Part shown: positions 1-64,000 of the stretch, piece by piece
How the letters are laid out: every line of letters starts with the position of its first letter
Numbering within the stretch: the first letter of the stretch is position 1
Source of the DNA: Euprymna scolopes
Taxonomy: Eukaryota
Strand: one strand, 5' to 3'
Assembly (NCBI GenBank): GCA_053919585.1
Contig: CM132788.1
Length of the DNA: 64,000 bases
Made by a program: the position numbers and the translations under genes
Notes under the pieces: model-generated
Told to the model about the DNA's origin: nothing
Databases searched by the model: none
The model's input: the letters and a program-made list of their open reading frames with translations, nothing else

Positions 1-451
1 ATTTTTTAATTAGATTATTTTAAACAAGTGTTACCTAATCACTAACTGCACTTTGAAATATTTATTATGTGTAGTGGTATGAATCTTAAATAAGGTGCGT
101 CCACAGTGTTGTACCCATATTAAAAAATACAAACAATTTTTAATGAAATCATGTATTTCGAAAAACTGCTGACTCATTTTCCGAAGGAGGCGTAATGTGC
201 TTATGATGCTGGGGGAAGCACAATTATGTTGCTTTTAAAAGGACTCTGGAAGTTGGGGTGTGGTTCCTGTTCATTCTAGCATTACCACCATTTTTCTGTT
301 TATGGAGAGGGGCTCAATGGATGATTTCGATTAAATGCTGCGTCAGAACAGATAATACACTTTGATTTTAGCCAAAATGCCCTGTAAGCGTAATATAGTT
401 TTGTATAAGGCATTACCTTCTTCTTAAAAGAATACAAAATAACCGACACAG

Positions 452-990
452 CATATATTTTAAGAGAGTGGGAGGGGAATATGGAATGCGCCCCTGAAAT
501 GTCTGACGCAGTTTACGATCTTAAAAATACTTTATTTCATATATATTTTTAAAAGAAGTGGGGAGTCTGCCCGGAAATGATTGAAGCAGTCTACGATCTC
601 AAAATTACTTTATTTCACATATATGTTTAACAGTGAGTAGGGGAATATGCCGTCAGTCTGGGAAATTGCTTAAACAGTTTACGATTTCAAAATTACTTTA
701 TTTCATATATACATTTATAAGTGACAGGTGAAGAAACACTCCCAGAAATGGCTGAGGATTTTATGGTCTGAAATGTCCTTTATTTCATATCTATTTTTAA
801 GAGAGAGAGATGTGATATGGGGCCAGCCATGGAAATGGCTGAAGCAGTTTACGATCTCAAAGCTTCTTTAATTTTTATATATTTTTAAGAGAGATGGGAT
901 GATATGGAATCAGCCCTGGAAATCGTTGTAGAACGTTACGATCTCATAATTACTTTATTCCATGTATTTATTTTAGGGCGGTGGGAATGG
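452..990. repeat. ~85-bp diverged tandem repeat, ~6 copies
   Basis: The motif GAAATGNCTGAAGCAGTTTACGATCTCAAAATTACTTTATTTCATAT recurs at ~508, 586, 674, 756, 844 and 931 (spacing 78-88 bp); a single homologous unit lies at ~35195-35300. Confidence 0.85.
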
Positions 991-1494
991 GAAATCTGAC
1001 ATACGGAATACGAGCAATGTTGAAAATATAACATTATTTAGAAGGCTAGTCTTAATATGGACGTAACTTTTCAACTATTCTCTACTTTCATCTAAAAATT
1101 TAATAAATAAAATCTCACATTGCTAAAATAACGTTATAATTTAGAAAGGCAGTCTTAATATAGGGAGAGGAGTGTATTTTTGTAAACTATTCTGTATTTC
1201 ACATAACAATCTATCTAAATAAGAAACTGATATACATATCACGGATTGTGCTGGAATAATTTTACATATTTATTTGTAACATCTGCTGGGTCCTATTCTG
1301 GAAATTATATAATTTCGATTAAAATTATAGTTGCGGTGGTTTTTGTGGTGGGAAAATGAAACACACTAATCACGAATTTTCCGTTCTTTAGTTATACATG
1401 TAGTAATGCAAGAGATGAACAGTAAATATATAGATGTTCGTCGGTAGATATCCTACTTTATATTACACTTTCTTTATAGAGATAAATGGTCCGC

Positions 1495-1755
1495 TCCTGG
1501 ATATGATCTTAAACTATATCTGATGGTGAGGCCCCAGGCTGCAGGCTTTGGGCAGTGTGGGGCTACCCTTTAATTTCCATTGCTACCACGTTCACTCTGT
1601 GATAGTGCCTTTACGGTCCCAACTATGGGTTAAATAGAAACCGAGTTTAAGAAAAAACAAATATACTCTATTAAAAAATGGTGCTTAATAATCAGTGGAT
1701 TCGGCATTAACCTGAAAAGCGCTGATATGCCGTAAAATAAAAAACAAACAAACAA
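1495..1755 (+). mobile_element. SINE-like interspersed repeat, copy 1
   Basis: TCCTGGATATGA..TAAACT..TGGTGAGGCCCCAG..TGATATGCCGTAAAA plus (AAAC)n tail; clearly homologous to 22005-22289 (-) and 62331-62598 (+). Confidence 0.85.
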
Positions 1756-2231
1756 GAGATAAAAGGCGTATTATAATAATATCCTGCTTTCATAATCTGT
1801 GTATTATTTCACATTGGGCAGTCTAGAATATTCGTAAATATACCGGATTCATTAGAGACTCTCACAGCCAACCTTAAAAATACATGTCGAACAGGTTTAC
1901 AACTCATTACAACAGTCTGATTATAGTTTGATAACATCGGCTGTTATCCCCTGTCCTGAATAATCATTCTGCATATAAAGAGTATGATAAAACATTTAGG
2001 TACAGTAGGCAGATAGAAAGATGTCGACGATGATAATTGCTATTCAGCAAAGCCATCATACTTACGAACTAATCAAATAACACTGCTATATAAAATAAAT
2101 ATTCTTAAAAGTCACCTCTGACCAATTTACAACAAATAATTTGAATGTCAAGGTCATTATTTTGCATCTCATAAGAGATATATAAATAGTTTAATATGGT
2201 AATGGAATAAAAGCATTTATTGATATCCGTA

Positions 2232-2234
<3 letters not shown>

Positions 2235-2289
<55 letters not shown>

Positions 2290-2320
2290 CATATTTATGT
2301 GTGTGTGCGTGTGTGTGTGT
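2235..2320. repeat. (TA)n/(TG)n microsatellite
   Basis: Direct reading. Similar (TA)n tracts occur at ~8687-8753, 9518-9579, 17930-17985, 23716-23800, 26608-26676, 46551-46637 and 58107-58152. Confidence 0.95.
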
Positions 2321-3255
2321 TAATAAACTTCTATATGAAAATAGAAACCTAATTTACATTCAAGTGGCATGCCAATTATATGTGAAGCAGAGTTACTCTA
2401 CTGAATCAGACAACTTTAGGGCGTTTTAAATGTAATTTTATAATGCCATAAACAATACCATTATTTTTTAAACAACGAAACATCGTGATCAACTTTGTTA
2501 GAAAATATGAATCTTACAGTATGAGTTTACATAGCGGCGTCAAAATATGCTACGGCTGATATGTAAATGTAAAAAAGTACCAAAAAGTACGCTTACAAAG
2601 CAGAGTGGCATGCTACGGATGAGTTTTTTTGTTATACAATATATGCACGAGGACTATGTAAATAACTGCCCCACGAGAATTCTGTCAATTACAAATGGAC
2701 TGCATTTTTATACAGTTAAAGAAACAGTAAACTGGGAGGAAATTCTAAAATCAAGCAGATAGATTGCATGCGTAGCACTGACCGAATTATTAAATGGCAA
2801 ATAGTAGTGTATTAAAAATTAGGCATAGTTGTTTGGTTTTGATCTCACCAGAATTGTTTTATTAACATATCAAGAATCCATGCGTATCTGATAACACTTT
2901 ATGTCGTTTAATTTAAAGAGAATGAAGAGTTTGAATGAAAGAAGATCTTGTGATATTAAATAGCTTGATGTTTGACCGATATCAATGGTTACTTCTTCGT
3001 TCGAATTGTTGTATATTTTACATCACGTTTCCTACATAAGAATACTGACGCCAACGCTGTACGAAACAAACCCTGACTATATTGGCATGGAGACAAAAAC
3101 CAAAGACATTTGAATCCTAAATCGTTTTATGTCGTGCAATGAAACGATGAAAATCGAATAAAAAGTGACGAGAAAAGTTGTGACTTCTTAAAGTCATTTC
3201 GTCATATAAAAGTAGAACTTATTTCTCATATACTTCTACAAACAGATACATACAC

Positions 3256-3457
3256 NNNNNNNNNNNNNNNNNNNNNNNNNNNNNNNNNNNNNNNNNNNNN
3301 NNNNNNNNNNNNNNNNNNNNNNNNNNNNNNNNNNNNNNNNNNNNNNNNNNNNNNNNNNNNNNNNNNNNNNNNNNNNNNNNNNNNNNNNNNNNNNNNNNNN
3401 NNNNNNNNNNNNNNNNNNNNNNNNNNNNNNNNNNNNNNNNNNNNNNNNNNNNNNNNN
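3256..3457. other. assembly gap (N run)
   Basis: Run of N. Other gaps: 12307-12444, 41475-41650, 43341-43471. Confidence 0.99.
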
Positions 3458-3990
3458 TTATAAAAATATGATTTTTCACTCTATTTATCCAGCGAATGTT
3501 AAGGAGGCATTCTAATATTTTAATAGATTATTTTAGATAGTAAAATGAACATTGCATCTACTATTATTATATAGAAATATTACATATATAATATAAACTG
3601 CATGTTAGAAAATTGTTAGTTTACTTTACATCATGTATTAGAGTTGAAAAATTGTATTTATAGACACAATGCTTATTGTAGTGTACAAATAGAAAATTTA
3701 TAAGTTGCTAGATATAAGCAAGGTACATGGAGGGCATATTGCCTGAATGCATTATCCACCATGGCGTCAGATCATTCCATTGTAAAAATTGACATTAGCA
3801 GAAGTGTACACTGTAACCTATCTAATCGTAAAATTATTATGATATATACACAATTCACAATTAAGTTATATTCTTTTCATTTTATTTTTAATCTCACTCC
3901 GTTTTTTTTTTCTGAATGCAGCTTGAAATTTTTTTTTCTGAATGCAGCTTGAAATTTTTTCAGGAATAATCTGATCAATTTTTCTTAATA

Positions 3991-4965
3991 TTATGTTTAT
4001 TAGAAAAGTCCTGCGGAGTATTTAATCTTGATTACAAATGATCTATTTTCATGCATGCTTATATATCATATATCTAATAATTTTTCTGTCTATTTAATCG
4101 TTTAAATTACAACCAATTAAAAATAATTATGGTTTCCTCCCACTACGTTGTATATATAATAGAAAATACGGAAATTCGCACAATTTTTATTATTTCAATT
4201 CAAGCTAGGCTGGAAAGCCGCTGAAACTTCTCGCAATCAATGAAGCGTTTTTCCCAGGAAACACTATTGGATGCATAGGAAAATGGTGATTATTTCAGGA
4301 CGGCGACAAAGTATTGAATATGATGAGCGTAGAAGTCGGTAATGGGATGTTGGCAATGATCAAATAAGGGTTTTAGTTAAAATGTATCTACACACAACTC
4401 TTCGTTAATTTGCCACTAAATTAGACTTAACGTATACGAAGATTTCCAACATTTTGAGAAGGATTGAAAATAGAAAAATATTGATAAATGGGTTCCTCAC
4501 AAACGAAACGGCAACGAAAAGAAACGCCGGCGGAGTGTCATTTTCATTCTTTTTACTCAACAGAGTCGTGACTTGCGATGAACAGTTGGTTTTTACAACA
4601 TCAAGCGAATGGTCAGACGCCGACGAAACTCCATGCCACCTCCCGAAGCCAATGGTGAAAAAAAAACTTCATGTTGAATATTTGGTGGTGTGCAACCGGT
4701 CTCATTAATTACAGTTTTCTAGAATGAAAGCTAAACCATTGCAGCGGATAAGTACTGCCAACAAATGAATGGAATTGATAAGAAACTTCGAAAGCAACAT
4801 GCAGCATTATTACAATTCTATGTTACTGGAATAAATTTGCGTAAGTAAAAGTGGGTTGTTTCTGATAATGCCTTTTTCGATTAATAGCTTTTTGATTGCG
4901 CTGAATTTAAGAGTTAAATGTGAATTGAAAAGTTAAAACCAGCAAGACCGTTTTTATCAACCTGA
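3991..4965 (+). mobile_element. decayed, internally deleted mariner (Hsmar1/cecropia-like) transposon
   Basis: Frameshifted transposase pieces FKLGWKAAETSRN, LLNRVVTCDEQ (cf. DRIVTCDEKW), EWSDADETPCHLPKP and LINYSFLE..TIAADKYCQQM; degenerate TIRs TTATGTTTATTAGAAAAGTCCTGCGG and CCAGCAAGACCGTTTTTATCAACCTGA, each flanked by TA. Confidence 0.85.
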
Positions 4966-7900
4966 TATATATGATTATTAAAAAACATAAAACAAATTAT
5001 TTACTTAGATCCGCTTATTCTTATCAGGTCAGTGACAAAATCAATCGTATTAGACAATGATTTTTCAATATTAAAGTGTCATCTCTGAATATTTTAAGAT
5101 ATGGAACTGTTCTTTATACAGTTTCTGTTCGAATGATTTTTCATCGTAGATGTATGTGGATGACAAGTAATCTGCAGAGGCAATGCATATCTCAAATAGT
5201 GATTCATCGAATGTGTAGTGTTTAAATATTTTTTAGAAACAGAGTATAAGTAAAGTATAGTAGTAATTGTAAAACACCGTATAGTAGCAATCATATTAAA
5301 TAAATTAGTATATATCATTTATATAATTTATAATAGAATAAACACACGGTAAATGAACATTTTTTCATATAGTTTAGTATTGCATGTGCATATATTTGTG
5401 TGTAGATAGTTTACCTCTAAAATGACCGATAAACCTTAATGTATAAAAGGGCGTAAAGGGTAACATTCAATTTGATTTTAGTAATTTGATGAAAAAATAG
5501 AAAACATTAAGTCATATATCTGCGGTAAATTAAAATACTCCCGGATATGTTGAATATACTACAATAGTTAGAAGCAATATATTATTGATAAAAAATACAT
5601 GTATTTTTTTTACGAATTAAGTGGATCTAGGCGCTTTTATATGACCCTGACGTTCGATTTCTCTATGAGATTATTCAAGCATACGAATAAATGTTCTATC
5701 TTTTCTAGAATATTAATAATGTGGTGGATAGTAAATACAATTGGAATAGACAAAGGAGAGCCATTAGTTATATATCTCGGTCTTAATTTCAGCTAGCATA
5801 TATAAAACATTTGAAAAACGGGTTTGTCTGGGAAATTGTATCTACCTAACGTCGAAGGAATAATGATTAATTGTTTTATATGATGTTAATTTTATAGCGT
5901 CTAATTGTAAATTTCATATACACATTTCAGATATTAATCATCCATGTTTATACAGGCACGCATTACTTAATATGCAAAGATGTAAATGAGATAGAAATGA
6001 TAATGAGCAAATAATAATATTCTTCTTTTCCAGACAAAAATATTCTGTCAGCTGCAGTGCTAAAATTAAGATTCAATTAGTAAGATATTGTGTCTAATTA
6101 TGTGTTTTTTTGTAAATAAAACAGGAAAATGTGAATATTTTCCGAACTTTGCGATTAGCAAATTCATTAATTTCTATTTGTTATGAGTAAAATAACCTAT
6201 TGATAATGATTACAAGTTTGAAAATACGGTCGAATGTATTCATATGTTATGAAATAGCAATTACTATTTTCCAACTCTAATAGGACAATATTTCTTACAA
6301 TTTCACAAGAATTGCTAGTTTTCGATATCGCATAAATAGACTGATTGTCTATCATCACTATATTAAATGAATAAAACAAGAACATTTAAACAGAATTTTC
6401 CTTAAGGTTGTCTCTGACTGGCACAAGGCCAAAAACGGTAAGGAAAAATACAACAATCCGCCAATCACACAGTGCGACTGATAGTTTTACTATCTTATCT
6501 GGGGTGTAATAAAAATGAGAGAGAATCCCAAAGGAAGCTTTACGTAGTGTAATAAAATGTCAAATGCAAAAAGAACGCCTGCTAAGACTTCTTACAATAC
6601 GAGAAAATAAAAGAATGAGAAACACAAGAATAATAATGTAAATGTTTAAATAAGCAAGAGACGATATGAAATGTTAACAACAAGAGCACTAAATCAAACA
6701 TAAATATATTTCGTAAGATAAAATTGTAAAGTAAAGCGTGTTTATTTTTAATACCACCGACGATAAGGCCGGATTTAGTTGTTTCTATAAAAGTATAATA
6801 GGCCTATCCAAATAATCTATAAATAAAACTATAAATTAGAAGTGATTCATTTTATATGAAAATTTTGAAAAATGTGGTTGCTGTGAAAATTATAGTTAGG
6901 TAAATATGCTCTTTCCACGAATATATGTGTGGTTATGGACATGATTATATGTCTGTATATACATAAAAGTGCTGCAAGAAAATGCACGTGTTCTTTATCT
7001 AATATTGAATGGTTTAGTAGAGTGTTTGTTCTTATGAATTTGGGGAAATAAAAACGCTCTTCATCAATTGTTAGTAACAACACAAGCCAAATATTTAGTA
7101 ATATAATTTGCAGCGCATTTAACATTTATTGTTGAACCATCTACTTCCAGAATTACCTTTATCAAATAAAAAAAAATGCAAATAGAAGGTCATCAATCGT
7201 ATTAAGTCTGATGAACTTAACAATTAAAATTATCTTGATAATATTCAGGTAATGTCACCTATCTAATAATAGCTATAAACCTCACAGCACTGTTTAGCAC
7301 TAGCTTGGAGTATAAATGATGTTTATATATTTAAAGTATTTTGTTTCTTTTTATCTACATGGAAAACTATATATCAATACTCCGCATTCCAGTACTGGAC
7401 CAGACCCATGTGAGTAAAAAGTACGCTGTTTGTAATTTTAATAAATTAAGAACTATTCAAACACATAATCAAAACCCACTACTTAGTATCAAGCAATGGC
7501 ATTGCAAAAGATTAGTGGGTCTACATGATTGTGATGCATCAAATAAGGTTATGTATAAATGTTTGTCACATAAACTTGTTCACTATAAATATATCAGTTT
7601 CTGTTTTCAATAACAATGTGTTCTTTTTATAAAACTGATAATTTAGTTATTTAGGGGCACAAGTCAAAAACACACAGCATAAACTCATTACATTTAAAAG
7701 TCTCTGACTGATGCTAATAAAAAAAATCAGACTATAGTTTGAGACCACTTGTAGATATCCATCTAATCGGCTTTTACTTCTTACGGCAGAACATTAAAAA
7801 TATCGTTTATAAAAATATGTTTTACTATCTCAGTTTGCTTGGAGCACATAACGCAATTAAAGGGAATATATTTGTGTGTCTTAAAAATATCCAACCTAGG

Positions 7901-8683
7901 ATCTGTCCATTCTTTCAATAAACACATGTACTGTCACATCTCTATAGTGGAAATGAATAGTACTATCCTAAATTAAGCTGCCTTATCTTATAAGCTTTAG
8001 CGTTAATGCTTGTCCTAGATTAAAACGAAGACGTAACTCAAATATAATGCTAATGTTTCTAGGAAAATATTGTTGAAATGCGTTTTCTTCTTAATTTAAA
8101 TTTCGGTTCTATACAAATTTACATATAATATAAACAAATTATATAATACAAGCAACATACATCTAACGTTTTATTATAGATATACGCGTAATAAAGGATA
8201 GTTTTTTGTTTAGGACTTAACTGTTTCTAATATAGCATAAGTGTCTAATTTGAATATTTTACTGGCTTCTGAGTAAATGCCACAATGCAAGTTCAGAAGT
8301 AAACGTAGGATGCCGGTTACATATGAAGTAAAATAATATTTATATAAAGTATACTCAACTCAAGCCAATTATCCCCGATGATTTATTAGGATAAGTTGAC
8401 CCAACTATAAACTATTCTGGCGATAATTTCCACAGGATAATTATTTGTTTTATTGGTATATACTGATAAAAAAAGTGTTATTGTAATTTACTGATATAAA
8501 GTGTGGTGTTGCTATGAGGTTGCACATTGTTAAAAAAATCTTTCATTATGCAGGAGAAAATTCCGTAATTAAAGACTTTTACACATAAGAACCATTGAAC
8601 ATATTTAAATGTTAATCAGTTACTATTTATAAACATTACTAGAAAAATGTGTACATTTTCAAATAACGATGCCCGATCGTAAT

Positions 8684-8753
<70 letters not shown>

Positions 8754-8754
<1 letters not shown>

Positions 8755-9510
8755 TAGCAAAGTACCCGCTGTTGACTGGGTTAAAAACAGCCTACAGCAA
8801 ATGGACTCTGATTTATGAAAGTATGATAGGTTATGAAAAGGAACGGTTGTAAAGAAATAACTTTGAATTCGAGGGTATCAAAACCAAAGCAAAATATGAT
8901 GAGAGTAAAAATAAAATAGATAAACCCCATAATTTATTATACCATACGTGTTCATACTAAAACACTTATCACAATATTCTGTGGATCTATATTAAAAAAA
9001 CCTTGTTAAAATTTGTGACATATTTCCATTCTATGGAGGTCAGGCTCGAACGAACACCCCATAATTTTATTATACCTTAGTTCTTCAAACTGAAACATAA
9101 TTATCTTAGTATACTTACGCAGATAGATATGAAAAGCATTTATTAAAGTGTGTGCATATTTCCATTCTATGGAGGCCAGGCGCGATCGCATACCCCACAA
9201 TTTTATTATAACATCCCTATTTAAGTTAAAACATGCTTATCAAATTATTATTATGCGCATATATATCAAACACACTTGTGAAAGTTTTTTATTTAATTTT
9301 TAATTTTTTTATTTCTATACTTCGTGAACCAGGCGCGTACGCGGACCCCACAATTTTAATGAATCATCATTATGCCAGATCACACATGCCCATTGTTGTG
9401 TCTCGATACATCTTCTATCATTATATGTGATGAGCTTTCTATAATAATCAACTATATTGGAGCCTATTCGTGACACAACACACCCACAGACGTTCAGCTT
9501 TATATTATAT
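8754..9510 (-). mobile_element. non-autonomous Helitron in a (TA)n tract
   Basis: Minus-strand 3' end CCCAGTCAACAGCGGG (imperfect hairpin) + spacer + CTAG|T at 8754; 5' end TATAAAGCTGAACGTCTGTGGGTGTG resembles that of the neighbouring element; internal ~140-bp repeats at ~8920, 9020, 9160 and 9310. Confidence 0.7.
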
Positions 9511-9579
<69 letters not shown>

Positions 9580-9580
<1 letters not shown>

Positions 9581-10276
9581 TAGCATTTCAGCCCGGCGTT
9601 GCCCGGGTGTTTGGAGGTGTATGTTGAGAAAAAAAAAGAAAAAGAAAAAGCGGTCAATTTTTTAAAACTTTGACCCCTATTATGCCCCCTTAACATTTAT
9701 TGTTTTGGACTCAAATCAAGTTATTAAGATATATCCATGTCCAAGGAATCTATATCTAAAATTTCAAGTGTTTAGACCCACAATTGGCGGAGGAGTTTGG
9801 TAGAATTCACAAAGGTCAAATCGTTGAACTTTGACCCCTTGCTCGGGTGTTTGGAGGTGTATGCTGTGCAAAAAAAGCAAAAAAAAACAAACAAAAAAAT
9901 GGTTAATTTTTTAAAACTTTGATCCCTATTATGACCCCTTAAAATTTATTGTTTCGGGCTCAAATTACTTTATTAAGTTATATCCATGTTCAAGGAACCT
10001 ATATCTAAAATTTCAAGTGTCTAGACCCGAAATTGTTGGAGGAGTTTGGTAGAGTTCTTAAAGGTCAAATCGTTGAAATTTGACCTTTTAACAGCCAAAT
10101 TTCTGGCTGACACACGTCAAATCGATTTTCCCAAATCTCAGTACCCGCTATTTAAAATTTCGAGTCTATAGACTAAAAATTGACAGAGTTATTGCGTAGG
10201 GAAATGTACACAGACAGACACACACACAGACACACAGACACACAGACAGACTCGTTCACTTTTATAGATATGTAGA
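9580..10276 (-). mobile_element. non-autonomous Helitron (family A)
   Basis: Minus strand reads A|TCTACATATCTATAAAAGTGAACG...(TGTC/TG)n...CCCGGGCAACGCCGGG-CTGAAATG-CTAG|T: canonical TC start, 3' hairpin, CTAG end and A|T target. Internal ~240-bp tandem duplication. Homologous to 26950-27320. Confidence 0.88.
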
Positions 10277-10639
10277 TATATATGTGTGTGTGTGTGAGTG
10301 TGTGTGTGTAAGTGTGTGTATGTGATAACTGCTGCTTTAATATAAAACACTATTCCTATATAGATTGTGTTGACCGTACACCTGCACCTAAATACTCTTT
10401 ACAAATAAATGATGAACCTTCTTTAGTGAATTTACAAACAGCTGTTTACATAGGGTAAATGCAACATTCGTAATTGAGGGAATTTAAGACTCTGCCTCTA
10501 GCTGTTTTCTTATATATGCCTGTTTGTATAAATTGGCCTTTGTTTTGGGGGGAATACTATTATCCATATTGAAAAGTGACTTTACAAAGTGACTTTACAA
10601 AGTGATTTTACATGTTGAAATATCTCCTTTAGTAGAAAA

Positions 10640-10814
10640 TATCACTTCTACAATTGATTATTGTGTTACGTATAAACTATTATTATTTCTATCACTTCTA
10701 CAATTGATTATTGTGTTACGTATAAACTATTATTATTTCTATCACTTCTACAATTGATTATTGTGTTACGTATAAACTATTATTATTTATAATTATTGTG
10801 TTACCTATAAACTA
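10640..10814. repeat. 50-bp tandem repeat x3 plus a partial copy
   Basis: ATCACTTCTACAATTGATTATTGTGTTACGTATAAACTATTATTATTTCT starts at 10641, 10691 and 10741; copies are near-identical. Confidence 0.95.
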
Positions 10815-10832
10815 ATCTAAATGAGTATATGT

Positions 10833-10888
<56 letters not shown>

Positions 10889-11689
10889 ATATATAAGAGT
10901 ACGACGTGTAGATAATAGAAAATATAAACTGATGCATAAAAAATTATTGATTAATTTGAAACTAATTCGTACAATAAAGTTGTAAAGGTGTTATAAAAGC
11001 TAATGTGTATATATAAAGGTACTAATTCAATATATATGCATATTTGTATCGCGTGTAGGGAAAACCTTTCACTATATACATATATACAGAGAAAGAAATA
11101 TAGAAAGAAGATATACATTGCGATTTCAAACGTTTGGACTATTTTTTTGAATATGTTCTACATCCATAATCGTATGTGCGCAACAGTTGTTTTTTGTTAC
11201 ATCTAAACTACTCGCAAGAACTTATTTGCATTTACCAAGAAAAAAAAAATTAAACCAGTACTTATTAAAAGAAAAATGTATCTTTAGATTTGCATGTAAT
11301 TGCTTACCTATGGCTTAGGCAAATAACGTGAGAAACGGTATTAATCGACCTTTTTTCACGATAGCTCTTGCTAGAAGAATGTTTTTCATTATATCAATCC
11401 CGCATGCATTGGGAAAGCTAGGAAAAACTATGTTATGTGTACTAAAATTGTAAAGCATGAGATGCATTACAAAAATATTCTAATATTGTTTTGTCTTTAC
11501 GTTCATTTGCCCTAAGTCTTGAAAATAGCAATATTGTGTTGCGAGAACAATTGTTTATGCGCAATGAACTAGTTTCAATATACACTAGTAATCGTTAGAA
11601 AATATTTATGGATGAATTAGTTGTCTCCAAAGAGGACCAAAAATACTTTCTATAAGTATGCACATATAATATTTTACCACAAAAAAATT

Positions 11690-11930
11690 ATCCGTATTTG
11701 TTTCATTAACGGACTATTGTTCTCATCTTGAGTGTGATTTTCACAACGTTTCAGTCGATGTAACCTCCAATCTTAATCAGGTGTATCTTGTCGATCTCGG
11801 GAATGTTTCTGTTTAACTCATGAAATTAAACGGAATTTTCCAGTGGAACCTTTTATTTATTTCACGGGGTAGCATGCTCTAGTTTTGTAAGCCATGACTG
11901 GATAGAGGACCTTAGCAATTCGCAATTTTA
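11690..11930 (-). mobile_element. Penelope-like pseudo-LTR fragment with a degenerate hammerhead motif
   Basis: Minus strand 11783-11742: CAC-CTGATTA-agattggaggttacatcgact-GAAAC-GTT-GTG, a minimal HHR layout with a mutated CUGANGA box. Confidence 0.5.
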
Positions 11931-13236
11931 TATTTTGGTCGGCCACAACCTTCACGAGAATATCACTTTTTACTATTGATATTTTCGAGTACTACATGAA
12001 AGGTAGTAATAGAACTTGAATGCATTTTCACCGTCATCACCCATGTTCATATGCTACACTATATTATAATATAAAATATATGTCTCGTATAATCAACAAA
12101 CATATGCCATGCTAAATAAATAGATGACATAGTATTGCTGAGTTCAACATATTTTTCACCCTAAATATAAAAGGAAGTAATTATTGTTACAGTACTCATG
12201 CAGTTTTTTTCACCGTAGGTTACTAATAATTATTAATTTTATTTTTAATTATATAAGTTGTAATTTTGCTATATTAATTTGGAATTGTCTTTTTATATTT
12301 CTGCAGNNNNNNNNNNNNNNNNNNNNNNNNNNNNNNNNNNNNNNNNNNNNNNNNNNNNNNNNNNNNNNNNNNNNNNNNNNNNNNNNNNNNNNNNNNNNNN
12401 NNNNNNNNNNNNNNNNNNNNNNNNNNNNNNNNNNNNNNNNNNNNATCTAAATAAAGCCAACGAATATGCTGATAGATTCCGATCACAAAACAGCAATACT
12501 TTCTGATCCCAAAACAGCAATGCGTTCCTTGATTATGAAAACTAAAGAGAAAAAGGCAGTCTTGTGGCATGCGTTTGATAATCGTAATAGTGTTAAATTA
12601 TTATTGATTCAAACTTGGGTAACAGTTTATTCTAATATTCCTAGGCTTTAATTCTATATAAACAAATCTGGCTGTTCGCTGACCTATTATACGTTACTTA
12701 ACAAGATGTTTCCTTGTTGACAGGATGTTTTTGGGCAATCAGTTTTAGTATTTGTTTGTCACGTGAAATTTAAAGCGTATTAAACAGACGCAGATTTTCA
12801 ATATCGTTTCTGTGTGTTTATGTTGAATTCAGTAATTCACAAATTGTTTATATCATTGCTCGAGATGTAAAGTAATTTTTACGATGCTGATCTTATGATC
12901 CCATTTGGCAATAAACAAAACAGATTAAAAAAAAAAAACGATATATTTCCCGTACCTTTATTTTCCCTTTTTGTTTCTTTTAGCGTGTGCTTACATGATT
13001 CTTTCAGAACTGTTTTTGCAAAGTGATATTGTAGAGGGGTTTTATACTAAACTTACAATATTTCACACCAATCCTATCGTAAGAATTTTGTAGTAAACGT
13101 AATAGAAAAGGGCATTTTTTAATCCCATTCATAACATCATATGATGATTTCTTAATTATGCAATAATAAAATTATAAATGTATTATATTTTTACTACAAT
13201 ATCTTGTATTTTTCTCTCCCAGTTTAACAACTAGAC

Positions 13237-13551
13237 CTTTACTTTTCCATGTTTAAGCTTAACGATATTGTTTTACTGCTTACATTTTCTTTTGTAATTA
13301 TACTGTATTTAATGGTGCAGATGTATTCACAGTTATGGAGATACACTTTATGCTTATAGATATGAGCTTCGCATTTATATCAGTATTTATATTCTTTACT
13401 TTTCCATGTTTAAGCTTAACCATATTAGTTTTACTGCTTACATTTTGTTTTGTAATTATACTGTATTTACTGGTATAGATGTATTCAAAGTTATGGAGAT
13501 ACGCTTTATGCTTATAGATATGAGCTTCGCATTTATATCAGCGTTTGTATT
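13237..13551. repeat. 157-bp tandem duplication
   Basis: CTTTACTTTTCCATGTTTAAGCTTAAC... starts at 13237 and 13394; the two copies are highly similar by eye. Confidence 0.95.
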
Positions 13552-13599
13552 TTTCTTACGCAGCATGTGTGTTTAATGTAACTTTTTAACTTAAAACAA

Positions 13600-14800
13600 G
13601 TTAAAGCGCTCATTTGGTGTAAGAAGCTACTATTTCGGACAATATTTTCAATGGCACTTTTTACGGATTGTAGCAGCGGGAAGCCTGCTCACATTAGATT
13701 TAAGTATATGCATGTCTTGTAAAACATTTAGTTGGTGCATTATTGTAGCGCTGAGACATGTTTGAATTTGGACACATAGTGTGGAATCTTTTACGTTGGA
13801 ACCTCTATGTTGGACCTTGTTTAAATGAGAGATAGAGAGAAAGGAGAATAGTGGTATATGTACCGGATATAGATGTGGAGAAAACACCCCATGCATGGGC
13901 GAATGATTGCTTCCCAGATATTTAAAATACTGCCATGCCTAAGTAATTTACTCGCCTGGTAGACAGAGCCAACCTTCCTTGGACCAACGTAATATCCGGT
14001 AAATTTCTTCCAATTTATGTTGTTAGTGAATGTTAAGCTAGTAAGTTTAAACAAAAGCCTATCAGGCACGGTATTATTAGTTAAGGCATTCAGTGCTTTA
14101 GATGGTTGTTGATAATTATCAAAGAAGAGAACCTGAATATTGACCGAATTAAAAGTTACAATCAATTTACTTTTACGTCCTATAACAGACTAGCGACCAT
14201 TGTATACGTTTCTACCATTGCCTAAAATACGCGTACGTATTTTTCTCGTTACTATATGGTATACATTATAGAACGCTGTGTCATCAGCAAGTATACCCAC
14301 TTCGGATATAAATTTATCAAAAGGTTGTCTGTGTATATCCTGAATGATAAAGGTAAAAATGTTGAGTCCTGAAGCACACAGCTTATGGCATGCAGTTTTG
14401 GCTGCAAGCACCGCCGGCTATTAGGATTTATATAGAGGAAAACGACATATTACTTTTCTACAAAATTTGTCAGTAGCCAAACTTATTTCGATTTTACGCG
14501 GGCTCGGTTTAGGGTATTTTCGATCATTTTCTTTTTTCGCCTTATCCGGCCGATATACAAATAAATCAATGAACATTGCAAAAATAAAACACATTTGGTT
14601 AAGCAATTAGTATAAGCAACACCACTTAACAAATATAGGTTTTTGTTCAAGATAATATACATATTCCAAAAAAAATTCATAGAAGAACCCTTTAGTAACA
14701 CAATATAATCTCAAAGAAATCGGAGCTTACGCCGGCCGAAACACATACTATAAAAACACTCGTATTAAATTGTCGGAATAATATCAATTATCAATTCCGA
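13600..14800 (-). mobile_element. old CR1/L2-group (Crack/Daphne-like) LINE ORF2 relic (reverse transcriptase)
   Basis: Ordered degenerate RT motifs across frameshifts: ISLATDKFCRKVI (cf. LDISKAFDKVW), CVLQDSTFLPLSFRIY (cf. GVPQGSVLSP), GILADDT (FADD), RKVGSVYQA..IIRPCMG, SHLNKVQHR. Confidence 0.75.
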
Positions 14801-16352
14801 ACTAAAATGCCCCCAAAACGCGCTAATTTATCATTGATATTTCAAGATTTATTTCCTAAAAGAGTAGATATCTCCCCTGCATTCCACACTCATTCGTCTT
14901 CTCCTTCTACATTTTCTATGGTAAAAACATAAAGAATATAATTACTTATAATAGTTATCAAAGCTATTTCAGCATACACTTTCCAATATATGTATCTTTC
15001 GAATTATTTGATAGATTCTAGACTTATTGATTTCTAGAACAAAGCACACATTAAATGCAGGTTAATACAAAAGAAAACACATACATCTATTGTAAGATGA
15101 AACAAATTTTATCTATTAAGAACACAGACAATAAAATAAAACATATCCATTTGAAAAAATATATTTGACAGAGAAGTAACCATTTATTTTGCCGTACAAT
15201 TTTCGCTTTAACGTAATTGTGAAACTTGGTGATGCTCCTTGTATCGTTAGAGACGAAGACATTATAAATAATATGTGTAGCACGGCCGTCTTTAAGTAAT
15301 TAAGAAAGAATTCGTTCTTTCATTCGTAAATATAGTTAAAATCTTAATTAATGATATATGCAGACACGTTTTAAATCGTGTTTTATATTACTCGTATGCA
15401 TTACAATAATAACACGCTTACTTCATTTAAAAAATTAATTTAAGATACAACCCGTGACACTTAAAAATCGAAGGTTTCGATTTCATTTCATATATAGGCA
15501 CTTCGAATCTGTGTATTTCTAGTTATTACGTAATTTACCGTACACGTTTTAATCTATTTCTTTGTTTTATTTAATAAGGTAATCATATAGCCAATTTATC
15601 CGCCGAACACACTTTTATTGATAACGTTATAGGTATTTGAAAACACCTTTCCTTGAAACGAACAAACGAAACACAGGCTATAAAACTCTGCAGAGTTATA
15701 GAAGCATGTGAGCATCTCAATGATCCCTTCCCCATCGATTCATGGAAGGTTTAGATTAAACGATTGAAACACCTGTTTAATATTTCTATGATTTAATAGG
15801 TACTCCCATTATTAGGTTATGCATTCAGTTTTATCCTTGATTGTTTACAGATAGCGTCAAAAACCATTATGATAAAATATGTATGATTCGTTTCGTTATA
15901 ATAATATCCTCTTCAAATTGGGATACACGGGCAAATAAATGAGAAGAATTGTGATATATAAAAGTAATAGTATATAGAATAAATAATGAAAATATGTTCT
16001 TTCAGAATTTGTGGTTTGAAGAGAACGGTTAAATATCAAACAGTGCAGTAACACAAATTTTCTTGAACAATCTATTTCAAATATATTTTTTCTCAGTGTT
16101 AATGCTAGTTTGTCAGTGAATTATCCAAATCTTTTAATAAGTATTTGTCGGGCGTTGAATACATATTCGTTGGAAGTTGTATTTATTTTATTTTCAGTCG
16201 CCAAACATTGCTATTACGCCATATTTTCATACATTGAATTTTTCTCACATTTATCTTCATTGGCACGATTCGACCTTTCGTAAATTCTAAACTCATAGCA
16301 CATTTATTTCGAATAGCCTCTGCATATCCTTAAATATCAAAATAGTGGGCAA

Positions 16353-17460
16353 TTAGCGGGGAACCCAGCGTTGCCCGGATGTTTCGAGGTATGTGCGGTT
16401 TTGGGTGAATCAAAACAAAAGAATAATAAAAAATGGTTGCCCGGGTGTTTGTTTTCGGGGTGGTGGTGGGGAGTTTAAAACATGCAATTGGCCAAAAAAG
16501 AAAAGAAAGAAGAAAAAACAAACAAAAAACAAAAAAGAAGAAAAAAGAAGAAAAAGAAAAAAAGAATAAAAAAGAAGGAAAAAGAAGAAGAAAAATAAAA
16601 TAAAGAACAACAAGAAGAAAATAAAAAGAAAGAAAAAAGGAAAAAAGAAGAAAAAAGAAGAAAAAAGACAAACAGAAAGAAGGATAGCGTCTGAAATGAA
16701 AATATGTTTATTTTATACTAGTATTTAATATATTTATTTATTTGTCTTTTGTTTTGTTTCTGCAAAAGATTTATCCACATACAGTAATTTTATTTACCTG
16801 ATTGTTTGTTGGGAATTGTTAATCGGTGAGGCTAGGTCGATAAAGGATTGAACGTGGCATATATACAGTTGGATACGCAATTAATAGCTGCAGACCGATA
16901 GTTATATGTAAAATCTAGAATCCAATGTTAGTTCGTTTCGTGTTTTTGTGTATGTAATACACGCGATTGTTTCTGTGTAAACTGTAGTGTGCGGCGGAGA
17001 ACGGATTCCTCGAAGAGAACTGAACTGTATTAACCTGAATGTTGGTTGGGGAGTGTTAATTTATGAGGACATGTCGAAAAAGAAAGGAACGTGGCATATA
17101 GTTGGGAATCCAATGGTAGTATAACTACGAACTCAACCCAGTGCTTCCTCGTAGTGCCCCTTGTAGACATATCCCCACCGGTAGTAAGTGGGCGCAGGAG
17201 GAGTATGAATGTAATAGAGGGAAAATATTTTATCACGTCCATAGATTGTAACCGAATGTTGCCGTGGAATCTCAGCAGAAAAATATAGGTGTCTAAGTTT
17301 ATCGAGTAAGTGGACAGGCGATAGGCCTACAACAGGCCGAAGGCAATGTGCTGCAGTGCGTGCACATTACCTTTTCATGAAATGTCTTGATTTCCAATCC
17401 TATTAAGGTCAAAATCGCAGGGGTAAAATGAGTTCATTTTATTCACACAGAAGAAGATAG
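16353..17460 (-). mobile_element. probable non-autonomous Helitron with an A/G-rich low-complexity interior
   Basis: 3' end (plus strand TTAG-CGGGGAA-CCCAGCGTTGCCCGGATGTTTCGAGG) matches the family A terminus; a second TTGCCCGGGTGTTT at ~16437; candidate 5' end TCTTCTTCTGTGTGAATAAAATGAA near 17455. Confidence 0.5.
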
Positions 17461-17926
17461 ATAGAAGAATAGATAGAAGAAGATATATAGAAGATAGAAT
17501 AGAGAAGACAAAAATAAATTTCTCGGAAAATATTAAGCATATCCGATATGAAATAAATGAAAAGGGGTGAACTTTCTGTAAAAAGGAAATGCTGATTTTC
17601 TCACGTATTTACCGAACCATTTTAAAAATTTATACTAGATATATGTAAACAGATCCAACTATTTTCGCTTGTTGGTTTTTAGGTTAAGCATCTATGGTAT
17701 GATGATAACGATCGTTAACGAATAATTGTATTTTTCGTACGTGCACCTGCGCTTGACATGAGAAAACTAATATTGAGTCAATTTTCTAATCTAATACAGG
17801 AAAAAGTTTTGCCTCATAAATTTAAATCCTTTACGACAGTAAATAAGTTTGAATCAAGTTAAAAGATATATCGTCACATTTGCATACATACACATAAAAA
17901 TACATGCACACGCTCGAGCACGCAGA

Positions 17927-17989
<63 letters not shown>

Positions 17990-18017
17990 AGAGATTGAGA
18001 GAAAGGGAAGAGAGAGA

Positions 18018-18050
18018 GTAGCAAGGAGAGCCCGGTGTTGCCCGGTTGTA
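18018..18050 (-). mobile_element. Helitron 3'-end remnant (hairpin)
   Basis: GTAGCAAGGAGAG-CCCGGTGTTGCCCGG: same hairpin as the other copies, but the terminal CTAG is mutated. Confidence 0.45.
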
Positions 18051-18081
18051 AAATACACTGAAATCTGCTATTTTATTTAAT

Positions 18082-18372
18082 GTATACTGCACAATCACGT
18101 CGACACGCCGGTTCTAGTCAGATAACCGAAGTTAAGTAACGTTGAGCTTGTCCAGTACTAGAGGAGTGACCAGTTAGGAAGGCGAGGTGCTGTATGTATC
18201 GCGAGGTAAAATACCAGGTTGAGAAACTGGCGCGGTTTATCCTACTCTCGAGTGTAGATGGGACTCTCTTAAACCGTGGAAGGCAACCCATCTAGTGATT
18301 GTATCACGATAAAAATTTCCTTGGTAGCCCTGGCGAATCAGCTACCGACAATATTTTAATTACACTACACAC
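18082..18372 (+). mobile_element. 5S rRNA-derived SINE-like element (SINE3 type), copy A
   Basis: 18082-18196 aligns by eye to animal 5S rRNA (CCGGTTCTAGTCAGATAACCGAAGTTAAGTAACGTTGAGC..AGTACT..GTGACC..GGTGCTGTA), followed by a ~165-bp non-5S body and a CACTACACAC tail. Confidence 0.75.
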
Positions 18373-20368
18373 TCTTGTAGTGAGTTCAATTCCGGCTACG
18401 GCCGCACTAGATGTATGGAATTCATGCAGTGTTCGAATTAATTATTATATAGTCAATTTCCTCTCAATCATTTAATACTATATAATGCACGATATATAGC
18501 AGTACTTTCAAAAGTAAATCTAATATGTAGCTTGTGTGCTATTTTAATCAAAACCGAAAACAAACCTTTTAAGATTAACGCTTGCAAGCAAGGAAGCCTG
18601 GCCGATCCTAATGTAACTAATTTATCATGTTGTGTGATGTTTACTGAAATAAAGCAGCTATACTGTAAATATTTTGAATATAGTTTCCAAATTATCTTTC
18701 ATTATCATAATGTGCGTCTGATGTGTGTTATTAATTGATTTTTTTTTTCAGTATTCTTTGAATCAGAGTTACGGATTAATACAGAGCAGTATCTAACGAA
18801 AACTGCGATCAAATGTAACTATATTTACCTCTTATTTTGTATACTGTATTATAGTTAAGGGCTATTACGTTTGCCAATAAAGATCTCTAAACACCATTGG
18901 TCTCTTTAAAGGGTTGGCTTTTAGTATATTAAAAGCTTGTTTAAACCCTAACATATTTTCTAATTTCTCATTTAGTTTATTTCTATGTATGTATTGTGGG
19001 GAGTTGAATTTAAAATTATTTATAATAAACTGGCAGAGAAAAAACTAACATAAGTATTGAAAGGTAAACATACCTGATATGATAAAAAAAACAGACGTAC
19101 TTCTCGGTTGCAAAATCATTGCGTCATTTTGCATCTCGACTTAGTCCTGAAGGTGATTCATTGCAAGGAGTGATTATTATGTTTGTTCTGATTTATAATT
19201 CCAATAGAGTAAGCCGTTCGTTTCGTCGAATAATAATTTCAATATAAACATTTTAAGCTGATTGAAAATTAATTAATAAAGTAGACTACTCTCGCCGAGG
19301 AGAGAAGAGTGGACCCCAATCGCATTTAAATTAATAAGTTCATTAGTGTAAGAAAGAGATACCACAAACTCCGTCTGTCTATTAAGAAATACATACAGTA
19401 ACTAACTTTCTCAGTTTAACTGCCCGCGCATGTCGGGGTTGAATTAAAATAAACCAATGAGAAAGGCTGTAATAAAAACATGACCTCCAATTTTTATCAA
19501 CTAATGAATATTCGATTTCAAACTATGCAATTTTTGACAGTATTACAATCTAAAATTTAATCTATATGTTTGAGTCTTGTACGTGTTCTGTCTACGCGTG
19601 TGCTTTCAAAAAGATTGTCTTTGATATTAAGATTTGACCCTAATAACAGCGCCAGTTAATTTAAGGATATTAGTACATAAAACTTTTACTCGAAAGTATA
19701 GTTCATCACCTCCAAGTAGTATGTCAATACAAATCCTATTTGTTTGGAGATCTTTTTTTCTCCCGTTCTACATTTTAGCGGTCATATAAATGTTTTATTA
19801 ATCCTACGCTGTATGTACAGTAGTATGTGCGTTTAAATGGTGTTGTCAAGAGTGGAAATGACATTATTTGTATAAACTTTGCTTCACAGAAAGCTGAAAA
19901 TATAAAACTATGTGTTATTCCTCCCGCTTTTTTCATTAGTGAAATAGAAAGCATGCACGTCAAGTCAGTTTTCAGATATAATATGCTACTTTTATTTAAT
20001 ATAACTGTATATAAACATGAACACAATTTTAAAGATAACTTTAAAATTACATTAGATTCATTTTAGGACATATGCGTATAGTATCGTAATGTACAAGTAA
20101 AAAGAATTAAAACATACAATTACAAATAATTACAAATATATAAACTATATAAATTACTTCGCCTACGAATACTTTATATTTTGGACTTTTAAAACTGTTT
20201 TCATATTTAATTAATTTTTGAAAATATTTTTGATTGATTTTTATTGAGTCTGTTCGACTTTACAATAAACACCTCTTTAACTATACTTAGACAGTATTCA
20301 TTTAGAGCGTATAAGAGTGTTATTGGCCTTAATTGAATTAACTTTTTTGGATTTAATATAATCTCTTA

Positions 20369-21660
20369 TAGGCACCGCCACAACTGGGGGGGTAGGTAAG
20401 TACTTTTTGATGACCGTCTTTTTTAAAAATCTACCAAAAATCAGATAATTATCCGTTCAATACGAAATTTTCAGCGATTATTAAGAGAAGAATGAACTTT
20501 ATAACAGTGTACTTATTTTTCATGAACGATATTTATGTATATATGTTTGGCTTACAACCTCCCTTGTTTTGAGGGGGTACAACTATGCTTAAAGTAATCA
20601 TCTGAAACTGAACACAACATATTGTGCTGCTGTAAGGGACAGAATTATAGATTAAAGAAAAGAACTTGTTTGCATACCTTATTTTGACGTCTGAATATCA
20701 GAACTTCGATTGTGTTTAATTATCCCACTTTTGAGTCTTGGCGTGTGAAATTCGGTGAATATGTTTAGTAAAACAATTAATTTAAGTTAAGCAAAAAAGA
20801 AAAAAATAGTTATACGAAAAAAGCGATTTTAAAATCTTTGATAAATAAATTAACCATGTTTTTAGCGAGCCGAATAATGCATGACCATTATTAAACAGCG
20901 CATGCTGTGAAGAATCGATACAAAAAAATTGATAAATATTGTGCCCTTTGTATTAAAAATAGCATCATTTTTTCGATCCCGTTTGAAAACGTTTGCACCC
21001 TTTCGACTACGGTGGACCTAACGCGCTGAAATAATTTTTTTTTATTCTGCTTTAAATTGCCCCCCCCCCATTTTGTGGTGCCTGGCCCCCACATACATAC
21101 ACATTAAAAACCAAACTCATAAAAATGGTCACCTCAGCATTAATAATACATTGAAATTTTCGTCACTGAAAAAAAAGTTTTTTTTGGCCTGTTTGGTCTT
21201 CCATAGTTTGCGCTTTATCAACTAAAAACGTAAACATTGTCAATCTAGACTCTAGATCGACGCGAAGTAACTGGTTGCCTATATGAATAAGTTGAATTAT
21301 TTGAAATCCAGGTACTTATATTATAATATTTTTTCATATTCTCATAGAAAATCATCCTAAATCTTAGTTAGACAACAAATAAATTAATTATTTCAAAAAC
21401 CTTTTCTTAAAAATATTTATGTACGTTTTTTGTGCAAGACAAAAATGTCAATTGTTAACTTTTTGGGAAAATTAAACATTTAAAATTTAATTAAAAAAAG
21501 GGGAAAAGTTCTACATTATTCAGTTTTCTATATGATAAAATTCAAGGTTTTATTTTTCTGGAAAAAAAAAGTTCCTCAGAAATAATGGATTTTAATAAAT
21601 GTAATTTCGTTTTAAAAAACAACAACAACTTGATTTTTCGGCCATTTTTGGCGGTACCTA
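20369..21660. mobile_element. non-autonomous hAT-like DNA transposon
   Basis: TIRs TAGGCACCGCCACAACTGG and TAGGTACCGCCAAAAATGG (16/19 match) with a perfect 8-bp TSD ATCTCTTA at 20361-20368 and 21661-21668; no recognisable transposase inside. Confidence 0.75.
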
Positions 21661-22004
21661 ATCTCTTAACACCACAAACTGAATGTTTTCTATTGTGGTC
21701 ATTATTTGATACACGGTCATTAATTATTTTTTTTTACCAATTTAACTTTAGAAACAACACTTGGATCCATACACAAAAGGATTAAAGAATAATAATGGCC
21801 TACCAGAAATAAAGTCAAATTGTAATGATATACGCCCATCGACGCCGACTTTCTTTTGCTATTAATCGCATTCGCTTGATAAAATATTCTTTAAGTTTCT
21901 ATATGGATAAAATTTGCGATTAACTTTATATCTGTAGAAGCTATAGCATTGTTTATTGTATAGTATATACCTGCAGAGCGTTAAGATATTCATTAACCCG
22001 TATA

Positions 22005-22289
22005 GGTTGGCTGGGTGTTTTTTTTTGTTTTACGGCATATCAACCCTTTTCAGGTTATTTAATGCCGAATCCAGTGAGTTTGAAGAACAATTTTTTAATA
22101 GAATGTATTTCTTTGTTTTTTTTTTTAAGTCGTTTTCTATTAAACTCATAGTGGGCACCTTAACAGGTAATGCCAGTCCGGGTCACACTTGACCTGGGAG
22201 CAATGGCAATTAAAGGGCGGCTCCACACTTGCCAAAGCCCGCACGCTGGGGCCTCACCACCGGATATAGTTTAAGGTCATTTCCAGGAA
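22005..22289 (-). mobile_element. SINE-like interspersed repeat, copy 2
   Basis: Reverse complement of the 1495-1755 family. Confidence 0.85.
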
Positions 22290-22899
22290 CTGACTCGTAT
22301 TGATGTTCATAAATAACTACAGTACTAAACATTTGACGGACTATCTCTAAATTGCTTAACGATAAAAGAAGTTTTGCGAAGATCGCGAATCCACTGAAAA
22401 AGCGATAATTTTTTTAATTAATTCTTTTATTAATAATATTGAACGATGTTAATGTTAATGCAACGGTATTCCCCAAGTATAATTGAATCAAGACAATACA
22501 TTACCTTTGTTGTGATGTGATGGGGAGACACCGTTCAGCTAAAAAGTGCGGTTCATTATTAGTGTAACAGGGATGATTTGAAATATATGTCTTTTGAGGT
22601 GTAAAAAATTTATGATATACCAGCTGTGAGAAAGGGAAAATAGTAGCGATTTTATAAGAACGTCGTTTAGAATTAAATATAGTGTTAAAAGCGTACAGCT
22701 GATCAAGAAGTTCTACCTTATCAAGTGTTAATAACTAGATTAACTCTAGTTCTGCAGCAGGAGAATTATTCATTAAACGACCGTTTCTGAATTTTCCAGA
22801 ATTCCTGTTATTGTGGGGCATAATGCATTTTTTTTGTTATCCGAGTATACCATTTTCTTGACTACCACTATTACAACCTCCAAAGATTTGGATGCTTTA

Positions 22900-23710
22900 A
22901 ATTTATGTACGTTTGTAGTGGACTGAAAACAACTGAATTTGCGAAATCTTTTCTATTTCGAGGAATAACAGGATTAGAGGTAGAAGTAAGCCATATATGA
23001 GACTAAATTACAGGTGGTTTAATCCCTGAATTGACATCTTCAGTTAATTTATTAGGGTGTTAATAAGCAGGGAAAGCAAAGATTAAGCCAGCATACCTTC
23101 CTATAGGATTTCGTATCTTTTAATTTGCGCTACATATTGCCGTTGTATACCAACGATAGTGCGGACAAGACATTCACTTTTTTCAACTAATGGCAATAGA
23201 TTCTTGTATTTAGTTCTAATTTGATTTATTGATTAATTATTTAACCCCAAGTCTTTCCTAATTCTACATGCTTAACTTTATCGTCGATGAGAGTTCAGCA
23301 TTAACGAATGATGATTCATAAAGATATAAAAATAAAATGAATTAATTTAATATTAGTTGAACTTTTTGATAAGAACTTAACGTTTTTGCATTTTTTGGTT
23401 AGTCTTTCCTCGCAGTTTCATTCGCTTTCCTTGATCAGCTTTCTCTGGTTGAATAAATCGCTTTAACGATAGTCATTCCAGCTTTGATTCAAATTAACAT
23501 TCAAATATGTATTTTTAGATTTTGCAAGTATAAGTTTGCATCTCAATGTGTTTAAATTATTACCGCATGCATTTTTACATTTATTTGTAATGTGTAAAAT
23601 AGTCACGAATAACTTGAAGGCCCACCGGGCGTGTAAAATATTCATAACAAACGTTCCCTATTTATAATTCTTAGAATAATCCCCTTATAATTATTGGAAA
23701 GCAACTTCCC
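22900..23710 (-). mobile_element. possible very old Penelope/Poseidon-type RT + GIY-YIG relic
   Basis: Weak resemblances in the expected order: NNLNTLRCKLILAKSKNTYLNV (cf. LN..HPSIKFT.E...LPFLDV), then KNLLPLVEKS...YVAQIKR (cf. KD.IP...KSNVVY...YIGQTKR). Confidence 0.3.
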
Positions 23711-23711
23711 C

Positions 23712-23751
<40 letters not shown>

Positions 23752-23826
23752 CATATACATATATATATACATATATATAATATATATATATATATATATA
23801 GTAATTTATAAAATATATATGGCGAT

Positions 23827-23880
23827 TAAGCTACACTGAATATTCTGCGTTTCATCCAACTATAGGATTCGTCAGGCTTA
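23827..23880 (-). ncRNA. type I hammerhead ribozyme in a PLE pseudo-LTR
   Basis: Minus strand: UAAGC-CUGACGA-AUCC(uauaguu)GGAU-GAAA-CGC(agaauauuca)GU-GUA-GCUUA. Stem I UAAGC/GCUUA, stem II AUCC/GGAU, stem III ACGC/GUGU, intact CUGANGA and GAAA boxes, GUA cleavage triplet. Confidence 0.85.
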
Positions 23881-24736
23881 TGCGCGAATTCTGTCTTTGC
23901 TTCTTGTTTTTATACATGTTGAGGATTACTAGTTGCCCAATCAGCTTTCTAGTATCCACCGCGCCCCTTCCTACCAGCCAATGGGCATGCATTTTATCAA
24001 ACAAAGGATCTGTTTTAGAGCTAGGTTAGTGGTTTTAGGTGGCCGTTCTCCTTTTTTTATTTTTTTATTTTTTATATATACATATAAATATACCTATGTG
24101 TACACAATAATGCACACATATACACATATATATATATATATATACCCACACATATGCGTGTGATCGTTTATGTATATTCATGTTTATTTAATTTATTTAT
24201 TTGTTTGTTTTCTATTGTTATTGTTAGTTTTAAAGCTATTTTGTATCGCTATCCTAGAGTGAGTTTTATTTTGTGAACACAGTTGGTTGCTATTTCCCGC
24301 CTACAGTTTAATAGATTTTGAGGTTCTTTAAAGTACAGGATAGAGAATTTTTCATGGAGGCATAATTTATATGGGTCGTCTTAATGTCTGCATGTGGTAG
24401 CTTGTCTTATTATTTTCAATTCTACTGCCGGCGAATGTCCGCTTTCTTTGAGTTCCCAGTATTTATTCGCTAGTGTTGTTTTTATACGGTGTTTTTTTTA
24501 TTTTTGAATGTGCTTTTGTGGTCATAGTATCGGGTTTTGAAATCTAAGGAAGTCATTCCTATGTAATATTTCTTGTTATTCGGGTTTTCTTTTGCAAATA
24601 TTGTTGCTTGATAGACTACGCTTTTTGTTAGACATTTGTTTTGGACTGGGCAAAATGTGCGGTGTCTACAATTGCATTTATCTTGTTCGTTATTAGTATT
24701 TTTATTTATGGTATGGTTGTACTTGTCCGGGGTTGG

Positions 24737-24740
<4 letters not shown>

Positions 24741-24802
<62 letters not shown>
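24741..24802. repeat. (ATT)n microsatellite expanded inside the PLE ORF linker
   Basis: Direct reading; it produces the poly-Ile and poly-Leu ORFs in the track. Confidence 0.95.
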
Positions 24803-25301
24803 TCTGCTAGTGTTGTTTTTATTTCTGTCCTTGTGTCTACTTTTTTATTGTTTATTTTGTTGTTGTTTACATTGTTTTCATTTAGTATTTTGTTATTATG
24901 TGCCTTAATTATCATCTCTAAATTTTCGCAACAACTGTAAGATAACTTCAAGGTATTTTTATTGAAGATTTTGTGTAAGGGGTTGGTTGCGGGAAAGTGT
25001 TTTTCAATAAGATCTAGAAATTTCTTGCCAAGTTTTGTTTTTAACATTTGATTTTATGGGGCCGTATACCAAATTATAGTTTTTTTCTTCTGGTTTTTCT
25101 TTTATTATAATTGTTGGTGTTTTGTTGTTTATATATGATTTCGATATTTTTGTATCCACTATTTTTTAGGGATGTATCGTAAATATTGGATGACCTGTTA
25201 AATGCATTTTCATCGCTTGAGTTATTTTGAAGTAAATACTTAAAGTTTACGCATAAATCTATACTTTCGTATAGTAAATTTATGTGAATAAATGAAATAG
25301 T

Positions 25302-25346
<45 letters not shown>

Positions 25347-25515
25347 TACTAGAGTGGATGAAACGCGGAATATTCAGTGTGGCTTAATCGCCACATATAT
25401 TTTATAACTTACTAACTAGCTCTACCTACGTAGTGAGCACTTTTGAAGTAAATACTTAAAGTTTATGCATAAATTTATACTTTCGTATATTAATTTTATG
25501 TGAGTAAATGAAGTA

Positions 25516-25560
<45 letters not shown>

Positions 25561-26605
25561 CAAATAGACATATATGTATGTATGTGTTTGTGTGTGGTAA
25601 GTAATCCTCTCGTGTTTCGGCGATTACTTGGTCACTGCGAGTTTTCAAACTGAAACCATCTCGGCTAGTGTTCATTTCTCAATCATTAAGTAAACTACCT
25701 GCTAACGGCGCGTCAGAAGATGGTTAAAGGTTTTACCACAATAAATAACAAATTTATATATAAATATAATCATAAATAAATGAACATTAAAATAACAAAT
25801 AAAATAGTAATTAATATTAAATGTGGTCTAGAAAAAACAGGTGTTAGAAAAGTAAGAGAAAAGAATCTATCACCACTAAATACCTTATGAGTCTCCTCTT
25901 TCCCTATTCGCTCTTTCCTCGTTCTTCATCCTCTGTCTTTTTCTTTTTTCCGCTCATTCACATCCACTTCCCTCCCCTTCCTCTTCTCACATCGTCTTTT
26001 ACCCCTTTCCCTCTCTCTCTATCTTTCTTCCGTCTCCTACCCCTTTCTTCATTCACGTAATCGACCATTTAGGAGTCTCGGATATGGTCAATAGATCCGG
26101 AAGAATCTTTAACTTTTTGACGAAGACCTAAAATACTAAGAGAAAAGAAATTTAAAAAAGGAATTATATTACATTAGCACATGAAGGATTTAGCCATACA
26201 GAAAGAAGCAGACACGGAACGCACACTTGTTGAAGATAACATCTATATCCCGCTTGTCCCAAAATAAAATTCCTCAACCTCACCACCGTACCTAATCCAC
26301 CCTCTAGCCGCGTCACAAAAAATGCATGAATGGATGAATATATAGATAGATACAAAACTTAAAAATTAAATAAACAAAAAAAATAATGCACACCAAACAA
26401 ACCTTGTACTCCACACAGCTGAACTTCGCGCCCCGACCTTCTTTTGCTGAAAGTTAACTTTCGTTTTTTTTTATTTAGATTTCCACTTTTGACTATAAGC
26501 GTTGTTGCCGGAAAAAGTTCTTTAATTACTAAACACTAAAAGACTTAAAATGTTTAAGAATGTGTAGCAACAGATTACTGCTTATGTAAGGCCAAATTGA
26601 ACGAG

Positions 26606-26681
<76 letters not shown>

Positions 26682-26824
26682 ATTTCAAGCCCTTTTAGTT
26701 TTAAGTTTTTAGATACGCAGTCAATTACACTTTTTGAAAATATATAATTCACGTGTGGTGTGTATAGAGTCATTTTGTTTTTTCGTTAACTAAAACAGTC
26801 TGGAAATCAGGGGAAAAAGCTGAA

Positions 26825-26887
<63 letters not shown>

Positions 26888-26949
26888 AATAATAATAATT
26901 ACGCAAATGTGTGTATAGCATGCATACAATTTTCTCTAGCCAATCTAAA

Positions 26950-27882
26950 TCTATATCTCTATAAAAGTGAACGTGGATGTGCGTCCGTCTGGGTGTACTT
27001 GTGTATGTGTGTGTGTCTGTCTGTGTACATTTCCCTACGCAAGAACTCTGTCAATTTAAAGTCTGCAGACTCAAAATTTGATATACAGGGTACGGAGATT
27101 CGGGCAAATCTTTTTAATCCGTTTTCGGCCAGGAATTTGGATGTTAAGGGGTCAAAATTCAACGAATTGACCTTTGAGAACTCTTCCAATTTCCTCCGAC
27201 AATTTTTAGTCTAAACACTTGGAATTTTAGATATAGGTATTTTGGGCATGGATCTAAGTTAATAACTTGATTTAAGGTCAAAACAAAAAATGTTAAGGGG
27301 GTCATAATAGGTGTCTATATTTAAAAATAATGACATTTGCATGGTCTACGAAATTACTCAGACAATTTCTTGTCTAAACCTTTCAAATTATACAGAAAGA
27401 TATTCAGAGAGAGAGTGCAATCATTTAAATCGGTTTGGTTCGAAAATCTTTAGTTACCAATATATAAATGTATATATGTATATATGTTATCATGTCTGCC
27501 TATATCTTTCGACTGAGACGACAGATTTTCAAAATATCGATATCGTTTTGAAGTCTGACCTTTCAGACGAAAAATAGCGAAAAATAGCGAAAAATTGGCT
27601 AAAAACGTTTATATGTTCACCTTCAATTGGGCAATTTTATACAGGAAGGGTCGCTTTTTTCGCCGATAATCTTGAAAGTCATCCCTTCTATTCGATATGT
27701 CTAGACTTAATTAAAACTTAGGTCACTTCCGGTTTTGCGGTGGTTGTAAAAGCAAACACGTCACATTTTTAACCCGTTCTTTTCCACCTGTGCAGTACGG
27801 ATTCGAGCCTGCCTCTACTACAATTTTTTTTTGCTCAACATACACATCCAAACACCGTGGCAACGCCGGGCTGAAATGCTAG
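26950..27882 (+). mobile_element. chimeric non-autonomous Helitron (family A 5' part + family B body + shared 3' end)
   Basis: A|TCTATATCTCTATAAAAGTGAACG start; 27010-27320 matches the 9580-10276 element; 27480-27840 matches the 37030-37813 units; ends CCGTGGCAACGCCGGG-CTGAAATG-CTAG|T. Confidence 0.85.
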
Positions 27883-28189
27883 TGCTAACATAATTTCATG
27901 CTATGCGATTAAGCAATCCAAATTCTAGCAGATTAATACTTTTTATTACTACACTAATTTTAATGACTTTGTATAAAAACAATTCATCCTTAAATCAACA
28001 GTCAACGTTTTGAATTCTTTAGATCAGTCATATATTAATACAATAACGTGGGTGTTCTTTTGTGTTTCACGCTTTCCGGCAAATTTGATTAGTTGAGATT
28101 TATTCTGGAATATGCATTTCATTTCGGAATACACATTTACGAACGCCCTGGGTTCTATTCGAATAGCGTGTTCTCAAATATGCATTTGT

Positions 28190-28356
28190 TTTAATTCTAT
28201 AACATTTAAGGTTTTATATTACAAAAGTTGTTAAGAAGTAATTGATTGTAAGTCATTACGTAATAAAATCAATAACAAATCTCTCTGCCGGCGGAGACCA
28301 AAAAATAAGCAATTTTTTTTGTTTTTTTAATTGTTTATTTTTTAAATGTGTTTATT

Positions 28357-28387
<31 letters not shown>

Positions 28388-28539
28388 CGAGAGAGAGCTA
28401 GTGGTTGATATTTTCGTAATATATAATTACTTCTACTAAAACGTAATGAAATCTCAATTTTCATGAGAAAGCGAGACATTAGCGAAATGAAACCTGTTTT
28501 GTACACAAACTATTTTTCTAAAAACATTAACTCTCTCTA

Positions 28540-28594
<55 letters not shown>

Positions 28595-28998
28595 TGACAG
28601 TTAATTTTTCTAAACAAGTAATTTTTATTACAATATAGTTTTAATGAACACTAAATTTGTTTTATATTCTATAAAAGTTAGGGTTTTAGCTTTTAGAAGC
28701 TGTTAAGAAATAATTGATTTTAAGTAATTCTGTAATAAAAAAAAACGATAACAAATCTCTCAGCCGGTGGGGGAAAAAATTAAACAGTTCTTTCTTGTTT
28801 GTTTTTTACATTGTTTATTTTTTTACATGTGTTTAAATATACGGAGAGAGGAATGCAGAGGGAGAGAGCGGTTTTCGTAAATTATATTTACTCCTACTAC
28901 AACGTTATGAAATCCTTGATCTTACAAACGAAAAAAGCGACACATTATTAGCGAAACGAAACCTATTTTGTGCATGACATATTTTTTAAAACATTAGA

Positions 28999-29038
<40 letters not shown>

Positions 29039-29220
29039 TGACAGTTCATTTTTTCTAAATAAATTATATTTATTAACAGATTCTTTTGAATAAAATATTT
29101 TTGTAGTTGTTTTTTTAAATAAAATATTTTATTAACGATAATTTAAAGCATCTAAACATCTCATCAGATGATAAGGCGCACATACAAACACACCTCCGTC
29201 ATTTAATATATATATGTATA

Positions 29221-29253
<33 letters not shown>

Positions 29254-29330
29254 TAAATGACAGTTCATTTTTCTAAATAAATTGTTCTTATTAACACATT
29301 TTTTCCAATAAAATATTTTTATATTTGTTT
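28190..29330 (+). repeat. ~450-bp direct repeat units upstream of the Helitron ORF
   Basis: 28190-28620 and 28660-29060 are homologous. (TA)n-TTAAATGACAGTT(A/C)ATTTTT occurs at ~28590, 29034 and 29252. A related segment recurs at ~34920-35030. Confidence 0.75.
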
Positions 29331-29544
29331 CTAAAAGTGTGCCTTTGGTTTCCAACTTTCAATTTTGGATCGTGCGTTTTTTATTTCATGTTCAGGCGAT
29401 TCACTTTTTTTAGGTAATCGTGTTGATGGTTTATTTGGAGCTGACGATTACGGTCATCTTGGATTTGGTTCACCGACGTTGGTCAAATTATTTTTTTTTT
29501 TTGCGGACAAAGAATTATTTTTTACGCTTATCAGACTTATAACC

Positions 29545-32500
29545 ATTTCCCGTCGCAGTTTTTTTAATTTTCGCTCACCGTGGTTGTTTACCTTCAATAA
29601 GGACGAACAAAGCAGGCAGCGAAGACAAGCAGCCAGAGAACTACAAAATATGATGCGGAATCAGTCCATAGTGGATGAAAGACAAGCCCAACGAAATAGA
29701 AACAGAGAACAAATGCGAATAACAAAAAGTCAAATGAGCGAGGAGGAGAGAAATGCATATAATAATCGTAGTAGAGAAATAATGCAGAGAAGAATGACTC
29801 AAATAAATGAAGAAGAAAGAGAATTGCATAACACTCAATGAAGAGAACGGTTGCGAACAAGAAGATATGCAATGGACGAAGAAGAAAGACAAGAGCAACG
29901 AAGAATCAACAGACAGTACATCAGAGTTAGAAGAAATTACATGACTGAAGGAGAACGACTGATGAACCTTGAAAATAGATGAACTAGAAATAACATAGCA
30001 AGAAATAATGCAAGTGGTGTTCAATTTTCAAATCCTGATAGATTCTTAATTGACCCAATGAATGTTATTTGTTAACACTACCATGCTCTCCGATTCCAGG
30101 TAGAGTCTCTGAATTGCTGTCATAATAGAAAAGTTTCACTTGGGCCCATGCCTGAATACCCGGTCATTCTAAGGGAATTGTTTGAAGGAAATGACAGGGA
30201 TTCAACCAACTTTAGAAGAAACATTAAGGAGTATGACTCCTCCTTTGTCTTGCTTCGATCGTCGCTGCAGTGAAGCCACGCCCAGGACATGGTCCATATT
30301 GTTTTCGATTGCAAGGACAAGTATATCATTATGCAAGAAATTTACATCCAAATGAAAATGAAGAAAGAAAATATGAACATCTCTATATAATAAAGACAAA
30401 CGAAGCATCAAATCTGAGGTTAAATGCTACTCAGAATTCTGATTGCTTATATTCAGTGTTCGAAAAATATCTCAAGCAGTGGTTGATACTTCTAATGTAG
30501 GGGCATATAAAAACATGAGAACTGTCGAACTTTAAGAGCAACAGAGGGGTCCATTACAAACTGTTCCCCCCAGAAAAATAAGAATGCAGTTTATTGCCGG
30601 GTTCATGCGAGGAAATATAATAATCCAACACATGATGAAGTTGCAGAAAAATTTGTCGGTGATAATGGAACGCCTCCTGTCCATCGCGGCATTATAGTGT
30701 ACACAGAAGGACAACAGAGGCAGAGGATATCTTACCTCTCCTGCCATCTTGCCGCAATGATTTACCCTCTTCTCTTTCCACATGGTGAATTTGGCTGGCA
30801 TATAAAAATTCCTCATGTAGAAAATAGGCAAACTAGAGTTCGTAACAAGGTTTTCATGCAGAAATATTATGCATATAATCGAGAGATAAGAGGCGGCTTT
30901 AGTCCAATAAACAGTGGTGGAAAACTATTTCAGCAATGTATAATTGATGCTTATGTTAAAGTAGAAGGTTGTCGTTTGATATTCATTGCAGAAAACCAAG
31001 AACAACTAAGAGTTGCAATGTATTCTGGCTTGATGAATCACCTTGCTAAAAGTAATGAAATTGAAGATCCCGGAATACCTGTCATTTAATTATCATCCTT
31101 CACAAGGAGCCCACGAAATATGCAACAATGCTATGAAGACGCAATGACAATAGTTTGCAAATATGGAAGGCCTGATTTATTCATAGCATATACTTGCAAT
31201 CCAAAATGCCTAGAAGTAACCAAAACTTACAGCCGCATGAAACTGCACAGAACTGACCTAATTTGTTGGCACAAGTTTTAAAACAACATCTCAATGAATT
31301 AATGATTGGCATAAAGGACAGACATGCACTTGCGGTACCTATTTCTGCGATACATGTAATTGCACTTCACAAACGAGTTCTCCCCCATTATTATATGCTA
31401 ATCCTGCTGCGTCCAGAAGATAAAATTACAACTAAGAAACAAATTGATAATATTGTTTCAGCTGAATTACCATCAGAACATGATTCAGAATTGAGACAAT
31501 TAGTAGAACAAACTCATGACTCATGGATCCTGCGGTACATTTAATCCCAACTCAATCTGTGTGGAAAACGGAGAGTGTCAGAAAAAATGTCCTATGTTGT
31601 GTCCGGAGGAGACTATTACAAATGTTTCTGGATACCCTCTATACAGACGCAGAAATTATGGAGATTATGTTAGAGTTGGTGTCCATGAGGGTGACCGCAT
31701 GTTTGTAGTACCATATAATAAATATTTACTCATAAAATATGGTGCTTACATTAATGTAGAAGTGTGTATCTGGGTAAAAAAGTGTGAAATATTTATCAAA
31801 TATGTCTATAAAGGACATGATTGCGCAATGATGGAAATGAATATAAATAACAAAGGACCTAATGAACGTGAATATAATGAAATTAAGCAATACATTTCGT
31901 GTAGATATGTATCCCCGCCTTAAGCATTTTGGCGTTTATCAGAATATAAAATGGATTGGCAGACGCACATAGTTTATCGACTGGCGCTCCATTTACCTGA
32001 TGAACAACAAGTTTCTTATAGGCCAGGTGAACAAAGACAGGTTTCTGCCCGTGCAGAAGGCTGAGACACGCAATTAACTTCATGGTTAAAACTTAACCAA
32101 AGTGACGTCGATGCAAGAGCCCATCTTTATATTGATATCCCTGAATATTCTGTATTCAACAAGCAAAGTAAAATCTGGTCCAGAAGAAAACGTCACCGCC
32201 AGATTATAACAAGAATGTACTCTGCCAGTCCTAGAAATGCTGAGAAATTCCATTTAAGGATGCTTCTGCTTCATGTACCAGGTGCAACTTCTTTTCAGGA
32301 CTTGAAAACTGTAGGAGGTGAAGAATTGCCGACATTTAAGGATGCCTGTATTCGATTAGAACTGCTTGAAGATGACAACGAACTACAAATGCCTTTGAGT
32401 GAGGCATCTGTATATCAAATGCCACGGCAGCTTCTTAACATGTTTGTTATGTGTTGATGTGTTTATTCACTACACCACAAAATGCTTTACACTTATGGAA

Positions 32501-34117
32501 TGATAACAAATACCTTATGATAGAGGGTATTTTACGCCAATATGATAATAATATTGCAGACAATATCGCTCTGCATCACATAAACGTGATTATGAATGAA
32601 AATGGCATGGATTCTTCGATGCATGGTCTGCCAGAACCAATCAATTGTTTCCTGTCATTCAATATGTGGAAAAAATTAAAGAAGTTAATCCTTAAGAACT
32701 AAATGTTGAGCAAAGAAATTTTTTTGATAGTGTCATTAACGCTCCAAGTGCATTAGATAGAGGATTAGCGACTAAACACCGACTGTTTTATCTGGATGGA
32801 CCCGGCGATTCTGGTAAAATATTCTATTTAACATGATTCATGATTACCTGATGGCTCAAAATATGGTTGTGTACTTCTGGTTGGACAGGTATTGCAGCAA
32901 CTTTATTGAAAAATGGAAAAAACGTTTCACAGTATCTTCAAATTTCCTTTTCCTTTGACTGAGACATTTCCATGCTATATTCCATATAATTCTGACCAAG
33001 CCAATATTCTCAGGCAAGTGAAAGTTTTCATTATTGACGAGGTGTCAATGATACCTCAATATGCATTGAATGCCATACATAATTGTTTACAGGATATTAT
33101 GAACAATAATATACTATTTTGTGGTAAAGTCATCATATTAGGAGGAGACTTAAGGCAAATTCTGCCTGTGGTTCCTAGAGCTCCACCTGCTGCAGTATTG
33201 GATGAATGCTTAAAAAAGTCTCAAATGCGGCACCATTTTCATCAGCTCAGGCTGTCTCAGAATATCAGGACTAATGAAAACGAACAAGTTTTCTCACAAT
33301 GGCTCTTACAAATTGGAAATGGTCGAGTTCATAGTTCACTTGATAATGTTTCTCATGACACGATCGGTATTCCAGAACAATGTGTACGCAATGAATCTTT
33401 AGTGTCAGACATATTTGATAATTGTACACAGGATTAAATGAGAAGTAGATTTATATTCCCCCCAAATGCAGATTTTTTGGAAGTTAATGAAGATATTTTA
33501 CGAAGATTAGCAACTGAGAGCAAAACATATTTAAGTACAGATTCAGTATCAGCAGGCAATTAAATGTAATCTAATAATTATCCGATAGTATTCATAAATT
33601 CACTTACACCTTCGGGGATGCCTCCTCATCGTCTTAATTTCAAAGTTTGATCTATGATTATGCTGTTTCGCAACGTGTCATTAACGCAAGGACTATGCAT
33701 GGGAATAAGTTTTGAAGTATTGGAGATTCATGACCACAGTATTTTAGCTTCAATCATAAGTGGCCTAATGCTCAGGCACGAGTTTTAATTCCAATAATTA
33801 AACTTAATCCCAGTGACGCAAATATTGCATTTGTTCTGCGCAGGACTCAATTTCCCGTCCGCCTATCATATTCAATGGCCATTAATACAGCTCAAGGACA
33901 GACATTCGATAAAGTTGGGATCTGCCTACCACAACCTTACTTTACTCATGGACAACTATATGTAGCCTTCTCACGAGCAAGGTCTATAAACAGTGTAAAA
34001 GTGCAAAGTTGTCCTCAGAATAAATCTACTCATGGCCAGAGAATAGGAACAACCTTCACTAGAAATATTGTCTGTAAAGAAGTTTTGAAAATGATTTCAT
34101 GTATTTCTCATTTTTGA
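29545..34117 (+). pseudogene. Helitron RepHel transposase pseudogene (STPR repeats, Zn finger, HUH Rep, PIF1-family helicase)
   Basis: Motifs in order through stops and frameshifts: 23-aa repeats; C*HYHA..E..NCC; YPLLFPHGEFGW; GGKLFQQCIIDAY; GRPDLFIAYTCNP; VIALHKRVLPHYYML (HUH); HGSCG..NPNS.C; KYVYKGHD; FHLRMLLLHVPGATSFQDLKTV; LDGPGDSGK (Walker A); IIDEVSM; GGDLRQILPV; QFPVRL..INTAQGQT; FTHGQLYVAFSR. Confidence 0.95.
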
Positions 34118-34418
34118 AATTATATATTCAACACAAATCTTATCGCATTTTATCCAAACATGTACAAGTTAGAAACAAGATAATTAGTATTGAAAATATA
34201 ATTTGATGTAATTTACACGGAAACCGATATCTTCTATATACTTTATATATCAAGAAGATAGTGTGTGTTATTTTGTGTGTCACGCTTACATGTTTTATCT
34301 TCACAATGAGCGTCATTTCATTTTTATCAATCTTTCTTTTAAAGTAACTCTGTATGTTTGACCGATCAATTACGCGATTTATTTTGAAAAATTTCACCAA
34401 ACTAAAAAATACCTGTTT

Positions 34419-34607
34419 ACCAATAACGACTATTACGAACCAATGTCAAATCTTTTGCACATAGCTTTTAAATATGAAAAAATACAATCAACATGCCCCC
34501 TTTTTATTAATTATGAAATAAAAAGGGGGCCTGTTGATTGTATTTTTTTCATATTTAAAAGCTATGTGCAAAAGATTTGACATCGGTTCGTAATCGTCGT
34601 TATTGGT
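34419..34607. repeat. long near-perfect inverted repeat (~90-bp arms, ~8-nt loop)
   Basis: ACCAATAACGACTATTACGAACCAATGTCAAATC...GCCCCCTTTTTATT and its reverse complement; about 3 substitutions and 1 indel. Confidence 0.95.
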
Positions 34608-36552
34608 TTTATTTAATTTTCTATTTTCCTATTTGTTTAATAAAAAGAATTCTATCATTAGTCTATCGAAACAAAATAAAATTAATTTTCATTAAAAATG
34701 TAATTATTTCTTTGCTGTTTTTATTCGCAGGTTTTACTTTACATATTCTTATAACAAATGTTCTCAATATTTATTAAGACCTAAAAATAGTTTAATCGTT
34801 TTTAAACATTAAGAATGTTTAATATGAGTGTGAAAAAAGTGTCCATTGACATTTTAGGGTAAAATTCAAATTTCAAATTCGATTAGCAATTCTATATATT
34901 GTTTTATATTATTTGGATTTTATTCTATACAATTTAGGATTATATCTTCCTGGTACATGCAAAATATGTTAAGAAATCATTGCTTTTATTAGTTATTCTG
35001 TAGGTAAAAACAAACAACAGAATTCTCTCGAATACATATATATATATATACATATTTAAATATACACATATATATGTGTATATATAATTATCAAAGTAAC
35101 TGATACTACACTCAGAAATCCATGTTAAATAATGGTTGCCAGCGTTAATTTCGAAAACCTACTGAAAGTGTTTACAACTTAAACGTTACTTTTTTTCATA
35201 TGTATTTTTAACAGTAGGGTGGAGAATATGAAATCAGTCCCGGAAATATCTGAAACCGTTTACGCAGTACAAATTACATTATTGTTTGAATATATTTTTA
35301 TAATATATCAAAATTACTAATTTAGTAAGGTTGGGCAATAATGTGGGTTAAATTATGAAAATTGTAGTGGGAATTAGTAACATATCTAAGAATTATGAAA
35401 AAGGATGGAAAGTGAGTTAAGTGATTGGTGTGTTTGTTATGAAATCATCAGCCCAGGCAATTTACCAAATTGTTATTTTAGTAAGGGGGGATACAATATA
35501 AACAAAAAAGGCTAGAATGATAGATTGGTTCCTTCATTCCTGCTGAACCTTCAATAGAATATCCATCAGCAATATATTGAAAGATGACGCTGTGGAATTT
35601 CCACAGTTCCTGGTGGCTAGATATCATAATAATACTGCTTTTAAAAGGAGTTGATTATAGCACTTCAGATGATAACACTATTTCGAATATTACAAGTAAT
35701 ATAAATGATCAATCCCCACCCGCAAATCAGATTCATTCACAATGGATTTATTACTCATAATCTACAACATTTATTTATGTAGAATATATGCAGATAATGT
35801 GGGCGAAGACAGTTGTATCCTTACTTATCATGTTTAAACCATAGAAGATTGATACATTTATATATGTATACTTCTTACTTCTTACTGTGCATGTATTTGT
35901 TTTGATGTCTTAGACACCTTATTTATGAGAGACCTTCACTGTTTATAATATATTAAACCCCATCTTTCTTAACGGCAGTAAATTCAGCTCACGTCCAAAA
36001 AAGTAAATATCTCTATATGTATTCAACGCTATTTTACCTCTCAAACAATACAATGAACAAAACTATTTGTATTCATGACTACTTCGATCGGAGAGTATGC
36101 ACACCCAATGCAATAAAACTCACGTCTTACAACGTTATGTTCAAGCATTGGTTGCATGAAGGAAAACAAGTATCTCCAAATACCGGCACTATAGAAAGTC
36201 AGTTCAAGCCTTAGTAAAACTGCTAGTTTAAGCATTTAAAACAATGTAGTGGTAGTAACAACGAACCATGTATTTAATTGATAACGCAATGGAATAATTC
36301 AATATATATAGTGGTGAAGTTGACACAATTGAGTGATAACCTGAATGTTTTAAATAAAGTAATATTCACAATCCGAAGTGGAATAAACCGTGTCGCTTAC
36401 GAAATTGATAATGTTGTACCCAACACTGGCAGAGAGGGGGAGCAAATTTAGCCCGACTGTAAAATACGCTTAAATATGATATTTTTATTTGTCCAGATTT
36501 CGTATATATTATACTAGGGTCGTGATTTTAAAATAAAAAATAAACAGTATAT

Positions 36553-36633
36553 GGGTGCGATCAGCTTGAATCGAAACCGAAAGCTACACTGTAGCATTTA
36601 AAGCTGGTGACTTTACCACTGTACCAATGTGAC
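36553..36633 (-). mobile_element. degenerate tRNA-derived (SINE-head-like) sequence
   Basis: Minus strand has A-box TGGTACAGTGG and B-box-like GTTTCGATTC at tRNA-like spacing; no intact cloverleaf. Confidence 0.35.
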
Positions 36634-36729
36634 ACGAATATAGAGATACTTAAAAATTAAAAATGACCAAGATGAATGCAAAAATTGTATAATAATTTTT
36701 ACATTTGTGACCCCTTTAATTATTTAAAC

Positions 36730-36867
36730 CTGCTAAAGTCCCAGAATAGAACGGTCCATGAAAACCCTAGCATTTGAGGTCTCTAGCGCTGCTTTGCGAC
36801 TTTTATCTTCGAAAGATTTAGCGTGAATACATGGATACAGACAGACTATTGCTTTTTATATATTAGA
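36730..36867 (-). mobile_element. Helitron-like 5' end remnant
   Basis: Minus strand A|TCTAATATATAAAAAGCAATAGTCTGTCTGTATCC has the same style as the other 5' ends in the window. Confidence 0.4.
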
Positions 36868-36886
36868 TTATTATTAGGGGACTACG

Positions 36887-36888
<2 letters not shown>

Positions 36889-36943
<55 letters not shown>
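36889..36943. repeat. (AAT)n microsatellite
   Basis: Direct reading; another (AAT)n lies at 26826-26899. Confidence 0.95.
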
Positions 36944-36944
<1 letters not shown>

Positions 36945-37009
36945 TTATTTATTTTCAAAAAATTAAAATGATTCATAATTTTGGTAATGAAATGATGTAT
37001 GCATGTATT

Positions 37010-37813
37010 ATGTACTTTTGTCAAAGGTGACAGATTTTAAGGAGATAAGTATCGTTTTTAAGGCCTCTCTTCTTTTTCAACTGGAAATTTTTCTCCAGGG
37101 AAGGGCCGCTTTTCTCGCCGATATTTTCGATTGACTAGCCTTAATTTTAAATTTCGACACTTCCACTTCGCCGATAGACCGAACGACAAAGACATCACGT
37201 GTTTTTTATTTCATGTTCTTTTCTTTCTTCGCAGTACAGGTTCGAGCCTTCCTATTACTTTTTCTTTTTTTTTTTTTTTTTTTTTTTTTGCTCCGGACAC
37301 ACCTCAAAATACCAAGCCAAGGCCGGCCCCTAACTGGGTAGTCTAGAATATAAATCTCACCTGTCTGTTTGAAAATATTTATGTATACAGGTATGTATGT
37401 TTACATGTCTGTCTAAAACTTTCGACAGAGGCGACGGATTTTCACGAGATTGGTATAGTTTTGAAGCCGATTTTTACGGGCTTATAAGTTTTGAACTCGA
37501 CCTTTGGGAAGACAAATAACGAAAGAATAACCGAGGACATTGATTCCTTCGCATTCAACTGGGCATTTATTCTACAAGGAGGGGTCGCTTTCTTCGACGA
37601 TATTTTCGAAAATCATCCATTCTTTTCTATTGACTACCTTAATTTAAAACTCTGCCACTTCCAATTAATCGATGGATGTAACAGATAAGAAGTCACAATT
37701 GTTTCTCACTGGTATTCTTCCTTCGCAGTACGGGTTTTGCCTGCTTGTCTGCTACCATTTTTGTTTCAACACACACTTCCAAATACCCGGGTAATGCCGG
37801 TCACCCAACCTAG
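37010..37813 (+). mobile_element. two head-to-tail non-autonomous Helitrons (family B)
   Basis: Units ~37010-37337 and 37342-37813 are homologous to each other and to 27480-27882. The second starts TCTAGAATATAAAT and ends CCCGGGTAATGCCGG-TCACCCAAC-CTAG|T; the first ends in a degenerate hairpin + CTGG. Confidence 0.75.
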
Positions 37814-37814
37814 T

Positions 37815-49337: not shown

Positions 49338-52300
49338 ATAAGGGTAGATATAAACCATGGCAGAAATAAACATCGGTAGAATATTTGAGATAATCTTCAT
49401 TTGAAAATATCTAAAATCGTAACAAATAATCAATAAACACCACACCTGACATACGATCTTGACTAATAATATGTAAAAAGCTAGAGCAGGGGGAACACAC
49501 ATACTTCCCATTGATAATCCCATATACGGCTAAATTAGGAATTTTCGAGATAATGCCGTGTATATTAGGAGACTAGCCTGAGGAAAACAATAAAATCGTT
49601 AGAATCCAATCCTAATAGAAGTCAAAAGAATTACACACGAACGACTATTGTTTATGCCATAAAACGATGACATAAAAGCAAATAATATAGCTATTTACAG
49701 ACTCCCAGATTATTAATTAACACTAAAAATATAAAAGGAAAAGTAAACTATACTTTAGATATAACAAAATGTCAACTTTATGAAGAAGGCTACGAAATAC
49801 TAATCCATTTAAGTAAATGAAGCACGCTTGCAATTAAACTAAATAAGATCACTAAGTGAGAAACGACAGAAAGCGTATACGTGTACATATTCAAATGAGA
49901 CTGAAAATATATTTGGTGCATCTATATTGTGCAAATAGTATTTCCAATGCATATCCCAACATCTTAAATCAACTTTCCCGTGCTCTGTTAGTTTTATGTT
50001 TAAAATTGAGTTTAGAACTCCAAACTATGTGACTGAATGGACAGTTACACCCTTGTATTTTTATTAAGAACTAGCTGCCAATTTCCAACGTTTCCAGTAA
50101 ATAATATTACATTTTTAAAACCATGTGTTGTACGGAGCTACTTTTTATTTCACTAAAGTATTTTAAATATTATGATTTTAAAGTTAAGCCTAATACTACC
50201 ATTATGATACCATTATCATTTCGCATTATAATTTTCTGTAAAACAAATTACTATTTAAAATGTATGTTTATATAGGCAAAACATGGTATAAACATATGTA
50301 CATATAAATAATTAGTGACTATAAATAATACCTAAATTACTTAATGTGTTATACTTCAAAGAAGTTTTAACAGCTGAACAGTAGTGACTGATATTCTATT
50401 CACTAGTTTACGTACATTCAAATTATTTCGACATTCTAAAGTCTATCAACAGTGTCTGTTTCGTTTAAAATTGTAAAAGCAAACATACATTACTAACATA
50501 TTAAAAAATATTTCTGCATTATTTTTTTTTGTAATTAAGTTATTGCCTAGTTTAAGTTATCTTGATTGTTATACTCATTTTGAGTGTTATTGCAAAAAAG
50601 TTCTGGCCAATGTTGCATGCGACTTGCTTCAGGAGTATTTTATCGAATTCGGCAATCTTTGTATTGGAATCGAGAATCATTATGGAATTCTGAACATGAC
50701 CCTGTATTCCAACTATAGGGTTAGCATACATCCGTTTCATGAACTCTAAGTTGATGGAAGTCATAAGCAATTGTATTTTAGTATCGCACATAATAGGGAT
50801 ATCTTTTTAAACCTCGAGTAACTTATAACTGAGTTTTACTCTTGTATATTCTTTACTGCATCACGTGCTTTGTAGATATAGATATTTCCTGTAGTAAACC
50901 TGAAGAAAATGGATGTTTAAAATTGCGCCATAAAATGAGCGTTATAAAGATACAACCAATATTTAAAACCGACGTGTGTCAGACTAAATGTTAAGTGTAG
51001 CAAACTGAGAAATAAATAAATGTATTTATTACAATATTAGTATCTTAAAAAGTGAAACATTTCAAATCTGATCGTAAAGTGAACGAATATATTTTAAGAA
51101 CGAATGGAGAGTGTTTGGGACTAATGTCGTGCAATTTTACAGTCTGTTTCAATCCATTGCCGCTTGTCGTTTATCTTGTGCAAGACGGCAATTCACAGAA
51201 CGAATAAAAGCATACTTATATAAAAAAACAATAAAAACAGACGTATTGCGATGATTGCATTCGAAAAAGAAACAGCGAAAAGTCTCATCCAGAATAATCT
51301 ACTTTCCTGACAGATAAACAAAATATAAAAACACTCCGTCACGTGAATGCGTAAAATTCGAAAAAGATTACTTCAGTTAGGAAACAAACGAATTCGGTGT
51401 TTACAACAACAGTTGTCAGAATCTGTAATCGAATTGACAATTCTGTAAGCTTTATCTTCCGCTGAGCATCGCTGCTGTCAAAACGGAATGATTACTAACA
51501 AATGCATTACTGGCATTGCTGTATGCTAAATGTACTAGAAAGTACATAAATAAAAGAACACATGCACTCATAACCTCTTTTAAAGTCAGAGAAATACGAA
51601 ACACCAAATTGAGACATATCATCATATATTTACTTCAGATAATATCTGCGTGAGGTAATATCGTCTCATATAATTTCTTTACAGTTGCTTTTAATTGCAA
51701 GGTTCCTAGACAACCGTGGCCAGTACAAATACGGACGGAGTAGCAAAGTCGGTAAACACGCTTAAGACCTTTTACAAACTATACAAAAGACATATTACCA
51801 TCTCTCTAGTTTTCGAGTTAATTGCTTTAAACATGTTTCTGACATCTACGTAATACTACGTCGGACACCCTTTTTTTAATTATTGTTTGTGTTCTAACAT
51901 TATTTTCTATCAAAACATCTTAATATCCATAATTGTGTTTTCGTTATTATTACATTCTACTTTTACAAGTAATTTTAACTATCAATATTATCGGTGACTC
52001 GCACACTTGCACTACCAATATTCAACACAAGCGTTTTAATGCAGTACTTCACACTACTTCTGAAAGCACTATGTTAACGAAGCAGTACGTTCGTAATTAT
52101 TCAAATTGCAATTATCGGGTTTTGAATTGATACGCTACGAAACGGAAGATATTTTATAACAATGACTAAAGTAATATAATAGAGGAGGGAGAAAACAAGA
52201 TGACTAAAATATAACTATCTTAACTGCCACTTCCGTTAAAAGCCTGCCACTTTGTAAGTCAATCCATGCATTCTACTGCTCGGAAAATAGATATACATTA

Positions 52301-52794
52301 ATATTTCTCGAATATACTTTAGTTTAGAAACTCTAGCGCATTTAATCTGTCAGTGTATGTTTTAAGAATTTTTTTCTATGCTATTAAATAAAATAATTAC
52401 ATTTACGTATATACGTAGATAATGCTATAAGTTATAAGCAATGCATGTAAAACATAAAAAAAGAATGTATATTCTCTTTATATATAAGTTTCTGTTCATC
52501 GTTTTTTACCTTTTGCTTTTTCCGCATTGATAACCAGACTATTGAATGCACACATTATTATTTTAATAATTAGCAAAGAAATCGAACACCCGTTTTGATA
52601 GTTTACATGCTACATTGAATAAAATCCAGAGAAGTATTTTTATTCCATGGATATTACACAAATCATATGTGATGAAAATAATTTTCGAATAACGATTGTA
52701 ATATATAATAAGACATACATCGAATAAACTCCAGTTTTGTCCGACGTATTGTTATGTAATCATAAGAATAACATTTCCTACAATAATTAACATC

Positions 52795-52846
<52 letters not shown>

Positions 52847-53121
52847 GTGTGTGTGGATGGATGGGTTAGTGTGTGTGTAAGAGTTCATTTTTTTCGAATA
52901 GACTACTTCTACATTTCTGTTGTTATAAGAATTTACAAATATAGACAAATATAGACACACATACATACATACATACATACATACATGATGATGATTGCAA
53001 CGTCTTGTCAGACGAGCGCCACTCCCCCAGACACTGAAAGTTCATGAGCCCGAAAATGACATTCAGTCCTGCCGGCGAATTCACATGCTCAAGCAGACAT
53101 GAGACTGAAGACGGTTATTGG

Positions 53122-53575
53122 TATACATACATATATATACACGCACGCACACATACATATGTACAGATATCACACGTGCATACATGCACAATACATAATA
53201 CTCACACATACATATACATACACACACACGTGCAAACATACACAAGACGGTCATTGGCATATATACATATAAATATATACATGCAAACATACATATCCTT
53301 AAGCAGACGCTCATATATACCCATATACATACACAATGCATAATACCAAACATACATATACATAGTCACATGTATACATACACACATACATACATATACC
53401 TCCACGTATACACACATATATACAAATATATACACACATATACTTACACATACACATCCATATACGTACACATATGAACATATATATACATACACTTACC
53501 TACATATACATACACATACATATCTAAGCATTCATACACATACACCGATACATGCACATCTACACATACCTATAT
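53122..53575. repeat. degenerate (CA/TA)n low-complexity tract
   Basis: Direct reading; a similar tract lies at 41730-41950. Confidence 0.9.
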
Positions 53576-55890
53576 TTGCATTTCAACAGATATGTCTTTT
53601 TTCCAGTAAGAATATTAATTGCGTTCATATTTTTAAAATTACATTAACGACTATATGCCGTCACTAAAATTTCCCTCTCTTTAACAGCGCCAACCCTCAT
53701 CCTCCTTTTTGAATTTCCAATGTCTTTTTCCGTTTTTCTGAAATAGAACTGCATCAGACTTTGCAGGTGAAACATTTTCAAATATTTTGTACTGGTATTT
53801 TTTGTTTCTTAATCTCATTCATCCAGAGGAAGTCTCGAAATAAAGACAAAACATTGATGGACACATAATACGGTGTGTTCCCTTTTATTTCTCTATTTTG
53901 TCGGAATACTATTTCCATTATTACATCAATATATATATATATATATATATATTCATATCTTAAGAGTACATAATTAAATATGGAGCGATAACCTAATTTT
54001 CAAAACATGTTAATCTCAATAATAAACAGTGTTGTAATCCATACATTTTGATATGTAATAAATAACCATCTGATAAAACTTGATATCTGTAATTTGGAGA
54101 AGTGTTATATTACACATACACACACACGCACACATACAAGCACACATATATATATATATGTGTGTGTGAGTGTGTGTGTGAGTGGGTGTGTGTGAGTGTG
54201 GGTGTGTGCGTTCGACATATAAAATTAAATATCTCTTATTTTAATGCATACAGTTGCCTTTTGTATACATCGATTACCTGCATTTATTGACATTTTATAA
54301 AAGTGTGATCTGAACTGAGTATTAGATACATTACGATGATACTAATATATTCAGTTAGATTATGGGAGAATAAGAAATAAATATATTGGAGCAATGTTGG
54401 AAAAGAGGACACATTTGGCAGCAATTATGAAGGAGTCAGTGGTGTTATAAAAAGCACAGATTCCGGAAACTGGAAAGCGAAACTCAAGATTTTTTTTTAA
54501 ATTATCTACATTTAATTATGTTTTGGTTGTGGCGTAAATTGAATAGAATAACCAAAAACATTATGTTTTATCATTAGGCCTTAACCGATGTATTAATCTC
54601 TTGCCTCCGTAGATTATGAGTTAAACTTTTTACAGCGAATGGCATGATAAACGAGAATGTGTTTCTGTAATCTTTTTTCAAAAGTTATAGGCGAAGTCGC
54701 TTCCCTGATGTGACAGATCTGTTTAATCATTCCCAAAGAAATAGATAATGGAAAAAAGATCTATTTATCCTGCGTTCGCGATAAAATTATACTGTGTTCA
54801 TTCGCCGCCAAAGAATTACACATGCATCGATACTTGTATTTGTTATCTTTGAATGCGTTAGAAAATTTTATCTGCAGCGATAGAAATTATAATCACCCCA
54901 AAATATAAATCTTATGATTAAGTGTATTTCAAACATAAAAGCAAATTCAATAGTATCGTTCTAACGAATACATGATCAAGGCAAATTATCATAATAGGAA
55001 AGCTATGTATTCAAATAGAAAAATTGAAAGCGCTTTATCTTGTTAGAATATTTTTTATCTCAGGAAATTTGCATGATTGCGTTATTTAATGGATCTGTGC
55101 ACCCCTGTACAGTATATTAGCAAAGTGTTATTCTAAGAATCGGTTATATTTTGATAAATAATGGGGGAAAATAAAAAAACACACTTGTTCCGATTTTTTA
55201 AACTCTCTCTGTGTTTTCGAATCGGGAAATTGTGTTTGTTGTTTTTTTTTTCCTGTCACCAATTCTGAGATTATTCCCGATCATATTCATTATTCAATTT
55301 TTCTCCAGAATTAGTCCGCATATTAACTAATTTAATACTTTCCAAATTAAACATATTTCGCCACGCCTTTTACGTGTATAACTACAAAATATACATCTTA
55401 ATTTGGTAGATTTATGTTTACCACTAAATGCTTAGAAAACAATGTTGAAATAAATTCCTTAATGCTACTTTCATTTTCGTTTGTATTAATTCAATCATTT
55501 TATGTCTCTTAGCATAAAATGTTGAATGCATTTTAAACAGAATATTTAAAATAAACATCATTGTCTGCCATTGTTTAATTGTATTTTAACTGCATTTGTT
55601 AAATGTAAATATTTCAGAGAAATTTAAAATTTTACTAAAGACGTTTGCTTTCTTCAGATTGACATGAGATATCACCTTTGTTTTACAATGAATTAATATT
55701 TTAGTTTCTGTTCTAAGACCCTCTCAAAAGTAGTTTCTCAAAAGTAGTGGGTATTTTTGTGCGCGGCGGAGTTAAAGTATAAAATACGTGATGCATAATT
55801 ATTCAAATAATTTCATTGGTAAAATTATTTAATGAAAATTGCGGAAACCTTACTGTATACGTTATAGTGTAATTTCGCAGGAAAAGTAAT

Positions 55891-56164
55891 ATGTGTGTGT
55901 TAAACAGACTAATGGCTTTCTCCAAGTGAAGAAGCTCCATGGGAGTATGTAATTCAAAAGTCGTCCCCGGTGGCATGTATGTCTCCGTTAGGGGAGATAC
56001 AACGTAAGCTTTTTGCACCTCTGTCAGGGAGAGTTCGACGTCCTCCTACATACACGCCTGGAATACCCAAATTAGTCAGCATTTTAGTAATTAAAAAGCT
56101 CAACGTTGCTTAACTCCGTTGATATGACGAGTACGGTTGCATCAACATGATTATGGCGTAAAAC
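55891..56164 (-). mobile_element. 5S rRNA-derived SINE-like element, copy B (different body)
   Basis: Minus strand 56164-56045: TTTACGCCATAATCATGTTGATGCAACCGTACTCGTCATATCAACGGAGTTAAGCAACGTTGAGC..TGGGTATTCCAGG..TGTAGG is 5S-like; then a ~145-bp body and a (CA)n tail. Confidence 0.7.
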
Positions 56165-58101
56165 CTAAATAAACCATATTGTAAGAATTTTAGTTTGCAA
56201 AGTTTAATCAATATTCTGTTTTGTGAAGTTGCATGATTAGCTATATTCAGAATGTCTGATTCCGTAAATGTATCAGGCACGTGCTAAAATGCCGTATAAA
56301 ACTTGTATGTTGTAGATTCTCTGTTTAAATGTAGTAAATACTCTAAATACCGCCAGTACGTATAGTAATATAATTTTAAATGTATTAAGTTTTATTGTTG
56401 AATACAACGATGCTCAATATCATCGGTTGGATGTATGTGAAAGCTTCGACAAGGACTAAGAAAATAGAGATACAAAGGAGAAACAGAACAAATCGAATGT
56501 GGTGGAAAAACAGATAAGTGGATTTTAATATATATTATTGACTGTTTTGTGTTTTATATAAAGGTTTAATAAGTTTTTTTTACAAATGAAAACATATCCA
56601 AGGAAGTACAATATAGTATCAAATCTAAAGTTGATCCTTTTAAATGTATATGCATACTTTTTTTTTAATTAGACTCAAATATTAAGTAAAATAATATATC
56701 AAAATGAGATACAAGTAATAAAAGAATTTCTGGCAATGGCATGAAAATGCTAAAATAAATTTTTCTATAATCCATAAAAATGATACGGGATGCAATGTGA
56801 AAGTTATCTTCAGAATATCATTTATATAACATCTAAAAAAGAAAAATATAAAAACTTAATTTGAATAGGAATTTACCCCGGATTTATTTTATAGCATGTG
56901 CCTTTTGTTTCCGTTTTAAACCAAATATTTTAACCGTACTTATATTATTATAAGCTGATAAATATTAGAAATATTTAATGTTTTGATTTAATGTATATAA
57001 TATAAAATGTTGTCATTGTAATAAGGAAATCTATTAAATGTTTTTTTTTTCTGATTACCTCCGTAATGTTAAAAAAAGCGTTGTTTGAAAATTGATGAAT
57101 TGAAAAGTCTATGCGATAGCTTTAATTTATAAGTTAATAAAAATATATTTGTGTTCATTAAATGTTTCTGTACTTGTACAATGATTCTCGACTATTTAAT
57201 TGAAAACTTTATGTTTAACCATAATCAAGGCCTAAACAGTAATTATAGGAATATGAAATCAACAGCGCGTAATTTGAGATTACATCGGCGCTTTCGAAAT
57301 AAATTTTCCATGTAAAACTGTAATGCAAGCTATTAGATATAAAATGTTCTCATAAAAGCAACAATATGTTCTCTATAGTGTAATTTAGACAATGAAATTT
57401 CACAGAAATTTACTTAATATACCTGGCGGTGTTCTTCGTAGAATTTCTTATATTAGTATCGATAACTGTTTATGGAAAAAATCCGATGAAATGTACAGGG
57501 GTTTTGACTAATTTATTACATTTGCCAGCCTTACAATGCAGATCCATTTGAGAGGATTTATGTCCACACAAGACGGAATTACCGCCATATAAAGTTAATA
57601 GAAATGTGTCTGATATGACAACGGCGCTTTTAAAACTAATGTTTCTGATTAAAGAACAATTTACCCATAGGAATAAATTTTTACATTTTAAACTTAATTC
57701 AATGAATTATCAAAATATAAACAAAAGACCAGCCAAATAAAATAATTCATTTTTTTTATTTGACACCGGCGTGTTCAGAAAGAATGTGTCCTTTAAAGAG
57801 AACAACTGAACTATCACGTCATCATTTTAAACTTAAATTAAACCCATTGTATGACAAGTGTTTAAATTCAAGATAGCGTTCCAACAGAAAATAGAACCTG
57901 CAATGTGCTGTTTACTAAACAACTGCAAGGAGGCGTGTTACGCAAACTAACGGTGCACTGCTATAGGTTCTGAATTCGAGCATGCGATCAATCGATTCTA
58001 TTGAAAACAAAACTATTTCTTCGATGTTGGTAACAATATACATATAGGATTGTGAACATCCGTATATAGTTATTCCAAACCCTGATAACATAGTAGGCAA
58101 A

Positions 58102-58156
<55 letters not shown>

Positions 58157-58289
58157 TTCATCAATGTATTTATAAATTCATTCTTTGTATGTTTGCATTT
58201 AGAAACATTATCATATGAGCCGGAAGTGTTCTATTTGCAGATTTCCTAATTAATTATTCCCATTAATTTCAGCGTTGCCGTACTGTTAA

Positions 58290-60720
58290 TCGTATATCCC
58301 TTCACATATTTCCAAATTGAATGCCCGTCGACTCATAATTATTAAATATTTGTCTGATGGCATTGTTGCATATCTGTTTAAAATGTTTCTCAACATTTAT
58401 TTCGAGGATGTAGCCTATCTACAAAGCATCTTTCCTTCTCTTGCACCAGGTAAACTCGTACTTCCTATAAAATATCCGAGATTCTTAAAAGTGTACATGC
58501 CTATCATGCATTTAAGACGCGCATACCGAAACAGCATGCGTGTTGATACAAGCAAACAATCGCTCATTGATGAGGACACATTCGAATGCATGGAGTTACG
58601 TCACCGTTCTCTTCATTTTCTATAAATTGCTCTTCTTTCTTTATTGATTTCAGTTATATTATACGGGATGCTTCCCACATATTGATTGACAACGTTCCAA
58701 TCGTTTTCTTCTCCACTTGTTTTTACAGAGTCGTACCGTAGCGCTGCATATCTTATGCCACTGTTTATAGATTATTATAATCTATCACAATGGTAATCAA
58801 AAATTTATCAGAACAATGGGGTTTAATATTCATAAAAAAAAATATATATATATATTACTGTGTGTATGAAATTCTGTGGGTATAAATCTATGAAACCGTA
58901 CACCTTAATCATTTTGAACGTTCTATGTTGCTCTATAGTTCCGGCTTTCATTAGTTCAAGTATCCAATGAAAAAGTCAAAACCACTAGGCATCGTATCGA
59001 TTACTTGTTGAAAGGTAGCTGGTTCGAATTAGATTCTGAAAGCTAATCAAGTGAATTCAAATAAACCCCTTTTAGGTGGAAAGTACACAAAATCTTCTTG
59101 GTTTTAATCTGCAACCGGAATTTGTAAGTACGTTTTACTTAGATCTACTTTTGAGGATATTTTCCCTCCATTTAATTTAGTAAACACTTACACGGGGCTA
59201 GATAGTTAGTAAAGCTGATCTATCAGTTCTGCATAAAACACAGCTGTAACGTCTGCACAGACTCTGACATTCTTAGATGCTTTCTTTACATACCCGGTGG
59301 GAGGGTGCTGTAGTCGACTATGGTAAAAATTGCTGTTTTCATGAATCTCTCTGAAGCGTCCACGATCTTTTGTATGCAGGCAAAATGTACCCTCTGTTTC
59401 TTTTTTAAGACTGGGGTACATTTTATTTTTCAATTTGAATTCCACTCCCTTTATATACAGTGAATAGTTTATTCGAACAAAACATTGGGGAACCATTCCG
59501 TCAGACCTTCGTTTAGTTTTCAGCTTCGGTTGTAAGGTTACCCACTTTAATCCATGCTAATGTGCGAATCTCAGAGCTCAAATTCTTGGATCTGGTCATT
59601 GCCAAAAATGATTATTATTGTTCTTTACACTAACACCTTCAGTTTCATGGTCTTTTTCTTGAAAGTCACGCTAGTAGTAATCTCACCTTCGAACCCCGTT
59701 CGGTTTCTGGTTACTTAAAGAGCAACTTTTTTTGGTTCTCATCATTATAATTTATTTTCAATTTTCTACCAAGTACGGTGGATATAATGGACACATTTTA
59801 CCCACTCTAAGGTGGAAGACTAACATTCTTGTCCAAGATTTTTACCGCAACGTACTTTCGTACACTTTCGTCCCCTACTTGAGCCTTTCTTTTACGTACC
59901 TAATGCGGGGTCTTTTTGGTCTGCAATGTGAGGCGTTCTGTCCGTTACGTCTGAACGTATCACACTTCCATAACCAGTATGGACACGCGTTGTACTAGTG
60001 AAGTTATCCACATCTTTTGCATGGATAGTGGGGCAAATCAAGTTTCTTTGTGATTTTTCCAGAAAATTATGTTTTAATTTCGATTGATCGTTGGGAAGTA
60101 AGAATATTTTACTTCATATCTTTCTGAATGCTACTCCTGCATCTTATATATATATTTGGAAAGTTTCGTGTCAAAAATGCTCCTTTAGCATTCGTCTGTT
60201 TATTGATATCTGTCACATTTCTAATCTGTTTAAGGCCTGCCGTCTGAATTCAGCATCCATGATCGACACTAAGCAATGAATGAAAAGCAGGGCATTTAAG
60301 TTGTCGACCGCCAATGATGATAGTCCAAAATCGAGACAATGTCTGTTTACGAGTGAAGCAAATCTGAGGTAGTATTGGCCTTCTTTACAGGTCAAGTTGA
60401 TACATTTCCATTTTTATCAAATAAGATGGATTCTGGGCAGTATAATTCCATTACAAATTTCACAGCCCCGTCGAACGCCAATTCGCTCTTCTGTTCCAGG
60501 ATGATATAATCAAAGAACTTATTATTTTCTGCAGCTTCCAATTTTTGTAATAAAATACAAGTTTTTATTTGCTCGCTTCATAAAAGCAACCTGTCCTGAA
60601 TATACCAACAAAATTGCAAAAATATGTTCCAAAGGCAAATCCTCTTTAGGAATCTAGTGAAATTTTTCTACTGCTGATCAGCTTTAGTTTGAGAAAAACA
60701 TTATTCTTTAATTCTGTTAT
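58290..60720 (-). mobile_element. decayed Ty3/Gypsy LTR retrotransposon internal region (gag, protease, RT, integrase Zn region), internally deleted
   Basis: Gag-like FDYIILEQKSELAFDGAVKFVMELY..KCINLTCKEGQYYLRFASLVNRHC..DAEFRRQALNRLE; Zn-knuckle relic ACPY..KC..SHCR; protease RKYVAVKILDK; RT YVKK..VRVCAD, KLNGGKISSKVDLSKTYLQIPV, PATFQQVIDTM. LTRs not identified. Confidence 0.8.
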
Positions 60721-62330
60721 TGTCTCGTTGAAAAACCGTTAGGAAGGCACTCATTATACTTTCATAGAAAATAGAGAAAATACGGGTGAGTTCAATAAAA
60801 GGTCGTCTATTATTTAAAATAAACCTATGTAGGGCTTTTCTCGAAATATTTTAATCTCCACTGCTAAGGTCTGATGTAAGGGTTCACAATAATGTGGGGA
60901 AAGTGTATTGGGTTTTAATGAGCGCAGTTAACGATTTTACTTGGGGATAAACATGTTTGGCATTATACAAGCCAAAAATATCTATATTGTCAAGTTATAT
61001 AGTCATGTTAGAACAGCCACCCAATGATTGCGATTAAAATACTATTTTATAGAATTTACAATAAAACAGTAAACATATATATAAATGTTTAATATGTAAC
61101 TGTGATTTTTGCAACAATCTAAAGGGAAACATGTTATACTGTTTAACATTCTATTAATGGTAACAACTATTAATAATATAGAAAACATATTCGAAAGTAA
61201 TTAACAGAGAATAGAAAAATTGGCGTAAGCAATAGGAAATAATATGTGTTACTATATGTATACGTTTATTTAAAGAACGTATTATTAAAAGTAAATGATG
61301 GCTGTCGATAAACTTAGAAAATCGAAGATTTGTTTATGTTAATCGGTGAAAGTCCAGAATAAAAGAGGGGGATGACGAAGACATGTGCCTATGCTTAAGT
61401 TGTATAAGTATTAATTTGGAAAATTCTACCAATGTATTCAATTTTGTTTTGTGAAAATTATTCACAAATACAAATATTAAAATAAATGAAAATATAGTAG
61501 CACCAAATATTGATCCAAACAATTTTCAAAGCAGACTGTTACGGCAACACTATTAAGGAAAACCTATTGCTATACTTAAATTCAGGTTATTTGTTTTTCC
61601 AGTTACATAAAGATTAACCTAAGTTTTATAAGCCTTGTTATCAAGCGTATGATTATCTCCAAAAATATTCAAAAAGAAAATGAACCCATATTAAAAAGAT
61701 ATTTACGTCATAACTAATTGCTGATCAAATTAGCAGAAAGAAATATTAGAGATTATAAAATAATATAAATGAGTAATCTATTTCATATATAAGAGAGATT
61801 AATATAGTTTTAAAAATATCATAGTAAATGGATTGAAGTTTATATATGAGAATAATTATATAAATCAGTTGTAACAAAAATGAGTATATTACAAATATGT
61901 TATAGCTTATAACGTGTACAACATTTGATAGCTAAGGATGGAAATATGCGTACCAATTCTAAATATACATTGATGGCTAGACTAAAGACAATTGGCGGAG
62001 ATTAATGCACCCTGGGGAAGAAATAGCACTGAATATAGGGATATCTTTTACACGAGCGATTACATGAAAATAGCAAAGAAAAATTACTATAGTGCGTCTG
62101 CTAGATGCTTTTTAAATTCGAATTAACATTAGAATACCTATAAGATTAAAAAAATTGATGATTCGAATATAATCATAATGTTGTTAGCTAATAAACAAAC
62201 ATTTAAAGAAAAATACTTAGAACAATCATCTAATGTGCATGGCCCCAAAGTCATGAAAAAGTTTATGTTGTTCAAACTCATATATTCATTATTAACTTAT
62301 GTATTGCTGAATTAACACCACCGTAAAATG

Positions 62331-62598
62331 GTCCTGGATATGACCTAAAACTTATTCCAGTGGTGTGGCCCCAGCTTGCGGGTTCTGGGGAGTGTGGAGC
62401 CACCCTTTAATTGGCAGTGATCTCAGGTTCACTCTGACCTGGAGTTGTAGTACCTATTAAGGTCCCAACAATGAGTTTAATAGAAACACAGCAAATATAT
62501 TTTATTAAAAAACATTTCTTCAAAATCTTTCGTTTCGACATTGATAACCTGAAAAGGGGTGATATGCCGTAAAACAAAAACAACCTAACCAACCCAAC
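62331..62598 (+). mobile_element. SINE-like interspersed repeat, copy 3
   Basis: GTCCTGGATATGACCTAAAAC..GGTTCACTCTGACCTGGAGTTGTAGTACCT..TGATATGCCGTAAAACAAAAACAACC; same family as 1495-1755. Confidence 0.85.
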
Positions 62599-64000
62599 AA
62601 TAGGAATCGTATCATTTAAACTATTAAACCAAGCGGTGTGTTGTTACATTACATACATTTTAAAACCAATATGTATCTAATACCATAGCACTATAACATT
62701 ATGTTACCAATTATTTTAAAATATCCTACGAACTTAATAGGAAAAAAAATAAACAAATATAAAGGATAGAATGAGATACATAAATAAGCGAATAGAGCAG
62801 ATATATTAATTCTTGACTTTTTTTATTAATAACAAAAACTATATTTGTTATTACAAGTTTTAATCCAAATGCCTTCTTTTACGTTACCCAAAATATTGTA
62901 AGCACTTTGGGAATGAGTGGTAAATTGATTTCAATAGAATATATATTCCTAGTTAAAACGACGTAGCATCACTAGAGTTTCGTCTACAATCATAATAATA
63001 TGGGTTATAGCCTTTTTATTGCCAAGTTCATCTGGTCCCATATAAATAATAAATAACAATACTTATATTTATACACTCTATTCATGTAATTATTAAATAA
63101 TTCGAATATAATATAATTAAACCAACTGAAAATTTAAACTATTCAAGTTACCTCTATCAGATATAGTTGTAGTTCATATATGTAGTCATTAATTCTGATT
63201 CAATTTCAAATTGAGAGAGAAATAAACATATGTTTGTAAATTGTTTTAGTAATTTGTGTATTTAAATATTAATATTATGAATATAACCTCGATATTTTTA
63301 CTAGTACTTGTCGGTTATATAACGGTATATTCTTAGGGAAATCTTGCGATAGATCGCGCAAGCGTAAGCTTTTCACAATACACAAATAAACACAAGAAAT
63401 AAAACGGGTTTCAAAAAATGTTTTAAACACACATTTCATATATACATTTTAGATTACATAAATACCCCTTATCACATCAAATATTAACTAGCATATTTAA
63501 AATGGGCCTTGTTTACGCGCACATATCATCCTCTATACAATGGTTTAGGCAAATTTACACATGCTAAACCTTATATAAAACGGTATTCTACATAAGAAAG
63601 ATTATTAATGTGTTTATCCGGAAAGCGGATGAAAGAATTAAAACATGTTTTCTTAGATTGCACTAGTGCAACTCGCTTAGTAAATGGAATATTATTTTCA
63701 CCTGAATACTTTATGATAGCATGTGTAAACGACGGCGATATTATGGTTGGCAATCCTTATTTACAATCTTAGATCTTGTATGAGAAGATATCGATTATTT
63801 ATCCGAGGACATGCTCCAAATATGCTTTTTCACCCTTCAATAGTTATTGCAAGATTTCGAGTATGAGAAAGCAGTAAGACATTATTTTAAGTAGATAAGG
63901 GAGGGCGCGCAAATAATTTAGTCATGATCGGTTGGCACCAATCATCACTCTCTGATAATCATAGCTTTGACTTTTCTTAGGATAATCGTAAAGTAGTGTC

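Follow-up and report, generated by a model that had tools for sequence, protein, structure and literature searches.

Hammerhead ribozymes in Hydra-clade Penelope-like elements (PLEs) are already known, and one more is ordinary by itself; the question at stake is what they do. Their function has been called unclear (PMC8557442), in vivo evidence for them has been stated as lacking (PMC4209133) and no RNA ends at the cut were found in a study of a related element (PMC11167929). We analysed a 64,000-nt stretch of the Euprymna scolopes genome (hereafter the window), in which a preliminary description had noticed an apparently intact hammerhead beside a dead reading frame and suggested that the ribozyme might still cut any minus-strand transcript crossing it. 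Does this hammerhead act, and if so on which RNA? Its family offers tens of thousands of young copies with countable ends, and a ribozyme predicted to fold as a monomer, together with a hairpin by each reverse-transcription start, gives exact positions at which questions of start, cleavage, circle formation and protein binding can be put.

A hammerhead in a truncated Hydra-clade element

On the minus strand, positions 23880 to 23827 read, 5′ to 3′, as stem I UAAGC, the core CUGACGA, a 4-bp stem II (AUCC/GGAU) with a 7-nt loop, GAA, stem III ACGC/GUGU, A17 and the closing GCUUA. This is a type I hammerhead (23827..23880, minus strand) with a 5-bp stem I and an 18-nt helix III, in which the CUGANGA core, GAAA and an NUH triplet are all present; the intact core and three stems that the preliminary description reported can be read directly, and the minimum-energy structure of the monomer is the hammerhead itself, with stem I open and three helices (pair probabilities of 0.57–0.98 when the RNA starts at −54). 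A predicted extension of stem I (a 2×2 internal loop, then 3 bp) widens the motif to 23822..23885. Stem III encloses a 10-nt segment holding the 8-nt palindrome GAAUAUUC that had been pointed out there (23838..23845, minus strand), which is without subfamily-level change. The predicted cut follows GUA, between 23832 and 23831 on the minus strand, where the preliminary description had placed it, and head-to-head mini-insertions elsewhere in the genome join here. We number from this cut, with +1 = 23831 and −1 = 23832. The hammerhead is thus real, of type I and at this position.

General-purpose scores are silent on it. The folding energy is no better than that of shuffled sequences (z −0.27), a loose core pattern gave 35 uninformative matches at 7 places in the window, and an Rfam scan, the check first proposed, returned no hammerhead at the gathering score or among 24 matches up to E 10; the missed match is a limit of the model library, not of the definition of the hammerhead fold. 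The 10.1–11.1 pair is A-U at the locus rather than the canonical G-C, which is highly conserved in hammerheads (PMC4209133); since U is common at this pair in Hydra-clade hammerheads, the A-U pair lowers the expected rate and not membership. What speaks against chance is the position in a PLE pseudo-LTR, the conservation pattern across subfamilies and the strand bias in 78 metagenome loci encoding relatives, of which 40 carry a sense-strand hammerhead and 2 an antisense one.

The host copy is a 5′-truncated element whose main arm spans 1.43 kb (23799..25226, minus strand). Its reading frame, rightly called dead in the preliminary description, is a broken C-terminal remnant in four pieces with frame changes (24249..25226, minus strand) that retains the reverse transcriptase (RT) thumb region, a CxCx5C linker and a GIY-YIG-type nuclease with YIGMT. 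Element end 1 (+31 to +33; 23799..23801, minus strand), the putative first reverse-transcription start, abuts (TA)n, as does an inverted arm of about 80 nt (25225..25305, plus strand) that ends at element end 2 (+138 to +140); the flanking target is (TA)n-rich on the left (23712..23798) and (TA)n(GA)n on the right (25306..25345). Upstream of the hammerhead lie the putative transcription start zone (−54 to −52; 23883..23885, minus strand), which is the upstream edge of the commonest arm ends, a TATA box (23907..23914, minus strand) 31 nt above the G at −52, and a region of promoter-like motifs (23937..23982, minus strand) comprising what we take to be two reversed CCAAT-like pentamers (23937-23941 and 23978-23982) and a GC-box-like stretch (23959-23967). 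The copy is 99–100% identical to the 40 best-scored other matches (the best 40 of 1,173 candidates) and is therefore not special.

Several neighbouring features deserve mention. A separate short arm of a sister subfamily (25349..25520, plus strand) holds the 3′ half of a hammerhead and a tail, without CUGANGA, with GUG at the cut triplet and with a GCUC…GAGCACU hairpin (25419..25441, plus strand); it is a second, independent arm in that microsatellite. An (AAT)n tract encoding poly-Asn (24735-24800, minus strand) recurs in family open reading frames (ORFs) at lengths that differ between copies, and many family frames break beside it. A 5S rRNA-like sequence (18082-18198, plus strand; 49.7 bits), single copy in the window and with several broken pairs, is possibly a pseudogene or a 5S-derived repeat, and a broken Helitron remnant (about 29300-33450, plus strand) has Helitron_like_N and PIF1 helicase matches in separate frames. 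No host gene was identified over the hammerhead site, the Pfam-named long ORFs being Helitron remnants only, and no host function is indicated at this one locus.

At least 61,387 copies cross the cut site, as counted with a 17-nt exact pattern across the cut in the 5.9-Gb genome; the arm sample used below was chosen by a −7 to +10 pattern alone and comprises the first 80 places listed, that is, 99 of the first 100 matches. Family copies encode RMRWRA, ADKT, YRDD, CNCRHRTLC, YIGMT, CKLC and CVH (RMRWRA at 35 and ADKT at 113 in copy L101; the last four in copy L047), and the clade is defined by a C-terminal nuclease, RW[K/R], DKT, CxCx5C, CxxC and CxH flanking the conserved E and N, and a (TA)n target (PMC8557442). 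By motifs, (TA)n target and a unit below about 3 kb, the family is a Hydra-clade PLE, in agreement with the preliminary assignment; the assignment is by motif, with published Hydra proteins compared by eye. The unit measures 2,840–2,994 nt (20 copies), and near-full copies run from pseudo-LTR and hammerhead through the tail, an AUG at +203 (202 nt after the predicted cut) and the ORF to a second hammerhead 2.84–2.99 kb after the first. Within the leader the order is TATA box, hammerhead, end 1, hairpin, end 2, hairpin, AUG. Insertions are of PLE type, with partial tandem and inverted pseudo-LTRs and a tail at one end. Not one of the 24 copies that include a start codon has an intact ORF (longest, 687 of about 770 amino acids), and Pfam gave no match on family ORFs. 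A non-LTR retrozyme, for which we looked for short non-coding tandem units with a hammerhead in each, was rejected: the single hammerhead here is tied to an ORF remnant, and where two occur on one strand the ORF lies between them and 2.9 kb separates them.

Metagenome contigs widely carry Hydra-type PLEs (598 stretches yielded 262 relatives); homologous proteins number 1,751, nearly all of them unnamed. In two copies (L035 and L046), substitutions private to one insertion are found in both its direct and its inverted arm, as would be expected had both arms been copied from one RNA or one donor.

Conservation of the ribozyme and of a downstream hairpin

Of the 99 arms, 71 span the motif with no more than 3 mismatches per block and were scored. 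Alleles common to at least 7 arms are confined to N7 (A in 33 arms, C in 29, G in 7), 10.1 (A in 51 and G in 20, either one opposite U), the flank of loop III (G in 34, A in 22, C in 14) and loop II. The nine scored core positions and the palindrome hold no such allele in these 71 arms, and the stems hold no compensatory changes within the family. Subfamily variation is thus restricted to positions that hammerheads tolerate, and the ribozyme is likely to be under selection in the family. Some copies carry internal deletions inside the hammerhead (for example, G000:C1:141355665-141355699), one of which cleanly removes loop III; these may be template skips over structured RNA.

Helix III with its loop measures 18 nt in the family against 8–10 nt in the 40 related loci, and at this length the monomer can fold. 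The preliminary description had stated that palindromic stem III loops permit dimeric folding. The predicted energy is indeed favourable (−36.4 kcal/mol for the palindromic dimer against −25.0 for two monomers), but a dimer is unnecessary, helix III being long enough for the monomer.

A second conserved structure lies within about 10 nt after each element end: GCUC, a short stem-loop, a 2-nt bulge and GAGCACU. In the 78 related loci the motif has 89 sense and 6 antisense matches, and 51 of 76 distinct cases have the inner stem, where 10.3 would be expected to. It stands 36–53 nt after the cut in 29 of the 40 hammerhead loci (further away in 2, unmatched in 9) and 37 nt after it in the E. scolopes family, and by eye 4 of the 6 novel Hydra sequences published in supplement S7 of PMC8557442 have it too. 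By these matches the GCUC…GAGCACU hairpin is clade-wide. Because PLE ends have been found to be internal reverse-transcription starts (PMC11167929), the hairpin likely positions the reverse transcriptase at each start. A literature search, mostly without subscription papers, turned up neither the hairpin nor arms that end at the cut. The telomerase template boundary offers a parallel for a hairpin that sets the start of reverse transcription a few bases away.

Joins, arm ends and RNA ends

Genome-wide, 342 head-to-head mini-insertions are joined at +1. In all 15 that we fetched, one arm ends at +140, and the other ends at +28 to +33 (14 of 15) or at +52. Joins at an AGCT palindrome 112 nt upstream number 7 per 18,055 read-through copies against 342 per 61,387 at the cut, an odds ratio of 14; this control is on the upstream side of the start zone, in a stretch with fewer arm ends of every kind. 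We counted by hand the first 50 listed of 469 close head-to-head joins: the arms overlap at the cut in 38 and meet bluntly there in 1, a TTAA palindrome is used in 6, and 5 fall elsewhere. On these counts the +1 joins were probably, although far from certainly, caused by cleavage by the ribozyme in vivo. Arms ending at the cut make up only about 1–3% (1,387 matches versus 61,387), so most templates would have been uncut or re-joined.

The excess at +1 is a possible trace of in vivo cleavage that is confounded by microhomology, since the cut lies inside a 4-nt palindrome, which alone could favour the join. It is quite conceivable that the hammerhead is real and selected and yet every template was uncut, so that the +1 joins record AGCT microhomology and no cleavage at all. 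Palindromes at inverted PLE junctions are already known (PMC3846280), RNA ends at the cut were found neither here nor in PMC11167929, and single-arm ends show no excess at the cut: with symmetric joins excluded, 23 of 84 fall at +1/−1 and 24 of 84 at +3/+4 (hand count, 16 rows dropped). A general single-arm excess, which we had considered because 33 of 85 arm ends lie at +1/−1 when symmetric joins are included (15 indel or variant rows dropped), was accordingly abandoned, the AT-rich neighbours being equal. Against microhomology as the whole account, the same palindrome upstream is used 14-fold less, TTAA serves 6 joins against 39 at the cut among the 50 listed, and one blunt join has both arms ending exactly at +1. 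Nor is the longer 8-nt palindrome of loop III used more: it accounts for 5 clear and 12 ambiguous joins among the first 50 of 787 listed, or about 80–270 by extrapolation from those 50, and may thus be nearly as common a joining point as the cut. Cleavage in a minority of parent RNAs remains our preferred reading of the +1 joins.

Long copies bear on what such cleavage would be for. Among 29 copies chosen by their ORF start, 23 reach −44 and 3 of these stop by −58, against 44 of 81 unselected arms (p 6e-4). We also picked 19 copies by hand for their long 5′ pseudo-LTRs and compared the two pseudo-LTRs within each: their distance is below the between-copy median in 17, equal to it in 1 and above it in 1. 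The pattern fits a circle produced by double hammerhead cleavage, as modelled in PMC4209133, and it also fits a template jump or read-through of tandem copies. The ribozyme might instead serve mainly in translation, with loss of the cap about 50 nt below it leading to silencing or to cap-independent translation. The hammerhead does belong to the 5′ leader, with the AUG 202 nt further on; in a plant retrozyme, the LTR hammerhead blocks translation of a reporter (PMC12029980) and hammerheads in the 5′ untranslated regions of RNA viruses promote cap-independent translation (PMC13725137). We consider a mainly translational role rather improbable: it leaves the read-through of the start zone by long copies unexplained, and it is in any case compatible with the replication reading and not exclusive of it.

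The start zone itself is defined by arm ends. The sample contains 81 arms that reach −44; 43 of them terminate between −44 and −55, and of the remaining 38 just one does so within the next 12 nt (p 1e-8). In 24 of 30 long arms the distance from a TATA box down to the G at −52 is 31 nt (25 nt in 1 and 32 nt in 1, with 4 unscored), and this spacing is kept across subfamilies that differ in length further upstream. In distinct related loci a TATA-like hexamer lies 34–46 nt above C3 in 12 of 31, against 12 of 201 control windows, the tested interval having been set with knowledge of the family spacing from C3 (39 nt). Transcription therefore likely starts at about −54 to −52 under a TATA promoter; a putative TATA and Inr have been described in a pseudo-LTR of the Adineta vaga PLE (PMC3846280).

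The edge of the arm ends is also the 5′ end of the extended stem I, where a GC-rich palindrome lies, and the commonest start-zone join is itself palindromic. The arms might then end where reverse transcriptase stalled or primed itself at the border of the hammerhead fold, a reading consistent with the self-priming on an antisense template proposed in PMC3846280 and with the lack of a capped end at the start zone in the RNA reads. A stall or self-priming at the fold is nonetheless unlikely, given a TATA spacing fixed across subfamilies and enriched in distant relatives, the many arms that end in the start zone without a palindromic join and the few long copies that stop in that sequence. A stalling reverse transcriptase would be expected to stop as it enters a helix and not once it is past it, whereas these ends fall after the helix has been left.

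A transcript that reads into the hammerhead from upstream is a different substrate from one that starts at −54. At the locus the predicted fold probability is 0.35 from a −54 start and 0.010 with 115 nt of upstream sequence; over 40 copies the medians are 0.352 and 0.014, and the value with upstream context is the lower in 40 of 40. Shuffled upstream sequence gives a median of 0.012 against 0.014 for the natural one, which is lower in 19 of 40. An on/off switch evolved in the upstream pseudo-LTR, which we had entertained, is thereby rejected; shuffled sequence lowers the fold as much, and the pattern points to weak folding. The subfamily to which L170 and L193 belong has G both at 10.1 and at the loop III flank; its predicted fold probability is much lower, at 0.006 in both copies scored, and activity may thus differ between subfamilies.

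We also compared RNA reads from 4 runs, 2 of them raw single-cell reads sampled at 4–6%. Two single-cell runs cover a family copy, cut site included, on both strands. The read ends at the cut that the preliminary description had suggested looking for did not appear: among the ends listed for a family copy in the 4 runs, none pile up at the cut or in the start zone. Adapter-bearing ends in that copy (L100) lie at 3419, 3410 and 3275, with the cut at 3424 and the start zone at 3370–3374; 5 and 14 nt upstream of the cut, plus one antisense site, they look like adapter mispriming. That the locus hammerhead efficiently cuts any minus-strand transcript crossing it, the strongest of the earlier suggestions, is very improbable despite its intact core and stems and although equilibrium folding ignores proteins and co-transcriptional effects, for the predicted fold drops from 0.35 to about 0.01 in read-through RNA, reads span the site on both strands without ends, and at least 61,387 inserted copies were copied through an intact site. 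On this modelling the copy at the locus is unlikely to cut host transcripts efficiently in passing.

A proposed replication model and the closest relatives of the family

With moderate confidence, we read the site as a hammerhead belonging to the 3′ pseudo-LTR of an abundant Hydra-clade PLE, here a dead copy cut short at its 5′ end; in the parents of the copies seen today it likely stood at the RNA start, weak and partly active. A TATA promoter would start the element RNA at about −54 to −52. The element protein would bind the hairpins and, primed by nicked (TA)n DNA, begin reverse transcription immediately 5′ of each; two cDNAs would then run off the RNA 5′ end and join head to head, usually at the start site (uncut RNA) and for about 1–3% of arms at the cut (cleaved RNA). 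Cleavage at both pseudo-LTRs followed by re-joining would give a 2.9-kb circle, which would explain near-full-length copies that read through the start site. The copy at the locus keeps promoter and ribozyme and would yield at most a short RNA into the flanking (TA)n. Quite tentatively, the insertions could together be a fossil map of PLE replication, recording run-off from capped RNA, a minority of run-off at the cut, long copies derived from circles and starts set by hairpins. If true, this would amount to evidence of in vivo cleavage by an animal PLE hammerhead, and it would name the RNA element recognized by a telomerase-related reverse transcriptase. To what is known of PLEs the family adds a longer helix III and a conserved hairpin, together with a start that is likely TATA-driven and a trace that may be one of cleavage.

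The closest known systems are the published Hydra-clade PLEs (PMC8557442), which share with the family the nuclease, the RT and linker motifs, the (TA)n target, the sense type I hammerhead within the pseudo-LTR, and insertions, both tandem and inverted, that carry a tail. In 26 of 26 published rows loop III has 1–3 nt, whereas the family has a 10-nt segment with an 8-nt palindrome, and the tail, described as 30–40 bp for PLEs, is about 107 nt here; in the parts of that source consulted, neither the hairpin nor arms ending at the start or the cut are described. The Poseidon PLE PAc of Anolis (PMC11167929) likewise has two internal reverse-transcription starts that define its tail, an AT-rich target and a hammerhead near the ORF start, and uncut RNA was its main substrate in vitro, a pattern matched by the family. 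Its AUG lies inside the hammerhead, which is without helix III and cuts only with protein; in the family the AUG is 202 nt downstream, the predicted fold is complete and each reverse-transcription start is followed by the same hairpin.

Minimal PLE hammerheads (PMC4209133) are also of type I, stand in both pseudo-LTRs and carry a palindromic loop III, and double cleavage and a circle were proposed for them; the metazoan forms described there need dimers and cut poorly, whereas the helix III of the family resembles in length that of the fungal monomer forms. The Penelope elements of A. vaga (PMC3846280) and Drosophila virilis (PMC2377424) share head-to-head pseudo-LTRs with palindromic junctions. 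In A. vaga these junctions were read as self-priming on antisense RNA, whereas the positions in the family point to an upstream TATA promoter, and the D. virilis promoter is internal and TATA-less. The plant LTR retrozyme NbRZ1 (PMC12029980) resembles the family in having a promoter in its terminal repeat, a start just upstream of the hammerhead and a hammerhead that removes the RNA 5′ end, as cleavage is predicted to do here; NbRZ1 is a non-autonomous LTR element whose type III hammerhead has been shown to cleave efficiently, whereas the family is a PLE of autonomous type in which cleavage is predicted.
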